Below are positions 1 to 64,000 of a DNA stretch of 64,000 nt, piece by piece. The position numbers and the translations under genes were made by a program. The DNA is from a virus, in the UHGV virus genome UHGV-1378516; one strand, 5' to 3'. The notes below the pieces were generated by a model. That model saw only the letters and a list, made by a program, of their open reading frames with translations, made no database searches and was not told where the DNA came from. Positions within the stretch are counted from its first letter, which is position 1, and the number at the start of each line of letters is the position of its first letter.

Positions 1-430
1 CAAACTTACCAAATAGTTTCTTTGCAGCAGGCCATAAACCACCTTGTAGCTGTGTTGTATTTCGACGGAAATATACAGCATTATAATTAGGGTCTTCAAT
101 AAACCTTAAAGAATCCATTAACAATGCAGCAGTTTTACCAGCACCAGCAGCACCACCATAGAGAACCAAGTCAGCATTAGTATTTAAAAAGACCTCTTGA
201 GAACCCGGCTGAGGGGCTACATAATTCTTATCAGTCATCAATTTGAAGATAAGTCTAACTTGGTCTGGTGTGTATCTTAATAAAGTCAGAATTTGAGTTG
301 GAAGGAATTTAGAGGGGTCTTTACCGAATGATTTGATAATTTCTTTTACTTCATCAGAAAGCCCCAACTCTCCAGCTAGGACTTTCCTAACATCTTCCAC
401 TCTCTTCTGCTTAACAGCATTTAAGTCCAT
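1..430 (-). CDS. terminase large subunit, N-terminal ATPase part (CDS runs off the window at coordinate 1)
   Basis: Minus-strand ORF with ATG at 428-430 preceded by GGAGGTG RBS; translation MDLNAVKQKRVEDV... contains Walker-A-like LVLYGGAAGAGKT typical of TerL ATPase domains. Confidence 0.55.
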   Translation of the reverse strand, partial: MDLNAVKQKRVEDVRKVLAGELGLSDEVKEIIKSFGKDPSKFLPTQILTLLRYTPDQVRLIFKLMTDKNYVAPQPGSQEVFLNTNADLVLYGGAAGAGKTAALLMDSLRFIEDPNYNAVYFRRNTTQLQGGLWPAAKKLFGKF

Positions 431-451
431 TAAGCACCTCCGCAAATAGAA

Positions 452-652
452 TTATTCAGAGTCTGTAGCAGTCTCTTCTTTCTTAACTTCGAACTTTGCA
501 TCAACAGCATCAAGAAGTGCATCCATAGATGCTTCTTTAATATCAATACCTGTTGCTACAGACAATCTGTCTGCAATTGCCATGATAGTATTCTGCATAA
601 ATTCTAGCTTTTTATTAGCTTCATAAAGTTCTTTATAAACGGTCTCGCTCAT
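452..652 (-). CDS. hypothetical protein (66 aa)
   Basis: ORF track; tightly placed upstream of terL-like gene; no recognisable motif. Confidence 0.4.
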   Translation of the reverse strand: MSETVYKELYEANKKLEFMQNTIMAIADRLSVATGIDIKEASMDALLDAVDAKFEVKKEETATDSE

Positions 653-877
653 TATGTTTTCTCCAAATAGTTAACCATGTTTCCCCTTAAAAAAGACGGC
701 ACAGAGACCGTCAAGGAGAAACCACAATGTACGTCAGAGACATACTGTATAAGTCTTCCTATAAAGTATAACTCTGTAAAAAAGCCCTGTCTAAAAATAC
801 TCTTCGGTAGCGAAAGGAAGAATACTTATAGCAGGGCATTATTATTATTTTAATTGAGAGAGAGTAAAATAACTTGG

Positions 878-950
878 AGAATCCGAAGGGACTCGAACCC
901 TTATAAACCTGTTTTGCAGACAGGCACATAGCCATTTCTGTCACGGATTC
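878..950 (-). tRNA. tRNA-Cys (anticodon GCA)
   Basis: Perfect 7-bp acceptor stem GAATCCG/CGGATTC, T-arm GGGTTCGAGTCCC, anticodon loop CTGCAAA. Confidence 0.7.
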
Positions 951-954
951 AAAT

Positions 955-1047
955 TGGAGGAAGATACCAGACTTGAACTGGTACACCGATTTCTCAGCTA
1001 CTGGCAGTTTAGCAAACTGCTCCCTTACCTTTTAGGGTTAATCTTCC
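955..1047 (-). tRNA. tRNA-Ser (anticodon GCT), type II, CCA encoded
   Basis: Acceptor GGAAGAT/ATCTTCC, T-arm ACCAGTTCAAGTCTGGT, anticodon stem GCAGT/ACTGC with loop TTGCTAA, long variable arm. Confidence 0.6.
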
Positions 1048-1049
1048 AT

Positions 1050-1784
1050 TTATTTCTGTAATACGTTCTTCATTTCTGGTGTTGCAATAGTGTCAATTAC
1101 ACCAGTTTTACAAGCATCATCAAACCAGTCTGGTAAGATACCTGCTAAGAACCCATTGATATTCGTTTTAAGGTACTCTGCAATAAGAGCAGCTTCTTCT
1201 TCAATCATCTGCACAACTTCATCTGCATAAGCTGTAATTTTTGAAATACCTTCATTAATCTTACTAACAGCTTGGTTAGCTAAATCAGAAATAGTATCAA
1301 GACCTTTGTCAATAGCGTCTTGTAAGTCACTTAATACATCATTAACACCGTCTAGTGCACTGTTAATCGTATCAATAGCTTTTTGACCATACTCTGTAGC
1401 AACACCCATAATACCACTAAATGGTGTACAACCAACTTGTTCACCTGCTGCACCCATAACATTAGAATAGCCTTTTGCTACCTGCATACGTGATGAGAAC
1501 TCATCAATGGACTTTTGACCGTAATCTGTCAGTGTTTTGGTAGTTGATGTAGTGCTTGTCAGACTCGTGGTAAAGCTGTTAAGCAGAACTGTTGTGAGTC
1601 CAGCAGCAACAAGCTTATCCTTTACTGTAGGGTCTGATACAGAGCTAATAGAGCTTACAAGTGATGTAGAGGCAGCTACGGTTCCGCCGAGAACTGCTGC
1701 ACCAGTAATAAGGGGGTTAGAAAACCCTTTACCAGTTTTTAAGAGATTGAAAATCTCCTTACCTTGTTCTGTCATCTCTTTCAT
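1050..1784 (-). CDS. hypothetical Ala/Thr/Ser-rich protein (start moved to internal ATG so it does not overlap tRNA-Phe)
   Basis: ORF 1050-1847 in track; ATG at 1782-1784 with AAAGGTG RBS; upstream 20 codons overlap a tRNA. Confidence 0.5.
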   Translation of the reverse strand: MKEMTEQGKEIFNLLKTGKGFSNPLITGAAVLGGTVAASTSLVSSISSVSDPTVKDKLVAAGLTTVLLNSFTTSLTSTTSTTKTLTDYGQKSIDEFSSRMQVAKGYSNVMGAAGEQVGCTPFSGIMGVATEYGQKAIDTINSALDGVNDVLSDLQDAIDKGLDTISDLANQAVSKINEGISKITAYADEVVQMIEEEAALIAEYLKTNINGFLAGILPDWFDDACKTGVIDTIATPEMKNVLQK

Positions 1785-1802
1785 TAAGCACCTTTGAAAT
1801 TG

Positions 1803-1877
1803 GTAGTCCAGTGGGATTTGAACCCTCTTCTCATGTTTTTCAGACACGCGCTTTAACCATATAAGCTACTTGGACTA
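1803..1877 (-). tRNA. tRNA-Phe (anticodon GAA)
   Basis: Acceptor TAGTCCA/TGGACTA, T-loop TTCAAAT, anticodon loop CTGAAAA. Confidence 0.65.
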
Positions 1878-1885
1878 TAAATTGG

Positions 1886-1958
1886 GGTGACCTACGGGAT
1901 TTGAACCCGTATAGACCATGTTCACAGCATGGGTCATTACCATTTATGATAAGGCCAC
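1886..1958 (-). tRNA. tRNA-His (anticodon GTG)
   Basis: Acceptor GTGGCCT/AGGTCAC, T-arm ACGGGTTCAAATCCCGT, anticodon stem CCATG/CATGG loop CTGTGAA. Confidence 0.7.
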
Positions 1959-1992
1959 ATTTAAGGACTCTCGTAAGAATCCTTAGAAGTGG

Positions 1993-2065
1993 CAGCGGCA
2001 TAAGGATTTGAACCTTAATAGGACAGCTTCAGAGACTGTTGCATTGCCAGTTATGCTATACCGCT
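1993..2065 (-). tRNA. tRNA-Gln (anticodon CTG)
   Basis: Acceptor AGCGGTA/TGCCGCT, T-arm TAAGGTTCAAATCCTTA, anticodon loop CTCTGAA. Confidence 0.6.
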
Positions 2066-2072
2066 AAATTTG

Positions 2073-2142
2073 GTACTCCATATCGGATTCGAACCGATAC
2101 ATAACACAGATTTTAAGTCTGGCCTCTCTGCCAATTGGAGTA
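2073..2142 (-). tRNA. tRNA-like gene, short (about 68-70 nt), anticodon loop CTTAAAA (UAA, nominally Leu); non-canonical D-arm
   Basis: T-arm ATCGGTTCGAATCCGAT and acceptor pairing present; D-arm does not fold canonically. Confidence 0.4.
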
Positions 2143-2154
2143 ATGGAGCATTGG

Positions 2155-2227
2155 CGGGGGATGTTGGAATTGAACCAACTTCTTCGATTTCAAAGACCGA
2201 GGTTTTAACCTTGTAAACTAATCCCCT
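2155..2227 (-). tRNA. tRNA-Gln (anticodon TTG)
   Basis: T-arm GTTGGTTCAATTCCAAC, acceptor AGGGGAT/ATCCCCC (1-72 mismatch), anticodon loop CTTTGAA. Confidence 0.55.
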
Positions 2228-2235
2228 TTAAATCT

Positions 2236-2793
2236 TTACTTTCTTAGTGGATGAATAAAGAATGCCAACATAACTCTTTCCCTTGAGAATGCTCTTTCTT
2301 CTGGGACAACGCTTTTAAGTTTCCACCCAACATAAATTCTCCAGTAAAATTGTTTACCAAAGATTTTGATTGATGGCACAAAAGCGAATAACCCCCAAGC
2401 ATTACTGTTCCACATTAGGAGATAACCAGTTTGATTATCTTCAGGGTTAGAACTTACGTTGATATTACCTTTCCACTTAGTAACGTCTTTTACATCTCTT
2501 CCTAACACATGGTAAGAGAAGTTATAAGCTTTGTTTCTCCAGAGCCATCCAACTCTCTGCATGTAGACACCAAGCTTACCAATCTTTCTAATCTTAGCCC
2601 ATCGTTTGATATGACCTGCATCACCATCAATTGGGTTGTCATAAGTCTCCATCCATCTGAACCCGAAAGGCAAGTGTCCTTTCTTCTCACTGTAGAATGG
2701 AACTACAAAAGGTGCTAAGATAACTGCTAAGATTGCTGCAAATGGCTCTAACAAAGCTAAGAAAATCCATGAAGCATACTTTAAGTATCTCAT
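2236..2793 (-). CDS. hypothetical membrane protein embedded in tRNA cluster
   Basis: ORF track 185 aa; hydrophobic N-terminus IFLALLEPFAAILAVILAPFVVPF. Confidence 0.5.
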   Translation of the reverse strand: MRYLKYASWIFLALLEPFAAILAVILAPFVVPFYSEKKGHLPFGFRWMETYDNPIDGDAGHIKRWAKIRKIGKLGVYMQRVGWLWRNKAYNFSYHVLGRDVKDVTKWKGNINVSSNPEDNQTGYLLMWNSNAWGLFAFVPSIKIFGKQFYWRIYVGWKLKSVVPEERAFSRERVMLAFFIHPLRK

Positions 2794-3032
2794 TGTCTAA
2801 TCCTCGTAAGGAGGTAAATGTTATTATTAGTTTCTAAACCTTCTGGTAAAACTGTCTCAAAAATAACACTCTTCAGATGTCTACCACCAAAACAATCACG
2901 TATAAATCTTTCTACTCTAGCGGGGTCACATAAGTATCCCACTTTTAAGAAAATGTGGTGTTCAACACCAATGACCCTGACAAACTCAATACTCTCACAG
3001 TTTTCATGTTCAACTACTGTTAATGTTTGCAT
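2790..3032 (-). CDS. hypothetical protein (80 aa)
   Basis: ORF track; 4-nt overlap with downstream gene suggests translational coupling. Confidence 0.4.
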   Translation of the reverse strand: MQTLTVVEHENCESIEFVRVIGVEHHIFLKVGYLCDPARVERFIRDCFGGRHLKSVIFETVLPEGLETNNNIYLLTRIRQ

Positions 3033-3052
3033 AGTATCACCTTTTTATCTGG

Positions 3053-3125
3053 CGCAGGATAAGGGATTCGAACCCCTATTAACAGCTTCGTAGACTGTTG
3101 CTCTTTCCATTTGAACTAATCCTGC
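3053..3125 (-). tRNA. tRNA-Arg (anticodon ACG)
   Basis: Perfect acceptor GCAGGAT/ATCCTGC, T-loop TTCGAAT, anticodon loop CTACGAA. Confidence 0.7.
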
Positions 3126-3133
3126 AAAATTGG

Positions 3134-3208
3134 TGTTCCAAGACGGATTCGAACCGTCACTAATACAAGGTTTGAGCTTGCATCCTCTGCCAATTGGGAT
3201 ACTGGAAC
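3134..3208 (-). tRNA. tRNA with anticodon CAA (nominally Leu) but short type-I architecture
   Basis: Acceptor GTTCCAG/TTGGAAC, T-arm GACGGTTCGAATCCGTC, anticodon loop CTCAAAC, discriminator A; no long variable arm. Confidence 0.5.
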
Positions 3209-3212
3209 ATGG

Positions 3213-3284
3213 TACTCACTAAAGGACTTGAACCTTTTTCTTCATCTTGTAAGGGTGATGTTTTACCATATAAACTAAGCGAGT
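3213..3284 (-). tRNA. tRNA-Val (anticodon TAC)
   Basis: Acceptor ACTCGCT/AGTGAGT (one GU), T-arm AAAGGTTCAAGTCCTTT, anticodon loop CTTACAA. Confidence 0.55.
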
Positions 3285-3288
3285 ATGA

Positions 3289-3376
3289 AAGAGGTCTGGA
3301 GTTGTGCCGCTAACTCAACTCCGTGGAATTTGTTACGGTCTTCAGTTGACTCAAAGCGGTCTTTCACTTGACCTCT
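3289..3376 (-). ncRNA. tRNA-sized structured RNA candidate without canonical T-loop
   Basis: 7-bp terminal pairing AGAGGTC/GACCTCT spaced 88 nt apart, internal 7-bp hairpin GGAGTTG...CAACTCC; no TTCRANT T-loop. Confidence 0.25.
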
Positions 3377-3383
3377 GAATTGG

Positions 3384-3456
3384 TGCTCCCACAAGGACTC
3401 GAACCCTGATAAGTTGCTTACAAGGCAACCGTAATAACCAATTATACGATAGGAGC
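3384..3456 (-). tRNA. tRNA-Thr (anticodon TGT)
   Basis: Acceptor GCTCCTA/TGGGAGC, T-arm CAGGGTTCGAGTCCTTG, anticodon stem GTTGC/GCAAC loop CTTGTAA. Confidence 0.65.
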
Positions 3457-3466
3457 ATTAATTTGG

Positions 3467-3538
3467 AGCATCCAGAGGGAATCGAACCCTCAACCTCAGT
3501 TTGGAAGACTGTAATTTTCCCGTTTAAACTATGGATGC
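3467..3538 (-). tRNA. tRNA-Gly (anticodon TCC)
   Basis: Perfect acceptor GCATCCA/TGGATGC, T-arm GAGGGTTCGATTCCCTC, anticodon loop CTTCCAA. Confidence 0.65.
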
Positions 3539-3547
3539 ACTAATTGG

Positions 3548-3620
3548 TGGAGTCACCGAGAATTGAACTCGGTTCCCAAGTTTGCAAAACTCGAATTTTA
3601 ACCATATAAACTATGACCCC
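3548..3620 (-). tRNA. tRNA-Ala (anticodon TGC)
   Basis: Acceptor GGGGTCA/TGACTCC with G3-U70, T-arm CCGAGTTCAATTCTCGG, anticodon loop TTTGCAA. Confidence 0.7.
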
Positions 3621-3629
3621 AATGTCTGG

Positions 3630-3702
3630 TACAGGTGGAGGGAATTGAACCCATCGTCTTACTGATTAAGAGTCAGCCGCATAACCATTTTGCTACACCT
3701 GC
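3630..3702 (-). tRNA. tRNA-Lys (anticodon CTT)
   Basis: Acceptor GCAGGTG/CACCTGT, T-loop TTCAATT, anticodon stem GCTGA/TCAGT loop CTCTTAA. Confidence 0.55.
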
Positions 3703-3712
3703 ATTAATTTGG

Positions 3713-3788
3713 TAGGAGACAAGGGATTCGAACCCTCAAGCATCTCGTTCTAAGCGAGATAGGTCTACCAAGTTGCCGTCAATCTCCC
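3713..3788 (-). tRNA. tRNA with anticodon TAG (nominally Leu), type-I length
   Basis: Acceptor GGGAGAT/GTCTCCT (two GU), T-arm GAGGGTTCGAATCCCTT, perfectly palindromic anticodon arm ATCTCG-CTTAGAA-CGAGAT. Confidence 0.5.
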
Positions 3789-4044
3789 ATTAAATCTTTT
3801 TAGAGAACTTCTAAGAACCTGAGCAACAAGGTTCCACAACAAGCGACTAATAACCTTAGAAGCCCTCTAAAAAGACCTAAATAGGTCTTTGCATAGTCTT
3901 GTTTAATCCGGTGACTAGAACCTTTGGAGAGCTTGATATTATCTCTTCTCCGTGACACCTACTAGGTGCTTTGACAGTGTACGACAATACACGAGGGATA
4001 AACCGACAATGCGAACAAGCATGGACGGAGTAAATCTTATTAGG

Positions 4045-4132
4045 CGGTAAGTAAAGGAGTCGAACCCTCACCGTATCTCTACAGTGGCAACAGTTTTCAA
4101 GACTGTTTGGCTGCCATTAGCCGCTACCTACC
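4045..4132 (-). tRNA. tRNA-Ser (anticodon TGA), type II
   Basis: Acceptor GGTAGGT/ACTTACC, T-loop TTCGACT, anticodon stem ACAGT/ACTGT loop CTTGAAA, long variable arm. Confidence 0.6.
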
Positions 4133-4148
4133 CCTAATAAGACTTTGG

Positions 4149-4228
4149 CATGGGACGGAGGAGTTGAACCCCTTTGAAACGGTTTTGGAGGCCGTTGCTC
4201 ATGCCTTAGAGTCTTAACATCGTCCCAT
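4149..4228 (-). tRNA. tRNA-like gene (80 nt), anticodon undetermined (possible 9-nt loop containing CCA)
   Basis: Perfect acceptor ATGGGAC/GTCCCAT and T-arm AGGGGTTCAACTCCTCC; interior does not fold into canonical D/anticodon arms. Confidence 0.4.
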
Positions 4229-4373
4229 ATTATAATTCGAAGCTTACCCTGTTATCTCAACACTGTCAAGCTTCTTCTCAGATTATTTACATGTTCTGGA
4301 AAACATGAGATACAGACCACCTCCCTACAGGAAGACCCGCTAAGGCCGTCTAAGTAATCTGCTAACTATTTGG

Positions 4374-4447
4374 TACACCCTACAGGATTCGAACCTGTAA
4401 CTAACGATTTAGAAGACCGTTGCTCTATCCAATTGAACTAAGGGTGC
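4374..4447 (-). tRNA. tRNA-Arg (anticodon TCT)
   Basis: Acceptor GCACCCT/AGGGTGT, D-arm GTTCAATTGGATAGAGC, T-loop TTCGAAT, anticodon loop CTTCTAA. Confidence 0.65.
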
Positions 4448-4696
4448 ATTATCTTTAAAGACTCTCTTAGAAAGCCCTTAAAGATGCCCACCTTATTAAT
4501 CATACCGTGGGCGAGTACGCCAAATTCTTTGATGAGGGATTGGAAGACCTCACTGGTGTTTAGCCTATCAAGCTACTGCCAGAAAAACATTGTCGTTTGC
4601 ATTTATTTTAAATTTGCAAAATAGACGCTACGCAACGAAAACTAAGGTTACTATAAAGTAGTCACATCTCAATGTCAACAACTTTATTGAAATTGG

Positions 4697-4769
4697 TACT
4701 GGTAGGTGGAATCGAACCACCGATGTTCCCTTATCAGGGGAGTGTTATAACCTTCTTAACTATACCAGC
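4697..4769 (-). tRNA. tRNA-Ile (anticodon GAT)
   Basis: Acceptor GCTGGTA/TACCAGT, T-arm GGTGGTTCGATTCCACC, anticodon loop CTGATAA. Confidence 0.65.
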
Positions 4770-4773
4770 TTGG

Positions 4774-4847
4774 AGGTTCAGATGGGAATCGAACCCACAT
4801 TCATAGGGCTTATGAGACCCTTGCATTACCTTATCTGCGACTGAACC
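4774..4847 (-). tRNA. tRNA-Met (anticodon CAT; initiator-like GGG/CCC in anticodon stem)
   Basis: Perfect acceptor GGTTCAG/CTGAACC, T-loop TTCGATT, anticodon stem AGGGT/GCCCT loop CTCATAA. Confidence 0.6.
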
Positions 4848-4854
4848 ATATTGG

Positions 4855-4927
4855 TAGAAGTGGAGGGATTCGAACCCATCGCCTGTCAGATTAAAAGTCT
4901 GCCGCATCACCATTCTGCTACACTTCC
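4855..4927 (-). tRNA. tRNA-Lys (anticodon TTT)
   Basis: Acceptor GGAAGTG/CACTTCT, T-loop TTCGAAT, anticodon loop CTTTTAA. Confidence 0.6.
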
Positions 4928-5126
4928 ATTAAATTATCTTTGTAGATAAGCTACCCAGACTTGCTTAAGGTCTGTAGCGATGTGCCTTTTGGGTTTAAAT
5001 CTAGAATTTACCCATTCACCCTTTGTGGTCGCATACTCACAGGTAAGCTTAATAACTTATCTACAAAGATAATTACCAGACCGTTGTTTATCATCTTAAG
5101 TGCTACCATTACACCAACTCGACATC

Positions 5127-5172
5127 TGCCGAGTGAAGGAATCGAACCTTCGCCTTTTCTTTACCGGAGAAA
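5127..5172 (-). pseudogene. tRNA remnant: 3' half (T-arm + acceptor 3' strand) plus an anticodon-arm-like hairpin (loop CCGGTAA), no matching 5' acceptor strand
   Basis: T-arm GAAGGTTCGATTCCTTC present; no complementary 5' acceptor strand within 100 nt. Confidence 0.3.
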
Positions 5173-5358
5173 TAGATTGTTTAAGTTTTGCTGTAAACGG
5201 TCTTCTGTAAATTTGTTGAGCCAGACCAAGTTTTAAATTTTCAAAATTAAATTGGCTTGAAATTTCATACGTTCTTGCTGTATTTGGTCTTCTGCTCCTT
5301 TAAAGAATACTCGTAAGAACTCTTTAAGGGAGGGGCTAAATAGCCCTCTCAAAATTGG

Positions 5359-5433
5359 CGGTTACGAAGGGATTTGAACCCTCATCATCTCCCGTGACAG
5401 GGGAGTATTTTAACCAGATTAAACTACATAACC
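5359..5433 (-). tRNA. tRNA-Asp (anticodon GTC)
   Basis: Acceptor GGTTATG/CGTAACC, T-loop TTCAAAT, anticodon stem CTCCC/GGGAG loop CTGTCAC. Confidence 0.65.
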
Positions 5434-5441
5434 TTTATTGG

Positions 5442-5526
5442 TGTGCCGTGTAGGAGTCGAACCTACCGAGTCTCAATGACAAGGGATTTACAGTCCCCAC
5501 CGCTACCATCTACGGGATAACGACAC
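5442..5526 (-). tRNA. tRNA-Tyr (anticodon GTA), type II
   Basis: Acceptor GTGTCGT/ACGGCAC, T-arm GTAGGTTCGACTCCTAC, anticodon loop CTGTAAA, long variable arm. Confidence 0.6.
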
Positions 5527-5598
5527 ATTTAATTTCTATTCAGGCTAAGGACTTGCACCTTACAAATCGGTGAGCAATCGCTTCTCTCCTAAATTTGG

Positions 5599-5672
5599 CG
5601 GTTAGTCAGGGATTCGAACCCTGTGCCATTCGCTTAACAGGCGACCGCACATACCTTATGTGCTTCCTAACC
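5599..5672 (-). tRNA. tRNA-Asn (anticodon GTT)
   Basis: T-arm CAGGGTTCGAATCCCTG, acceptor GGTTAGG/ACTAACC, anticodon loop CTGTTAA. Confidence 0.6.
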
Positions 5673-5759
5673 ATGTTTAGTATTACCAGACCGTATCTTT
5701 CAATTTTTTCCGCTAAAAATTTAATAAATATTGCTGTAAACGGTCTTCTGTAAATTTGG

Positions 5760-5833
5760 AGGCGGGTGCAGGAGTCGAACCTGCCGATACCATGCTAATG
5801 AGACATGTGAGACGCCCTTTCTCTATACCCGCA
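5760..5833 (-). tRNA. tRNA-Met (anticodon CAT), 1-72 mismatch
   Basis: T-arm GCAGGTTCGACTCCTGC, acceptor TGCGGGT/ACCCGCC, anticodon stem CATGT/GCATG loop CTCATTA. Confidence 0.55.
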
Positions 5834-5927
5834 ATTCTTAATGACCAGACCAAATCTCTTCTTTGTCCGATTTACCTTCAGATGAATAAGATTAAGTTTG
5901 CTGTAATTGGTCTTCTGTCAAAACTGG

Positions 5928-6002
5928 CGTTCCAGAAGGGATTTGAACCCTCAAATATCCACTTTGAAAGAGTGGTGACTTTACCATTTTGTCTACTGGA
6001 AC
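5928..6002 (-). tRNA. tRNA-Glu (anticodon TTC)
   Basis: Perfect acceptor GTTCCAG/CTGGAAC, T-loop TTCAAAT, anticodon stem CCACT/AGTGG loop CTTTCAA. Confidence 0.65.
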
Positions 6003-6012
6003 ATTAATTTGG

Positions 6013-6086
6013 TCTCTGTTGGAGGACTTGAACCTCCGGCCTTACCGCCCCAAACGGAACGCTCTACCAAGCTGAGCTAAACAGAG
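6013..6086 (-). tRNA. tRNA-Pro (anticodon TGG)
   Basis: Perfect acceptor CTCTGTT/AACAGAG, canonical D-arm GCTCAGCTTGGTAGAGC, T-arm GGAGGTTCAAGTCCTCC, anticodon loop TTTGGGG. Confidence 0.65.
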
Positions 6087-6251
6087 ATAAACTTTTCAAA
6101 CTCTATGTAACCACTTTAACATTATTTTTTAGTGGTTGTCAAGAACTTTTTTAAAATATTCTTCAGTATCTTAGAAAAGCTCTCATTTCGTTTCTATGTA
6201 GAACATATTAAAGGGTATTAAACACATTGTCAATACCCTTTTTAAAACTTT

Positions 6252-7667
6252 TTACCAGATGTAACGGTCAATCATTACTGCTTTGAGCATTACGCTGATT
6301 GGGTCAAACTTCTCACCACCAAGCAGAGCTTTTAAAGTGGCTGGAGAGAAACCAGATACCATTGCTACACCGTTATCCTTAACGGACACTTCGCAAGTAC
6401 CATTACGGTTTGCTAAGTACCAGAATACCAGTTGTGGCATCTCATATCCAGCTTTTTTGTACTTGCTCTGAATTGCTTCAAAGTTTGTACGACCGTTAGC
6501 TCCATCAACCTGATTGAACTCCATATCAGAGAATATGATAAGCTTACTTGGCATATCTTTCTGAGTCAAGTTGTTTCTCTTACCTATTTCAAGAATGCGG
6601 TCAAAAGCTGCTTGTAAGTTAGTTGAACCATATTCAACATGACGCATTACCTGACGATGACGGTTTCGTAAATCACCACTCAGTTCGATGAAGTGAGGGT
6701 TTGTTGAATAAACCATCAACTCATTCTTAAAGCAACCTGTATTGCGTTCTGCTACATACAAGGCAAGTGATACACCAATATCAAGGGCGGTGATTGAACC
6801 AAGATTCACCCAAGACATTGAGCTTGAAACATCAGTCATACACAAGATGTTTTCACCTTCTGCCATCCAGTTTGGTAGTGCTTTCCACTGCTCATTGGCA
6901 ACATCTGCATTACCATGCTTGATAGACTTAATCACATCGTATGGGTAAACAGCACCAGCATTAATCTTAGCCTCACCCTTTGATAAGGACTCAATGTAAG
7001 CTTTGTAGCGTTCTCCATCTTTACGGTTAAACAGTTTTTGGTAACGTGCAGCAGCAAGTGAAGGAATCTTACTGTAGTCAATCTTACCAAACTCATTAGC
7101 AGAGATTTTTTGCTCAACTGTATCAGATAGTGCAGACAACAGTGTGCGGTACTCTTTCTCACTCAAGTTGGCAAACTTGCAGAAACGTTTTACAAACTGC
7201 TTATGACGTGGTTTGACTCGTGGTAACCACTTAGCTGCCAAACCTGCTGTTGCAGGGTCTAGTAATGCTGCTTCTAAATGTTTGAAGGCATCTGTCTCGA
7301 AACGAGTACCTACGAAGATTTTGAAGTCATCAAAACGGCCAAGTTCTGCAATCTTATCCATAATACGAAGAACCTGCGTAGACTCTAAAACTTTGTCTTC
7401 AATTGCTTGAAGCAAAACAGTTCTGAAGGCTTTACGCTCACCCATACCTTCTCGTACATCTCGCATATGAAGCAAAATACGAACTGCAACATCAACATCC
7501 TCACGCAAAGCTTTGTAGAACAGGTCTGGTAAGATTTCTACGTTGCTACGGCTTGAACCAGCAGCTTTGTAAAAGTCTACAAGAGCAGACATTGATGAAG
7601 TATGGTTTACAGCACCATTTTCAGTTCGACCTGCATGAAGGTGCGCATGTTTAAATAATTCGCTCAT
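6252..7667 (-). CDS. von Willebrand factor A (vWA) domain protein, DUF2828-like
   Basis: 471-aa ORF; MIDAS-type DxSxS motif (MTDVSSSM) followed by a vWA-like C-terminal region. Confidence 0.5.
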   Translation of the reverse strand: MSELFKHAHLHAGRTENGAVNHTSSMSALVDFYKAAGSSRSNVEILPDLFYKALREDVDVAVRILLHMRDVREGMGERKAFRTVLLQAIEDKVLESTQVLRIMDKIAELGRFDDFKIFVGTRFETDAFKHLEAALLDPATAGLAAKWLPRVKPRHKQFVKRFCKFANLSEKEYRTLLSALSDTVEQKISANEFGKIDYSKIPSLAAARYQKLFNRKDGERYKAYIESLSKGEAKINAGAVYPYDVIKSIKHGNADVANEQWKALPNWMAEGENILCMTDVSSSMSWVNLGSITALDIGVSLALYVAERNTGCFKNELMVYSTNPHFIELSGDLRNRHRQVMRHVEYGSTNLQAAFDRILEIGKRNNLTQKDMPSKLIIFSDMEFNQVDGANGRTNFEAIQSKYKKAGYEMPQLVFWYLANRNGTCEVSVKDNGVAMVSGFSPATLKALLGGEKFDPISVMLKAVMIDRYIW

Positions 7668-7748
7668 ATTTTACTCTCTTCTCTCATTTGTTGTTTGATG
7701 TGACAGACTTTAGAGCAACTTTGTAGAGCCTGTCAACACCTTTTAAAA

Positions 7749-8120
7749 TTATTTTTTAAGCGTTGCTACAGCAGAGAATGTTGGTTTGTTATCTGTCTGA
7801 GACTGACCAACATTATCAGGGGTCTTCTTAGTGTCTGCTGCAATTGCTTTCATCTCACCCGCTGAGTGGGTCATGATAGTTTTACCAGCTTCCATCATCG
7901 ACTTCAGGTTTACATCGTCAGTCGTCAAACCGAACTCTGCAAGCTTAGCAGCGTCCCTTGTAACAATCGCTTCAAACAACTTTGCAGCAAACTCAGCAGA
8001 ATTATCAATGGTCAGTTGAGCTTTTACAAGTGAACTTTTGTTACGAGAGCCTTTTGGTCTTCCAGATGGGTTTCCAGATTGGCCTTTTTTAAACTGGCCT
8101 TTGTTTGTTCTGTTTTTCAT
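7749..8120 (-). CDS. hypothetical protein with N-terminal basic Gly-rich motif (GNPSGRPKG)
   Basis: 123-aa ORF; motif KGQSGNPSGRPKGSRNK common in phage proteins of unknown function. Confidence 0.5.
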   Translation of the reverse strand: MKNRTNKGQFKKGQSGNPSGRPKGSRNKSSLVKAQLTIDNSAEFAAKLFEAIVTRDAAKLAEFGLTTDDVNLKSMMEAGKTIMTHSAGEMKAIAADTKKTPDNVGQSQTDNKPTFSAVATLKK

Positions 8121-8248
8121 TGGTATGCCTCTTATAAGACCTCTTAAAAGGCTTTTAAGATAAAAGATAGATATCCAGAAAGATATCTGTTTAAATAGCC
8201 TTTTTAGAGGAACCTTTTAAGTTATCTTCTAAGTATTTATAAGCCTAC

Positions 8249-8280
8249 ACCTTGTCAAGTACTTTGTCAACAACTTTTTT
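8249..8280 (+). promoter_or_regulatory. promoter/operator-like element CCTTGTCAAGTACTTTGTCAAC (direct TTGTCAA repeat 11 bp apart) at head of plus-strand block
   Basis: Near-identical copy at 52571-52592 upstream of DNA polymerase gene; lies in divergent intergenic region. Confidence 0.35.
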
Positions 8281-8369
8281 AACTTGCAATAGTTCTTGAC
8301 TTGTTGTATGGATTACTGTACCATCTTACTTAAAGCTGTAGGTCTGCCTTGTTCTACAAAGGAGACTTA

Positions 8370-8531
8370 ATGAGAAAATCAAATAAACCGAAGAAAGGTA
8401 AGAATACCAATCACTGTAAGGAATCAAAAAGGGTAGAGTTAATCTACTATTCATCCTCTGAAATTGGTCTGTACCTGTTCTTTCAAAATTACAGAAGACA
8501 AGAGGATTATCTATGTGTAGTTCCCAATTAG
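8370..8531 (+). CDS. hypothetical small basic protein
   Basis: ATG at 8370 preceded by AAGGAGA RBS; within track ORF 8349-8531. Confidence 0.35.
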   Translation: MRKSNKPKKGKNTNHCKESKRVELIYYSSSEIGLYLFFQNYRRQEDYLCVVPN

Positions 8532-8746
8532 AAATCGCAGATATTATAGATTTATATCAAACTGCAAAGAGTCATGGCTATATAACCTCAATTGGAAAGA
8601 ATAGTCACTATGATGCTTTGACTGGAATGTATTTCAGGGCAATGGCTCAATCTAGTGAACAACACTTAATGGTTTCTTCCAGTGAGTTTACTTCGTTTCT
8701 CTATTGCAGCAAAATTATAAATCGCAGGAGAACTGAAAAATGTTAA
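8513..8746 (+). CDS. hypothetical protein (77 aa)
   Basis: ORF track; compact spacing. Confidence 0.35.
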   Translation: MCSSQLEIADIIDLYQTAKSHGYITSIGKNSHYDALTGMYFRAMAQSSEQHLMVSSSEFTSFLYCSKIINRRRTEKC

Positions 8747-9330
8747 CAGTAAGTTTTAATTACAATAGTGATGGCTCTGTATCAATTAATTCACCATATG
8801 CAAATGACCTACTTAAAGAGCTAGTCAATCAGTGTGATAGAGGTCTTCACTATGTTCAAAATTCTTTTAAACAGAAGACTATTGCTAATAACTTGATGCG
8901 TGTAACAGTAACGGCATCAAATCCAAATTATGACTTTGATAGTGAAAGTCCGTACTCATTAGTTGCGCTTGGAGAGAGCAGCCAATTCAAACTTGTTTGC
9001 CACGACTCAGAAACATTTCTTAAGGTATTTTCCAACCTTATCCATAATAATAAGTACAGCTACGTTGATGGTAGTGTAAATTTCTATCCAGCAAACTATA
9101 CATGTTTGTTGGTTGATAATATGAGAAAAAGTAAGCAAGAGCCTACGGAAATTTCATTTGATGTGAACTCTAGTCCAGACGCAGAAACAAGTAAGAACTT
9201 TGATATGAGTTACGCATTGTCACTCAGTAAGAAATCCGAGTTCATTGATTATGTCAATGGATTTGGTTTTAAGTTTGATGAGAGTATGAATCTTAAAAAA
9301 CTTAAGAACCTACTTAAGACCAAAGCTTAA
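8740..9330 (+). CDS. hypothetical protein (196 aa)
   Basis: ORF track. Confidence 0.5.
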   Translation: MLTVSFNYNSDGSVSINSPYANDLLKELVNQCDRGLHYVQNSFKQKTIANNLMRVTVTASNPNYDFDSESPYSLVALGESSQFKLVCHDSETFLKVFSNLIHNNKYSYVDGSVNFYPANYTCLLVDNMRKSKQEPTEISFDVNSSPDAETSKNFDMSYALSLSKKSEFIDYVNGFGFKFDESMNLKKLKNLLKTKA

Positions 9331-9377
9331 GTGTGAATAGGGGCTGATGCCCCTTTAACTATTTATAAGGATATTTA

Positions 9378-9749
9378 ATGAAAGCTAAGAGTGCAAAAGA
9401 CTTTTATTGCTTCCTACAATCCTATATCAATTCCGTGCAAAATGGTGAAAGGTACAACCTTAATGATGTTATCCCAACACCTTTGACATGGAGACTCAGT
9501 AAATGGCCTGAAGAAGATATTACACCAACAATCGAACAATGCACCTACAAACCCGAAATAAATATTCCAGACTCTGAGAATCTATTATATCCAATGTTCC
9601 ATATTGTTGGTCTTGGAAGATTCCTTATGGATATCCAGTATGTAATTGGTAAAGGTTATAAGGTTAAAGGTATTGTTGTTGGTGATGTATCTCCGCATCA
9701 CAAAGGTTATTTTAGACTAAACGCACATTTAGAGGCTAAAAAGAAATGA
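9378..9749 (+). CDS. hypothetical protein, paralogue of the N-terminal domain of the following Ig-like protein
   Basis: Shares motifs with 9746-11131 N-terminus (...FxxxxxxNVxxGxRY..., WPEE/WPEAD, DxxYxIG...). Confidence 0.5.
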   Translation: MKAKSAKDFYCFLQSYINSVQNGERYNLNDVIPTPLTWRLSKWPEEDITPTIEQCTYKPEINIPDSENLLYPMFHIVGLGRFLMDIQYVIGKGYKVKGIVVGDVSPHHKGYFRLNAHLEAKKK

Positions 9750-11131
9750 TTAAAGCAAAGACTTACCCAGACTTCAAAGAGTTTGTGAAGGGCTTCATTG
9801 CAAATGTAAAGGCTGGTAAGAGATATGATTTTAGAACATATCAAGAGGCTATTTTACCACTCACCTATAGTTCATATTGGCCTGAAGCTGATATTGCAGA
9901 AGTTGAGGAGTTTGACTACAAACCAGACTACAAAGTCCCATTTAGCGATGAGTTGCTTTACAGCGTTGGTGCTCAAATGAGAACTTCTGACTTCTTCATG
10001 GACTTACAATATACAATTATCAATGGTAAAGACGTTGATACAGTTTATTGTGAATGGCTGGCAAGAGTTAAACCGTTCTCAATGTTGAATGCTAAGTTGA
10101 AGGATGCTATCAAGCCACCAGCAATCACTCAGCAACCAACCAATCAAACAGTAAATGAAGGTGGTACACTTAACCTAAGCGTTATTGCAACTAATGCCAC
10201 AGGATATCAATGGAAAAAAGATGGTGAGGATATCACTAGCGCCACATCTGCAACCTACACAAAACAGTCTGTAGTACCTTCTGATGCAGGTTCATACACT
10301 TGCGTTGTATCTGGAGAGGCTGGAACAAGCGTTACCTCAGATGCGGCAACAGTTACTGTTAACGCACTACCTGTGATTACACAGCAACCTTCTAGCCAGA
10401 CCATCAATGAGGGTGGAAACATCAGCTTGGAAGTGACTGCAACGGGTGCAACTGGTTACCAGTGGAAGAAAGATGGCTCTGACATTCCTTCGGCTACAGA
10501 GGCTACCTATAGCAAGTCTGGTGCTCTGCCAGCAGATGCAGGTTCATACACTTGCGTCGTAACAGGGGCAGGTGGTTCTGTTACTTCTAGCCCTGCAACT
10601 GTCACGGTAAATGCTTTACCAGTTATTACCAAGCAGCCAACCAATCAGGTAGTTAATGAGGGTAGCTCTTTGACACTGAGTGTTGAGGCGACAGGTGCGG
10701 AAGGTTACCAGTGGAAAAAGGACGATGTGAACATCCCTAGTGCAACTGGTGCAACTTACACGAAAGCTAACGCAGTTCCTGACGATGCTGGTTCATATAC
10801 CTGTGTAGTTACTGGTGCTGGTGGCACAACAGTCACATCTAATGCTGCAACGGTTACTGTGAATGCACTTCCTGTAATCACTCAACAGCCAATCAATCAA
10901 GAAATCACTGAAGGTGAGACCTTAACGCTGAATGTTGTGGCAACAGGTGCAACAGGCTATCAGTGGAAGAAGGGTGAGGAAAACATCCCAGACGCAACTA
11001 CTGCAACTTACACCAAAGAAGGTGCAACCACTGCTGATTCAGGAAGCTACACTTGTGTAGTGACTGGCGCAGGTGGCTCTGTAACATCTAATGCGGCAAC
11101 AGTTACAGTTAACCCAGCAGGGGAGGCATAA
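9746..11131 (+). CDS. Ig-like (I-set/Big-like) repeat protein, 4 tandem ~82-aa domains; Hoc-like decoration or adhesin candidate
   Basis: Repeated unit P(V/A)ITQQPxNQxxNEGxxLxLxVxATGATGYQWKKDGxDIxSATxATYTKxxxxxxDAGSYTCVVTGAGGxxTSxxATVTVN. Confidence 0.65.
   Translation: MIKAKTYPDFKEFVKGFIANVKAGKRYDFRTYQEAILPLTYSSYWPEADIAEVEEFDYKPDYKVPFSDELLYSVGAQMRTSDFFMDLQYTIINGKDVDTVYCEWLARVKPFSMLNAKLKDAIKPPAITQQPTNQTVNEGGTLNLSVIATNATGYQWKKDGEDITSATSATYTKQSVVPSDAGSYTCVVSGEAGTSVTSDAATVTVNALPVITQQPSSQTINEGGNISLEVTATGATGYQWKKDGSDIPSATEATYSKSGALPADAGSYTCVVTGAGGSVTSSPATVTVNALPVITKQPTNQVVNEGSSLTLSVEATGAEGYQWKKDDVNIPSATGATYTKANAVPDDAGSYTCVVTGAGGTTVTSNAATVTVNALPVITQQPINQEITEGETLTLNVVATGATGYQWKKGEENIPDATTATYTKEGATTADSGSYTCVVTGAGGSVTSNAATVTVNPAGEA
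10123..11106 (+). repeat. 4 tandem ~246-bp coding repeats (Ig-like domains)
   Basis: Units begin near 10123, 10369, 10615, 10861. Confidence 0.7.
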
Positions 11132-11595
11132 TGCAACTCTCACAGAAAGGTTTAGAAGCTATTAAGTTCTTTGAAGGTCTGAAGCTAGAGGCTTACGAAG
11201 ATTCTGCTGGAATCCCAACAATTGGGTATGGGACTATCCGTATTGCTGGTAAGCCTGTTAAGATGGGTATGAGGATTACCGCTGAACAAGCTGAACAGTA
11301 TCTTCTCGCAGATGTTGAAAAGTTCGTTGCAGCAGTGAACAAAGCCGTCAAGGTTCCAACTTCTCAGAATGAGTTTGACGCACTTGTAAGTGAAACATAC
11401 AACATTGGCATCACAGCCATGCAGGACTCTACATTTATCAAGCGCCACAACGATGGTAATAAGGTAGGTTGTGCAGAAGCTATGCAGTGGTGGAACAAGG
11501 TTACAGTCAAAGGTAAGAAGGTCACTTCAAACGGCCTGAAAAACAGACGTAGAATGGAAGCTGACATTTATCTTGACAGTGTATACCCAAAGTAA
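11131..11595 (+). CDS. endolysin, T4-lysozyme-like (GH24) muramidase
   Basis: N-terminal signature EGLKLEAYEDSAGIPTIGYGT matching catalytic Glu/Asp/Thr region of T4 lysozyme; 154 aa. Confidence 0.8.
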   Translation: MQLSQKGLEAIKFFEGLKLEAYEDSAGIPTIGYGTIRIAGKPVKMGMRITAEQAEQYLLADVEKFVAAVNKAVKVPTSQNEFDALVSETYNIGITAMQDSTFIKRHNDGNKVGCAEAMQWWNKVTVKGKKVTSNGLKNRRRMEADIYLDSVYPK

Positions 11596-11605
11596 TATCT
11601 TCATA

Positions 11606-11632
11606 GGCTCCTTCGGGAGCCTTTTTTATTTT
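11606..11632 (+). terminator. rho-independent terminator
   Basis: Hairpin GGCTCCTTCGGGAGCC followed by TTTTTTATTTT. Confidence 0.7.
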
Positions 11633-11646
11633 CTAAGGAGAAAACT

Positions 11647-12045
11647 ATGAAACTTTGGGCTAGTGACTTTGGAACTTTTAAGTACACTCGTAATGGCTCG
11701 CTTGTACGCATTGTCGGGAACAATGTGGTTTCAAGAGGTGACAAGGTATATACACGGTTTACTGTAGAGCTTGTTGAACTGTCACCTATTGAGTCTGTGA
11801 ACAATGGCCTGTTCAAGTTTGAGACTTACAATGTCAACGAACATGGACAATTCAACCCTCTTGGTGAAAGTGGACTTGATATTATTTCAGAGCACCCATT
11901 GACAAAAGAGCAACTTGCAGGTTACTATAAAACTGTTCTGGAAAGGCAGTTAGCAACACATGAACAAGAAGCTAACTACCATTTACAGCATTGCGAAACT
12001 TTAAGAGCAAAAATCGAACAAGCAGAGAGAGGTTTTTATGAATAA
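11647..12045 (+). CDS. hypothetical protein (132 aa)
   Basis: ORF track; RBS AAGGAG upstream. Confidence 0.5.
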   Translation: MKLWASDFGTFKYTRNGSLVRIVGNNVVSRGDKVYTRFTVELVELSPIESVNNGLFKFETYNVNEHGQFNPLGESGLDIISEHPLTKEQLAGYYKTVLERQLATHEQEANYHLQHCETLRAKIEQAERGFYE

Positions 12046-12427
12046 AGAGATTCAAGTAAAAGTTGACACTTTTGGACATGATGGTCGAGAAGATGCTGGA
12101 CTTGCCGACGCAGTGATTTTTGAGTGTAATGGTAATATCAGTCTTCGCTTTACAGGCTCAGGTAGCACCCTTCGCAGAATGCGAGATGATGCAGATGGTT
12201 GCCCTGTATTTGGTTGGTATGACATGGAGTTCCCACTTTATGCAATCCATTATCCAGATGGTGGGGAAGATTGGACGACTCAATCAATCCGTGATGAGCT
12301 TAACGGTATTCCAGTTGAGCAAGAAGAGCAAGAACCTGTTGAACTCACCTTCACTTTTATCAAAGAAGAGAAAGTTGGTGATTTGTCTGTAACTGAAGCA
12401 ATTCAAGTCTCACAGGTTATTCGTTAA
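12038..12427 (+). CDS. hypothetical protein (129 aa)
   Basis: ORF track; overlapping start/stop. Confidence 0.5.
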   Translation: MNKEIQVKVDTFGHDGREDAGLADAVIFECNGNISLRFTGSGSTLRRMRDDADGCPVFGWYDMEFPLYAIHYPDGGEDWTTQSIRDELNGIPVEQEEQEPVELTFTFIKEEKVGDLSVTEAIQVSQVIR

Positions 12428-12720
12428 TGAGTAAAGTACAGGTTGTTTTCCCTATTTGTGACTTCTCACTAGAGCGTGAACTTGACCTGTACGAAGAAAT
12501 TACTGACGAAATTATCTGGTCTGTTGTAGAAGAGGCTATCAAGAAGCTGTATGGTGGCCTCTTAAACCCATCAAGTAAGAAGTTAAGCACTAAGCAAGTA
12601 GCTGACTCATATGTTTCATATGATGCCTACAACAAACCTTTTGAGAATACCTGCTTTGACCTTATGGTAGGTAATAATAAAGTCAACTATTTCTTCGTCA
12701 GAGAGTTTAACGATGAGTAA
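12427..12720 (+). CDS. hypothetical protein (97 aa)
   Basis: ORF track. Confidence 0.45.
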   Translation: MSKVQVVFPICDFSLERELDLYEEITDEIIWSVVEEAIKKLYGGLLNPSSKKLSTKQVADSYVSYDAYNKPFENTCFDLMVGNNKVNYFFVREFNDE

Positions 12721-13057
12721 GCTCCATGTCACAGTGTACAAAAACTTCTCAGATATCAAAGAGTCTTTAACAAATAAGCTTGACTTACAACGTAAAAGAC
12801 TCTTTTTAATGTACGACATAGACAACTACAACCATCCTAAAGAGTTTAACTACAAAGATGGTACAAAGGTTGTTGAGTTTGAAGATTCTGTGACGGTATA
12901 TGTCAAGCATGACTTACCAGCAAAGTACATAGGGATGTTAGAGTACTACATATTCAAACATACTGGTATGCGTGGTGAATCTGTTAAGATATCTTCTATA
13001 GAAGTTTTTGAGAAACCTAACACACAACTTAAAAAGTATTTAATGAGGAAACTGTAA
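12713..13057 (+). CDS. hypothetical protein (114 aa)
   Basis: ORF track. Confidence 0.45.
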   Translation: MSKLHVTVYKNFSDIKESLTNKLDLQRKRLFLMYDIDNYNHPKEFNYKDGTKVVEFEDSVTVYVKHDLPAKYIGMLEYYIFKHTGMRGESVKISSIEVFEKPNTQLKKYLMRKL

Positions 13058-13638
13058 TGTCAGAAGAACATGAGCATATCCAACCAGAAGTTACATTAGT
13101 AAAACATTTCGGAAATGTAGAAGGCTGTGTAGCACTTTTTCAGACCAACATCAATTCTCCAGTCAAACTGTGCAAATTGACGATAAACACCAACAACATC
13201 AGTGTATGTGTGAATGAAGAAGTCCAATACTTCAAATTCAATGATAAAGAGGTTGATGCTGCACTGCTGAAATACAGAGCAAATCTTGAAAAAGATATTG
13301 ACCATAAAGAAGTTGTGAGTCTCTTTGCAGACCTCCATAAGCTTCTTGATAAGGTTGAAAAAAGAACATATTACATGAATAACGGCTCTATCATCACCAC
13401 TATGATTTCACCATGTATCTCTGAGCCAATCTTCACAGATGATGGTGCTTATTATATTGTAGCTTCAGCAGTGTCTGATTGGTGGTTAAAAAATAACGCC
13501 CTGAAAACAGTGATTGATGCTATCAGAGAGCACATCCCTACATTTAGCCCGTGGAAGGGTAAAGGTGATGAATTTATCGCACTGTTGAGTGAAGAGAGCA
13601 ATAAGCGTAGCGCATTACTGCCTAAAAAATACTCTTGA
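13057..13638 (+). CDS. hypothetical protein (193 aa)
   Basis: ORF track. Confidence 0.5.
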   Translation: MSEEHEHIQPEVTLVKHFGNVEGCVALFQTNINSPVKLCKLTINTNNISVCVNEEVQYFKFNDKEVDAALLKYRANLEKDIDHKEVVSLFADLHKLLDKVEKRTYYMNNGSIITTMISPCISEPIFTDDGAYYIVASAVSDWWLKNNALKTVIDAIREHIPTFSPWKGKGDEFIALLSEESNKRSALLPKKYS

Positions 13639-13710
13639 CCGAGTATACAATATTGATTATGATGGGAGCTATCGAGAGGTAGTTCCCTTTTTAGTTTCTG
13701 GAGAATAGAT

Positions 13711-14256
13711 ATGGCTAAAGTGAAAGAACACGATAAAATTATTTTGTATGTTAAACAGAATCCTTCAAAGAGTGTTGAGGCTGTTGTAACACACATCTCA
13801 CACAATGGGATAGTTTATTTTCGACCACTGAAGAACTTAGACTTTGACACAACACCAAACCATACATTTAGTACTTCTGCAAGACTGTGTGCTGGAACTG
13901 TATACTCGACTGCTGAGATTGAGTCCTTATCTTTCACAGGTGCTTACAAGAACTTTATAGGTATTGCTTTAAAGGACTCTGAGGAATCTTTTAAATTTTT
14001 CATGGAGACCAATAAAGGTTGCTATGCACATGTTATGCCAGTCTATAAGAAAGTTGACACAGAACTTACAAGCAAGTGCGAAGAGATTAGCAGCGACCTG
14101 AAGGAGCGTAAAACAGCTATTCAGAATGCCATTTACATCATTGAGAGGGACCACTTAGAAGTTCTTTTCAGAGATATGCTAAAAGCAGGGTTTACTCCAA
14201 ACGAAATTACAAGAGAAACACAACGCCAGTTCAGAAATGCTATGGTGAAAGAATGA
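13711..14256 (+). CDS. hypothetical protein (181 aa)
   Basis: ORF track; GGAG RBS. Confidence 0.5.
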   Translation: MAKVKEHDKIILYVKQNPSKSVEAVVTHISHNGIVYFRPLKNLDFDTTPNHTFSTSARLCAGTVYSTAEIESLSFTGAYKNFIGIALKDSEESFKFFMETNKGCYAHVMPVYKKVDTELTSKCEEISSDLKERKTAIQNAIYIIERDHLEVLFRDMLKAGFTPNEITRETQRQFRNAMVKE

Positions 14257-14471
14257 AAAAACTAACTACAGTTGAAGATTACTACAAACTGTCCTTGTTA
14301 GAACAGTATCGCAGAAGCCAGAATATAAGAAAATGCTATGGTAAGCACGCTGAAGGTGACTTTTACCATTGTTACGATGCAGATTTAAAAGGTGTAACAC
14401 CTAGAGGAAAAGTTCTGCAAAGATTTGTTGACCTTGAATGGAACAAACGATTGAGAGGGGTTGGGAAATGA
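14253..14471 (+). CDS. hypothetical protein (72 aa)
   Basis: ORF track. Confidence 0.4.
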   Translation: MKKLTTVEDYYKLSLLEQYRRSQNIRKCYGKHAEGDFYHCYDADLKGVTPRGKVLQRFVDLEWNKRLRGVGK

Positions 14472-14971
14472 TTTACGAAGAAAGATATAAGATAGACTAT
14501 CAGGATACTCGCCACCACACTTCTTTAAGAGTAACCAAACCAAATGGGGATACTGGTATCATAGCACATTTTGGTGGTGATTATTGGTACGGTACAGGTT
14601 GCTTTGAAGGCTACACTCAAGAATACTTGAAAGCTTTCTACAGAGACTTTACAAATGACTACAACAGGGTTGTTGAAGAGAAGAATAAGTGCATTAAGCA
14701 TGAATACCACGCCAGAGGTTGTCTGAATATTGTTATGATACTGGTTTTCTTCTTAGCAACATTACTAGCCGTATCATCAATCAGCTACATAGCTCAAGAC
14801 TTGACCATTACACAGATTACTGCAAAGGTACATGATGTTTGGTACTTGTATGCTGTTCCTTTAGCTGTTATCATCATCTCACTAATGAGGTTCAGAGTTC
14901 ATAAGAAACGACTTAAGGACTCTGAGGTTAAACTTGAAGAGGTAAGTAAAGAATGCAACCTACAATTATAG
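14468..14971 (+). CDS. hypothetical membrane protein
   Basis: ATGA overlap start; hydrophobic segment NIVMILVFFLATLLAVSSISYIA. Confidence 0.45.
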   Translation: MIYEERYKIDYQDTRHHTSLRVTKPNGDTGIIAHFGGDYWYGTGCFEGYTQEYLKAFYRDFTNDYNRVVEEKNKCIKHEYHARGCLNIVMILVFFLATLLAVSSISYIAQDLTITQITAKVHDVWYLYAVPLAVIIISLMRFRVHKKRLKDSEVKLEEVSKECNLQL

Positions 14972-15047
14972 CCGTATGTGTTCGTTTTGCAATCGCTGAA
15001 ATGATTAACAAGGCAATCTTGAAAGATGCCTATGGAGAGACTAAGTA

Positions 15048-15272
15048 ATGATTAAGACACCTGTACCAATTTTTGGATTTCCTTCTATAGAAGAGTTCAA
15101 AGTTTATCTTGACAAAAACTTCTACAATGAGCAGCCTGTTACTTTACTGAAGAGTGACTTATCAGAGCTTCTTGATATGGTTATCAAGGCAACTTCTGAG
15201 AAGGAACCTGAGCAGAAAGCTGAGAAGAAGACTAGCAAGAAATCCGATAAGAAGACTGAAAAGTCTGAGTAG
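15048..15272 (+). CDS. hypothetical protein with Lys-rich C-terminus
   Basis: ORF track; tail EQKAEKKTSKKSDKKTEKSE. Confidence 0.4.
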   Translation: MIKTPVPIFGFPSIEEFKVYLDKNFYNEQPVTLLKSDLSELLDMVIKATSEKEPEQKAEKKTSKKSDKKTEKSE

Positions 15273-15327
15273 TAACTTGAGGGGGTTACTTGATAGCCCC
15301 TTTGTAGAAACTTAGAAGGTAGCGAAT

Positions 15328-15756
15328 ATGCAAATCATTGCTGGTCAAGAGCTTGACATCATAGATGCAAAAACACAGAAGTATATCGCAACAGTGAAGG
15401 TTATAGGGGTTAGGGATTGGAATACTGAATACCCCATTCAATGCCTTGTGCTGGAAAAGTTTAAAGCTAATGGTGTACACTTTTATCATGGTGACTACAT
15501 CAGCTTTAACAAAGACGGCTATTGGCAAGGTAAGAACCATCCTCAAGCAAATGAGTTTGATATGCGTCTAGTGATACCACAAAAAGGTAATCCACAAAAC
15601 GTAAAAGATATCCTTGTGGAAGCCTATGCAGAAGGTATAATAGATGTTGTGCATGATGTTGAAGAAGCTTTAAAACTCATTATGCCACATTTAGAATCTG
15701 GAAAGCTGACTTTAGAGATGCTTAATAGGGTTATTCGGAGAGCTTATGAAAATTAA
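15328..15756 (+). CDS. hypothetical protein (142 aa)
   Basis: ORF track; GAAGGTAG RBS. Confidence 0.5.
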   Translation: MQIIAGQELDIIDAKTQKYIATVKVIGVRDWNTEYPIQCLVLEKFKANGVHFYHGDYISFNKDGYWQGKNHPQANEFDMRLVIPQKGNPQNVKDILVEAYAEGIIDVVHDVEEALKLIMPHLESGKLTLEMLNRVIRRAYEN

Positions 15757-16210
15757 AGAAGTAGTTCAAAAAGCAATGCTTAACAATTCAACTAAAGATA
15801 AAATGTACAAAGAGATTTGTGATAAGCTGAGTTGTTCAAGACATGCTGCTAAGGCTCTTGTGCATTGCTTTATCTTGGAATGCTCAGAAGCTTATATGAA
15901 ACATATAGCTTTTGAAAGTTCTAACTTACTAGGTGATGTAGAAGTTGGTGAGAAGCTAAAAGAACCTGAAGTGAAAACAGTTCCTAAAGTTGGTAATGTA
16001 TACCGACTTAAAGACTTCAAGACTGGAGAGGTTGTTGCAAAAGGTGTAGTAGAGTCTGTTTATCATGACGGTAAATACCTATTTAAGATATTTGAGTGTG
16101 ATAGCATCTATTTACATTTGTTTGGTCTTACATTCTTAGTAACAGAAGAAGACCTCATTAAGAACAACGGCAACAAGTTTGCAGTTCCAGCTTACCAAGT
16201 TTTACGATAA
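15746..16210 (+). CDS. hypothetical protein (154 aa)
   Basis: ORF track. Confidence 0.5.
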   Translation: MKIKEVVQKAMLNNSTKDKMYKEICDKLSCSRHAAKALVHCFILECSEAYMKHIAFESSNLLGDVEVGEKLKEPEVKTVPKVGNVYRLKDFKTGEVVAKGVVESVYHDGKYLFKIFECDSIYLHLFGLTFLVTEEDLIKNNGNKFAVPAYQVLR

Positions 16211-16223
16211 TGGTGTGATAGCT

Positions 16224-16772
16224 ATGGAAAAAGATAACTTAAAAGATGTTGAAGGTAACTATCTAGTCCTTGATTGGAGTGATGCTCAAGAAGCACTCTC
16301 TGAAGAAAGTCTTGACAGATTAAAACAGATTGTTTTTGCAGTACGGGGTTACAGAGAAGTTAAAAATGGTAAAGACCCACTTGAAGGAGTCTTTGTAGAG
16401 AAATCTTATCCGTTCTATGAAGACACTTTGCAGAAAGTTAAGATGTACTTTAGACAGAAGAACCGTAAAGTGGTCACTATGGTATCTCTTGGTGGACAGA
16501 ATATGTCTGTGATGGAAGATATTAATCCTAAGAGACCGAGTAAAGGTATCTGTATAAAAATCACAGGACATGAAGAGTATATCTCAGTGGATGACTTTAG
16601 TGCATTCTGTAATGGCTCTTGCGTCTTTAATGGTTTTCACTATGATATCCGAGTGTACCCAATTAAGGGTGATGATATCATGATGCAGGTATTCGATAAT
16701 AACAATGGATTTACTCATTTTTATCAGACAACCAAGTCATCATTGAAAACAGTTCTGGAAACACTGATTTAA
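16224..16772 (+). CDS. hypothetical protein (start moved to internal ATG after upstream stop)
   Basis: Track ORF 16179-16772 overlaps previous gene; ATG at 16224 is first after stop. Confidence 0.45.
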   Translation: MEKDNLKDVEGNYLVLDWSDAQEALSEESLDRLKQIVFAVRGYREVKNGKDPLEGVFVEKSYPFYEDTLQKVKMYFRQKNRKVVTMVSLGGQNMSVMEDINPKRPSKGICIKITGHEEYISVDDFSAFCNGSCVFNGFHYDIRVYPIKGDDIMMQVFDNNNGFTHFYQTTKSSLKTVLETLI

Positions 16773-16783
16773 AATATCTTAAG

Positions 16784-16810
16784 AGCCCCCTTAATTGGGG
16801 GCTTTTTAAT
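16784..16810 (+). terminator. rho-independent terminator
   Basis: Hairpin AGCCCCCTTAATTGGGGGCT followed by TTTTTAATTTTT. Confidence 0.7.
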
Positions 16811-16829
16811 TTTTATAAAATTTTATCGG

Positions 16830-17950
16830 TTGTTCCAACCTCTGGGTCACCATCATATGTGAATAAAATATCTATCCTTCTTAACAACCTTCTTAATCTT
16901 ACTCTCTATATAGTTATATAGTACTATATAGTATCTTAGTAACTATCTAGTGGTCTTAATAGCCCTCTGTATAACCCTTCTAAATAGCCCTCTAAACACT
17001 CTTCTAACAAGCCTTCTTAACAACCTATACAATCACCTTAACCATCTCTCTATACCCTCTTAGAAGCCCCTATACACCTCTTAATCTCTAGGTTAGCTAT
17101 GATACCCTCTATAGGTGTTCACTAGGTATTACTAAGCCTCTATATAGACTGTTTTAACAAACTTAACAGGAATATCTTCACAGACCTTATCTCACAAGGT
17201 CTAACACGGTACTAACAAGGTATCTTATAAGCCTGTTTCTACCTGTATTTTTAAAAGACTGTCTAGGTAATTATTCAGATTTTTAAAATTTTTATAAAAT
17301 AGGACTATCAAGTCATTTTTTAGGGTCTTTGAAGGAACTCAAAAATATCTGTAGGAGATGTATATCTGCTTGGTAGCCCTTAACAGCTCCCTTACAAGTA
17401 CTTTGCAAAATTTTAAAATATCCTTAACAATCTCTTAACAGTTCTCACATCTTCTTAACAACTCTTCAAAGGTCTTAACAGTTTCTTAACAGAACTAACA
17501 AGGGCTTAACAGTTTTCTAACAAGTGCTGAATAGGTTTTACAGAATCTTAACAGATGACTAACAAGAGCTAACAAGTTAATTTTAAAGAGTTATTTTGTT
17601 AGGGATTGGTAACAATACCAATTAGATAACTAACAAGTTCCTAATAAGTGTTTAATCTTTTTAACAAGCTATTAACATGGTCACTATCTCTTTTCTTATC
17701 GTTCCCTTTCTCTCTTAGTGATTCTCTAAACATACCTTTTAAAAACTCTCTATAGCTCCTTGTAAGCTCTTTTAAATCTCTTCCTAGTATCTACCCATCA
17801 ACTGTATGGATAGCTCTTTATAGGGCTTTACAGGAGCTTTTAAGGCTATGTCAAAGACTCTTACAAGGCTTTTACGTGGTCTTAACAGAGATTTAACAAG
17901 GGGCTAACAAGTCTCTAACAAGAATAACTATGTAGGGATTGTTAAGAAAT
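16830..17950. repeat. dense array of short YTAACAR motifs (CTTAACAA / CTTAACAG / CTAACAAG), more than 25 copies
   Basis: Read directly; densest at 17425-17580 with about 12 copies at 8-12 bp spacing; plus strand C+T-rich and G-poor. Confidence 0.6.
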
Positions 17951-18399
17951 TGTTAAGAAAATGTTAAGGGGGCTAGCATTTACGTAACTTTATAGCCTTT
18001 TTTACGTTACTTTGAAGTAACTTTATAGCCCCTATAACATGCTTTTTAGTGACTATCAAGGGGATTGTTTAGTTATTCACAAGATACTAGCCAGCCTATA
18101 AACTTTCACCCTTATAAGATTCTTTTAAGGCTCTGGGAAGCTCTATAAAGGGCTTTTTAGAGTGGGTTAATATGATTGCTTAAGTTAGGTTGATAAGGCT
18201 GTTATAGAGCTTTATAGAGCGTTTTAGTGGTTGCCCTTCCCTTTCGGATTATGGGCTTGTATTTAAGTTGATTTGATAAAAGGTTATAGAGTAGACTATA
18301 GAGTTATTGCTTTTAAGGTATGGGATAGATTCTATCGAATTAGTGGGATAGATTCTGGGAAGGAAAGGAAAGGGTTTTAATAGAGGCTATTACATAGAC

Positions 18400-18423
18400 G
18401 TAAAAAGCCCCATTTAAGGGGCT
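18400..18423 (-). terminator. rho-independent terminator ending the long minus-strand block
   Basis: Hairpin GCCCCTTAAATGGGGC followed by T-run on minus strand. Confidence 0.6.
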
Positions 18424-18461
18424 GTAAAGGTATCTGGGGCTATTTAGCCCCGTTGCGTCGA

Positions 18462-18710
18462 TTAGTTATGACCGTCTTTATCGTAATAAAGAGAAATAAT
18501 TTTATCGCCCCAATAGTGCCAATGTGTACCATCTTTCACCGCTTCTTGAATAGCTGCAATCCAAAAATCCGATTCAGGGTTATAATCCTTGACAATCTGG
18601 CTAACAAGGCTTTTCACCATGTCAAAAGCACTGTCAGTGCCTATAATGTCAAATTTAACGTCCAGAGAGTAGAAGCCAAATTCGTTAACAGTTGCGCGGA
18701 TAGTAGCCAT
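18462..18710 (-). CDS. hypothetical small protein (start trimmed to ATG after conserved RBS cassette)
   Basis: Track ORF read through the intergenic module; ATG at 18708-18710 follows AGGAG-ATTCTAAA spacer. Confidence 0.5.
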   Translation of the reverse strand: MATIRATVNEFGFYSLDVKFDIIGTDSAFDMVKSLVSQIVKDYNPESDFWIAAIQEAVKDGTHWHYWGDKIISLYYDKDGHN

Positions 18711-18780
18711 TTTAGAATCTCCTAGTTTAAGGGTTTTATTTAGTGGGGTGGGGGTTATCTCCTCCCCGTTGATTAGTAAT
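18711..18780 (-). repeat. intergenic cassette, variant A (GC-clamped hairpin + conserved RBS)
   Basis: TAGAATCTCCTAGTTTAAGG...TTTAGTGGGG...CTCCCCGTTGATTAGTAATTTA on plus strand. Confidence 0.6.
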
Positions 18781-19044
18781 TTACTGCATATTGGCGTATG
18801 TTGCAAGCCTTTTTTCGTTGTATTTTGTAAGAATCTCACAAGATAAAACATCGAACTTTGTAACCGCGTTGCCTTTGTCGAGGTCAAAAAAGCCAAACGC
18901 TTTACCATCTTTGAATCCGACAACTTCGTAAGACTCTTTGATGATTTCATCATTGAACAAATCGCTTTCGATACGGTGGAATAATGCTACATCTTCTTTG
19001 TCGGTTGCAATTTGTAAAAGTGTGGTTAATTCTACGTTTTCCAT
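18781..19044 (-). CDS. hypothetical small acidic protein (87 aa)
   Basis: ORF track; preceded by cassette copy. Confidence 0.5.
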   Translation of the reverse strand: MENVELTTLLQIATDKEDVALFHRIESDLFNDEIIKESYEVVGFKDGKAFGFFDLDKGNAVTKFDVLSCEILTKYNEKRLATYANMQ

Positions 19045-19110
19045 CTTGATAACTCCAGTTTAGGACTTTATTTAGTGGGGAAGGTCATTCCCTCCCCGTT
19101 GATTGACAAT
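19045..19110 (-). repeat. intergenic cassette, variant A
   Basis: GGACTTTATTTAGTGGGGAAGGTCATTCCCTCCCCGTTGATTGACAATTTAC. Confidence 0.6.
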
Positions 19111-19641
19111 TTACAGACTTTTGATTGTTTCGTCAATATCTTTTTCAATATCTTTTAAAGTTTTTTCTAAGTTCTTGATATTGAAAGATAAACCTTCACC
19201 GAGAGTCTTAGAGTAACCGCTAGGACGTAAATCATAAAGGCTAATTTGTTCTACATTAGAGAGGCTGACCATTTCACCGCTTACATCATAAGCTATTGAT
19301 ACAGTATTTTCAGGGGCTTTATAGAACTTGTTTAGTGACTTGATAGAACGTTCATAAGCCATTTTATAACCGTTTAAAAGGTTTTTAACATGGTTGTAAA
19401 CGTTTTTACACTCATCCAAGTAAATCCCTAAGAATAGCGGTAATAATTCTGCTACAGCTTGCATAAAGTGAGAGACTACAACGGTTGCAGCATTACGACG
19501 ATGAACGTAATAAGCTCCGTTTTCTGATTTAGTGATGGTTGCAAAGTGTACCCCATTGCAGCGAAATTCGTAGGTATCTTTGACAGGCTTTGACATTACA
19601 GCACTTGAGCGGATGTAATTGATGGCTTTGAACTTGTTCAT
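19111..19641 (-). CDS. hypothetical protein (176 aa; start trimmed)
   Basis: ATG at 19639-19641 directly after cassette RBS. Confidence 0.5.
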   Translation of the reverse strand: MNKFKAINYIRSSAVMSKPVKDTYEFRCNGVHFATITKSENGAYYVHRRNAATVVVSHFMQAVAELLPLFLGIYLDECKNVYNHVKNLLNGYKMAYERSIKSLNKFYKAPENTVSIAYDVSGEMVSLSNVEQISLYDLRPSGYSKTLGEGLSFNIKNLEKTLKDIEKDIDETIKSL

Positions 19642-19725
19642 TTTAGAGTCTCCTAGTTTAAGGATTTTGTTTAGTGGGAAGGTCATTCCCTCCCCGTTGA
19701 TTAGTAATTTACTTGCTTTGATAGC
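19642..19725 (-). repeat. intergenic cassette, variant A
   Basis: TTTAGAGTCTCCTAGTTTAAGGATTTTGTTTAGTGGGAAGGTCATTCCCTCCCCGTTGATTAGTAATTTAC. Confidence 0.6.
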
Positions 19726-19862
19726 TGATTGCAAGCAATTTTTTAAGCTTATCTATAAAGAATCTTTTAAGTGAATCCTTTTAGATAAACCCCCTCGAAC
19801 AAAGTTACCAATGTCAAGGGGTATTGTCAACACTTTTTTAAAAGTTTTTTGTAAGTTATTGA

Positions 19863-20204
19863 TTAACTGATGAATATTTTTTCAGGTTTTACATAGCTGA
19901 TACGCTGACTTTTTAGCAGGTCATCCCAGATTAACGCGGCGATATGGGCATAACCGGATTCACGTAAAAGTTTCATTGTTTTACTTCTCGTTTCAAAACG
20001 GCTTGCGTAGTACTCACTATTTAAAACCGTTTTATTCCCTTCGTTATCTACATGGATAACCTGCATCACTTGAAAGGGGCTTGTGTCCTCGCCTTTATTC
20101 CACTGTTCAAAGTATTTTAGGCACTGCATAGGTGACATCTTATCACTAACCTGAGTTGACCAAGATGAACCCTCTTTATCGGTAATTACGGTTACATAAG
20201 CCAT
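19863..20204 (-). CDS. hypothetical protein (113 aa)
   Basis: ORF track; ATG follows cassette. Confidence 0.5.
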   Translation of the reverse strand: MAYVTVITDKEGSSWSTQVSDKMSPMQCLKYFEQWNKGEDTSPFQVMQVIHVDNEGNKTVLNSEYYASRFETRSKTMKLLRESGYAHIAALIWDDLLKSQRISYVKPEKIFIS

Positions 20205-20285
20205 TTTTAGAATCTCCTAGTTTAAGGACTTTATTTAGTGGGGAAGGTCATTCCCTCCCCGTTGATGTGTAATTTAATCTATCTA
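20205..20285 (-). repeat. intergenic cassette, variant A
   Basis: Identical core to 21071-21160 copy including trailing TGTGTAATTTAATCTATCTAAAAAACAGTGTCAACA. Confidence 0.6.
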
Positions 20286-20308
20286 AAAAACAGTGTCAAC
20301 AAAATTTT

Positions 20309-20713
20309 TTAGAGTTCTGCATAAATTGCGTCGCAGATGTCACGAAAGTCATGATTTGCCAAATTACGTTGTAACCAAGTGGCAAAGAAATCAGCGATTG
20401 CAAAATTTGCGTCATACTCGACAGATAGCCACACTTTAACAGCAAATCTAAACATTTTCAAGTCTAACTCTTTATTCATTACCTTAGATTTGCCTAACAT
20501 GTCGGCCATTTCATATTGTGCGCCATCTAGTGTGATACCTGCTGCAACGTCAGCCAATGAACTTTTTACGTTTTCAACGTCTAAGATAACGCTTTGAATC
20601 TTTCCGATAATGTTGTGCAATGTTTCATCAGGCGCTGATGATGTCAGAACATTAATCCGGTTGACGGTCAAACGTGCTTTTAAGATTGATAATTCACGGT
20701 TATTAATGGTCAT
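20309..20713 (-). CDS. hypothetical protein (134 aa)
   Basis: ORF track; ATG 20711-20713 follows cassette. Confidence 0.5.
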   Translation of the reverse strand: MTINNRELSILKARLTVNRINVLTSSAPDETLHNIIGKIQSVILDVENVKSSLADVAAGITLDGAQYEMADMLGKSKVMNKELDLKMFRFAVKVWLSVEYDANFAIADFFATWLQRNLANHDFRDICDAIYAEL

Positions 20714-20797
20714 TTTAGAATCTCCAATTTAGGATTGAGTGGTAAAGCTCTTTATCTGGGGCTATCTTATCAGCTTGATAACCCCCTGTAAAGTACT
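20714..20797 (-). repeat. intergenic cassette, variant B (GGGGCT...CCCC hairpin + palindrome GTAAAGTACTTTAC)
   Basis: TTTAGAATCTCCAATTTAGGATTGAGTGGTAAAGCTCTTTATCTGGGGCT...CCCCCTGTAAAGTACTTTAC. Confidence 0.6.
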
Positions 20798-21070
20798 TTA
20801 CACTAAATGCAGTTTTTTACCTTTTACTATAATGTAACTCGATGCACTATTGCTTTGCACATCCTGATAAATTCTGCGCAAACGGCCTTCGTAGTGTACT
20901 TTCCAACTGGTTGGAATCTTTTTACCGTATCCCGTAGCAGTTTTTTGGAGTCCTGCGACTTGCCAATCTAAGATATGTTGTTCAGCTTGTAAGTCTTCAA
21001 AGTGCATGACACCATCTACATAGTGACGTAGTGTGACATTTAAAGTGCGACCGTTGTTAGTAGTATACAT
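20798..21070 (-). CDS. hypothetical protein (90 aa)
   Basis: ORF track. Confidence 0.5.
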   Translation of the reverse strand: MYTTNNGRTLNVTLRHYVDGVMHFEDLQAEQHILDWQVAGLQKTATGYGKKIPTSWKVHYEGRLRRIYQDVQSNSASSYIIVKGKKLHLV

Positions 21071-21160
21071 TTTAGAATCTCCTAGTTTAAGGATTTTATT
21101 TAGTGGGGAAGGTCATTCCCTCCCCGTTGATGTGTAATTTAATCTATCTAAAAAACAGTG
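21071..21160 (-). repeat. intergenic cassette, variant A
   Basis: Near-identical to 20205-20285 copy. Confidence 0.6.
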
Positions 21161-21493
21161 TCAACAGTTTTGTTTTCGTTTGCTCAATTCTTGAACAATT
21201 ACAGCGTAGTAGTCTTTTAAGTCACTGATATTTAAAGCATTTATTAGTGAATTATAATCATCGATTAACTGAAAATCATCTTTGAAAATGTCGCTAATCT
21301 GATACGTTCTCGCTTTAAATCTGAAGCTCATTTCTAACCGCTTTATTTGCTCATCACTGAGACGCCCTAGAAAGCTTTCTACAAGGTTATTGCTAACCTG
21401 CTGTGTGATTGCCTTATTTGCTAGATTATAGGCTTTATATGCCTTATATAGCGCGAAAATGGCAATGATTGCAGTGATACCAGTCATTAACAT
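21161..21493 (-). CDS. hypothetical membrane protein (N-terminal TM helix)
   Basis: MLMTGITAIIAIFALYKAYKAY hydrophobic start; overlaps upstream gene by 7 nt. Confidence 0.5.
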   Translation of the reverse strand: MLMTGITAIIAIFALYKAYKAYNLANKAITQQVSNNLVESFLGRLSDEQIKRLEMSFRFKARTYQISDIFKDDFQLIDDYNSLINALNISDLKDYYAVIVQELSKRKQNC

Positions 21494-21783
21494 GGTGTTT
21501 CCTCTTTACGTGATACTTTGCCATTTACAGTTATCTCATAGGATTCTAATAAATCGCTTTTAGACTTTACAGGGCTTTTAAAAGTATCATCATAGATATT
21601 GACTTGCAATACAGGTTTTTTATATTCCCTGCAACTATTCCATAAGCAAATCACTACACGACGGCCTTTGATTTTTCCGTGCAACCATTCCATAACATCA
21701 TGCCTATTCCTTGATGTTTCAATGAAATCAATTTTATTAAGTAACTTGCTTAGATTTTCACGGACTTTATTTGATAGTTTCAT
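21487..21783 (-). CDS. hypothetical protein (98 aa)
   Basis: ORF track; ATG follows cassette. Confidence 0.5.
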   Translation of the reverse strand: MKLSNKVRENLSKLLNKIDFIETSRNRHDVMEWLHGKIKGRRVVICLWNSCREYKKPVLQVNIYDDTFKSPVKSKSDLLESYEITVNGKVSRKEETPC

Positions 21784-21868
21784 TTTAGAATCTCCAGTTT
21801 AGGATTTAGTTGTAAAGCTCTTTATCTGGGGCTTAAGATATCAACTTTTAAACCCCCTGTAAAGTACT
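21784..21868 (-). repeat. intergenic cassette, variant B
   Basis: GGTAAAGCTCTTTATCTGGGGCTTAAG...CCCCCTGTAAAGTACTTTAT. Confidence 0.6.
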
Positions 21869-22162
21869 TTATTTGTTAATTTTCAGCTTTGCATAACCTC
21901 TCATTGTACGAATTGGAGATGTTAAGGCTACGCGTCTAATATATGCCTTTTTCGTGTATACATTTGTCTTCCCGATAGTGTTTACACATGTAAAAAGATT
22001 TATTGGTGAATTTTTTAACTTCAACTGTTTATCAGCCTTCACACCCCATCTTACAGCAGATTGTTTTCCGTTGTCAACCACTTTCCCGCCTAACTTTTTC
22101 GCCATGATGCGAGCGTCATCGCGAGTTTTTGCAGTAATTACAACGTTTTTAATAATAGCCAT
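21869..22162 (-). CDS. hypothetical basic protein (start trimmed to MAIIKN)
   Basis: ATG 22160-22162 after TGGAGAACTTAAAA cassette RBS. Confidence 0.5.
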   Translation of the reverse strand: MAIIKNVVITAKTRDDARIMAKKLGGKVVDNGKQSAVRWGVKADKQLKLKNSPINLFTCVNTIGKTNVYTKKAYIRRVALTSPIRTMRGYAKLKINK

Positions 22163-22248
22163 TTTTAAGTTCTCCAATTTAGGATTTAGTGGTAAAGCTC
22201 TTTATCTGGGGCTTACTTTATCGAACTATAAGCCCCCTGTAAAGTACT
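22163..22248 (-). repeat. intergenic cassette, variant B
   Basis: Hairpin GGGGCTTACTTTATCGAACTATAAGCCCC then CTGTAAAGTACTTTAT. Confidence 0.6.
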
Positions 22249-22629
22249 TTATTTAATTTTGAAGATTGTTACATAACCATCACTCCCGATGATTTGTGAT
22301 ACTCCAGCCTTTTCTACTTGATAGCCCATATTTTCAAGATGATAAATAGCATCATCATAACCATATGCGCCACCCTGATAACGTCTCTTATCACATCTTA
22401 TCAGGTTTTTTCCACGTCCAGCAAGTGCATGGAGAATGGTTTTTTCACTTGAAAGAGTGCCATCTAACATGGTTGCCGTGTAATGGTTGATTTTATTCCC
22501 GTTGATATCATACTTGAAATTGAACGAGTGAACAACAATCACATTACCTTTGAAATTTTCATCAAGTGACTTCTCCAGTACGCTACGAAAGTTGTCTTTG
22601 TTGATGAATTTAGGCGCACGATATTTCAT
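22249..22629 (-). CDS. hypothetical protein (126 aa), first gene of the cassette array
   Basis: ORF track. Confidence 0.5.
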   Translation of the reverse strand: MKYRAPKFINKDNFRSVLEKSLDENFKGNVIVVHSFNFKYDINGNKINHYTATMLDGTLSSEKTILHALAGRGKNLIRCDKRRYQGGAYGYDDAIYHLENMGYQVEKAGVSQIIGSDGYVTIFKIK

Positions 22630-22700
22630 TTTCTGAATCTCCTAGTTTAAGGACTTTATTTAGTGTGGAAGGTCATTCCCTCCCCGTTGATGCAAATACT
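22630..22700 (-). repeat. intergenic cassette, variant A (most upstream copy)
   Basis: TTCTGAATCTCCTAGTTTAAGGACTTTATTTAGTGTGGAAGGTCATTCCCTCCCCGTTGATG. Confidence 0.6.
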
Positions 22701-22897
22701 AGATAACCACGTTCAAAGAGTCAAGAAAAATTTTAAAAATATTTTTGACAAAACTGTAATGAAACGGGCGCACACGACTACCACAAAACAGAACACAAAT
22801 CAAGAATTATTTTTCAATCCGCTACAAATTTTTCCCTTGACTTTTGGGGAGAGGGGGAGTAAGAGGGGGAGAGGGGTTGGTCTGGCTCTCTATAAAA

Positions 22898-23110
22898 ACC
22901 TACCTGCACGATTCTAAAATGATTTTTCTTGCCCGACCTGAGCGGGGTCTGCACGTTTTGAAAATGAAAAATCTCTTTGGAGATTACCTGCACAGTTTGA
23001 AAATGAATTTCCTCTTTGGAGTTCAAAATTTCCTCTACAGATTTCTCTATAGAAATATACCTGCACAATTCTGAAATGAAAAAGCCCTCCTTACCTGAAA
23101 AATTTACCAG
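22898..23110. repeat. four direct repeats CCTGCACNNTTYTRAAATGA(W) with CTCTTTGGAG-like spacers, preceded by a G-rich tract (22850-22890)
   Basis: Copies at about 22898, 22946, 22988, 23061. Confidence 0.5.
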
Positions 23111-23152
23111 ATAAGAAAGGCTTAGTCTATTGTGAATATCCTACGAAGTTTC

Positions 23153-23938
23153 TTAGTTCTTTGCGTCTAAGAAGGTAACTTCTGGCGAAGAGAAAACTGT
23201 CTCAATATCCTCATCAGTTCTTGCATAGATGTAAGTGTCTGCATCACTGCCAAATGTTACTGCAATCCTGTGATTGCTCTTCGACAGGTGGGTAACTAGA
23301 GCGTTACTTAGAGACATCTTTTCAACCGGAGGGTTACTTTGATGTATCTTACCTTTTCTTCGTCTGAAGAGGGTAACTGCATTATCCGTGAACACAACTA
23401 CACCTGCGAAGTATTCTGGTTCACAGTAGTTCTTCCAACCTGAGCGTAACTTGTGGTACATCTCTCCTTCATAGACATATAGATAAACATCTACACTCTT
23501 CATTGCCTGATTGATGATAACTGTGACGGCTTGAGGGTCCAACCCACCGATACCTGCACCAATCATAGGTAAACCAACTTTCTTCAACTGATTAACTTCA
23601 CAGTATCTGTTAAGCTGTTTCAAAGATGACTCTAAAGCACTGTATCGGGCATCTTTACCAGTCTTAAGCTGAGTGTAAAGGTTAGCTATACGGCCTTGTT
23701 TTACACGTGCTACAGAGAAATTACCCAGTAAATTTTCACAGGGTTTGTGTCCTATACCACCTGCATATAGATAAACTTCTGTATCGGTCTCATATGCTTT
23801 TGGGTAAAGTTTAGAAATCTTGTCAGCGATACCTGCACCCATTAAATTCATACAGTTGCAACCGTGACCGATGATGTCAAACTTACCTTTATCAAATGCG
23901 GAAAAGATATCACCGTTGATAATTTTTACAATACCCAT
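23153..23938 (-). CDS. macro-domain-like protein (putative ADP-ribose binding/processing) with C-terminal extension
   Basis: N-terminal GDIF...DIIGHGCNCMNLMGAGIA and later VGLPMIGAGIGGLD resemble the GDIT...VNAAN...GGGV and ...FPAISTGVYGYP elements of macro domains (by-eye alignment to E. coli YmdB). Confidence 0.45.
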   Translation of the reverse strand: MGIVKIINGDIFSAFDKGKFDIIGHGCNCMNLMGAGIADKISKLYPKAYETDTEVYLYAGGIGHKPCENLLGNFSVARVKQGRIANLYTQLKTGKDARYSALESSLKQLNRYCEVNQLKKVGLPMIGAGIGGLDPQAVTVIINQAMKSVDVYLYVYEGEMYHKLRSGWKNYCEPEYFAGVVVFTDNAVTLFRRRKGKIHQSNPPVEKMSLSNALVTHLSKSNHRIAVTFGSDADTYIYARTDEDIETVFSSPEVTFLDAKN

Positions 23939-23939
23939 A

Positions 23940-24140
23940 CTAATAATGCTCCCAACGTTGCATGTCTTCGGATGGTTTTACACGGTTACCCTCATGGTCT
24001 ACATAACCTGCACCACAACCTTCACAGATAACTGGCATAGCTGAACCAGCTTCAAACTCTTCTTTGGTGAAGAGACCTTTCAAGTCCCCTGTATCAACAC
24101 CAAAATGTTCTATTGCACACTTCTTGCAGAAATCAGCCAT
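23940..24140 (-). CDS. small zinc-ribbon protein
   Basis: CKKC ... CEGC Cys pairs in 66 aa. Confidence 0.45.
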   Translation of the reverse strand: MADFCKKCAIEHFGVDTGDLKGLFTKEEFEAGSAMPVICEGCGAGYVDHEGNRVKPSEDMQRWEHY

Positions 24141-24360
24141 GAATAATTACCTCTTGAATGATGATACCTTTACCACAACGGCTTTTAAAGTCTTCCAATG
24201 GTTGGGAGATGAAGCCACGCAAGCAATCACTAAATACTAAGTTTTTCCTGTAGGCTATCACATCGTTTGCTGTAAACGGGATGACTTCATTTCTTCCAAT
24301 GAATACTGCTGACCGGATGAGTTTCCGTGTCTTTTTATCTCTGGCTAGAATTACTCTCAT
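24133..24360 (-). CDS. hypothetical protein (75 aa)
   Basis: ORF track; overlapping neighbours. Confidence 0.4.
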   Translation of the reverse strand: MRVILARDKKTRKLIRSAVFIGRNEVIPFTANDVIAYRKNLVFSDCLRGFISQPLEDFKSRCGKGIIIQEVIIHG

Positions 24361-24661
24361 AATTTACCTTCTCAGTTAGCTCATATAAATCAACATGCTC
24401 AATACTATCAATGTTGATATCAATCTTTTTGAAGCGTTCTATCACTTCGTTGTCAGTCATCCATATCAGACACCAATGATTCTGAATGGATTCTTCAAGA
24501 AGGTCAACACAATCTTTAAAAGTTTTTGTATCACTTCTCGTTCCAACTACTGCGATTGTTCCATATAGCCACCCACCATTGCCATAAGATACTTGCGCTA
24601 CGCCAACTTCTTTATCTTTCTCGTAGTAAACGGCTACAAAGTCTCTTCCATTAATCTGCAT
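24335..24661 (-). CDS. hypothetical protein (108 aa)
   Basis: ORF track. Confidence 0.45.
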   Translation of the reverse strand: MQINGRDFVAVYYEKDKEVGVAQVSYGNGGWLYGTIAVVGTRSDTKTFKDCVDLLEESIQNHWCLIWMTDNEVIERFKKIDINIDSIEHVDLYELTEKVNYESNSSQR

Positions 24662-24663
24662 AG

Positions 24664-24933
24664 TTACTTCCTCGTTTTAAGAACTGCTAAGATTTCTTTA
24701 GAGTCTGGTAAGAACCATGTGTAGTGATTCTCTTTGATTTCTGGATGAGTGTCAACCTTTATTTTGCACTCTTTACCAACATGCTTAAGCTGTGCTGTGA
24801 CACCCTGCATAAAGATATGACACATCACATTATCCATAATGGTTGGTATAAAGTCAATTCGCATATAAGTTTCTTTTGGTCGCGGTAACAGTAAGTACCC
24901 TTCTACGTAAAAAGTATCTTCATTCTCTGTCAT
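24664..24933 (-). CDS. hypothetical protein (89 aa)
   Basis: ORF track. Confidence 0.45.
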   Translation of the reverse strand: MTENEDTFYVEGYLLLPRPKETYMRIDFIPTIMDNVMCHIFMQGVTAQLKHVGKECKIKVDTHPEIKENHYTWFLPDSKEILAVLKTRK

Positions 24934-25199
24934 TGCTGTTTATTTCCTAATAAAATCATATCAATAAGGTTATTAGCTTTGATTGTGCACTGGTAAAATC
25001 CATCACGATAGAACTCAAGGGCTGCTGCCACATCACTACCAGTATTGCCTTTGATAGTGAATCTTGAATCTTCTTGAGTGTACTTATCACTCTCACTTAC
25101 TTGGGAGTTTTTGAATGTACTGCTCACTTTGTTCGTTGAACACCCTGACATAATTATCAGTAACACAAACATTATAAAACTCTGGCTTAGTTTTTTCAT
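24930..25199 (-). CDS. o-spanin-like outer-membrane lipoprotein (Rz1-like), overlapping the i-spanin gene
   Basis: Signal peptide with lipobox LIIMSGC; gene starts inside the 3' end of 25093-25440 in another frame. Confidence 0.5.
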   Translation of the reverse strand: MKKLSQSFIMFVLLIIMSGCSTNKVSSTFKNSQVSESDKYTQEDSRFTIKGNTGSDVAAALEFYRDGFYQCTIKANNLIDMILLGNKQQ

Positions 25200-25440
25200 A
25201 TGTTAGTACCTCTTTTGTGTGCTTATTCTTAGCAAGCACATCTTTCAAATCATTTTTGTAATTGGTGCTCAGTGTAGCTAATCCTTCCTGATAAGCGTCT
25301 TTAGCTACACTTATCAGCTTCTCATTGTTTAGCTCAGTTTCAGCAACTTGGTAGTCTCTGTAAGAGTATCCTCCCCAGACACCTGCCCCAACTAAGAAAA
25401 CAATTATGAAAGTAGCTTGACAGAACTCTTTAAATGTCAT
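25093..25440 (-). CDS. i-spanin-like protein (Rz-like): N-terminal TM helix + periplasmic domain
   Basis: TM segment FIIVFLVGAGVWGGY followed by charged helical region; overlapped architecture with lipoprotein gene. Confidence 0.55.
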   Translation of the reverse strand: MTFKEFCQATFIIVFLVGAGVWGGYSYRDYQVAETELNNEKLISVAKDAYQEGLATLSTNYKNDLKDVLAKNKHTKEVLTYEKTKPEFYNVCVTDNYVRVFNEQSEQYIQKLPSK

Positions 25441-25457
25441 TTAACAATCTCCTGAAA

Positions 25458-25480
25458 TGAAAAAGGCTCCCGAAGGAGCC
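25458..25480 (-). terminator. rho-independent terminator
   Basis: Hairpin GGCTCCTTCGGGAGCC followed by T-run on minus strand. Confidence 0.65.
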
Positions 25481-25492
25481 TGTATCTTAACC

Positions 25493-25972
25493 TTAACCGA
25501 GGACTTTAGCAAGGATATTTGCAGCCATCGAAGAAGCTTTTGCAGCAGCAACTACGCCAGCTTTGACAGTGCTATCCTTAATAGCAGATACCGTTGCAGC
25601 ATCAGTAAAGAGATAAGTGATTGTTTTGGAACCACTTGTAAAGGAAAGCATAAGAGTAGTTTCCAGATTGAAAGAGCGATACGGAGCACCTTCTTTAACG
25701 ATACCTTCAGCACCTAACTCTGAAGCCTTACCCATATCATAGATAGTCATCAGGTTTTCTTTGTGTGCAGTCGTTGAACCAACACCTTTTACGTGCTTCT
25801 TAACGTTCAACAATGCACGATATTCACGAATGCTGCCATCAGCTTTTACATTAACAGCACGGAAAATTTTACCTTCAAAGTTACCTTGAATCATTTTACG
25901 AACTACTTCAGATTTGTTTGCCGTATCATCCAGTGCTACCGTAATGATATTGTTCATAAGTTTTTCTCTCAA
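25493..25972 (-). CDS. hypothetical protein (159 aa)
   Basis: ORF track. Confidence 0.45.
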   Translation of the reverse strand: MREKLMNNIITVALDDTANKSEVVRKMIQGNFEGKIFRAVNVKADGSIREYRALLNVKKHVKGVGSTTAHKENLMTIYDMGKASELGAEGIVKEGAPYRSFNLETTLMLSFTSGSKTITYLFTDAATVSAIKDSTVKAGVVAAAKASSMAANILAKVLG

Positions 25973-26664
25973 TGTTTAACTAACATGGTTTTAATGTGTG
26001 GAAGGATTCTGTTTACCTTCTGAACATTCTTCTCTGTATCTTCTATAAAGCATACTATATTAAAGTAAGGAAGAATGCAAGACTGAATCATCCTCACTTT
26101 CAAACTTTCTGCACTTATAGAGTTAGTTCCAAAACCACGCATAAAAAGCAAGTAATCATGCTCTATATTGTGCCTTAAAAACATCTCAGTAGGTATTCTC
26201 TGAGATTCACCTCTTGCTGTCAAGAGTCCAACTGCTGCATGATTTGCAATTGCATCAATAATGTTGAAAACATATGTTGGTTTTGCTCTTACAGAATCAA
26301 GAAGATTAGTGTACTGTGAGAATGACCCATCAGTCAATTCCGTTGAGCAATCTTCGTGATTAAAATTTGTAAGAACACCATCAATATCTGCTAAGATGAG
26401 GTTACCTTTTTCTACAAGGTCTTTATTGACTATCACTAAACTATCACGCCTTACACCTATAGCTTGTCCAGTCTCTTTGTCCACAACGTTCACAATGGGT
26501 TCTGATGTGTGGAACTCTTCAAGTGAACATACAACCTCTCTTGCAGTGTCTTCAAAATCTCTGCACTGTTCTGGAGTCCATACACAGGAATCAAGACCTA
26601 ACTCATGAGGATGCAAGTCATAAGCGTGGCACAGGACTTCATCAGACTTTCTTAATTTTTTCAT
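25969..26664 (-). CDS. HAD-superfamily phosphatase-like protein (possible nucleotidase)
   Basis: Motif I-like LILADIDGVLT and downstream GLLTAR / IEDTEKN elements. Confidence 0.4.
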   Translation of the reverse strand: MKKLRKSDEVLCHAYDLHPHELGLDSCVWTPEQCRDFEDTAREVVCSLEEFHTSEPIVNVVDKETGQAIGVRRDSLVIVNKDLVEKGNLILADIDGVLTNFNHEDCSTELTDGSFSQYTNLLDSVRAKPTYVFNIIDAIANHAAVGLLTARGESQRIPTEMFLRHNIEHDYLLFMRGFGTNSISAESLKVRMIQSCILPYFNIVCFIEDTEKNVQKVNRILPHIKTMLVKH

Positions 26665-27190
26665 GATTTACCTTAGAAATGTTTGTTGCAAATTCACATT
26701 GAGCGATAACTTTCATATTGTTATAGACATCTTGAGAGTATTTCTTAGCTTTAGGGATTTTGTACGAATACCCAGCATTATATGATGCTAAAACTTTTTG
26801 TAAAGTCTTCTTTGACTTTGGGTGACCATGTACCTTCGTCCAAAACTCAAGCTCTTTATGTGTTTCTTTTGCGGCATAGTCAAAATCTTTTAAGAGTTTC
26901 TTTTTAGCAACATTAGGACTAATTTTGTTACGCTTTACAACAGTCTTCAAGTGATTCTGGAAGATACCGTAGTCATGGGTCTTTTTATTTTCTACCTTCA
27001 GACCTAACTCTGACTCTTGTAAGGCTATAGCTGCTAGAGTGATACCCCAACCTTTACCCATGTTATTCTCACCATACTGGTAAGCTTTTAACATGTTCAC
27101 TTTTTGGCTAATTGATAGCTCTGGGCAGTCAACTGCATAAGATAAGTGTGCTGTAAACATTAAGCACAAACCTAGAATCAATTTCTTCAT
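26642..27190 (-). CDS. secreted lytic-transglycosylase-like (SLT domain) protein
   Basis: Cleavable-looking signal peptide MKKLILGLCLMFTAHLSYA; AIALQESELG...YGIFQ resembles SLT catalytic region. Confidence 0.45.
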   Translation of the reverse strand: MKKLILGLCLMFTAHLSYAVDCPELSISQKVNMLKAYQYGENNMGKGWGITLAAIALQESELGLKVENKKTHDYGIFQNHLKTVVKRNKISPNVAKKKLLKDFDYAAKETHKELEFWTKVHGHPKSKKTLQKVLASYNAGYSYKIPKAKKYSQDVYNNMKVIAQCEFATNISKVNHEKIKKV

Positions 27191-27246
27191 TGGTTCTCCT
27201 GTTTAGTTTATCGTGACAACAATTATACAGCACTCTGCACAAAATA

Positions 27247-27274
27247 CAAATAAAAAAGGCCGCCGAAGCAGCCT
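27247..27274 (-). terminator. rho-independent terminator
   Basis: Hairpin GGCTGCTTCGGCGGCC followed by TTTTTTATTT on minus strand. Confidence 0.6.
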
Positions 27275-27290
27275 TTTAAGAAATTACTTA

Positions 27291-28400
27291 TTAGATTTCA
27301 CGTTTACGTTGAGAGATAAGTTCACCAGCAGTGCCAACGATGACATGCAAAGCTTCAGTCTTACCGTCCCATGCTTCCAGCACTTTACGTTGATTATCAA
27401 CGATTGCTGCAACTTCATAACGAGAGGAACGCATCTTCATATCGTTGTAATCAGTTGGAACAGATACAACATCTCGTGGGTGGACACGAACTTTCAGGAT
27501 TGTATCACCTGAGAAGCTGCGAACATAATCCCAAGCACCAACATGAAGACCTTGAGAGCAAGTCACGTTACGGTTATTATCAACCATCCAACGTGGCATC
27601 TCTACAATGTTACCCAAATCGTTAGGAACTTTGTAGGTGTGGGAGTCAACCAGCTTACCTTCACGAGTAGAGACTTTCTTCCAACCAATGATGTAGCCTT
27701 CTTCATCAATCTCAACATCGAGATGAGATACGAATCCCCAAAGCTGTTCTACAGAGTCTTTTGATGGGTTTTCCATCAGTTTTTCGAAGAACATTACAAG
27801 TCGTTCAAAACCTTTATCACCAGTCTTCATCATGTGAAGAATACGGTCAACCAGAGTAGAACGCATCTCAACAGCACCGTAGAAGAGCTTGTCACCTTTG
27901 ATTGTGATAGCACCCTGAGTGAAGTTTTCGATAGACTTACGAATGTTCATCAGTTCAAATGCTTTCTTGAACTCACCTTTCACAACATGAACTACAATCT
28001 CTTGATAGTTTGGATGAGTAGACTCAACAATTTCAGATTCTGAACCATAAGTCATAATTACAGAATCACCAGTAATCATGTACTCAATCTTGTCATCTTT
28101 CTGCATAGCTTCGTGCAGTTTATTTACTGGAGCTTTCTGTACAGTGTCTTTAACGACCTTTTCAACTGGTTTGCCAGCTTTCTTTTTAAAAGTCTTAGCA
28201 ACTTGTTTCAAAGTCTTCGTAGCTGGTGTAGAAGTTACCTTTTTATTCCCTTTTAGGGTTGCTTCATGACGCTCTACAGCACGACCAACTGAACGGGTTG
28301 AAGTGTTAAATTTCTGTGCAATAGCTGTTTTGGTCAGCTTACCTTCTTTAACCAGTTTGTAAATTTCTGCGTCAATCTGTGCTTTAGTTTTAGTAGTCAT
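27291..28400 (-). CDS. rIIB: rIIB-like protein (assignment by position next to rIIA-like gene; N-terminal HTH-like segment)
   Basis: 369-aa ORF immediately downstream of rIIA-like gene. Confidence 0.35.
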   Translation of the reverse strand: MTTKTKAQIDAEIYKLVKEGKLTKTAIAQKFNTSTRSVGRAVERHEATLKGNKKVTSTPATKTLKQVAKTFKKKAGKPVEKVVKDTVQKAPVNKLHEAMQKDDKIEYMITGDSVIMTYGSESEIVESTHPNYQEIVVHVVKGEFKKAFELMNIRKSIENFTQGAITIKGDKLFYGAVEMRSTLVDRILHMMKTGDKGFERLVMFFEKLMENPSKDSVEQLWGFVSHLDVEIDEEGYIIGWKKVSTREGKLVDSHTYKVPNDLGNIVEMPRWMVDNNRNVTCSQGLHVGAWDYVRSFSGDTILKVRVHPRDVVSVPTDYNDMKMRSSRYEVAAIVDNQRKVLEAWDGKTEALHVIVGTAGELISQRKREI

Positions 28401-28479
28401 CTTATTACTCTCTCTTGTTAGTTAATCAATCAATTTGTGAGGCTATTTTAAGGGGCTTTGAAGCCCCTTGTCAAACACT

Positions 28480-30846
28480 TTAATCGTAAATTGTAGTCCC
28501 TTCTGGAACACACTTCACATCAAAGCCTAAAAACTTACTCACTTCGATAGGTGATACTTTATTCCAATCTAAGTGTGAAAGCAAGAAGTTTTCTTGTTTT
28601 CTTTTTGAAAGATAGTTTGTCAGCTTAATAACCATGCGGTCACCAGCTTTCTTAATCTTTTTGTACAGTTTTGTGTCATTATCAAGGCATGACTTCAAAT
28701 CCTGAAGAACACTGATAGTGTAAGTGTATGCAAACGGTGCAGCCACATACTGAATCTTACCGAACATTGCCTCAACAGCATCTTCATTCCCTTCTAAGAA
28801 GATTGTCTTAATAGTATCCCTTGAATAACAATACCCACGAGAAATCTTCCTGTTATTAAACGTAAAGTTTCTGGCAATAATCCAACTGCTTGTAAGGTCA
28901 AGGACACCATTCATATAGATACGTGTCATATATCTGTTATGGTTAATCCAGTGAACATCAGTTAAGCTGTCATTCAAGAGTTTCTCATCTACTTCAATCC
29001 AATCTTCTGGTATCTTTTTCCAATTTGCTTTTCGGAAAACATAGACTGTCTTACCTGTAACATTAGCAACTGACTTAGCTACATCTTCTGGAGATGAGCA
29101 AAAACATCTACCATCAACTGTGTCACCAACTGCCTTAATGTAAAGTTGAGGTTCTTCAATTGTGTCTAAGTCTTCTGACACCTCTTTGTATGAAGCTACA
29201 GATTCTGCTGGAACAGCTTTCCATAGTTTTACAACACCTCTCACAGCCTCTTTACGCTGATAATGATGCTCCTTATCAGACATTTTCACAATCTTTAACA
29301 AGCTTTTATCAAGTTTGTGTAGATTGATTAAATCATCTAACTCTTTTTCAGTCGAGAATACAAACACAATACCATTGTATCTGTGGAACAGGCCTGACTC
29401 GTTAGCGTAGTCTCGACATGCACCACGCAAGATTTGATTTCGTCCTACAGTCTTCTCAGTACCGTTTTTATTGCGACGGTCATTAATCACGAACAAAAAC
29501 TGTTCAATTTGGCTTTTACGCATTGCACCAAAGATATTGAACATGCTTGCCTCTTGAGTGTAGGAAAGTGCTGTTGCACGAATCTTACTCTCTAAAGAGT
29601 TGAACTTGACATAAGCAACTGGGTCATAAAGATAATCTACTTTAGGGATATTGTTCCCGTTCCTATCAACCTTAATATTGCCTTTACCGTCACGTTCATA
29701 AATGACTGAGCCGTCTTCTGCGTAGATAATTCCACGACGAATGTTTAACAATTCTTCTTCCAGAGAATCAAGCTTAACGCCTCCCCACTCTAGCTTTGGA
29801 CACACAGCATTAAACATCTCTCGTGAGTTCAAACGTAACTCTGCATAAGCCTGTGCAGCATCCATGAGTGTAGGTTGGCTATTAACTTTCTTGATAACAT
29901 CCTTTGTAATTGCTTCAGTTATCTTTTTGGTAGCCTCGATGATAACATTTTTTGTCGTATCATTCATCTGCAATGCTTCACGAGAAGCTGCTATAGCAAC
30001 TGAACCAATAGGCATGTAGATGTTTACAAGGTCTACGCTCCTACGGAAAAACTCTGGCAAGACTTTGAAGAAATCATCACCAAGTAACGCTTCCATGTTC
30101 ACTGGATAGGCAATATTACCCATCACCACATTAAACTCTGTCCTGTTACCACTAGAACGCCAGCTTTGCTTATGAATCATGGCATCATAAACACCTTCTT
30201 CACGGGCAATGACGTTCATATCTGCTAATACATCGTCGTACTCAATATTACTTTCTGGTTTTACAGTGAAGTATGAGTACACATTCCCAGCTTCTTCAAA
30301 GAACTTTGAGATACGGTGGTCAGCAACTGCCACACGTACAGCTAAACCATTAGGCTCTTTTGTTGGGTTAGTTGTCAGCTTAGTTACTTGAGGGATGCCA
30401 TTCTCAAGATAAACAGAGTACTTATTAACAACACCGTCAACATAGCTAGACACTGTGAATGACTGAGCAATTGCAAATGGGGATTTTGAGCCGATACCCA
30501 TTGCACCAATGTAGTCATTAGAGTCATTCTTCGTAGAAGCCCCGTAGTTTAGGTACAAACTCATAACTTTATCATGAGTCAATCCAGTTCCAAAATCACG
30601 AACTTCAAAGTAAGGCTCAAAACGAGTAGGTAAATGCACATGGAACGGAATGTTCTCTTTTCCAGCTTCTTTCTGAGCATCTACTGCGTTACATGACAGT
30701 TCACGAATCACTGCCCTTTCTTTAAAGGTATATACACCAGAACTCAAAAGGCTGAACATCTCAGGTGTCATTGTAATCTGTGCTTGAGACGTCTCTAAAG
30801 AAGTTGAACTCTTAATCACTTCTGCGTGGTCATTTACCATGCGCAT
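28480..30846 (-). CDS. rIIA: rIIA-like protein with N-terminal GHKL (histidine-kinase-like) ATPase domain
   Basis: GHKL N-box RELSCNAVDA, G1 box VRDFGTGL, G2 box GAMGIGSKS; 788 aa. Confidence 0.55.
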   Translation of the reverse strand: MRMVNDHAEVIKSSTSLETSQAQITMTPEMFSLLSSGVYTFKERAVIRELSCNAVDAQKEAGKENIPFHVHLPTRFEPYFEVRDFGTGLTHDKVMSLYLNYGASTKNDSNDYIGAMGIGSKSPFAIAQSFTVSSYVDGVVNKYSVYLENGIPQVTKLTTNPTKEPNGLAVRVAVADHRISKFFEEAGNVYSYFTVKPESNIEYDDVLADMNVIAREEGVYDAMIHKQSWRSSGNRTEFNVVMGNIAYPVNMEALLGDDFFKVLPEFFRRSVDLVNIYMPIGSVAIAASREALQMNDTTKNVIIEATKKITEAITKDVIKKVNSQPTLMDAAQAYAELRLNSREMFNAVCPKLEWGGVKLDSLEEELLNIRRGIIYAEDGSVIYERDGKGNIKVDRNGNNIPKVDYLYDPVAYVKFNSLESKIRATALSYTQEASMFNIFGAMRKSQIEQFLFVINDRRNKNGTEKTVGRNQILRGACRDYANESGLFHRYNGIVFVFSTEKELDDLINLHKLDKSLLKIVKMSDKEHHYQRKEAVRGVVKLWKAVPAESVASYKEVSEDLDTIEEPQLYIKAVGDTVDGRCFCSSPEDVAKSVANVTGKTVYVFRKANWKKIPEDWIEVDEKLLNDSLTDVHWINHNRYMTRIYMNGVLDLTSSWIIARNFTFNNRKISRGYCYSRDTIKTIFLEGNEDAVEAMFGKIQYVAAPFAYTYTISVLQDLKSCLDNDTKLYKKIKKAGDRMVIKLTNYLSKRKQENFLLSHLDWNKVSPIEVSKFLGFDVKCVPEGTTIYD

Positions 30847-30874
30847 AATACTTTCCTCTTAGTTTACTGTTAAA

Positions 30875-31051
30875 TTACTTATTAAACATTTTACCAGAAC
30901 CGCCACACATAGGGCAACAACCTGCTCTTGTATAGCCTTCTCCATTACAGTAGTCACATTTTTTGTGCTCTGCATAGTACTTGCAAAGAAGGTAAACAAA
31001 CACTGCTACACTACCAAGTGACAGTAAAATTTCTATCCAATATGCTTGCAT
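30875..31051 (-). CDS. small membrane zinc-ribbon protein (58 aa), not in ORF track
   Basis: ATG with GAGGTGAG RBS; translation MQAYWIEILLSLGSVAVFVYLLCKYYAEHKKCDYCNGEGYTRAGCCPMCGGSGKMFNK. Confidence 0.4.
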   Translation of the reverse strand: MQAYWIEILLSLGSVAVFVYLLCKYYAEHKKCDYCNGEGYTRAGCCPMCGGSGKMFNK

Positions 31052-31368
31052 GACTCACCTCTCATATTCTTGTAAAGGATAAAGCTTCTGTCATGGACGA
31101 TACTTGTAGATACTGCAAAGTTACTTTCAAGCATCTGTTTGTTTGGATTGTAGAAGCTTTCTTTAAACTCGTCAAGTGCAAATTGGTGATTGTCTGGAAG
31201 ACCTTTTACACACACCTTTATTGTGATTGCTGCTGCAATCTTGCCAGTCAGTTCTTCTTTAGCTGCTACTAAGATTTTATTGAGGAACTTATGACCATTT
31301 TCAGGTTTCTTGATGTTCTCCCAACGCTCTTCTAAGACAATGTTGATGTTCATCTCTTTGATTTTCAT
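31033..31368 (-). CDS. hypothetical protein (111 aa)
   Basis: ORF track. Confidence 0.5.
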   Translation of the reverse strand: MKIKEMNINIVLEERWENIKKPENGHKFLNKILVAAKEELTGKIAAAITIKVCVKGLPDNHQFALDEFKESFYNPNKQMLESNFAVSTSIVHDRSFILYKNMRGESCKHIG

Positions 31369-31383
31369 AATTTTCTCCAGAAA

Positions 31384-31406
31384 TTAAAAAGGCTCCCGTA
31401 GGAGCC
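31384..31406 (-). terminator. rho-independent terminator downstream of NAMPT-family gene
   Basis: Hairpin GGCTCCTACGGGAGCC + T-run on minus strand. Confidence 0.65.
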
Positions 31407-31421
31407 TCTTATCATATACTT

Positions 31422-33203
31422 TTAAAGTTGCTTGTCAATATTATTTCGAATATCACCAAGAGTTGTGTAGCCGAACTGCTCAGAGTCGCTAAAGACTAAA
31501 CGTAAAGCACAAGCTGGATGCTCAAGTGCATCTGCAAAACTCTGGAATCCATAGCCATCTACAGCTTTCAGGTTCTCACCATCCCACATAGGGGCTACAC
31601 CACCAAAAGCAGACTTCTTAATACCACTGTCTGTTTTAGGGTCTTTTGCAAGCATAATCTCTTTACCACCAATACTTGCAAGAGTTGCTTTGACAGCAAA
31701 TGCAAAGGTGTCACGAGTCATGTACTGGTAAGTGTAAGAACCTACACCAAACACTACGTTAGAGCTTGCAAAACCCATTTCATACAAACGCTTCAGGATT
31801 TCGTTTGCACGTTCCAACGTGATAGAGTCACCATAGATAAGGCCAATGTGCTCATCCAGTACCTTAAACCCTTTAGAGTTGATAGTTCCTCCAAAGATGT
31901 TATACAGTGTCTTGATAGCTCCATCAATCTCCGCTACAGGACGTGTTACAACGTTTGCAGAACCAACCATATAAGCATTTTTCAACATCACTGTATCAGC
32001 AACTTCAAAGTCTTCTCTGTCAACAACCATTTCGTAACCTTCTGACAGTAGCCATCCAGCAATACCATAATTGATGTTTTCAAGCTTCATGTTCAGAACA
32101 GCATTCAGCATTGTGTCGCTGGCTTCCAGCTTACTTAGGTGTTCGTAATAAGCCTTTTTAGCACACTCTAAATGGATTGCTTTGTATCCTGTGACAATAT
32201 GTACAGGGTCTCCAGAATCAGGACGAATTACCAGTTTGCCATCACGTTCCATAATCTCTTTACGGAGTTCTGGCAATATGACTGATACAGTTCTCCAGAA
32301 GTTATAAGTATCTGAAACAACACTTGCAATACCAGTTGGGTAAGTTTCTGTTAAGAAACGACGGAAGGTTTGTAACTCACCTTTAAAGCGTCTTTCTTCT
32401 TCAATCAACTCGTTACCACCTTCCCAAGCAATGTTTGCACACATTACAGAATGTTCAGTGGCTGGTACAGAACTACCAATATCAGAGATTTGGTAGGACT
32501 GTCCATAGATGCGTTTAGCTGTATACACAGCAGGGAAGCTATCAGTCCCTTTAAAGCTTGTTAAGTGACCTACAGCGTTAAATGCGTCATCAGTAAAGCC
32601 GGACATACCACGCATAGCAAAATCATGGCACTGATAAGGTAAATGTAAGTCATTGTCACAAGTAAGGTCAGCCCACTTCTTACAGATGCGTTTGTAATGC
32701 AATGCAATAGTTGCAATGGTGCAAGCCTTCCAAATTTCAGCAGAGAAAGCATCTTCCAGATAACCTGCTACCCAATGAAAACCTGAAACAGTGTTCTGAA
32801 AGACAATCATCGGGACACGCATTGGAACAACTGTGCCTTCTTCTACAGCGTATACTTCAACTGGTAGATAACCTAAGTCGTGAAGTGCTTCCCAATGCTC
32901 TCGACCGATAGCATCTTTACCCAGAACACCATTCATGACTTCTAAGATTTCATCAATGGCTTCTTTTTTATCACGTTCAAAGAAAGTGGCATTCCAGTGG
33001 TCTATCAAGTAATCTTTAACAAAACGTTGAATACCAAAAGCCACTACACCGTCAATTGCTAAAGGGCTGTTAAACCATTTATCACTACGTGGTGTTAGGT
33101 TGAACATCAAGTACTCTGTTGCGCTAGGATACTGGTAAACATGACCAGATTTGTAAGCATCTGCATTTAAACCTGCTGGTACTGCATAAAGTGATTTAGT
33201 CAT
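31422..33203 (-). CDS. NAMPT-family phosphoribosyltransferase; best interpreted as Namat (nicotinamide ADP-ribose transferase) of NARP1
   Basis: 593-aa ORF; N-terminus MTKSLYAVPAGLNADAYKSGHVYQYP typical of NAMPT/NadV family; adjacent Prs-family gene. Confidence 0.7.
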   Translation of the reverse strand: MTKSLYAVPAGLNADAYKSGHVYQYPSATEYLMFNLTPRSDKWFNSPLAIDGVVAFGIQRFVKDYLIDHWNATFFERDKKEAIDEILEVMNGVLGKDAIGREHWEALHDLGYLPVEVYAVEEGTVVPMRVPMIVFQNTVSGFHWVAGYLEDAFSAEIWKACTIATIALHYKRICKKWADLTCDNDLHLPYQCHDFAMRGMSGFTDDAFNAVGHLTSFKGTDSFPAVYTAKRIYGQSYQISDIGSSVPATEHSVMCANIAWEGGNELIEEERRFKGELQTFRRFLTETYPTGIASVVSDTYNFWRTVSVILPELRKEIMERDGKLVIRPDSGDPVHIVTGYKAIHLECAKKAYYEHLSKLEASDTMLNAVLNMKLENINYGIAGWLLSEGYEMVVDREDFEVADTVMLKNAYMVGSANVVTRPVAEIDGAIKTLYNIFGGTINSKGFKVLDEHIGLIYGDSITLERANEILKRLYEMGFASSNVVFGVGSYTYQYMTRDTFAFAVKATLASIGGKEIMLAKDPKTDSGIKKSAFGGVAPMWDGENLKAVDGYGFQSFADALEHPACALRLVFSDSEQFGYTTLGDIRNNIDKQL

Positions 33204-33248
33204 CTTTTAATCTCTCTCAAAATGGGGCTTGGAAGCCCCTATAAAGTT

Positions 33249-34145
33249 TTAATCAAGGTTTGCTACAGTAACTTGGCTATAATGTGTTAAGCCACGGTCT
33301 TTAGCTTCCCCTAAAGAGTTTGTAGTGTAGATATGGTCAATGCCATTGTCAAGCAAGTTTTCAACATCTTTAGAGAAGATACCATGTGTTACATAGAGTT
33401 CCACACGTTTTGCACCTGCTTCACGAAGATGCTTAGCTGCTTCTATGAAGGTTCGACCACCATCACAGATATCATCCAGAATCATGACGGTTTTATCTGT
33501 CAAATCAACATCATCAAGGATTCGCATACCAGTAATTTCACCAGTCTTAAGGTTACGCACCTTAGACATTGTGATATATGGTTTATCCACCTCTTTAGCG
33601 GTCTCTGCAACCTTCTTAGCAGCACCTGCATCTGGGGCTACTAAGTAATCAACCAGTGGGTCATTTGCATAGTGGACTGCAATTTCCTTTTGAGGAATAC
33701 TCTGGAAGCAGTTAAACAGGTTATCTGGAACGTAACTGTGAGGGTCAACTGCACAGACTGCACCAAATCCCATTGCATTTACCTGTTTAGCAAAAACCTT
33801 CAAAGCTGCTGCGTCGCCTTTAAACATGTGACGGTCATAACGTGCATTTGGTAAGTAGTAAAAGATGACAGTCTTTAAAGCATAATCATGAGGAATTAAA
33901 TCATCAATTGCTTCTTTAGCAAGTGCCACAGCAAACAATGTATCCTTATCATAACCTTTTACAATCATAATCACATTGTTTATGGATGATGCTGCATAAG
34001 CAGTGAAATCAACAAACTCTGGCGAAAAGTGTCCACCAATCTCACCAGAAGGAAATTGGATGATGTTAAACTCCTCTTCATGAGTTCCTTTAGTTGGTGA
34101 ATGAACTGTAACACGGATAGATGTTTTCATAGTTTTCTCTCTCAA
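33249..34145 (-). CDS. Prs-family (ribose-phosphate pyrophosphokinase-like) enzyme; best interpreted as Adps (ADP-ribose pyrophosphate synthetase) of NARP1
   Basis: PRPP-synthetase signatures YYLPNARYDRHMF and VMILDDICDGGRTF...VTHGIFS; no HxGH nucleotidyltransferase motif (so not NMNAT). Confidence 0.7.
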   Translation of the reverse strand: MREKTMKTSIRVTVHSPTKGTHEEEFNIIQFPSGEIGGHFSPEFVDFTAYAASSINNVIMIVKGYDKDTLFAVALAKEAIDDLIPHDYALKTVIFYYLPNARYDRHMFKGDAAALKVFAKQVNAMGFGAVCAVDPHSYVPDNLFNCFQSIPQKEIAVHYANDPLVDYLVAPDAGAAKKVAETAKEVDKPYITMSKVRNLKTGEITGMRILDDVDLTDKTVMILDDICDGGRTFIEAAKHLREAGAKRVELYVTHGIFSKDVENLLDNGIDHIYTTNSLGEAKDRGLTHYSQVTVANLD

Positions 34146-34420
34146 TCAAAAGTTACGTTTGTTACTGCCATTGCAGATTTGCATTTTGCAGGGTCTACAA
34201 CGTGATAAAGTACACTACAGTTACCTGTGCTGTCTGGTACAGGTTTAACCCATTGTTGCTTGACAGTTGGTTCGCCTAAGTCTTTGTAAGAACCATCTGT
34301 AAAGTTGTTTACCATCTCAAGTGCGATTGGCTCTGGAACATGACCACGTATCATGTACATTTCACAACCATTGCCTCCTTCACTGACTAATGGTAAAATC
34401 TCCCACTTTTCTTTAGCCAT
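34142..34420 (-). CDS. hypothetical protein (92 aa) co-transcribed downstream of Prs-family gene
   Basis: ORF track; 4-nt overlap with upstream gene. Confidence 0.45.
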   Translation of the reverse strand: MAKEKWEILPLVSEGGNGCEMYMIRGHVPEPIALEMVNNFTDGSYKDLGEPTVKQQWVKPVPDSTGNCSVLYHVVDPAKCKSAMAVTNVTFD

Positions 34421-34928
34421 TATAAGTTGCCCTATAAACTATCTCGAACTTCAACAGGAGAGATATTGCCAAATCTGTATAGTTGTTGTCAAGCACATCT
34501 GGCATATTATTTTTGATATATCTCTCTTGCTCTTCATAGGTCATCTTAGGGGCACTTAAAAGGCTATCTCCTTGCTTCTGGTTATCAGCTTTAGTCTGAA
34601 TAAACCAGTTTGCACAGTGATGTTCACCACCTTTTGTAACAGGTTTGTGGTGGCCTAATGTGAAGGATTGACTGCCTGTGTATCTGCAAAGTTTATTGAG
34701 TACTGTAATGGTGTTCTTCACAACAAAACATTCATACAGGTTGTCTATGGTGTAGTGTGGATAATATCGAAATAATGCTCTTTCACGAGTACTCTCACGA
34801 TTCCAGAGAATCATGTGATTGGAGTTGGAAGGGTCGTATTGGTGGGAGTCAATGAACTCTTGACGTTCCTCAAAACTGAGTCTTAACACTGACATTGCAG
34901 CAGAACGTTTCAGATTTGACAGATACAT
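34413..34928 (-). CDS. HNH homing-endonuclease-like protein
   Basis: HNH-type motif LGHHKPVTKGGEHHCANW. Confidence 0.5.
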   Translation of the reverse strand: MYLSNLKRSAAMSVLRLSFEERQEFIDSHQYDPSNSNHMILWNRESTRERALFRYYPHYTIDNLYECFVVKNTITVLNKLCRYTGSQSFTLGHHKPVTKGGEHHCANWFIQTKADNQKQGDSLLSAPKMTYEEQERYIKNNMPDVLDNNYTDLAISLLLKFEIVYRATYNG

Positions 34929-34979
34929 ATTATCTCCAAAATAAAAAGGGAACCTTTACAGTTCCCTTATAGTATCTGC

Positions 34980-35300
34980 TTACTGAGCTACTTTCAAGAT
35001 TCTTGTGAATGGAATTTCACTTTCTTCCATTAACTCTTTAGTTTCTTTGGTAACTTTCACAAAGTTATCTAGGCAGATAATCTTCTTATCTTTCTTACTA
35101 TAGGTTAATTTAACCTTTTCAATATCTTTCTCAGAGCTTTTCTCTTCATTGAAGAGTTTTACAGCCTCTTTGAATGGGAGATATGAGCCATCATTATCAC
35201 TAATGAATCCTGTACCACAATAGTAGGAGTTATGCTCTCTAGCCATAAACTGGCACAGTAAGAAAATCTGTAATTTACGAGTGTTATAAACTTTGCTCAT
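34980..35300 (-). CDS. hypothetical protein (106 aa)
   Basis: ORF track. Confidence 0.45.
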   Translation of the reverse strand: MSKVYNTRKLQIFLLCQFMAREHNSYYCGTGFISDNDGSYLPFKEAVKLFNEEKSSEKDIEKVKLTYSKKDKKIICLDNFVKVTKETKELMEESEIPFTRILKVAQ

Positions 35301-35302
35301 GA

Positions 35303-35569
35303 TTATTTAGCCTTCTTATTACGTTTACGGTTACGAGCTTTCTTAGCTGCTCGTTTAATAGCTGCTGCACCAGACGGACGATGGGCTTGTTTCTTACCAC
35401 CTTTGCCACGGCCTACATAGATGTAAGGCTGCTGTTCAATTTGGCTTGTAAGAACCTGTGCAACCGCTGAAGCATCTACACCGACCTGCTTTCCAGTCAT
35501 AGAAACAATTGCTGCTGCTTTTGCCAGTGCCTTCAAGAATCCAGCTTTCATATTACCTAAAATTCCCAT
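35303..35569 (-). CDS. hypothetical protein with highly basic C-terminus
   Basis: C-terminal KRAAKKARNRKRNKKAK. Confidence 0.45.
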   Translation of the reverse strand: MGILGNMKAGFLKALAKAAAIVSMTGKQVGVDASAVAQVLTSQIEQQPYIYVGRGKGGKKQAHRPSGAAAIKRAAKKARNRKRNKKAK

Positions 35570-35665
35570 TTTTAGTCTCTCTCATTAAAGTTTAATACAG
35601 AACTTATGAAGTTCTTCTTCAGTGATACCAATTGGAGTTATACCTTAGCCCATTTGCCAGAATAA

Positions 35666-36166
35666 TCACTCTGCTCTCCACTGACAATCACCTTGCCACC
35701 CATACTCTTTTCTCCAGAGGTTTTGGTTATCAGAACCACGATATGGTTTAACTGTTGGTTTAGATGAATCATACTTACCATCAATCACCACGTCAACATA
35801 TTTCATCACATCAAGGTGAATTTTTTCATGTAACTGAAAACCTGTCCAGAGCCAGATAGATTTCTCTGGATAGATTGATTTAACCTTCTGACAAATCTTA
35901 GTGACTTCTCCAATGTTACGGTCATCCAATGGTTCTCCACCGAGGATAGACAGCCCACTTAAAGAGTCATCTTCCAAAAGTCTTAGAATGCCATAAAGGT
36001 TTGCATAAGTGAACTCTTTACCAGCATTAAACTTCCAAGACTCCCTGTTAAAGCAACCTTCACAGTGATGTTTGCAGCCAGCTACGAAGAGACTTACACG
36101 GACCCCTTCACCATTAGCTGTGTCAAATGGCCTAATCTCCATGTAATTCATTAGTTTAACCTCCAA
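35666..36166 (-). CDS. nrdG: anaerobic ribonucleotide reductase activating protein (radical SAM)
   Basis: CxxxCxxC cluster GCKHHCEGCFN; size 166 aa; adjacent to nrdD. Confidence 0.8.
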   Translation of the reverse strand: MEVKLMNYMEIRPFDTANGEGVRVSLFVAGCKHHCEGCFNRESWKFNAGKEFTYANLYGILRLLEDDSLSGLSILGGEPLDDRNIGEVTKICQKVKSIYPEKSIWLWTGFQLHEKIHLDVMKYVDVVIDGKYDSSKPTVKPYRGSDNQNLWRKEYGWQGDCQWRAE

Positions 36167-36273
36167 ATCAAAGGGTTTGGTAATCCAATTACTGACGCTA
36201 CTAATGTATATACAAATGCCACCATTAAGAAAATGACAAACGCACCTATAACCCTATACATTCACAAATTACC

Positions 36274-36573
36274 TCACCAATACATATAGACGTTCTTTGC
36301 AGCTTTCTTTGGAGACTTGCTATCAATGTCAAAGTCTTCATCTAAGAAGGATGTCTTAGAAAGCTGTCTTATTTGTGTTCTTGTAATACGTTTAGTAGCC
36401 TTCTTAATCTCTCTACAAGGTTGACTTGTAAAGTCATAAGAGCCACCTTTTCTGGACATCATATCAGAATGGAAGTAGATATCTGAAGCGTTCTCTCTGT
36501 TACGCGCTTCATTTCTCCACTCATAGAATCCGTGAACGTTCTTTAAACCTTTTCTTCGAATTGTTTTACTCAT
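36274..36573 (-). CDS. hypothetical protein (99 aa)
   Basis: ORF track. Confidence 0.45.
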   Translation of the reverse strand: MSKTIRRKGLKNVHGFYEWRNEARNRENASDIYFHSDMMSRKGGSYDFTSQPCREIKKATKRITRTQIRQLSKTSFLDEDFDIDSKSPKKAAKNVYMYW

Positions 36574-36965
36574 TCAAATACCACCTGACAAGGTACATGC
36601 TTAGTAATAAACTCTTCGCAGTGTTTCTTGATGAAATCCTGCAAGATTACACAGTCTTGTGCACAGGTCATTAGTGCAATATACTCTGGGTTCATAATAT
36701 TTTCAAGACTATAGAAGACAACATTGTTAGATAGTTCATGACCGTCTTCTTCAGACCAAGTTCCAGTGACTACAGCTAATTTGTCAAGCAATCCATTAGG
36801 CAATGCTACACCATCTTCTACAGAATCACTTAGAACGTTGTCGCTGATGTACAATGTGAAGGTCGTATGGAATGTTGAATATCTTACGTGATTCTTTTCG
36901 CAAGAGCCACACTCTGAGGCATAATCTTTAATCCACTCTAACTGTTTTTTGTTCAACTTAATCAT
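36570..36965 (-). CDS. hypothetical protein (131 aa)
   Basis: ORF track. Confidence 0.45.
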   Translation of the reverse strand: MIKLNKKQLEWIKDYASECGSCEKNHVRYSTFHTTFTLYISDNVLSDSVEDGVALPNGLLDKLAVVTGTWSEEDGHELSNNVVFYSLENIMNPEYIALMTCAQDCVILQDFIKKHCEEFITKHVPCQVVFE

Positions 36966-37162
36966 AATTTCACCTTAGTTGGTAATGCACTGAATGCTAT
37001 GACTAACCCTAAAAATGGTTTGAAGCATGACCATAAATCCATCTGACCCTGATATGCGAAACTCCATTGTGGGTCTGAAAAACCCCATACCATAACACTA
37101 ACCCCAAAGAAGAAGATTAGAATGTGGAGAATGTATATCAATGCTTTTGATATTTTAAACAT
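36962..37162 (-). CDS. small membrane protein
   Basis: Hydrophobic ALIYILHILIFFFGVSVMVWGF. Confidence 0.4.
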   Translation of the reverse strand: MFKISKALIYILHILIFFFGVSVMVWGFSDPQWSFAYQGQMDLWSCFKPFLGLVIAFSALPTKVKL

Positions 37163-37315
37163 TTTAACTTGCCTCTTAATTCACAATAAGAGAGTCCTAA
37201 AAAGAACCCTAGTAAGACAGAACCTATGAACAACCCAATAATACTCTCTGCCATATCTAACATCCAATAAAAAGGTGATGTAAGCCTATCAAGACTCACA
37301 CCACCATGTCAAGTT

Positions 37316-39460
37316 TTACATAGAAACTCTGTCACGAATCTCAGCGATTTTTGCATCGTTCATTCGGGATTCACCTTTAATCTTAGTCCATCCAAGATAC
37401 CCACACACTCTGTTAATCACAGAGATATCATGTGAGTGACAAACTTCACACTCTTCAACATCTGATTTTGGTCTGTTACCACAATGCTCACAGATTGCTA
37501 AGTCAAAGTTAAGTCCCTGATAGAAACCTTTCAACATACCTCTGGTAATACAACTTTTAAGTGCTGATAAGTTTTCTGGGTTAGCTACTCTTACATACTG
37601 GATTCTACCGCCTCTACAGATATGGAAGTATGGCTCTTCTAAGTCCTGCTTCTCAAATGGCGAGATGTCTGCTGCAACATTCATATGGAAACTGTTTGTA
37701 AAGTATTCCTTATCGGAAACACCTTTGATAACCCCAAACATATCTCTGAACTGTTTTAGCTGAGTCCCACATAGTGATTCTGCTGGAGTACCATAGACGG
37801 CATATAAGAAGCCATCTTCATTTTTAAACTCTTCGGTTTTCATGTTGATGTATGCCAGAACATCATATGCAAAACTATAGCTTCCAACTTCATGAAGTCG
37901 TTTACCTTCAGCAAGAACAGACAACTCATCAAGCGCAGTAACACCAAAAGAAGCTGTGAAGGACTTCACAATATCCCAACCAACCTTGTCAGTAGGTTTC
38001 TTAGTTCCTTTGTACAGACCACCTTGTGTGAATGCAAGAGGGTTAGAACTTGCTGGCATATTAGCAATCATTTCGTAGCGTTTCTTATGGAAACTACGAA
38101 TCATCTCTAGGTACTTATCAAGCTCTTTCCAGAAATCTAAACCATTCTCTTTAGAATACTGGTAAATCATTGGTAAGTTCAAAGATACAGCACCAATGTT
38201 AGCACGACCAACGTAGAACTCTTCTCCACCCTCATTAAGATATGGAGATAAGAAAGCTCTACAACCCATCGGTGAAATTACCTTACCAGAACGCTCAAAA
38301 GCCTCTGCTACAGCACCATGACCAGACACACTTAAGAAATCTGGGTACATTGCTTTAGAGCAACACTCAATAGCTTTACTGTACAGGTGACCTTGACAGA
38401 TATTTTCATCATGTCTCTTCTGGTCATAAATATAAACCAGTTTAGGGAATACAACAGGTTTTTTGCTCTTGCCTTGTCCATTCATACGAACATCTAGGAG
38501 AGTACTTGCAATCATGTATTGTAGTCGATTATCCTCATTAGACATATCTGAGTCAAGTAAACCAAATGTTAAAGTTGTGAATGCAAAATCACCACGGCTA
38601 CAAGGTACGGTATTTAGTTTCATCTCAAGTGACTGAAAACCTTGAGTCAGTTCAATTTGTAACTGCTCCATTACATAATTGTGGTAATGCTCTTTAGGAA
38701 TACCATAAGATGATGCTTTCTCAGCATGATAGCGTAGAGACTTCTTAGCATACGGTACAAGTACCTTATCAATCTCTGCTAAAGTAAAACCACCAAATTG
38801 CTGTGCAGTTGCTGAAAGTACTACGTCACCAATAACCTGCAACGCTGACAGTACAGATTTAGGTTCACAGTACTCAATGCCGGACATTTCAAAGCCACCT
38901 TTTAGTACTTTACCAATGTCAAACAGGCAACAGTTAATACCACCAAAAATCAGGTCTCTCAAATCGTGGATATAGATAAAGCCTTTCTCAATGGCTTCAA
39001 GTTCCTCTGGTGTTAGATGATACTGTTTAAAGATTTCTTTAGTCAGGTAACCACGGATAATTGAACCTTTCGTAGAAATTAAACTGCTGTCAAAGTTAGC
39101 ATTTTCACGGTCACCTAAGAAGAGTGTGTCTCTAGTCTTTTGGTAAAGTTCATCCCAATTTTGAGCAACCTCTTTACGGTAATTTCTGTATGTTGAGTAA
39201 GACTCGTAAATCTCGTGATTAACTTCTGCCAAAGCACCCTCAACAATACTGTGAATATCATTTACTGAAATGAGCAAATTATTCTGCTTAGTGGACTTTA
39301 CCAGAATCCTCATGAATGCTGACTCAAGAGCTTGGGTAACATCTGGTGGCAGTTCTTTATATCCAACCCTGTTAGCTGACTTTGTTACTGCCGCTAAAAC
39401 TTTTTTGATATCAGGTTCTTCAAGTGAGCCATTCTTTTTAATAATCTGTACTTTGTTCAT
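37316..39460 (-). CDS. nrdD: anaerobic ribonucleoside-triphosphate reductase (class III)
   Basis: 714 aa; C-terminal glycyl-radical region RVCGYLGWTKIKGESRMNDAKIAEIRDR and Cys-rich zinc ribbon CEHCGNRPKSDVEECEVCHS. Confidence 0.85.
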   Translation of the reverse strand: MNKVQIIKKNGSLEEPDIKKVLAAVTKSANRVGYKELPPDVTQALESAFMRILVKSTKQNNLLISVNDIHSIVEGALAEVNHEIYESYSTYRNYRKEVAQNWDELYQKTRDTLFLGDRENANFDSSLISTKGSIIRGYLTKEIFKQYHLTPEELEAIEKGFIYIHDLRDLIFGGINCCLFDIGKVLKGGFEMSGIEYCEPKSVLSALQVIGDVVLSATAQQFGGFTLAEIDKVLVPYAKKSLRYHAEKASSYGIPKEHYHNYVMEQLQIELTQGFQSLEMKLNTVPCSRGDFAFTTLTFGLLDSDMSNEDNRLQYMIASTLLDVRMNGQGKSKKPVVFPKLVYIYDQKRHDENICQGHLYSKAIECCSKAMYPDFLSVSGHGAVAEAFERSGKVISPMGCRAFLSPYLNEGGEEFYVGRANIGAVSLNLPMIYQYSKENGLDFWKELDKYLEMIRSFHKKRYEMIANMPASSNPLAFTQGGLYKGTKKPTDKVGWDIVKSFTASFGVTALDELSVLAEGKRLHEVGSYSFAYDVLAYINMKTEEFKNEDGFLYAVYGTPAESLCGTQLKQFRDMFGVIKGVSDKEYFTNSFHMNVAADISPFEKQDLEEPYFHICRGGRIQYVRVANPENLSALKSCITRGMLKGFYQGLNFDLAICEHCGNRPKSDVEECEVCHSHDISVINRVCGYLGWTKIKGESRMNDAKIAEIRDRVSM

Positions 39461-39478
39461 TATTGCCCCTTTACATGC

Positions 39479-39500
39479 TAAAAAGGTCTCCGAAGAGACC
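39479..39500 (-). terminator. terminator/attenuator hairpin between upstream small gene and nrdD
   Basis: Hairpin GGTCTCTTCGGAGACC followed by T-run on minus strand. Confidence 0.55.
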
Positions 39501-39508
39501 CTTTCATT

Positions 39509-39715
39509 TTAAATCTTTTTAGAAAACTTCGAAACGAGTTTTCTTAGTTTTTCAGTGATGCCTAACTGTATCTCTAATATTTCAAAGATAACCCATAGTA
39601 ACATGGCCCCAAACAATGAACCTTGTTCAAAATCAGTAAATAGGTTAACAATCAGCATACCAATCACAATAGCTGGTGCATCAACAACCAAACCTTCCCA
39701 AATGCGTTTAAGCAT
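39509..39715 (-). CDS. small membrane protein
   Basis: Hydrophobic stretches in 68 aa. Confidence 0.4.
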   Translation of the reverse strand: MLKRIWEGLVVDAPAIVIGMLIVNLFTDFEQGSLFGAMLLWVIFEILEIQLGITEKLRKLVSKFSKKI

Positions 39716-39950
39716 TATTCACCTCTGCCATAAAATTCTGTAGCGTCCCAACAGGCTTTAGGTTTTGTCCATCAGTTTTCATGATGAATGGCATCTGACG
39801 AACTGGCATCTGTGCAATATCCATCAGGTCTGACAGTTCATAATCCTGCCCTAACATTCTCACAACATGGTCAATACCACGAGCTTTTGCAAAATTCTTT
39901 GCAGTCTCACACTGAGGGCATCCAGTTTTGGAGTAAATCACATAAGTCAT
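39708..39950 (-). CDS. glutaredoxin/NrdH-like redoxin
   Basis: CPQC active site in MTYVIYSKTGCPQCETAK; 80 aa; adjacent to nrdB. Confidence 0.65.
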   Translation of the reverse strand: MTYVIYSKTGCPQCETAKNFAKARGIDHVVRMLGQDYELSDLMDIAQMPVRQMPFIMKTDGQNLKPVGTLQNFMAEVNNA

Positions 39951-41023
39951 TAAGGAACCTCTAAAAATCCACTATTCAAATCATCTACAACAGTATTCAA
40001 CAGGTACGCACCGTTCTGTTGCTCCTGATTAGCATTCTGCTCTTTATCAATTTCCATCTTCTTAATCATATACTTCAAAGGTGGTTCTTTAGGAGCTACA
40101 AAATCTCTGGGAATGCCAAACATATCATACAGTGGGGCAGCATTATAGTAAACCCACTCATGAAGAAGTTTTGTATTTAAGCCAACTACAGCACGTCCTT
40201 CGGAGAAGATATAATACGACCATTTCTCTTCACTTTCAACTACTTCATCTAAGATTACTTTAATCTCTGGAAGAATTTGTTGAAAAGCTTTCTGCCACTC
40301 ATCATCTCTTAAAGTTTCTTTTAAAACTTCAATATCAATTTTGGTGTGAAGGATTTCATCAAGCATAATCTTCTGGACAGCTTGAGCAATACCCTGAAAT
40401 TTATCCTGAGCATCAAGTGCAAAGGTACATGCAAAAGATGCCATGAAGGAAATACCTTCAAGTGCAGTCACTGCAAACAGCCCTTTCAGAATCACTTTAT
40501 GGAAGTGTAAAGGGTCTTTGTCCAGAAGTGAATCACGGACATAACTCAGGCGATAGTTTATACCTTCATCCAGTAATTCTTCAAGAACACGATTCACAGT
40601 TTTTAATCGGTCTTGTACAGCAACATTCTGGTTAATCTCATCTAAGATTGTTTCAGGGTTTTTAATACATTGCCTTACAATCTCTGAGTAAGTAAGAGCA
40701 TGTAGGTTTTCAATCTCAGACTGCTTCATAATTGCAGTTGCATAGATGTCATCAGAGATGAATGGTGCAAAGGCGAATGCCAAGCTCTTAGCAACTTGGG
40801 TATCTGCTTCCCACTGCCACTTAAGAATCTCAAGCATTACACCTGACATTGATGCTGGCACACTCTCAAAATCAAGACGTGATTGTTCAAAAGGAAACTC
40901 ATCTTCTGACCAGTCTTGCGCTTTTTGTTGTTTATATAGCTCAAAGATTTTTGGGTAGTGTTTATTAAGTGAGTCAAATGTCTTTCTCTCACCACCTAAA
41001 AAGATTGGGTGTTGGTTAATCAT
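39950..41023 (-). CDS. nrdB: ribonucleotide reductase class Ia beta subunit
   Basis: Ferritin-like di-iron helices; start set at MINQHPIF with AAGGAGA RBS. Confidence 0.8.
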   Translation of the reverse strand: MINQHPIFLGGERKTFDSLNKHYPKIFELYKQQKAQDWSEDEFPFEQSRLDFESVPASMSGVMLEILKWQWEADTQVAKSLAFAFAPFISDDIYATAIMKQSEIENLHALTYSEIVRQCIKNPETILDEINQNVAVQDRLKTVNRVLEELLDEGINYRLSYVRDSLLDKDPLHFHKVILKGLFAVTALEGISFMASFACTFALDAQDKFQGIAQAVQKIMLDEILHTKIDIEVLKETLRDDEWQKAFQQILPEIKVILDEVVESEEKWSYYIFSEGRAVVGLNTKLLHEWVYYNAAPLYDMFGIPRDFVAPKEPPLKYMIKKMEIDKEQNANQEQQNGAYLLNTVVDDLNSGFLEVP

Positions 41024-41277
41024 AGTGTGATTTCTCCTTTCTTTATCATCTCTAAGGCTTGTTTTCTGTCTAAAACTTCCCAATTTTCTTTGTTAAACAT
41101 GTCATAAGGTCTTGCATATATTTTACCATCTGCTGTAGAGATGTAAGAGACACCAGCGACCCATGAGTCATCATTCTGTTTTATCATCATATATGTGCTA
41201 CTCACATAGTACAGCGTTTTCCGAGGTTTGTGGAGCAAGTATATAGGCCACTCGTGATTTGCTATTAAATCTTTCAT
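41020..41277 (-). CDS. hypothetical protein between nrdA and nrdB (start trimmed to MKDLIANHEW)
   Basis: Track ORF 41020-41361; upstream part overlaps nrdA 3' end. Confidence 0.4.
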   Translation of the reverse strand: MKDLIANHEWPIYLLHKPRKTLYYVSSTYMMIKQNDDSWVAGVSYISTADGKIYARPYDMFNKENWEVLDRKQALEMIKKGEITL

Positions 41278-41332
41278 AGTCTCTCCAAAGTTAATTTTAG
41301 AGGGTCTTTTACGACCCTCATAGTTATTAAAA

Positions 41333-43567
41333 CTAAACACCACAACCCTCGCAATAAGCATCTTGCAGTGCAGATTTACCTACACCAATGCGACTGTTAA
41401 GGTAGTACATGGTTTTCATACCTACCGAGTTGGCATAAATCATGTACTTCAAAGCTTGAGCCAATGATACCTTCTTAGCTTTTGCGTAGTCAACATAGAA
41501 ATCTGAAGAGATAGCTTGACCAGTGAACTTTTGAACAATTGCATAACAATCAATCAGGTCAAAGGTGTCAATACCCCAAGCAATTTCATATACATACTTC
41601 AACTCTTCATAATCTGGAACAATAAACAGCACGTTACCAGTTGCAGACTTTTTAGTTAAAATAAAGTCACGAATTGGGTACAAGCCATTTGTCGTATTAG
41701 TTGCTAGTGAAGAACTCTCATTAGGCATGTAAGCTTCTAATACAGAGTTTCGGATTCCACCATTCTCTTTGATACGTTGTGCTAAGTCATCCCAATCATA
41801 TCGTAGTTTCGCATCATGCTTTTCATCAATCTTCTTGTTAGCTGTCTTTGGAGGAACCCACCCTTCAGGATACTTAGTGAACTGCATATACTCAGGTACA
41901 CCACGTTCTTTAGCAAGTCTCAAAGAAGCTTCGTGTAAGTAGTAAGAGTGCATTTCAGCAAGCTCATGAAGCTTCGTTTTACCTGCTCTTGAAGAATAGT
42001 TCACGTAGTTCTTCGCAAGGTAATGAGCCACATTTGTAAGGCCAATCCCAACAGAACGACGCTTCTGAACATGGTTACGCATCGACGGATACGGATAATC
42101 CATAAGGTCAATAACGGAGTCAACCATTGCAAGAGCATAATAAGCAACGTCAGCGTATTCATCTTCTGAAATTCTCCCTGCAACCAAACTAGCTAGGAAG
42201 CAAAGAGCCACCTCACCATCCTCTTTCACAGCATCGTCTCTGTAAAGGTCTGTCTCTTTCTCAAAACCATACACTGGCAATACAATTTCCATACAAAGAT
42301 TTGACATCTTCAATGGTTCTTTAAATGGTGTATGTGTGTTTGCATTGTTAGTGAAGAATGGATACACACGGCCTGTAGCATAACGCTGTTGAATAAACAG
42401 CTTAGCAATTTCACGAGCCTTGACTCGTCTGTGTTTAACACCTGAATGTACTGCATGACCAACTGCCATAGCAAACTCATCAGCAGATGCTGTGTAGAAC
42501 ATGTCATAGAGTTTTGGTGCATCTTTGTAAGAGAATAGCAACCAATCTGTATCATACTGAACACACTGCCAGAAATAATCGTTTGTGCCGAATGAGTAGT
42601 CCATCTCATTAATACGTTTAGAAGGAACCGTTGTAGGGTGCTTCAAACGCAGTAAATCTTCAATCTGCGGGTCTAGAGCAGTGTAGAAGTTATTAGCTGA
42701 ACCACCACGACTCTTCTGTTTGTTTGCCTCTACAGATGAACGTACAAGCTTGTAATAAGGTAGCTTACCCATGTGCTCAATAGTATTTTGACGAATACCA
42801 TCACCAATAGTGCGAGTCTCCATCAGCATACCAATACCAGCTTGCTTTGTAGTCATATCATAAGCAACCTTTGCAGCAATACCAAGTGATTCAGCGGTAT
42901 CATTCGCCTTAATCAAACAGCATGACGCATAACCTGATTTAGTAGCCCTTAAACCATTCAGATAAGGCGTAGGAGCATTAATCTTAAGGTCAGATAGGTA
43001 AGTGTACAGTTTGATAACATCTTGCAGTCTACGGTGCTTTGGTTGCTTCTCAAAGGCTTTCATAGCCATACCCATAAACATAAATTGTGGTGACTCAAAA
43101 AGTCTTCCCGTTTTAATATCACGGATACCATACTTGTCTCTGAACTGTTTCAAGACTGCATAACCGTAAGAGATATCTTTTGAGTGCACAATGTACCCTT
43201 GCAGATATTCAAGCTCTTCCTGAGAATAGTCCATCTTCTCCCAAAGTCCTGCTCTCTCCATATTTTTAACGAAGGTAACCAGCGTAGGAACCTTAGTAAA
43301 GCCTCCAAAGGCTTCTTTGTAGATAATCCCTAGAAGTAGCCGTCCAGCCATGTCTGAGTACTCTTGAGTTTGTTTATCAACACAAACATCAATCATGGCT
43401 TGGTGCATCTCTTTTGTGGTGCAACCCTCGTAGACACGCTTCATGGCTTCCATAGTGACTTCTGACCAGATAATTCCACGCTTGTCTGCCCATGATGCCC
43501 ACTTATTCAGTCTTTCTGGGTCAAAGCTTACTACTGTACCGTTTGATTTTTTAATTGTCTTAATCAT
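41333..43567 (-). CDS. nrdA: ribonucleotide reductase class Ia alpha subunit
   Basis: 744 aa; N-terminal ATP-cone-like MIKTIKKSNGTVVSFDPERLNKW; C-terminal redox Cys pair region. Confidence 0.85.
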   Translation of the reverse strand: MIKTIKKSNGTVVSFDPERLNKWASWADKRGIIWSEVTMEAMKRVYEGCTTKEMHQAMIDVCVDKQTQEYSDMAGRLLLGIIYKEAFGGFTKVPTLVTFVKNMERAGLWEKMDYSQEELEYLQGYIVHSKDISYGYAVLKQFRDKYGIRDIKTGRLFESPQFMFMGMAMKAFEKQPKHRRLQDVIKLYTYLSDLKINAPTPYLNGLRATKSGYASCCLIKANDTAESLGIAAKVAYDMTTKQAGIGMLMETRTIGDGIRQNTIEHMGKLPYYKLVRSSVEANKQKSRGGSANNFYTALDPQIEDLLRLKHPTTVPSKRINEMDYSFGTNDYFWQCVQYDTDWLLFSYKDAPKLYDMFYTASADEFAMAVGHAVHSGVKHRRVKAREIAKLFIQQRYATGRVYPFFTNNANTHTPFKEPLKMSNLCMEIVLPVYGFEKETDLYRDDAVKEDGEVALCFLASLVAGRISEDEYADVAYYALAMVDSVIDLMDYPYPSMRNHVQKRRSVGIGLTNVAHYLAKNYVNYSSRAGKTKLHELAEMHSYYLHEASLRLAKERGVPEYMQFTKYPEGWVPPKTANKKIDEKHDAKLRYDWDDLAQRIKENGGIRNSVLEAYMPNESSSLATNTTNGLYPIRDFILTKKSATGNVLFIVPDYEELKYVYEIAWGIDTFDLIDCYAIVQKFTGQAISSDFYVDYAKAKKVSLAQALKYMIYANSVGMKTMYYLNSRIGVGKSALQDAYCEGCGV

Positions 43568-43583
43568 TTTTAAATCCTACAGA

Positions 43584-43606
43584 TGAAAAGAGCCTCCAAA
43601 GAGGCT
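43584..43606 (-). terminator. rho-independent terminator
   Basis: Hairpin GAGCCTCTTTGGAGGCTC + T-run on minus strand. Confidence 0.6.
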
Positions 43607-43613
43607 CCCTAGT

Positions 43614-43946
43614 TTAAATCTTGAAAATTTGCTCATTCTGCCACATATCGTAAAACTTATCACTTACTTTTGTGACTGATGAAGTGTGCATACAGTTGAC
43701 GAACCATGATATATTATTATTCATAATTATTTCAAGCTGTTTTGTGACATCCACATTCATGTCTTCAACAACGTAATTACCTCGCATCTTGCAAACAATT
43801 CTCCCAAACAAGATTGCACTTCTGCCTCTTCGGTCATCACAGTACATAACTGTGTCCCCGTGCTTAACATCTTGTCCGATACTATCAACACCTAATTTAG
43901 CACCTGAGATAATGTCATCATAAGATAGCTTTTTTGCTTTAGACAC
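43614..43946 (-). CDS. hypothetical protein (110 aa)
   Basis: ORF track. Confidence 0.45.
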   Translation of the reverse strand: MSKAKKLSYDDIISGAKLGVDSIGQDVKHGDTVMYCDDRRGRSAILFGRIVCKMRGNYVVEDMNVDVTKQLEIIMNNNISWFVNCMHTSSVTKVSDKFYDMWQNEQIFKI

Positions 43947-44271
43947 GGTATTTCTCCAAGTTTCTTTTTAGATATAACCAACCATAGTCAGTCCTTTCTA
44001 CACCCATGAAGAGTGGAGCCATTACAACTTTACCAAAAGTATTCCTGTGTTGACAGATTTCAAAAGAATACTCTTTCTCAATATCAATCCCGTATTTGTA
44101 CAGAACTGCTTTTAAAACTTGTTCATTGTCCAGAAGTGTATCTGGAGTCTCACCATACTTCTCAAGTAACGGGTCATTCATAAACACCGTCATAGAAATA
44201 TTATAGTTTGAGAAGTGGCTCTTCTGAGCCACACCTTCTTTATTAATGTTCTGTGAATCCATTATAACCAA
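43939..44271 (-). CDS. hypothetical protein (110 aa)
   Basis: ORF track. Confidence 0.45.
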   Translation of the reverse strand: MVIMDSQNINKEGVAQKSHFSNYNISMTVFMNDPLLEKYGETPDTLLDNEQVLKAVLYKYGIDIEKEYSFEICQHRNTFGKVVMAPLFMGVERTDYGWLYLKRNLEKYRV

Positions 44272-44998
44272 CCCCTTTTAACCAGCACTTCAGGTTATTA
44301 GCATCATAATTCAGTTTCGGGTATGAGGTTACATGGAACTGCTCACCATCATAGTAGACAATATCTGCAATCCATAGTCCGTTCTCTTTACAGAAATCTT
44401 TATCTGCTTTAGAGGTAATTGGATTAACTTCTACAAAACCATCTACACCCAAATCCTTTAAGCTACCTACAATACCTTTGCAGATAACGCATGTCTCAGA
44501 TACTACCACAAAAAGTTCTTGGCTTTCAAGTTCTACAATGTATTCACCAAGCTGTACTTTTGGGAGATTCGATTGCTTCATAATCTTCCCATCGGCTACA
44601 CGAACAATTGCATACCATTCTTTACCATCAACAACTGACATTCTGATAATACACTCTTGACCAGTGCGCTTTTCAATGTCTGCAAGACGTTTTAAAGCTT
44701 CTTCATAATTGTCTGTGTATTTCAGGTCATTATTATGGCAAACAGCTTTCATAGCACCGTTATGGTCATGCTGTGACAGATAAATCAAGCCGTCAAGGAC
44801 ATATTGCAAATCTGCCTGAGCATCCAGTGTCTCAATGGGGTCTTTCTCTTCAATTGCTTTTACAAGCTCTTTTGCTTCTTCAAGCATACACAGAGATTGA
44901 GATTTCAAAGACTCCCAATACTCATTACTGTAGGGTTGTTTTTGAGTATTTCCGCAACGAAGATTCCAGTTTTTTACTGATTCTCTTGAGTTAAACAT
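44243..44998 (-). CDS. hypothetical protein (251 aa)
   Basis: ORF track. Confidence 0.5.
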   Translation of the reverse strand: MFNSRESVKNWNLRCGNTQKQPYSNEYWESLKSQSLCMLEEAKELVKAIEEKDPIETLDAQADLQYVLDGLIYLSQHDHNGAMKAVCHNNDLKYTDNYEEALKRLADIEKRTGQECIIRMSVVDGKEWYAIVRVADGKIMKQSNLPKVQLGEYIVELESQELFVVVSETCVICKGIVGSLKDLGVDGFVEVNPITSKADKDFCKENGLWIADIVYYDGEQFHVTSYPKLNYDANNLKCWLKGVGYNGFTEH

Positions 44999-45236
44999 TC
45001 GGACTCCTTAAAAATCTGTTAACTTTTAGCTCTCGTGTTTCAATATATTCTAGATGCTCACGTAGCTCTTGGCGTTTAAGCATTAGGTGCTGCATTTGTG
45101 ATTCAACAGCTTCAACTTCTTTAATTATTGACTCTCTGGCATTTGCAAGGATGCGCTCAAGTTCTTCAATCTTGCTGTCAACTTTTGCTACATGGCTCAC
45201 AGCTTTACTTTTGTTAAACATTTTATTCTCTCTCAA
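44991..45236 (-). CDS. hypothetical coiled-coil protein (81 aa)
   Basis: ORF track. Confidence 0.4.
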   Translation of the reverse strand: MRENKMFNKSKAVSHVAKVDSKIEELERILANARESIIKEVEAVESQMQHLMLKRQELREHLEYIETRELKVNRFLRSPNV

Positions 45237-45242
45237 TAGTTA

Positions 45243-45740
45243 TCAAGCACAGTTTGCTTTCATTACCTTATGGATTCTTTTTTCAGCATCTTCATAAGTT
45301 TCTTTAGTAATAAACTTAATTGCTGCAATATTGGCATTGTAGAAGAGTCTGAGCTTAGAGTCAATCCTTTTTGTCATTACATCGAATTTATGTTGAAGGT
45401 TTGCTTCACCATAGACTAGGCCACCTTTCGTGTAGTAGGTCTGAATAATGTAAAAGTCAAAAAATTCTTTTCCAAAGCTCTCAATATCTTTTTTAATATA
45501 CTCAGAAGAAGTTTCATAAGTCATCCAATCACTCTCCTTAGTGACTACCTTCTTCCGAGTCTTGCCAGCAACTTTTCTTTTAGTCACACTATTAAGCTGT
45601 TTCTTTCCGATATAATATTGTCCGGTTTTCTTACAGTGTACTAAATAGACAAAACCAAAATGTTTAGTGGGGTCAACTTCCCCACATAAAGATACCCAAT
45701 GACCATAGGTGGGGCAATTGCCAAATCCTTTAATCTTCAT
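45243..45740 (-). CDS. GIY-YIG homing-endonuclease-like protein
   Basis: GIY-YIG-type N-terminus FGFVYLVHCKKTGQYYIGK. Confidence 0.5.
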   Translation of the reverse strand: MKIKGFGNCPTYGHWVSLCGEVDPTKHFGFVYLVHCKKTGQYYIGKKQLNSVTKRKVAGKTRKKVVTKESDWMTYETSSEYIKKDIESFGKEFFDFYIIQTYYTKGGLVYGEANLQHKFDVMTKRIDSKLRLFYNANIAAIKFITKETYEDAEKRIHKVMKANCA

Positions 45741-46770
45741 TCATACGTGGCTCCCAATTATATTTCTTAAAAGAGAAATTATCTTTTGGATTTCTTTCTT
45801 GATAAGCTATCCAGAAATGCTGTTCCATTAACTCTAACGGTGTCTTTGTAACTGTCTGTCCATCCCATGATACATAGGTGTAAGAGTCTTTTTTAGCATA
45901 GAGTTCATAGATAGCATCAAGACACTCTTTGTATGTCTCTTTGCCATCTAAAGCATTCATCACAGCTACTTTACCAGCACCTTTAAGGCCAAAGTAGTTG
46001 TCTGCATTATCTCCAGCAACAGCCTGATAGCACAAGAATTTAAAACCTACACCAACTGTTTTTGCAGCTTTTGGTTTTGATTTGATAGGACAATCCCAGA
46101 TATCACCAACATTATTATCAGCAATAAAGATTAGTGGTGATTTTTCATAAGTCATATCAATACAATAAGTTCCTTCAGCTTGTCGAAGGTCTTTGTCAAT
46201 ACTCATAAGAGCAGCCTTCTTACCCATCTTTTCAGCTTTAGCAATTACGATTGAATCGGCTTCGAAGCCTCCCTTTAAGAGCTTGAACTCTGGTCTGGAT
46301 AAAAGGTATTCACGACAAGCGACTAAGTGTGTTGGTGTGACAGCATCTTTACGGTTACCTTGATATTGGTGCTCAAGACCTTTAATGTCTTTATGTTTAT
46401 GCACACCTTTCTCTGTTAAATAACCCACCCAAGTTCTTTCTTTACCAACAACCTTAAGCCATTCCTGAAGAACCTGTTGAGTAGCCATGATAGCTTCTTT
46501 TTCACTCTTAGCTTCTTTCCAAGTTTGTCTTTCCCATTCATCTTCATCAAATGTCAGGCCAAGCTCTTCCACAAGGATTCTCTGGTCTGCTAACCATCTT
46601 GCAGCATCTTTCGCATTATCAAATGGTTCAGATTCTTCTGCTGTGAGTTTATTAACGTATTTATACTTTGCTTTCTCAACTACACAAGCACCTTTATAGG
46701 CAATGCTGTCAGAGTCAATAAAGACATGTGTAACTGAATCGGGAAGCTTTGTTAATGTGTACTTCTCCAT
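45730..46770 (-). CDS. 5'-3' exonuclease / flap endonuclease (FEN-like)
   Basis: Asp clusters FIDSDSIAY, MSIDKDL and H3TH-like AGDNADNYFGLKGAGKV. Confidence 0.6.
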   Translation of the reverse strand: MEKYTLTKLPDSVTHVFIDSDSIAYKGACVVEKAKYKYVNKLTAEESEPFDNAKDAARWLADQRILVEELGLTFDEDEWERQTWKEAKSEKEAIMATQQVLQEWLKVVGKERTWVGYLTEKGVHKHKDIKGLEHQYQGNRKDAVTPTHLVACREYLLSRPEFKLLKGGFEADSIVIAKAEKMGKKAALMSIDKDLRQAEGTYCIDMTYEKSPLIFIADNNVGDIWDCPIKSKPKAAKTVGVGFKFLCYQAVAGDNADNYFGLKGAGKVAVMNALDGKETYKECLDAIYELYAKKDSYTYVSWDGQTVTKTPLELMEQHFWIAYQERNPKDNFSFKKYNWEPRMNED

Positions 46771-46783
46771 TATGGCTCTCCAT

Positions 46784-46816
46784 ATGAAAAAGCCCCATAC
46801 TAAGTACAGGGCTTTA
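46784..46816 (-). terminator. rho-independent terminator
   Basis: 7-bp stem AAAGCCC/GGGCTTT + T-run on minus strand. Confidence 0.5.
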
Positions 46817-46832
46817 AAGTAACTTTTAGAGA

Positions 46833-47690
46833 TTAGTCTTCTGTATCGAAGTCTTCCTCTTCTTCGTCATCTGGGTCCGGCAAGTCTTCGTCATCACCAT
46901 CATCAGAGTCATTCGAAGGTTTGTGGTCTGTTGCATCTTCTTCAGTGATTTCACCGTTATCTTCAACGCCATCAAGACCAAGCATAGCCAGTTCATCTTC
47001 ATCCAGTTCAGGTTCACCGTTAGCACCGTTACCCCCAGTGTAAGGTACAAGAGTATCAATGATAAACTGTTCCTGAATAGGTTTTGTCAGAACGTTATTC
47101 TCAAAAGTGTAGAAGTGAGTAGAGAGAATCACACTACCAAAAGAACCGTTACCAACTGCAATATCTGGATGAATTACATCATAGTTCTTATCATCTTCAT
47201 GTTTGTCAGATGCTTGAGCTTTGATTTTCTTCATCGGCTGTTTAACAGCTACACGCTTACCATTTACTTCTTCAATCAGCATTACAGGGAATGACTGTTT
47301 AGCTGTCCACACAGCACCATCTTTATAAGCTGCTGCACGACTTACTTTCAAGATGTAGTAAGTATCTGCTTCAAATGGTGGTTTGCAACCAAACTTCTCT
47401 TCGAAGTCATCTGCATCAACTGCTTCAGTAGTAACTTTATCCCAACCTTCTGGGTTTTTCTTAGACTTAGTAAACTCTTTAAACAGCTTGTTACCATCTT
47501 CTGCCAGAATTGAAACGCTGTAGTTACAGTCTTTGCCTGGGAATTTCTTATCAATGGACTTACCTTTTCCCGGACGTGGTGAAGTGTTCAGGTAATAAAA
47601 CCAGACATCTTTCAGAAGGTAACGCAGAGTTTGACGTTCAGTACCGTTGTACTTCTCTACCGGAGCTTTCATTTTAACAACTTTAGACAT
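46833..47690 (-). CDS. single-stranded DNA-binding protein candidate (T7 gp2.5-like acidic C-terminal tail)
   Basis: Very acidic C-terminus ...DDGDDEDLPDPDDEEEEDFDTED; genomic context among replication genes. Confidence 0.4.
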   Translation of the reverse strand: MSKVVKMKAPVEKYNGTERQTLRYLLKDVWFYYLNTSPRPGKGKSIDKKFPGKDCNYSVSILAEDGNKLFKEFTKSKKNPEGWDKVTTEAVDADDFEEKFGCKPPFEADTYYILKVSRAAAYKDGAVWTAKQSFPVMLIEEVNGKRVAVKQPMKKIKAQASDKHEDDKNYDVIHPDIAVGNGSFGSVILSTHFYTFENNVLTKPIQEQFIIDTLVPYTGGNGANGEPELDEDELAMLGLDGVEDNGEITEEDATDHKPSNDSDDGDDEDLPDPDDEEEEDFDTED

Positions 47691-47762
47691 TATTTAAACC
47701 TCTATCTCAATTTATGAAGAGTACCAATTCTAATTTGTTGATACTCTATTGTCAAACATTAA

Positions 47763-47912
47763 TTACTGGAAGTTGTGCTTATCTTTAGAAGCTGCTTTAC
47801 GTGCAGTTTTTCCAGTTCTTACACGCTTCTCTTCATAGTATTTTGCTGGTTTTCCAGCAGTGGCTTTTAAGGAATCCCCAAAAACTTTTTCAAATGCTTT
47901 AGAGTGTTTCAT
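47763..47912 (-). CDS. small basic protein (49 aa), not in ORF track
   Basis: ATG coupled (ATGA) to stop of upstream gene, GGAGAA RBS. Confidence 0.35.
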   Translation of the reverse strand: MKHSKAFEKVFGDSLKATAGKPAKYYEEKRVRTGKTARKAASKDKHNFQ

Positions 47913-48202
47913 GATATTCTCCGATATACTTGATATTCAAACACATTTTCTTTTATTACAAACAGCCAACCAATATTATGTTCAGGCATAGTGATGATGA
48001 CTGTGACAGTATTGTGATAGGACTTTTTCTCTACTTCGACACCACCATCACATTTCATGTAGAGCATTCTATAGAACCTATCAACCTTTGTCAAACACTC
48101 TTCCTGAAATTTATTTAAACTTTTTTCTTCAAAGAAGGGTATGAACCCCTCTCTTTTATAGCTATCACTCAGTTTCGAACGGGCAGTCATCTGCATCCTC
48201 AC
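47909..48202 (-). CDS. hypothetical protein (97 aa)
   Basis: ORF track. Confidence 0.45.
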   Translation of the reverse strand: MRMQMTARSKLSDSYKREGFIPFFEEKSLNKFQEECLTKVDRFYRMLYMKCDGGVEVEKKSYHNTVTVIITMPEHNIGWLFVIKENVFEYQVYRRIS

Positions 48203-50156
48203 TTAATACAGGTGGAATCGTTGAGCTTTGACGCTGCTCATCAGTATAGACTTCACCAGTCTCACGGTCAAACACTTCATCCTCATAATGTGGCAAAGAG
48301 TCATCGTAATGGTCTTCAGCCTCACCAATACCAAACTGTTGACGGATATTTTCTGCTGCACCATCAATGTCAACTCCACAACCAGATGCTTTAATGAGAC
48401 GCCCTGTATCTGGATTGTACCAAGTATGACCAGCAATACCCGTTGACTTACCGTGACGACGACATTTAGTTAACTTGATTTTTGTCAAGTTTTTCTTAAC
48501 AGGGTCTGGGTCAACCTTGTTGCGCATTAACAGAATGTTGTTCATAGAAATCTGGAAATACGCACCAGAGCCTTTAATATCCTCTTCAGAGATATCTCCA
48601 CCTTCAGAGTTAGCTTTCTGACCACCTGCACTCTTACGAACGTGACAGACGTTTACCTGTGCATACTGGTAGCGTTTACAACGACGCAATAGCTCAGACA
48701 AAACTTCCTCTTCATCCGTATCGGAACGTGACAGAGCCAATGTAATAGGGTCAAGAATGATAATCTTGCAATCTAAACTGTTAACAAGATAGTCAACAAA
48801 TTCCAGCAGGTTATCTTGGTCAATTGCCCCTTGATGGTCAACGATATGTATACGACGGCCTTTAGACAGTTCTGCGTGTGCTTCCTTCAATTCATCCCAA
48901 TCACGTTCGTCATAAGGAATCTCAGAAATCTGCTTGCTCAGGTGGATTGCACAGAGCATTTCCATAAGTTCTTCGTAAGTATCTTCTACAGGAATTACAC
49001 CGATATTGTAATCAGTTTCTTTCCAAGCTGAATAAATCATCTCACGAGTGTAAGCTGACTTACCTACTGAAGATGGTGCTGCAATAGTCGTAATCTCACC
49101 CAAACCATAACCACCGTAAGTCAGTCTGTTCAAATCCCCGAAAGATTCTGGGAAAGGAATCAATGGAATCTGACCACGATTCTTCATTGCCTCAAAACCA
49201 TCTGCAAAGTTCTTGATACCAGCAGGACAGTAACGAGGTGCGTTGTAGATACGCTGCTTAAATCCTTCCAGAACTGTGTCTTTCTCTTTATAGAACTTTG
49301 TCCACCATTCGTTAAGGTCTTTTACACCCTCTGGATACTGGAATAAACGAACCTTCTCAATAGGTAAGATACCAGCAGCCTCTTTGGTAGCTTTAGCACC
49401 TGCTTCATCGTTATCAAAGCACAAGTAGATTTCATCAAATGATGTGATGTACTGATAGTTATCTTTGATAGACTTGATGTTTGCACCTGACGGAACAGAT
49501 ACATGACAGTAATTCTTACGACGAGACTTGTCTTTAATCGCAAGAGAGGTCATATAGATTGCTGTCGCACATTCCATCTCACCTTCCCAGATGAATAGAC
49601 GGTTACCACCTTCTGGAGCAATCCATGAACCGAACATTGCCAGTTCACCTTTAATGTCTCCAACACCACCTGAAAAGTCTTTTAGCTTACCACGTAGGTG
49701 CTCTTTTGGATGGTCTTCTGGGTAACGGTGACGAACACGGTAGCCAACATGTTCTAGCTTACCATCTTCATTACGTTTGTAAGTTGGATAGAAGTGCGCA
49801 TCAATTTCACCGTCACTGTCAATGTCAACCTTGATACCTAAGCGTTCAAGGACTTTTGCAGGAATCTTCCTATCTTTCAAGTCCATTGCTTCTAGGTTTT
49901 CTTTTACATCGTCTAAATCCATTCCACGGAAAGTACGGTTTTTATTGTCTGAACCAGTAGAATAAGTGCTCACGATTTGTCCTTTATCAAAATCCCATTC
50001 TGGGAAACCTTTGTTACAACTAAAGCAAGTCATTGAATAAGAATCATCGTCATGATGATAGATTGAACCAGCATCTGATGAACCACAACGTGGACATGCG
50101 CAATGACCAACAAACTGACCAGCCTCTTTCAATTTACGACCTTTAGACATTAGCAC
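48165..50156 (-). CDS. bifunctional DNA primase-helicase (T7 gp4-like)
   Basis: N-terminal Cys4 zinc finger CPRCGSSD...CFSCNKG, central TOPRIM-like region, C-terminal Walker A APSSVGKSAYTRE. Confidence 0.8.
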   Translation of the reverse strand: MLMSKGRKLKEAGQFVGHCACPRCGSSDAGSIYHHDDDSYSMTCFSCNKGFPEWDFDKGQIVSTYSTGSDNKNRTFRGMDLDDVKENLEAMDLKDRKIPAKVLERLGIKVDIDSDGEIDAHFYPTYKRNEDGKLEHVGYRVRHRYPEDHPKEHLRGKLKDFSGGVGDIKGELAMFGSWIAPEGGNRLFIWEGEMECATAIYMTSLAIKDKSRRKNYCHVSVPSGANIKSIKDNYQYITSFDEIYLCFDNDEAGAKATKEAAGILPIEKVRLFQYPEGVKDLNEWWTKFYKEKDTVLEGFKQRIYNAPRYCPAGIKNFADGFEAMKNRGQIPLIPFPESFGDLNRLTYGGYGLGEITTIAAPSSVGKSAYTREMIYSAWKETDYNIGVIPVEDTYEELMEMLCAIHLSKQISEIPYDERDWDELKEAHAELSKGRRIHIVDHQGAIDQDNLLEFVDYLVNSLDCKIIILDPITLALSRSDTDEEEVLSELLRRCKRYQYAQVNVCHVRKSAGGQKANSEGGDISEEDIKGSGAYFQISMNNILLMRNKVDPDPVKKNLTKIKLTKCRRHGKSTGIAGHTWYNPDTGRLIKASGCGVDIDGAAENIRQQFGIGEAEDHYDDSLPHYEDEVFDRETGEVYTDEQRQSSTIPPVLSEDADDCPFETE

Positions 50157-50343
50157 CTCTTCGTTGTAGTTCTGCCCTCAATCCATTTTCAATCTTGTCC
50201 AGTTCATGAATTTCATCTGCAATCTCTTTCCTTCGTGATTCAACTCTCTTAAGACGTTCAATCATTACCTCATTGGAAAGAGATGAGAGTTCCACTAAAC
50301 GGTGGTCAATAACTTTAAAATTGTCTTTTACTCTCATCTTCAT
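50143..50343 (-). CDS. hypothetical coiled-coil protein (66 aa)
   Basis: ORF track. Confidence 0.4.
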   Translation of the reverse strand: MKMRVKDNFKVIDHRLVELSSLSNEVMIERLKRVESRRKEIADEIHELDKIENGLRAELQRRGANV

Positions 50344-50351
50344 TCTCTCTT

Positions 50352-51095
50352 TTAAACTTTAATGATGGCTCTTAGCTTGTTCTCAAGGTCTGCAAGAGTA
50401 CCATTATTATGAATAATGTCACGCTCATATTTTGTAGAAATACCATTTTCTGAAACATGTGATGAAACTTTGTCCACATTGTCTCTTTTTACTTCAATAG
50501 TTTGGTGTGCAAATCTACTCAGCCATTCAGCTTCAGAGTCAAATCTTAAATCACTGATTAAGACAAAACCATATTGATTTCTAAGTGAGCACATTTCATG
50601 GAATCTAACCATTCTTTTTTCAAGGTCTTTAGACCAGAACTTGTCGCCCATTACTTTACGGACAACTTCAGTACCCCAAATCTGTTGAATTTGTCTTGAT
50701 GAGAATTTATACTTTTTACTAAACCCCAGACGTGTCAATAGAGTCGGTTTAGCAACCTTCTTAAGCTCCATGATTAATCGTCCGGTTAACTCTGACATAA
50801 GCTTGAAGTCCATATGGTAACGTTCATCTCTGAAGGTGAACTCCATAGCTTCCGTAACTTTAAACATCAGTTCAGGATATGATAAGTCAAAAACCTGTGG
50901 AGTCTCTTTAGTTTCACCGTACAGGTCATTCCAAGTCAAGTCAAATATCTTTGATGCAGATAGTTTAAGGTTGTCTGCAAAGGCCATTACTTCAACATTG
51001 TAGCCATACTCATCCTCTAAGATGTTCTTCACAATAGAACATGAGGTGTCTTTTCCAGAACGTGCCTTTCCAGTAAATGCGATAATATTACTCAT
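50352..51095 (-). CDS. deoxynucleoside monophosphate kinase (T4 gp1-like)
   Basis: P-loop FTGKARSGKDT closely matching T4 gp1 N-terminus; 247 aa. Confidence 0.7.
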   Translation of the reverse strand: MSNIIAFTGKARSGKDTSCSIVKNILEDEYGYNVEVMAFADNLKLSASKIFDLTWNDLYGETKETPQVFDLSYPELMFKVTEAMEFTFRDERYHMDFKLMSELTGRLIMELKKVAKPTLLTRLGFSKKYKFSSRQIQQIWGTEVVRKVMGDKFWSKDLEKRMVRFHEMCSLRNQYGFVLISDLRFDSEAEWLSRFAHQTIEVKRDNVDKVSSHVSENGISTKYERDIIHNNGTLADLENKLRAIIKV

Positions 51096-51113
51096 TTTAT
51101 CTCCATTAATTAC

Positions 51114-51140
51114 TAAAAAGCCCCCAACTAAGGAGGCTTG
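51114..51140 (-). terminator. terminator-like hairpin
   Basis: AGCCTCC...GGGGGCT stem + T-run on minus strand. Confidence 0.45.
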
Positions 51141-51156
51141 TAAGATTTATAAAGAC

Positions 51157-51957
51157 TTAGTGCAGTTGCTCAGCAGACTCTTTTTCAGCCATAGCTGAGA
51201 GTTGCTTCACAAAATCATCACCGAAGTTAATGCGTAGTTTCTCTTCAATGATGGAAGCACCAATGTTCACCAAAACATCATTGATTGCTTGCATACTGAC
51301 GCCACCAGTCATCTCTTCAATGAACTCAATACTCACACCCATCATCTGTGAAAGTTGTATTAGTGCAACGATATTCATCATCGTAGAGATAGCTGGAATC
51401 ATCAGTGCAACTTTCACCTGAAGAGGTTCTATATCAGCTACAGAGTCATTTTCAATAGCTTCTTCCAAAGACTCTTTAGTTTGCTGGATAATTTCTTTGA
51501 TTCGTGGGCTTAATTCTTCTACGCCCCAATCAAGTTTTTCATATCGTGAAAGTTTCTCTTCCATACGCTTCTCAAGAACAGCCATAACAGCACTTGTTGA
51601 TGAGATAAGCGTATCAATAATGAAATCAGTGTCCTTAGTCAGCAACAGCTCCTTATCTTCGTCTGACATCCTGATATAGTCATTTCTCTGCATCTCATAA
51701 AAAATGAACTCTGCAAGAGCATCAACACCAACCGCAATAGATGCCAGAGCAAGTGTTTTGTCGCAAAGCATCATGTTAACCTGTTCTGCAAAAGCATCGT
51801 TATCAGACTTGTCTTTAGGCAGATTGTAGCTTGCAGGCATAAACTGTTCTGTATAGTTGTTACCACGAAGAATCATAGCCATGCTTTCTACGGCATTGAT
51901 TAAAAATGCTTCGTCAATACCTTTTTCTTCAAGCATCTTTTCTACATCGATATTCAT
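51157..51957 (-). CDS. hypothetical acidic protein (266 aa)
   Basis: ORF track. Confidence 0.5.
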   Translation of the reverse strand: MNIDVEKMLEEKGIDEAFLINAVESMAMILRGNNYTEQFMPASYNLPKDKSDNDAFAEQVNMMLCDKTLALASIAVGVDALAEFIFYEMQRNDYIRMSDEDKELLLTKDTDFIIDTLISSTSAVMAVLEKRMEEKLSRYEKLDWGVEELSPRIKEIIQQTKESLEEAIENDSVADIEPLQVKVALMIPAISTMMNIVALIQLSQMMGVSIEFIEEMTGGVSMQAINDVLVNIGASIIEEKLRINFGDDFVKQLSAMAEKESAEQLH

Positions 51958-51958
51958 A

Positions 51959-52381
51959 TTATTTCTCTCTCAGTTGGTTAAGTTTCTTTCTAGAACATTT
52001 TAAGTTTTCAGATGAAGAAAAGTCAAGTGTCTTTTCAGAACGTGGATAGTAATGCCTATCCCAAGAAGTTTCAACATCGTTAATCAGTGATGCTAGATTA
52101 CACAGGTCTGTACCACTTTGCAACCTCTTTTTAAGAGAATCTAGTAAAGCAACTGTGTCTTTAGCTTTACGTCTCGCTGTAGCAACATCTTTCATATGCT
52201 CAAATACAGAGCATTTTAAGTCATCTTCATAGTCTTCTGATAACTCTATCTCATGTTGTATATCAACCATTCTCCTGTGATGGTGAGCATATTCCCGTTG
52301 AGCAGCAATGTCAAGTTCTTCCAACTTCTGCAAAGCTCTAACAAAGTCAGCTATGTCTGGGTGAACAAACATTTTCTGCAT
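51959..52381 (-). CDS. hypothetical protein (140 aa), first gene of long minus block
   Basis: ORF track. Confidence 0.5.
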   Translation of the reverse strand: MQKMFVHPDIADFVRALQKLEELDIAAQREYAHHHRRMVDIQHEIELSEDYEDDLKCSVFEHMKDVATARRKAKDTVALLDSLKKRLQSGTDLCNLASLINDVETSWDRHYYPRSEKTLDFSSSENLKCSRKKLNQLREK

Positions 52382-52570
52382 GTAAGCCTCTTTTAAGTAA
52401 CTATTAAGTTTTAATCTTTTATCTTAACGTATTCTATACGTTATACTTTAAAGCTTTTTAAAAGCTATTAAATAATCTTTTAAGAGTTTTAAAGTATCTG
52501 TATAGTTAAACTGTTAAGTAACCTTTTAAGTAAAAACCCACTTCGCAAAGATTAACACCTTGTCAAGTAC

Positions 52571-52600
52571 ATTGTCAACTTGCTTTTTATAATTTTTTGC
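52571..52600 (+). promoter_or_regulatory. promoter/operator-like element CCTTGTCAAGTACATTGTCAAC + TTATAAT upstream of DNA polymerase
   Basis: Direct TTGTCAA repeat; TATAAT-like hexamer 52590-52596; copy of 8249-8270 element. Confidence 0.4.
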
Positions 52601-52638
52601 AGTAATGTATGAGGTTAATGCTTTTAGAGGGAGTAAAA

Positions 52639-55338
52639 ATGGAAAACGTAGATTTTAAAAACTTACATTTAGTTGGTGATACAGAAACTGATGGTTTACT
52701 CCTTGAGTTCACTAAAGTTCACGTAATGGCTTTCGCAGACTACAAATCTGACGACGAAGAACCACCAGTATGGGTTTTTACTGATGAGCCTATTCTCGGT
52801 CACAAGTACACTAAGTACATCAAGGGTGGATTACGTGAAGGTATTGAGTTTGCGTTGAAGGCAAAACGACTTTGTATCCATAATGGTCTCGGTTATGACT
52901 GGTGGGTTTTCAATCACATTGCGCCGGATTTATGGAACTTTGATAATCCAAAATGTAAGCCGTGGAGTAATTTCTTTCAGGACTCTCTTATCCAGTCTCG
53001 TGTTCAGTGGATGGATAGACCAACTCCAAAGGGTTATAAAGGTGCTCATGGTTTGGCTGCATGGGGTGCTCGTGTTGGTGTTCGTAAACCAGAGATTGAA
53101 CATTGGGGTGTGTGGAATGCAGAAATCTTCACTCGTGTTGTAGAAGATATCCGTATTAACGCCAAAACTAAACGGGCACTTGATAACGAGTATCTCAAGC
53201 TTAAGAAGTGTGGTATAGACACTTATGAAACTTACATGCGAGCTAAAGAGACATCTTTCTGGATGAGCCAACAAGCTATCAATGGTTGGAAAGCTGATAA
53301 GGAGCTTATGGAGTTCCATGTAAAGGAACTTGACAAGTTGACTAATGAGCTTGCTTCAGAGGTTGAACCACACCTTCCTCCAACTATTAAGACCAAAGGT
53401 AAAGTCACTGGAGAAGAGTTTGCAAAAGCTTGGAATGAGTATGTTGAAACATTTGGTCATGCAGATGGACTGAAGAGAATTACCAAGTATCCTAAGACAA
53501 AGTATCGTCAACAGGTGCGTAACGGTGAGATGCAGACATACGAAATCAAGCCATTTGGTAAGCCAACTACAAAGATTTTTAACATTGAAAAGAGGAATTG
53601 CTATACACCAACCAACTCTGTAACTGGCGAAGAGTACAAGGAAGGATTTGTAGCAATGAAGGATGCTCGTGCAATTTGCAATGAGTTGAACGCAAAGATT
53701 GGTAAGAAATGCAAAGACTGGAAGCCAGTAAAAACAGTCAAAACTGTGAAGTACTATAACAGCCACGTTGTTAATCACTTTGAACTTGAGTCAAGTCGCT
53801 ACACAGGTTTGATTGATGCACCATATACACCAATTGAGTTTGAAGTTTCTCGTATGACTCAGGTAGCAGTTGTTAAAGACTACTTGAAATCAGTTGGTTG
53901 GATTCCAGATGACTGGAATTACAAAAAAGACTCAGATGGTCGCCCTGTCAAAGTTTGTCGTTTCAAAGACAATAAAAAGATGATTACAAAGCATCCTAAG
54001 TGGCAGGAAATGGTTGAGCGGTGTGGTTTGAGTTATGTTGAACATGAAGGTGTACAGTACATCGAGCATAACTGGTCTGTGAAGAAATACACAGATTTGC
54101 TTGAACCTTGCTTAATCCGTACTTCACCAAAACTTACTGAATCATCTTATGATACGATTGAAGGTGAGCTTGGACAGAAGATTGCTAAGTACTATACTTT
54201 GATGCACCGACGCAGAACTATTGAGAACTCAAAGGATGATGAAAAAGGTTGGTTGAACCAGATTCGTCCTGATGGTCGCCTTAGTGCTGGTGCAATGGTG
54301 TTTGGCACTTCAACTGGACGTATGACACAATATGGTATTGTAAACGTACCGTCTGGTGCTGCTGTCTATGGGGAACCAATGAGGGCAGTGTGGATTTGTG
54401 AAGAAGGTACTAACGTTGTCTCTGTAGACATGAACTCAGCCCAGCTAGTTCTCCTTTGTAACTTTATGGGTGACAAAGACTTCACCAAAGCGGTAACGCA
54501 AGGTAAAGAAGAGATTGAGTTTATTCGTCAAGAAGATGGACGCTATTACTGCAAACACTTTGATGAGTACCTCAACCCAGAGATTGATAAGTACCTTCGT
54601 TATGACTCTGAGAATGACCTGTACGTTGTCTATTCAGGGACTGATGCACATACACTGAACAGTATTTACTTTAGCTTGAATGATGAGCAGGATATTTTGA
54701 CTTGTCGAGCTACTCAGGATGAGAACCTTCTCCATGAGATTAGTAAGGGTCGTAAGAAAGCTAAGAATGGTATCTATGCACTGCTGTTCGGTGCAGGTGA
54801 TGAGAAGTTTGCTAAGACGATTAAAGCTGCAACTACTCAGGAAGGCGCACTAACTAAACAGACTTACTTTATTCGTTTGCCTAAAATTAAGAAGCTGCTA
54901 GATGACTTGGAAGCTGACTACAAAGCAACTAAAAAGGCACTTGAAGAGGTGTTTGGTAAGACTGCTGCAATCTCTAAAGGGGGTTTTGTAAAGGTTGCTG
55001 GAGCTTGGTTGTGGTGTAAATCTCCACACAAACTGTTGAACTATCTTTTGATGGGTTCAGAGGCTCAGATTCAAAATGAGGCAATTAACCTTGCTTGTCG
55101 TCGTATGATTGACGAAGGTTTGATGAAGTTGAATGGTCGTCAACCAGCTATTGGTGCTCGTTTGCTCTGCGCATATCACGATGAAACAAGTTGGGAATGT
55201 CCAGAAAGTATGACGGCAGAAGTGAAAGCAGTTACTGACTGGTATTATGGACAAGCTTCTAAAAACTTAGGTCTTAAGAAAGAAACACTTGTTACAGGTA
55301 CTGGTAAGGTTGGTAAAAGCTGGCTTGAGGTTCACTAA
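52639..55338 (+). CDS. DNA polymerase, family A, with 3'-5' exonuclease domain
   Basis: Start at ATG 52639 with GAGGGAG RBS; Exo I DTETDGL; motif A-like VSVDMNSAQLVLL; motif B-like KGRKKAKNGIYALLFGAG; motif C YHDE. Confidence 0.85.
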   Translation: MENVDFKNLHLVGDTETDGLLLEFTKVHVMAFADYKSDDEEPPVWVFTDEPILGHKYTKYIKGGLREGIEFALKAKRLCIHNGLGYDWWVFNHIAPDLWNFDNPKCKPWSNFFQDSLIQSRVQWMDRPTPKGYKGAHGLAAWGARVGVRKPEIEHWGVWNAEIFTRVVEDIRINAKTKRALDNEYLKLKKCGIDTYETYMRAKETSFWMSQQAINGWKADKELMEFHVKELDKLTNELASEVEPHLPPTIKTKGKVTGEEFAKAWNEYVETFGHADGLKRITKYPKTKYRQQVRNGEMQTYEIKPFGKPTTKIFNIEKRNCYTPTNSVTGEEYKEGFVAMKDARAICNELNAKIGKKCKDWKPVKTVKTVKYYNSHVVNHFELESSRYTGLIDAPYTPIEFEVSRMTQVAVVKDYLKSVGWIPDDWNYKKDSDGRPVKVCRFKDNKKMITKHPKWQEMVERCGLSYVEHEGVQYIEHNWSVKKYTDLLEPCLIRTSPKLTESSYDTIEGELGQKIAKYYTLMHRRRTIENSKDDEKGWLNQIRPDGRLSAGAMVFGTSTGRMTQYGIVNVPSGAAVYGEPMRAVWICEEGTNVVSVDMNSAQLVLLCNFMGDKDFTKAVTQGKEEIEFIRQEDGRYYCKHFDEYLNPEIDKYLRYDSENDLYVVYSGTDAHTLNSIYFSLNDEQDILTCRATQDENLLHEISKGRKKAKNGIYALLFGAGDEKFAKTIKAATTQEGALTKQTYFIRLPKIKKLLDDLEADYKATKKALEEVFGKTAAISKGGFVKVAGAWLWCKSPHKLLNYLLMGSEAQIQNEAINLACRRMIDEGLMKLNGRQPAIGARLLCAYHDETSWECPESMTAEVKAVTDWYYGQASKNLGLKKETLVTGTGKVGKSWLEVH

Positions 55339-55399
55339 TTAGTATTGACAAGGTGCTCATGGAAGAGTACCTTATACTGTATCTTATATAGGAGTGATT

Positions 55400-55609
55400 A
55401 TGAGCCACCGTGGAAGAACCCATGCAGCAATGATGAAAGGTGCTTCAAAGGAAACCATCAAGAATCGTAAGCAGAAGTTGTTTGAGAGAATGAACAGGCT
55501 AATTGATAATTCATCTCTTTCAGGTTCTGAGAAGGTTTTCTTGAAAGGTAATCTGAAAAGCATTGCACAAGAGCTTATTGACATTGAATATTGGAGACAT
55601 CAAAAATGA
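55400..55609 (+). CDS. hypothetical protein (69 aa)
   Basis: ATG with GGAGTG RBS. Confidence 0.4.
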   Translation: MSHRGRTHAAMMKGASKETIKNRKQKLFERMNRLIDNSSLSGSEKVFLKGNLKSIAQELIDIEYWRHQK

Positions 55610-55824
55610 CACTTGCAGACGTTATTCAGCAACTTCATGATAACTGCTACACTCCAGAGTTAATTCAGGAGATGTCCATTGTAGTCATGCCTAGCAAGTT
55701 CGTAAAAACCTTTAACAACGACGCTTTAAGGTCTACACACATCCTTATCGTTGACGGTAAGATTGCAAAAGACCATACTGGAGTACTCAAAGGTGAACGT
55801 ATTGATATTCTGGAGTTGCTATGA
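55606..55824 (+). CDS. hypothetical protein (72 aa)
   Basis: ATGA overlap; GGAGA RBS. Confidence 0.4.
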   Translation: MTLADVIQQLHDNCYTPELIQEMSIVVMPSKFVKTFNNDALRSTHILIVDGKIAKDHTGVLKGERIDILELL

Positions 55825-55956
55825 AGAAGATGTACAGTCTCTGGGGAAGGGTTGGTAAAGGTTTTGACTGGACACTTCTTCGTTCAAACGTTAAACGTAG
55901 TGAATTACCAGAACTCATCACTCACTATTTAAAAACATACAGAGAGGTAGACTATC

Positions 55957-56214
55957 GTGAACAATAAGGTTAAGAGTTGTGTGAAAGCAATGGTTGCACT
56001 TGGAGTAATTTTTCTGGCTGGCTGCAACCCATCTTATGAAAACAAAGATGCTTCTTACAGCCTCCCTCCAGAGATGCAAGACTGCAAAATCTACAAACTC
56101 AATGGTGATGCTATAAGCAGAGATATTGTTGTTGTCAGATGCCCAAACTCTCAAACAACAACATCTTATAGCTATGGTAAAAATGGTCAATCACATACCA
56201 CGGTTATTGAGTGA
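55957..56214 (+). CDS. small lipoprotein (GTG start)
   Basis: Signal peptide with lipobox FLAGC (MNNKVKSCVKAMVALGVIFLAGCNPS). Confidence 0.5.
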   Translation: MNNKVKSCVKAMVALGVIFLAGCNPSYENKDASYSLPPEMQDCKIYKLNGDAISRDIVVVRCPNSQTTTSYSYGKNGQSHTTVIE

Positions 56215-56224
56215 GGTTTTTACG

Positions 56225-56431
56225 ATGGAAGTATTAGTAAACTATATCTATCGTTATGATGTTGTTCACTCCACTACAACTGTAGCTCAACGCAATCCAA
56301 TAGTTCCACGAGAAGGTGAGCTTGTTCGCATTGATGGTTGGACTTACACTGTGGAAAGCATCATTCATAAGTTTGATGTTGTTGGTGATGTTCAAGTTAT
56401 CGACGTGGAAATTGGTGGTAAGAGAAAATGA
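56225..56431 (+). CDS. hypothetical protein (68 aa)
   Basis: ATG after GAGG RBS. Confidence 0.4.
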   Translation: MEVLVNYIYRYDVVHSTTTVAQRNPIVPREGELVRIDGWTYTVESIIHKFDVVGDVQVIDVEIGGKRK

Positions 56432-56587
56432 AATCTAAGCAAACAATGACAGATGCAATCTTCACAGTACACAGTTTCGAAAGGTTGCACATTAAAGATG
56501 TAAAAAATACACCAAAATGCGTTGTACATTTCATTAAAAGACGTAGTGAGAGGTCTTATATAAAATCTGACACAGGCGAGAGTACAA

Positions 56588-56806
56588 ATGGGTAAAGATA
56601 ATAAATTTCAGAACGCAGTTCTTACAGAAGATGGTGAGCTTGAAACATTCATTCTTCGTGTTGATGGTAAGTTATTCCGGTGTCGTTGTGGGTCAAACTG
56701 TTTCCATAAACCAGATAAAAACGACTTAGAGCTTTACGCATGTAATGCTTGCAACACTTGGTATCACTCAGAGGTTAAAAATGACAATTCTGTACAAACA
56801 AAATAA
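56588..56806 (+). CDS. small zinc-ribbon protein
   Basis: CRCGSNC ... CNACN Cys pairs. Confidence 0.45.
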   Translation: MGKDNKFQNAVLTEDGELETFILRVDGKLFRCRCGSNCFHKPDKNDLELYACNACNTWYHSEVKNDNSVQTK

Positions 56807-57884
56807 AGATGGTTCCTTCAACGTCTGGTCATGTGTTGCTGTAGGTGACAAAGTTATCACAACCTATGGTAAAGAAAATGGCAAGATGATGTTTGAAGAG
56901 TACACAGCAGAGCCTAAGAACATCGGTAAAAAGAATGAGCGTAATGCTGAACAGCAAGCTCTCTTTGAAGTTGCTGCTAAGTATAAAAAGCAAGTTGACC
57001 GTAAAGGTTATGCTTACACAAAAGAGTCTGCACAGAATACTGAGAAGGTAGGTGTACAGCTTGCTCATGATGCTGCAAAGGTTAGTCATGCAAAGTATCT
57101 GAAGTTCCCTGCTGATGCTCAACCAAAACTTGATGGTGTCCGTTGTAGAATTTCAAGACACTTGAGTATTGGCAGTGTATTTACAGCATATTCTCGTGAG
57201 AATACTGTTTACAAAATCCCTACTGAGCTAATACCTGACATTATGGCAATGTTAAGGCTCCACAAAGATGTTGATGAATTTGATGGAGAGATTTATGCTC
57301 ATGGGTGGGACTTAGAAGATATCGTCTCCATGATTAAAAATGAAGACAATCCTGACAGACACTTACTCAAGTTTTACTGGTATGATATCTGTGACAGTAC
57401 TAAGACGTGGCCTGAGCGTAGAGATATTATTGAGACTTCACCATTGAATGACTTCAGAGACGGCTGTAAAGTTGTTCCTGTTAAGTCTCGTCGTGTGAAC
57501 TCTTGGGAAGAGTTTGATGAAGCTCATGATAAGTGGGTTGAAGCTAAGTTTGAAGGTGCAATGTACCGTTCAATCTCTGAAGAATCTTTCTATGAGTGTG
57601 GTCACCGTTCATACTTCTTGATTAAGCACAAGAAGATGCACACTGAAGAGTTTAAAGTGACTGGTGTCAAGACTGATAAACGTGGCCACGGTAAGTTCGT
57701 TGTAGAGACTCTTCCTAACGTCTTTGTAGATGTCTCATGGAAGACTACTCATGAGAAGAAACAGTATCTTGCTGAGCATCCTGAAGAGTTTATCGGGAAG
57801 CCTTTAACGGTTCAGTTCCAGAAGATGACTCGTAAGGGTTCTTTACAGTTCCCTGTTGGTCTCGTTATACGAGATTATGAATAA
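56781..57884 (+). CDS. ATP-dependent DNA ligase
   Basis: Adenylation motif I KLDGVR (QPKLDGVRCRI); size and C-terminal OB-like region typical of T7-type ligases. Confidence 0.75.
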   Translation: MTILYKQNKDGSFNVWSCVAVGDKVITTYGKENGKMMFEEYTAEPKNIGKKNERNAEQQALFEVAAKYKKQVDRKGYAYTKESAQNTEKVGVQLAHDAAKVSHAKYLKFPADAQPKLDGVRCRISRHLSIGSVFTAYSRENTVYKIPTELIPDIMAMLRLHKDVDEFDGEIYAHGWDLEDIVSMIKNEDNPDRHLLKFYWYDICDSTKTWPERRDIIETSPLNDFRDGCKVVPVKSRRVNSWEEFDEAHDKWVEAKFEGAMYRSISEESFYECGHRSYFLIKHKKMHTEEFKVTGVKTDKRGHGKFVVETLPNVFVDVSWKTTHEKKQYLAEHPEEFIGKPLTVQFQKMTRKGSLQFPVGLVIRDYE

Positions 57885-57939
57885 AAGTTGTTGACATAGA
57901 AAATTTGGTGAGTATACTGAGCAGCATAAACCAACGGGT

Positions 57940-58260
57940 ACTCACCAGCATCACTTAAGAGTCTTTTAAAAGGGTTTTTAAGTGATGTTTGGTTAGGTAT
58001 GGTTGGGTGGTGTGAGGTCAGGTTTAGTTTGGTCTGGTAAGGTATGGGTAGTTAGTCTCAGCTACATTAAAATGAGACTTACCTTTTTAAAAGGTCTTTA
58101 GAGAGGGTCTTTTAATAAGGTCTGGTCGTGTCCGGTTCGGTAGTGTTGGGCTTGGCTTGGTCTGGTCTGGTAAGGGTGGATGGTAGTAGCCACGTTAAAA
58201 ATCTACCAAGTTTCTAAAGAGTCTTCTGTTGAGGGTTCTTTACAAACAACTTAACAATCA
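57940..58260. repeat. composite non-coding module A: palindrome CACTTAAGAG...TTAAGTGATG, GGT-rich tract, AAAAGGTCTTTAGAGAGGGTCTTTTAAT box
   Basis: Second copy at 59320-59640. Confidence 0.55.
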
Positions 58261-58265
58261 ACTAA

Positions 58266-58871
<606 letters not shown>

Positions 58872-58873
58872 TT

Positions 58874-59314
58874 ATGAATACAAAAGCATTAGCAGCAAAG
58901 TTCAGTTACGGTGACACTGTATCACATTCTGAGATGGACACCTTCTTAGGTATTGTGAAGCCAACTTATCAAGGTGACATTGTTAAGTACGAAGATGAAA
59001 TGAAGGCTTATGCACTTACACGACTAAACCGACTTGAGAAGTTTATTGAAAAGCTTCTTAAAGAAGAGAAGATTTATCTGGTTGCTTCAATGGGTGTTGG
59101 CTATCGTGTGGTTGAACCTAAACATCAAGCAACTATTGCAAAACGTAAAATGTCTGGTAAGATTGGTCGTGCTTTAAAGCAAGCCACTCAAGCGATTGAG
59201 AATGTGAACACTATGGCACTTAGCCATCAAGAACGCTCACGACTGATTGAACAGCAAAACCATTTAGCTGCTATGAAAGCTAACATTAACAAGCAACGTA
59301 GAAAACCTTTCTAA
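58874..59314 (+). CDS. hypothetical protein (146 aa)
   Basis: ORF track. Confidence 0.5.
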   Translation: MNTKALAAKFSYGDTVSHSEMDTFLGIVKPTYQGDIVKYEDEMKAYALTRLNRLEKFIEKLLKEEKIYLVASMGVGYRVVEPKHQATIAKRKMSGKIGRALKQATQAIENVNTMALSHQERSRLIEQQNHLAAMKANINKQRRKPF

Positions 59315-59325
59315 GTTGACTAGGT

Positions 59326-59349
59326 AGCCTCTTCGGAGGCTCCTTTTTA
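59326..59349 (+). terminator. rho-independent terminator
   Basis: Hairpin AGCCTCTTCGGAGGCT followed by CCTTTTTAAAA. Confidence 0.65.
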
Positions 59350-59640
59350 AAAGGTCTTTAAGAGGGTCTTTTAATGAGGTACGGCGCGGTTAGGTAAGGT
59401 CTGGTAGGGTAGGGTGAGGTTTGGTAAAGTGCGGGTAGTTAATCGGAGCTACATAAAAATTCGATTACATCACTTAAGAGTCTTCTAAGAGGATTTTTAA
59501 GTGATGCTCGGTCGGGTTTGGTAGGGTTTGGTAGGGTGTGGTTCGGTATGGTGTGGTTTGGTGTGGTATGGTATGGAAGGATGGCAGTAGCCTTATAAAA
59601 AATCTGCCAAATAAGCTATAAAATCTGTTGACAAGTCAGG
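59350..59640. repeat. composite non-coding module B (second copy of 57940-58260 module)
   Basis: GGT-rich tract GGTTTGGTAGGGTTTGGTAGGGTGTGGTTCGGTATGGTGTGG; palindrome CATCACTTAAGAG...TTAAGTGATG. Confidence 0.55.
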
Positions 59641-59672
59641 TGTTATAGCTTATTTTTATACTCAACGTAATA
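59636..59672 (+). promoter_or_regulatory. sigma70-like promoter candidate (TTGACA ... TATACT)
   Basis: TTGACA at 59636 with AT-rich -10-like hexamers downstream, upstream of secreted-protein gene. Confidence 0.4.
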
Positions 59673-59700
59673 CAAAATTTAATATAACTTTGAGGTCATT

Positions 59701-60084
59701 ATGAAAAAGATTTTATTAGCTGCTGCAATGGTTATGGCAATGAATTTACCAGTCAATGCAACAGAACTTCCAAATGTGGACTTATCAGGTGTTCCAGAAG
59801 ACACTTGCCAGATTGTAAAAGGTATTGCTCTAGCTAATGGTGAGTTACTTAAACCAATCTCTGAAGAGTCTTTGACAGAGATGACTGATAAGGTAACTGA
59901 CTATCAATATCGTGTTCTTGCAGAGTATTTCCTGCAATCTGCAAACATTAAAGAGAAACACCATGATGATATTGATGTACAGGCGATGCTCAACCACCGT
60001 ATCCAGTTTAAAGAAGATTTGATGCAAAAAGCTATGTATGGTGTTGAGTATTTCTTAGAAAACAGAAGCTGCACAGGTATTTGA
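59701..60084 (+). CDS. secreted/periplasmic hypothetical protein
   Basis: Signal peptide MKKILLAAAMVMAMNLPVNA; GAGG RBS. Confidence 0.5.
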   Translation: MKKILLAAAMVMAMNLPVNATELPNVDLSGVPEDTCQIVKGIALANGELLKPISEESLTEMTDKVTDYQYRVLAEYFLQSANIKEKHHDDIDVQAMLNHRIQFKEDLMQKAMYGVEYFLENRSCTGI

Positions 60085-60085
60085 T

Positions 60086-60298
60086 ATGGCTCTTAAAAAG
60101 TTACATCCCAGAAGCGGTTATGGTAAGATAATTGACGATACAGACGGCTTTACAGTTTTTACAGTTATCTGTCAAGATGATTCACAGATTGAAAAGGTTC
60201 TTGACGATTATCTTAACGATGAACGTGAAAAGGTTAGGGCTACAAACATAGATTCATTGATTGACACTTCACGCAAACGGAAGAAGAAAGATGAATGA
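60086..60298 (+). CDS. hypothetical protein (70 aa)
   Basis: ORF track. Confidence 0.4.
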   Translation: MALKKLHPRSGYGKIIDDTDGFTVFTVICQDDSQIEKVLDDYLNDEREKVRATNIDSLIDTSRKRKKKDE

Positions 60299-60590
60299 GG
60301 TTTTTGACCCTTATGCCCCACAAGATGATTGGGAGGCTGATAGAGAGGCTGAAATGGAGAGTTATATTTGTCCAATGGATGTAGACGAAATGAGAGACTT
60401 CGTTGCACATCGTTTTAAGAGAGAGATTAAATCAAGAGGTCTTTCTCAAGAGCAAGTTGCTAAAATTTGTGGTATCTCTCAGGCTCGTGTATCCAACATA
60501 ATCCACCTCACTGGGAATGTTTCCCTTGAGTATATGTTGGAAGTATGTGAAAAATTTGGTGTTAATTTTAATTTAAGGTTGGCAGATTAA
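60291..60590 (+). CDS. HTH (XRE-like) DNA-binding protein
   Basis: Helix-turn-helix-like segment QEQVAKICGISQARVSNII. Confidence 0.45.
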   Translation: MNEVFDPYAPQDDWEADREAEMESYICPMDVDEMRDFVAHRFKREIKSRGLSQEQVAKICGISQARVSNIIHLTGNVSLEYMLEVCEKFGVNFNLRLAD

Positions 60591-60591
60591 T

Positions 60592-60951
60592 ATGAAACGT
60601 GAAAACATTATCCACTCTGAAAACTTCGCATTAGGCTTTTATGGTGTACCTACTCACCTTGAAAAGTATTATGGTGTAAAAATTCTTTCCAATCTCATTA
60701 TGGCTTACAAAGATGGTAAGATTAAGCACACTGAGAAGAAACGTGTCATGGGCTATATGGCGGTAGGTTCAGCAATCTCGAACATTAAGCTGGAAACAAC
60801 TAGCAGTCAGATTGTGAAAGACCACTTCATCAAAGAGCTTTACCACAATCTTGATGGTGTAGATGTTCAGGCTGTTTGGCTGGATGTTGACGGTCATAAC
60901 TACACAAGTTTCGTTTTCAAAAACGATGACATTAAGTGTTTATTCCCTTAA
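60592..60951 (+). CDS. hypothetical protein (119 aa)
   Basis: ORF track. Confidence 0.45.
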   Translation: MKRENIIHSENFALGFYGVPTHLEKYYGVKILSNLIMAYKDGKIKHTEKKRVMGYMAVGSAISNIKLETTSSQIVKDHFIKELYHNLDGVDVQAVWLDVDGHNYTSFVFKNDDIKCLFP

Positions 60952-60964
60952 TAGGTGATTAACT

Positions 60965-61480
60965 ATGATTGATATCTACTTACAAGATGCTCATGCAGAC
61001 TTCCTTAAAGTGATGCTTAAAAAGTTTATGGCTTCACAGGGTGAGAATGAAGCATCTTTTAAAATAGTTACATGTGGCGACGAAGCTGGTTTTGTTGAGG
61101 TTGAACATGAAGGTACTGGAAAGACTGTTTGTAAGTTACCTGATAGTATGTTCTCTAGCACGTTCTTAACAAAGACTAGTATAAATGTTAAGCTTGTACC
61201 TCAGATTGAAACATACTCTGGTACAGATTACCCTAAAGGTTTCAAGTCACTGATGAAGTACTTCTTAGATGACTTTGTGAGTAATCTTCTTCGGGAGGTA
61301 AAAGAAAGTCGTACAGTGTTAACTGTAGAGAATATAGGAGGCACTATAAGGGTCACTTCTGACTGTTTTGTTATGAGCCTCTTTGACTTCGTTCCTAAGA
61401 ATTTTGACGGTATTCTGGATGAAGAAGACGACTGTGTAGATTTTATATTGGTTCTTGAACCAGTTTTTGAGGTTAAATAA
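60965..61480 (+). CDS. hypothetical protein (171 aa)
   Basis: ORF track. Confidence 0.45.
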   Translation: MIDIYLQDAHADFLKVMLKKFMASQGENEASFKIVTCGDEAGFVEVEHEGTGKTVCKLPDSMFSSTFLTKTSINVKLVPQIETYSGTDYPKGFKSLMKYFLDDFVSNLLREVKESRTVLTVENIGGTIRVTSDCFVMSLFDFVPKNFDGILDEEDDCVDFILVLEPVFEVK

Positions 61481-61741
61481 ATGAAAATTGAACACTGCTA
61501 TGAGTCTGATGGAACACCTATCCGATGCCCACATTGTGGATGTACAGACTTGCAAGGTGAAGTTCATGTGATTGTTAATGGTCATATAGCTGAAGAGAGT
61601 ACGACATGTGTTGGTTGTGGTGAGCATCTATCATTCTGGGCCTATGGTTCATACCAACCTACACCACACTTAATCTACCACAGCAATAAAGCTGTGAAGA
61701 ATGTCATCAACTGGTTCATTAAGAAAGGATTTACAAAATGA
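61481..61741 (+). CDS. small zinc-ribbon protein
   Basis: CPHCGC ... CVGCGEH. Confidence 0.45.
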   Translation: MKIEHCYESDGTPIRCPHCGCTDLQGEVHVIVNGHIAEESTTCVGCGEHLSFWAYGSYQPTPHLIYHSNKAVKNVINWFIKKGFTK

Positions 61742-62283
61742 TTAAACTAATCTTTGCAAGTGGCGAAAATGGTGAATTTGGTACACCGACTGGTATGCCG
61801 TGGCCTAGACATAAACAGGACATGCAAGAGTTTAAGAGACTCACTAAAAATAACTTAGTAGTCATGGGTAATGAGACTTTTAAGACTCTGGGTAGTAAAC
61901 CTTTACCAGAACGTGCAAACCTCATCTTAACAAATTCTGTACCATACTTAGGCATAGACTTTGGCAAAGATGATGTAATGTATGCTAAAGCCAGTAAAGA
62001 GTCATTTGGAGCATTTTTGAAGTATCTTGATAGCTCTATTGATGAAGATGTCTTTGTAATTGGTGGTGCAGGTATCCTTGTCAATGCTTTACCGTATGCT
62101 AGTGTGGTGTTCCATACTGTTTTCCATAAAGTTACTGAAGAGGCCACTGTGCATTTACCTTTTGAAAACTTCTTTGAGAAGCTGTATGATAACCGTGTGT
62201 TTACAAAGGTACAGTCAAAACCATCAGAGGATGGTAAAGCAACTTTTGAAATTTATGTTCCACAAGTAAAAGGACACTTTTGA
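61738..62283 (+). CDS. folA: dihydrofolate reductase
   Basis: N-terminal MIKLIFASGENGEFG...MPW and LVVMGNETFKTLG motifs typical of DHFR; 181 aa; directly upstream of thyA. Confidence 0.8.
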   Translation: MIKLIFASGENGEFGTPTGMPWPRHKQDMQEFKRLTKNNLVVMGNETFKTLGSKPLPERANLILTNSVPYLGIDFGKDDVMYAKASKESFGAFLKYLDSSIDEDVFVIGGAGILVNALPYASVVFHTVFHKVTEEATVHLPFENFFEKLYDNRVFTKVQSKPSEDGKATFEIYVPQVKGHF

Positions 62284-62284
62284 T

Positions 62285-63184
62285 ATGTCACAAGCAGATA
62301 CAAGTTACAAAAATATCCTGAACCATGTTTTATCCGTTGGTGAACTGCGTACTACACGAACTGGAGATGTTATCTCTGCTTTTGCTCCACCTCAGTTTCG
62401 TTTTGATATGCGTACTGGTTTCCCGCTCTTAACATCTAAACAGGTGTTTACACGGCAAGTTATTGGGGAGGCTTTATGGTTCCTGAATGGTGAGAATAAG
62501 CTTGGTGAACTTCGTTACCGTACTTGGGATGAAAATGACGGAGAACGCTGGACTATCTGGTCAGATGATTTTAAACGTTGGTTAAGCTCTAATTATTCTT
62601 CTGAACAAGACTGGTTAGATGACGCAGGTGGGAGAATCTACGGGGTTCAGTGGAGAAACTTTGAAGGTCATAATGGTTGTGTTGTAGACCAGTTAGAGAC
62701 CTTAGTAACGAAGATGAAGGGTGATATTACAGACCGCTACATGCTTGTTAATGCTTGGAATGCAGCAGATATTGCATCCAACTCGATGGCTTTAGCACCT
62801 TGTCATGTTCTGTTTCAGATTTATATCACTAATGAGGGTGAAGTTGACTTACAGTGGTATCAACGTTCAGTAGACACCTTTTTAGGACTTCCGTTTAATA
62901 TTGCATCTTACGGTTTTATTCTGGAAGTTCTTTGTAAGATGACTGGATACACTCCACGGTACTTGATAGGTGTCTTTGGAGATACTCAGATTTATCAGAA
63001 CCATATGAAACAGGTTTATGAACTGATGAACAATGAAGAGTTCCATGCACCTACTTTTGAGATTGGTGTACCACTTAACACACTAAGTGACCTAAAACAC
63101 CTTACTGCAAGTGATTTTATTGGTGGCATTTACAACTACCAACATGCAGGAAAGATTGAAGCACCTTTGTCAGTAGGTAAGTAG
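62285..63184 (+). CDS. thyA: thymidylate synthase
   Basis: Signatures RTGxG (RTGDVIS), LAPCH active-site Cys (ALAPCHVLFQ), 299 aa. Confidence 0.9.
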   Translation: MSQADTSYKNILNHVLSVGELRTTRTGDVISAFAPPQFRFDMRTGFPLLTSKQVFTRQVIGEALWFLNGENKLGELRYRTWDENDGERWTIWSDDFKRWLSSNYSSEQDWLDDAGGRIYGVQWRNFEGHNGCVVDQLETLVTKMKGDITDRYMLVNAWNAADIASNSMALAPCHVLFQIYITNEGEVDLQWYQRSVDTFLGLPFNIASYGFILEVLCKMTGYTPRYLIGVFGDTQIYQNHMKQVYELMNNEEFHAPTFEIGVPLNTLSDLKHLTASDFIGGIYNYQHAGKIEAPLSVGK

Positions 63185-63194
63185 AAACAAAAAA

Positions 63195-63222
63195 GGCTCC
63201 TTTTTACGGGAGCCTTAAACTT
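63195..63222. terminator. bidirectional rho-independent terminator between convergent genes
   Basis: Hairpin GGCTCCTTTTTACGGGAGCC flanked by A-run upstream and T-run downstream. Confidence 0.65.
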
Positions 63223-63593
63223 TATTTTTCAGTACTTTTTGTGTTCTTCTCAGTAATAGCTTGGAGGGCTGATACTGATTGAGCCAGATTATTTACACTG
63301 TCAGAGAACTTATCAAGAGTTTTGGTAAGTTTTGCATTCTCACCCTTAACATTCTCTAACTGAACTTTCTGATTCTCCATCCCTAACTGAATAAGTCTCA
63401 TGTCAGACTGTAAATCACGAATAGCTGAATAGTTACTTTTGGTGTAATTATCTAGCTGCTGTAACTTCGTTGTGACAGACACTTCTTGCTTACCACTTGA
63501 AACTTGCATCGTGGTATACATCCCAATAACACTAAAAATACCAACTACAATTGCACCAATATTATTTTTAAAAGCATCCTCTAGCCACTTCAT
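63222..63593 (-). CDS. hypothetical membrane-anchored coiled-coil protein
   Basis: N-terminal TM IGAIVVGIFSVIGMYT then heptad-rich region. Confidence 0.45.
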   Translation of the reverse strand: MKWLEDAFKNNIGAIVVGIFSVIGMYTTMQVSSGKQEVSVTTKLQQLDNYTKSNYSAIRDLQSDMRLIQLGMENQKVQLENVKGENAKLTKTLDKFSDSVNNLAQSVSALQAITEKNTKSTEK

Positions 63594-63787
63594 TTATTCT
63601 CCCCCTTAAAAGCTTTTTCTAAGTTATCTACGAACTCATCATCAATAGGTGTGTCTGTTTTACTCGCAAGGTATCTTGCAAGCTTAAAGAACACTTTCTC
63701 AATCATGTATTCACTTAGAAGGGATAAAATGAGTTTCCAGAAGAAGCTACCTAGATTTTTTAGAAGAATTGCTAGGATTGTAGGCAT
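63590..63787 (-). CDS. small membrane protein
   Basis: Hydrophobic N-terminus MPTILAILLKNLGSFFWKLILSLL. Confidence 0.4.
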   Translation of the reverse strand: MPTILAILLKNLGSFFWKLILSLLSEYMIEKVFFKLARYLASKTDTPIDDEFVDNLEKAFKGENK

Positions 63788-63862
63788 TTAATCACCTCAT
63801 CAGCCAAGATGGTGAGAATACCCATAAAGAATATTAACACCATCTTAACAATCAGTCAACAA

Positions 63863-64000
63863 GGGATTAAGCAGTTCTTACCCAAGCCATTAACTTATAG
63901 AACTGGTTAGTAACACTAAATGCTGAACCAGAACCAGTACCACCTGTGTTACCACTAACTGTGTGGCTGTGAGCACCAATACCAACAGTGTGGCTGTGGT
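63863..64000 (-). CDS. C-terminal end of a probable tail fibre protein (CDS starts beyond window end)
   Basis: Open frame to window edge ending ...HSHTVGIGAHSHTVSGNTGGTGSGSAFSVTNQFYKLMAWVRTA; His-box-like HSHTV repeats. Confidence 0.35.

Follow-up and report, generated by a model that had tools for sequence, protein, structure and literature searches.

A PHROG 902/DUF4884 family lipoprotein among the replication genes of a Felixounavirus: a possible envelope effector acting after adsorption

A small lipoprotein gene in the midst of phage replication genes raises the questions of whether the reading frame is genuine, what kind of protein it encodes, and what this protein might do in an infected cell. 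We addressed these questions for an 85-codon ORF in the virus genome UHGV-1378516, of which a stretch of 64 kb (the window) was analyzed. The window represents a Felixounavirus genome, and its region 52000-60000, which is matched by 263 phage records, is 97.9% identical to Escherichia phage fjerdesal.

A lipoprotein gene in the replication region

The 85-aa product with its GTG start, taken from the ORF list and the sequence, is MNNKVKSCVKAMVALGVIFLAGCNPSYENKDASYSLPPEMQDCKIYKLNGDAISRDIVVVRCPNSQTTTSYSYGKNGQSHTTVIE. The initial annotation described it as a lipoprotein of 85 residues with a classic lipobox, and we find that this description holds: the reading frame has exactly these boundaries (Table 1), and splitting the precursor at the L-A-G-C lipidation site yields the signal peptide MNNKVKSCVKAMVALGVIFLAG and the mature part CNPSYENKDASYSLPPEMQDCKIYKLNGDAISRDIVVVRCPNSQTTTSYSYGKNGQSHTTVIE. 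The precursor contains a basic n-region (K4, K6, and K10) followed by an 11-residue h-region (AMVALGVIFLA, within the accepted range of 7-22 residues), a lipobox conforming to the pattern [LVI][ASTVI][GAS]-C, and the lipobox Cys within residues ~15-35. The alternative GTG codon corresponds to the start position used in many relatives, and the mature protein is identical whichever of the two codons is used. When all six frames of the window were scanned for lipoboxes from every possible start, only two ORFs were returned, the one described here and the o-spanin of the phage. A signal peptide is seen in all family members, with the same layout in all 93 aligned sequences. The lipobox Cys is invariant in this 93-sequence alignment and present in 232 of 232 retrieved family members (228 were caught by a regular expression, and the remaining 4 were recognized by inspection), and the lipid attachment site model LPAM_1 from Pfam matches 20 of the 93.

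Table 1. Coordinates of the lipoprotein gene, its sequence features, and the genes it is compared with
Feature	Position	Strand	Basis or remark
Lipoprotein precursor gene	55957..56214	+	85 codons and TGA stop; ORF list, sequence, phrog_902 match, dN/dS
Shine-Dalgarno-like GAGAGG	55942..55947	+	9 nt 5' of the GTG start; read from sequence
Type II (lipoprotein) signal peptide, residues 1-22	55957..56022	+	Read from sequence
Alternative GTG start, 77-aa precursor	55981..55983	+	Near the ATG of most Felix O1-like relatives (MWKAVIALG...)
Lipobox L20-A21-G22-C23	56014..56025	+	C23 invariant in three family alignments
C23, predicted lipid-modified first mature residue	56023-56025	+	Lipobox position, invariance
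Mature lipoprotein, 63 aa	56023..56211	+	Alignments, AF2 models
Cys43 (mature Cys21), first of the Cys pair	56083..56085	+	Invariant in two family alignments
Cys62 (mature Cys40) of the C-P-N motif, second of the Cys pair	56140..56142	+	Invariant in two family alignments
Family-A DNA polymerase	52609..55338		Named from closest annotated record
DNA ligase	56745..57884		Named from closest annotated record
i-spanin	25093..25440	-	phrog_1152, E=8e-42
o-spanin lipoprotein ORF	24930..25199	-	Lipobox scan; overlaps the i-spanin

We considered whether the frame could be non-functional, either as a chance ORF or as a mis-called frame over a real gene on the other strand. The opposite strand does contain an ORF of 90 aa (55918..56190, -), and the closest GenBank record, phage fjerdesal, carries no annotation of the lipoprotein gene. 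In 21 distinct Felix O1-like alleles, however, dN/dS is 0.075 in the lipoprotein frame (dS 0.87) versus 0.20-2.3 in the five other frames; as all three reverse frames are among these, the antisense ORF is covered. The lipoprotein gene is under strong purifying selection in Felix O1-like phages. Moreover, hundreds of phages from other families have homologs at 25-50% sequence identity that retain the signal peptide, lipobox Cys, and two additional Cys. The frame-specific dN/dS and the size of the homologous family refute a chance or mis-called ORF, to which we assign a negligible probability. The likeliest reason for the gap in the fjerdesal record is that the start of the next gene, fjerdesal_94, was mis-called, the TTG start used there making it overlap the lipoprotein gene. 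In the window, the next gene begins 10 nt past the lipoprotein stop, with an ATG at 56225 preceded by GAGG. By sequence criteria the gene is thus very probably real and encodes an exported lipoprotein of the PHROG 902/DUF4884 family. PHROG 902 is already catalogued as an uncharacterized family; the gene is one more member and holds nothing surprising to a phage biologist.

The gene had also been placed among replication genes and downstream of DNA polymerase, which the map confirms. The co-directional order is DNA polymerase, three small ORFs, the lipoprotein gene, three small ORFs, and DNA ligase. All six immediate neighbors encode small proteins that belong to PHROGs of unknown function, and the surrounding 35 kb contain rIIA/rIIB, NAMPT, PRPP synthase, NrdD, NrdAB, primase-helicase, dNMP kinase, DHFR, and thymidylate synthase genes. 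The start of the lipoprotein gene overlaps the stop of an upstream 48-codon ORF by 11 nt, and this overlap, together with the 10-nt gap at the 3' end, points to a tightly packed operon. Because of this packing, the gene is probably co-transcribed with the replication genes. A promoter scan performed at chance level (22 sites found versus 21.4 expected), with its best promoter-like site located after the ligase gene, and the only terminator-like site on the + strand in this stretch, at 59326, comes from a scan no better than chance. A literature search found no Felix O1-type transcriptome, and the timing of expression considered below is deduced from gene position alone.

A conserved mini-domain in unrelated virulent phages

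The product matches phrog_902 (unknown function) over residues 2-83 with E=2.9e-18. Precomputed tables label nearly all relatives as Pfam PF16225, that is DUF4884; unlike this label, our hmmscan against a copy of Pfam-A returned no PF16225 match for the query or for 93 members. A profile search found 98 relatives, and a family HMM built here finds the gene in 45 phage loci (E 1e-8 to 1e-33). Searching 1.84 billion representatives with a profile, we obtained, as clusters at 50% identity, 1,231 with E<=1e-3 and 686 with E<=1e-10, and all of them consist of small proteins. Ten divergent representatives that we sampled were metagenomic only. By tblastn, the family is present in 588-607 of 50,697 phage records.

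The carriers are virulent phages from five or more unrelated groups, and the gene always resides among small early or accessory genes. They comprise Felixounaviruses, including Felix O1 (FO1a) with gp90; rV5-like Vequintavirinae of Acinetobacter, Pantoea, Cronobacter, Pectobacterium, and Klebsiella; T4-like Straboviridae of Aeromonas and Acinetobacter, with T4 itself lacking a member; T5-like Demerecviridae of Vibrio, which carry the gene between those for an origin-binding protein and ligase; and jumbo phages (the 121Q group, Serratia BF, and phages of Erwinia and Yersinia). Named members are CPT_Moogle40 of Citrobacter phage Moogle, gp175 of coliphage 121Q, AHP1_451 of Aeromonas phage Ahp1, and p0056 of Vibrio phage 234P1, and the 'Lipoprotein' of Aeromonas phage Aeh1 is a more distant match. 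None of the classical model phages was found to have a family member. Judged by sequence searches, bacterial genomes, plasmids, and E. coli prophages are almost free of the family. A degenerate pattern for L-Y-V-V-R-C-P-N-S-x-T located a single locus (Hylemonella) in 185,579 genomes, one per species, and one Paraburkholderia genome has a family copy in an island adjoining Band_7 and RdgC genes. Similar DNA is absent from all 5,426 complete E. coli genomes. Plasmids gave three weak matches only, and the one inspected is a degenerate copy with its C-terminal half replaced. Among 45 loci from 20 lineages, no ORF family within 3.5 kb is common to more than 2-3 lineages or positionally linked to the gene; the sole linkage seen, with Band_7/RdgC in beta-proteobacterial contigs, is lineage-specific.

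AF2 models of the mature part predict a polar tether of ~12 residues, CNPSYENKDASY, followed by a five-stranded beta domain of ~45 residues. Two motifs are conserved, Y-x-LP-x-E-(L/M)-x-D-C-K-I-Y and (L)-Y-V-V-(R/Y)-C-P-N-S-x-T-(S/T)-T...G-K, each of which contributes one residue to the Cys pair. The spacing between these residues is 17-20 in 217 of the 227 members that have at least two further Cys, and 199 of 232 retrieved members have exactly two further Cys at this spacing. In the models, the conserved Cys flank strands beta2 (residues 22-27) and beta3 (35-39), and a disulfide between them would staple the base of this hairpin. Within the Felix lineage, the sequence varies most in the hairpin loop (mature residues 27-33). 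Mature length in the family is ~55-70 aa. In longer members the only additions are tails of low complexity or helical character, many of which end in (V/I)-D-G-(V/K)-(T/E)-Y, and there is no informative domain fusion. Mean pLDDT is 65.5 and 68.9 for models calculated from 93- and 150-row alignments, respectively, with values of 76-79 over the first 40 mature residues and a poorly defined C-terminal hairpin. A sequence profile search of the PDB returned nothing at E<=10, a Foldseek search against the PDB gave no match, and structure matches in BFVD are confined to uncharacterized phage proteins, mostly named 'Lipoprotein'; as the models are of only moderate confidence, little weight can be given to the lack of fold matches. 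None of the conserved residues looks catalytic, which makes a binding role the natural reading.

The mature N terminus C-N-P-S-Y is invariant in 22 Felix-like copies. Its +2 residue, Asn, carries no Lol-avoidance (inner-membrane retention) signal, and Lol-dependent delivery to the outer membrane is therefore predicted for this phage. The E. coli outer-membrane lipoprotein NlpE also has Asn at +2. Across 232 members the +2 residue is Asp in 35% and Glu in 18%, with Ser, Asn, Thr, or Gly in most of the rest; outside the Felix O1-like subgroup, the majority of members begin their mature part with C-D or C-E. Members with Asp+2, which are found in the coliphage 121Q group and in Serratia, Pantoea, and Aeromonas phages, are predicted to be retained at the inner membrane. 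Either the membrane of anchorage is unimportant, or the target differs by lineage.

Comparison with receptor-blocking, lysis, and plasmid-exclusion lipoproteins

T5 Llp, T1/phi80 Cor, and Rtp45, from virulent and temperate siphophages, are small (~6-7 kDa mature), periplasm-facing lipoproteins that are made during infection and contain an intramolecular disulfide; for the protein studied here, too, sorting to the outer membrane is predicted (PMC9586334, PMC12685063). Were our protein an outer-membrane lipoprotein of this type, it would bind the periplasmic face of the receptor used by its own phage and inactivate it. Such an activity would block further adsorption and prevent the loss of progeny on cell debris. 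Consistent with it, our protein is a small lipoprotein with an internal Cys pair, is made by a virulent phage, and has a +2 Asn that predicts outer-membrane sorting, as for Llp. In addition, full-length hhalign against T5 Llp (the sequence used was verified to be 100% identical to X75922) reports a probability of 79%. The alignment, which covers the signal peptide, the lipobox, and a short C-x-x-Y-x-M match, owes this value to the signal peptide: when only the mature parts are aligned, the score is 12 (probability 0.5%, E=0.11), a value that 30 of 300 shuffled Llp sequences also reach. We thus detect no homology between the mature domains of Llp or Cor and that of our protein, and a search for fold similarity to the solved Llp or Rtp45 found none. 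The Llp disulfide joins the termini of the protein (Cys11-Cys58; PMC9586334), whereas the Cys pair here is 19 residues apart and predicted to lie at the base of a hairpin.

The position of the gene also differs from that of receptor-inactivating genes. T5 llp adjoins the receptor-binding gene oad/pb5 in back-to-back (divergent) orientation, and in small siphoviruses the exclusion genes share the locus of the receptor-binding protein (PMC11990801). In contrast, our gene lies between polymerase and ligase, >40 kb from the only tail-type gene identified in the window; the nearest 'minor tail protein' label (51157..51957, -) is ~4 kb off, on the opposite strand, and without Pfam support. The receptors of the Llp, Cor, and Rtp45 phages are FhuA or LptD, whereas Felixounavirus isolates depend on the LPS core oligosaccharide rather than on an outer-membrane protein (PMC13196588). 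Furthermore, the family is shared by phages whose hosts are Vibrio, Acinetobacter, Aeromonas, Serratia, and E. coli and which cannot have a single receptor in common, and the predicted inner-membrane retention of the Asp+2 members does not fit a protein of the outer membrane. The proposal of the initial annotation that the lipoprotein blocks the phage receptor is disfavored by these findings, and we judge it unlikely that the protein inactivates a receptor.

Like our protein, o-spanins of the lambda Rz1 type are small outer-membrane lipoproteins from phages of Gram-negative hosts. The lipoprotein could accordingly be lysis-related, either as a second o-spanin-like component or by regulating lysis timing or lysis inhibition. 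Homologs of rIIA and rIIB are present in the phage, and lysis genes are scattered in Felix O1-like genomes (PMC4319497). Yet a complete, overlapped spanin pair is already present at 24930..25440 (-). The gene for an o-spanin, a protein that acts at lysis, lies inside, overlaps, or borders an i-spanin gene; the lipoprotein gene has no such arrangement with a gene for a membrane-anchored partner, be it nested, overlapping, or neighboring. Its mature part has just 4 Pro in 63 residues and a predicted folded beta domain, whereas lambda Rz1 is Pro-rich. The PHROG scan (E<=10) lists no lysis family, and its place in the replication operon makes it likely that the gene is expressed long before lysis. 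We reject an o-spanin identity, as there is no i-spanin partner, no Pro-rich sequence, and no spanin profile match, and consider any lysis role very unlikely.

Weak matches to Zn_ribbon_InsA, Myticin, Lysis_col, LptM, TrbK, and EexN were rejected because they are sub-threshold. We attribute the first three to Cys-containing or lipobox segments; the LptM, TrbK, and EexN matches are confined to the signal peptide and tether. An identity as a TrbK/EexN plasmid entry-exclusion lipoprotein was likewise discarded, since the NCBIfam scores (TrbK, 14.9 bits versus a cut-off of 23; EexN, 13.6 versus 33) were obtained with two relatives and no match was obtained with the query.

Possible functions at the cell envelope

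The precursor would be exported by Sec, lipidated by Lgt, cleaved by LspA, and acylated by Lnt, and in the periplasm the Cys pair would become oxidized and staple the beta2-beta3 hairpin. Its genomic position suggests that the lipoprotein is made alongside the replication enzymes, well before lysis. The mature domain seems hardly large enough for an enzyme, and Cys, Pro, Gly, and Lys are its only invariant residues, so that it most likely is a stoichiometric binder, with a conserved periplasmic or envelope component of the host as the presumed target. In the absence of a conserved neighbor across 20 lineages the protein probably acts alone, and because its core motifs are kept from Vibrio to Burkholderia phages, the target is probably shared by the hosts and not a lineage-specific receptor or phage partner. 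The infected cell might in this way be protected after adsorption, a second phage being hindered in penetrating the cell wall or in transferring its genome. Arguing by analogy, we tentatively favor a small periplasmic binder of a conserved envelope component that possibly blocks entry after adsorption. The outcome would functionally resemble T4 Imm/Spackle or Gram-positive Ltp and not receptor inactivation by Llp or Cor.

The large virulent phage T4 expresses the envelope proteins Imm and Spackle (Sp) early in infection. Their action follows adsorption, does not depend on the receptor, and blocks either the entry of the genome of a superinfecting phage or its tail lysozyme. Neither is a lipoprotein: Imm is an integral membrane protein, whereas Sp is secreted and helical. 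We judge them the most compatible functional model. There is no sequence relationship, as the PHROG scan of our protein gave only phrog_902 and unnamed families. Ltp from the Streptococcus thermophilus phage TP-J34 is a helical repeat protein that blocks genome injection. It is a lipoprotein located on the outer face of the cytoplasmic membrane, where it takes part in superinfection exclusion (PMC3952083), and provides a precedent for the predicted inner-membrane (Asp+2) members of the family. Ltp differs in coming from a temperate phage of a Gram-positive host, and we detect no homology to it.

Virulent phages do make envelope proteins that exclude secondary infection (PMC9586334, PMC12685063, PMC12373910), among them T4 Imm, which blocks DNA entry (PMC12373910). 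For our protein, superinfection exclusion as proposed in the initial annotation is neither supported nor refuted and has analogy as its sole basis; the block of DNA entry suggested there is, on the same analogy, possible. Against exclusion, the protein has no homology to any protein of known function, and searches of PHROGs, Pfam, NCBIfam, PADLOC, and the PDB gave no match to any characterized exclusion protein. A variable +2 residue would also be odd for a protein that needs one defined place. We found no functional or experimental study of the family in the literature. Small phage lipoproteins can serve other roles, such as lysis control, host takeover, and counter-defense.

A role in host takeover or counter-defense has to be weighed in particular. 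Here, the periplasmic binder would inhibit or redirect a conserved envelope enzyme or machine, or an envelope-associated defense or stress sensor, to the benefit of the infecting phage itself and not for the exclusion of others. Candidate targets would be peptidoglycan remodeling enzymes, Tol-Pal, and Lpt, Bam, or Lol components. The gene shares its region with early/middle host-takeover and nucleotide-metabolism genes and stands alone without a phage partner, and its conservation over phages that infect many different Proteobacteria favors a host target that is itself conserved. A target that is soluble or spans the periplasm would make the variable sorting residue less puzzling. On the other hand, we found no match in PADLOC or among anti-defense families, and on present evidence a takeover role is indistinguishable from exclusion. 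We consider it conceivable.

Ranking these possibilities, we place protection of the cell after adsorption first, with takeover or counter-defense nearly as likely, while receptor masking and a role in lysis are less likely; the rest falls to roles not listed here. More generally, the lipoprotein may, somewhat speculatively, be a receptor-independent envelope effector common to unrelated virulent phages, in which a membrane-tethered mini-domain binds one conserved host component. The disulfide-stapled domain could then act from either membrane and would close the cell to later genomes or re-program its envelope.

If true, this would define a general way for phages of Gram-negative hosts to exclude others after adsorption, different from that of Llp/Cor, Imm, Sp, and SieA. 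It would point to a conserved envelope target on which phages from Vibrio to Burkholderia have converged, and provide a function for >1,200 sequence clusters now annotated as 'hypothetical protein' or 'lipoprotein'. With its widespread family, the gene is a well-founded candidate for a simple and cheap wet-lab test. Felix O1-like, rV5-like, T5-like, and jumbo phages have all been used or proposed for therapy and biocontrol, and a lipoprotein that blocks secondary infection or remodels the envelope would bear on the interference between phages within therapeutic cocktails.

N terminus and sorting residue of the lipoprotein family

Comparison of the family members in alignments A1 and A2 revealed that Felix O1-like phages encode the same mature lipoprotein behind two versions of its signal peptide. 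The first version (MNNKVKSCVKAM...) uses a GTG start as in the window and is represented by cluster P0001 (340 member sequences). The second version (MWKAVIALG...) starts at an ATG located 7 codons further in. Read from these alignments, the lipoprotein start codon is shifted between Felix O1-like sublineages. The residue following the lipobox cysteine (position +2) varies sharply by lineage within this small family: it is an invariant asparagine in Felix O1-like phages, an aspartate, which predicts inner-membrane retention, in the 121Q-type, Serratia BF, Pantoea, and Aeromonas members, and a glutamate in Vibrio T5-like members. As the +2 residue differs between lineages, homologous lipoproteins of the DUF4884/PHROG 902 family are predicted to be sorted to opposite membranes.

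Almost every family member carries the precomputed Pfam label PF16225 (DUF4884), but hmmscan returned 0 matches to PF16225 when all 93 aligned members (A2) were searched against the available Pfam-A copy. The precomputed labels and the Pfam-A search conflict over this family.

Family copies in a beta-proteobacterial lineage and on a plasmid

In a beta-proteobacterial lineage, the DUF4884 gene is found directly downstream of a Band_7/SPFH gene, with rdgC nearby (one Paraburkholderia genome and two metagenome contigs). This linkage is the sole recurring DUF4884 neighborhood that we found, and it is confined to that lineage. Another copy is located in a phage-like region of the 113-kb Acinetobacter baumannii plasmid NZ_CP062920. 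Its signal peptide, lipobox, and I-L-P-P-D-L-K-D-C-R-I-Y half are all intact, and V-V-R-C-P-N is missing from the unrelated C-terminal half. The plasmid copy may represent a gene that has decayed or recombined.

Positions of features discussed in the text (window coordinates unless a locus is named)
Feature	Position	Strand	Assignment
Signal peptide of the lipoprotein	55957..56022	+	
Family members, lineages varying at +2	L004 4007..4258; L005 2989..3231; L002 3989..4228		
Band_7/SPFH and DUF4884 neighborhood	L009 7087..8390; L048 3600..4793; L049 724..1917		
Plasmid NZ_CP062920 copy	L055 3995..4213		
fjerdesal_94 as deposited	L001 7129..7431; window 56126..56431	+	
72-aa ORF, C-x-C...C-x-x-C (CRCGSNC...CNAC)	56588..56806	+	phrog_5768 only, unknown function
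127-aa exported-looking protein	59701..60084	+	phrog_4332, unknown function
266-aa protein of the replication module	51157..51957	-	"minor tail protein" (phrog_4251, fjerdesal annotation)
Spanin pair, overlapped architecture	24930..25440	-	phrog_1152 and lipobox ORF
i-spanin, N-terminal TMD	25093..25440	-	phrog_1152, "Rz-like spanin" (E = 8e-42)
89-aa spanin lipoprotein ORF, lipobox M-S-G-C	24930..25199	-	weak spanin PHROG match (8e-5)
182-aa protein, Sec-type signal peptide	26642..27190	-	phrog_600

Gene annotation in the replication region

The lipoprotein has no CDS in the closest GenBank record, that of Escherichia phage fjerdesal. The next gene downstream, annotated as fjerdesal_94, is instead lengthened there to begin at a TTG, and in this form overlaps the lipoprotein gene by 89 nt. 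This deposited start is probably wrong, because reading the gene from an ATG at 56225, which is preceded by a GAGG site, yields a 68-aa product that aligns with phrog_4427 over the full length. The counterpart of the 72-aa ORF, fjerdesal_96, bears the label "DNA ligase," which is probably a carry-over error; the genuine ligase gene begins within this ORF, and the two share 62 nt. Further along, ∼3.5 kb downstream of the lipoprotein, starts the gene for the exported-looking protein (N terminus MKKILLAAAMVMAMNLPVNATE); a hairpin resembling a terminator (59326) and a site resembling a promoter (59628) precede it. The "minor tail protein" label of the 266-aa protein looks unverified, and this protein has no Pfam match.

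Spanins and a candidate muralytic protein

The 3' end of the i-spanin gene contains the start of the spanin lipoprotein ORF, and the pair lies distant from any recognizable lysis cassette. The gene for the 182-aa protein adjoins rIIB and lies two genes upstream of the spanin pair. This protein shows a sub-threshold match to the SLT lytic transglycosylase domain (E = 1.2e-3, 18.8 bits versus a cut-off of 21.3) and may represent a secreted muralytic protein.
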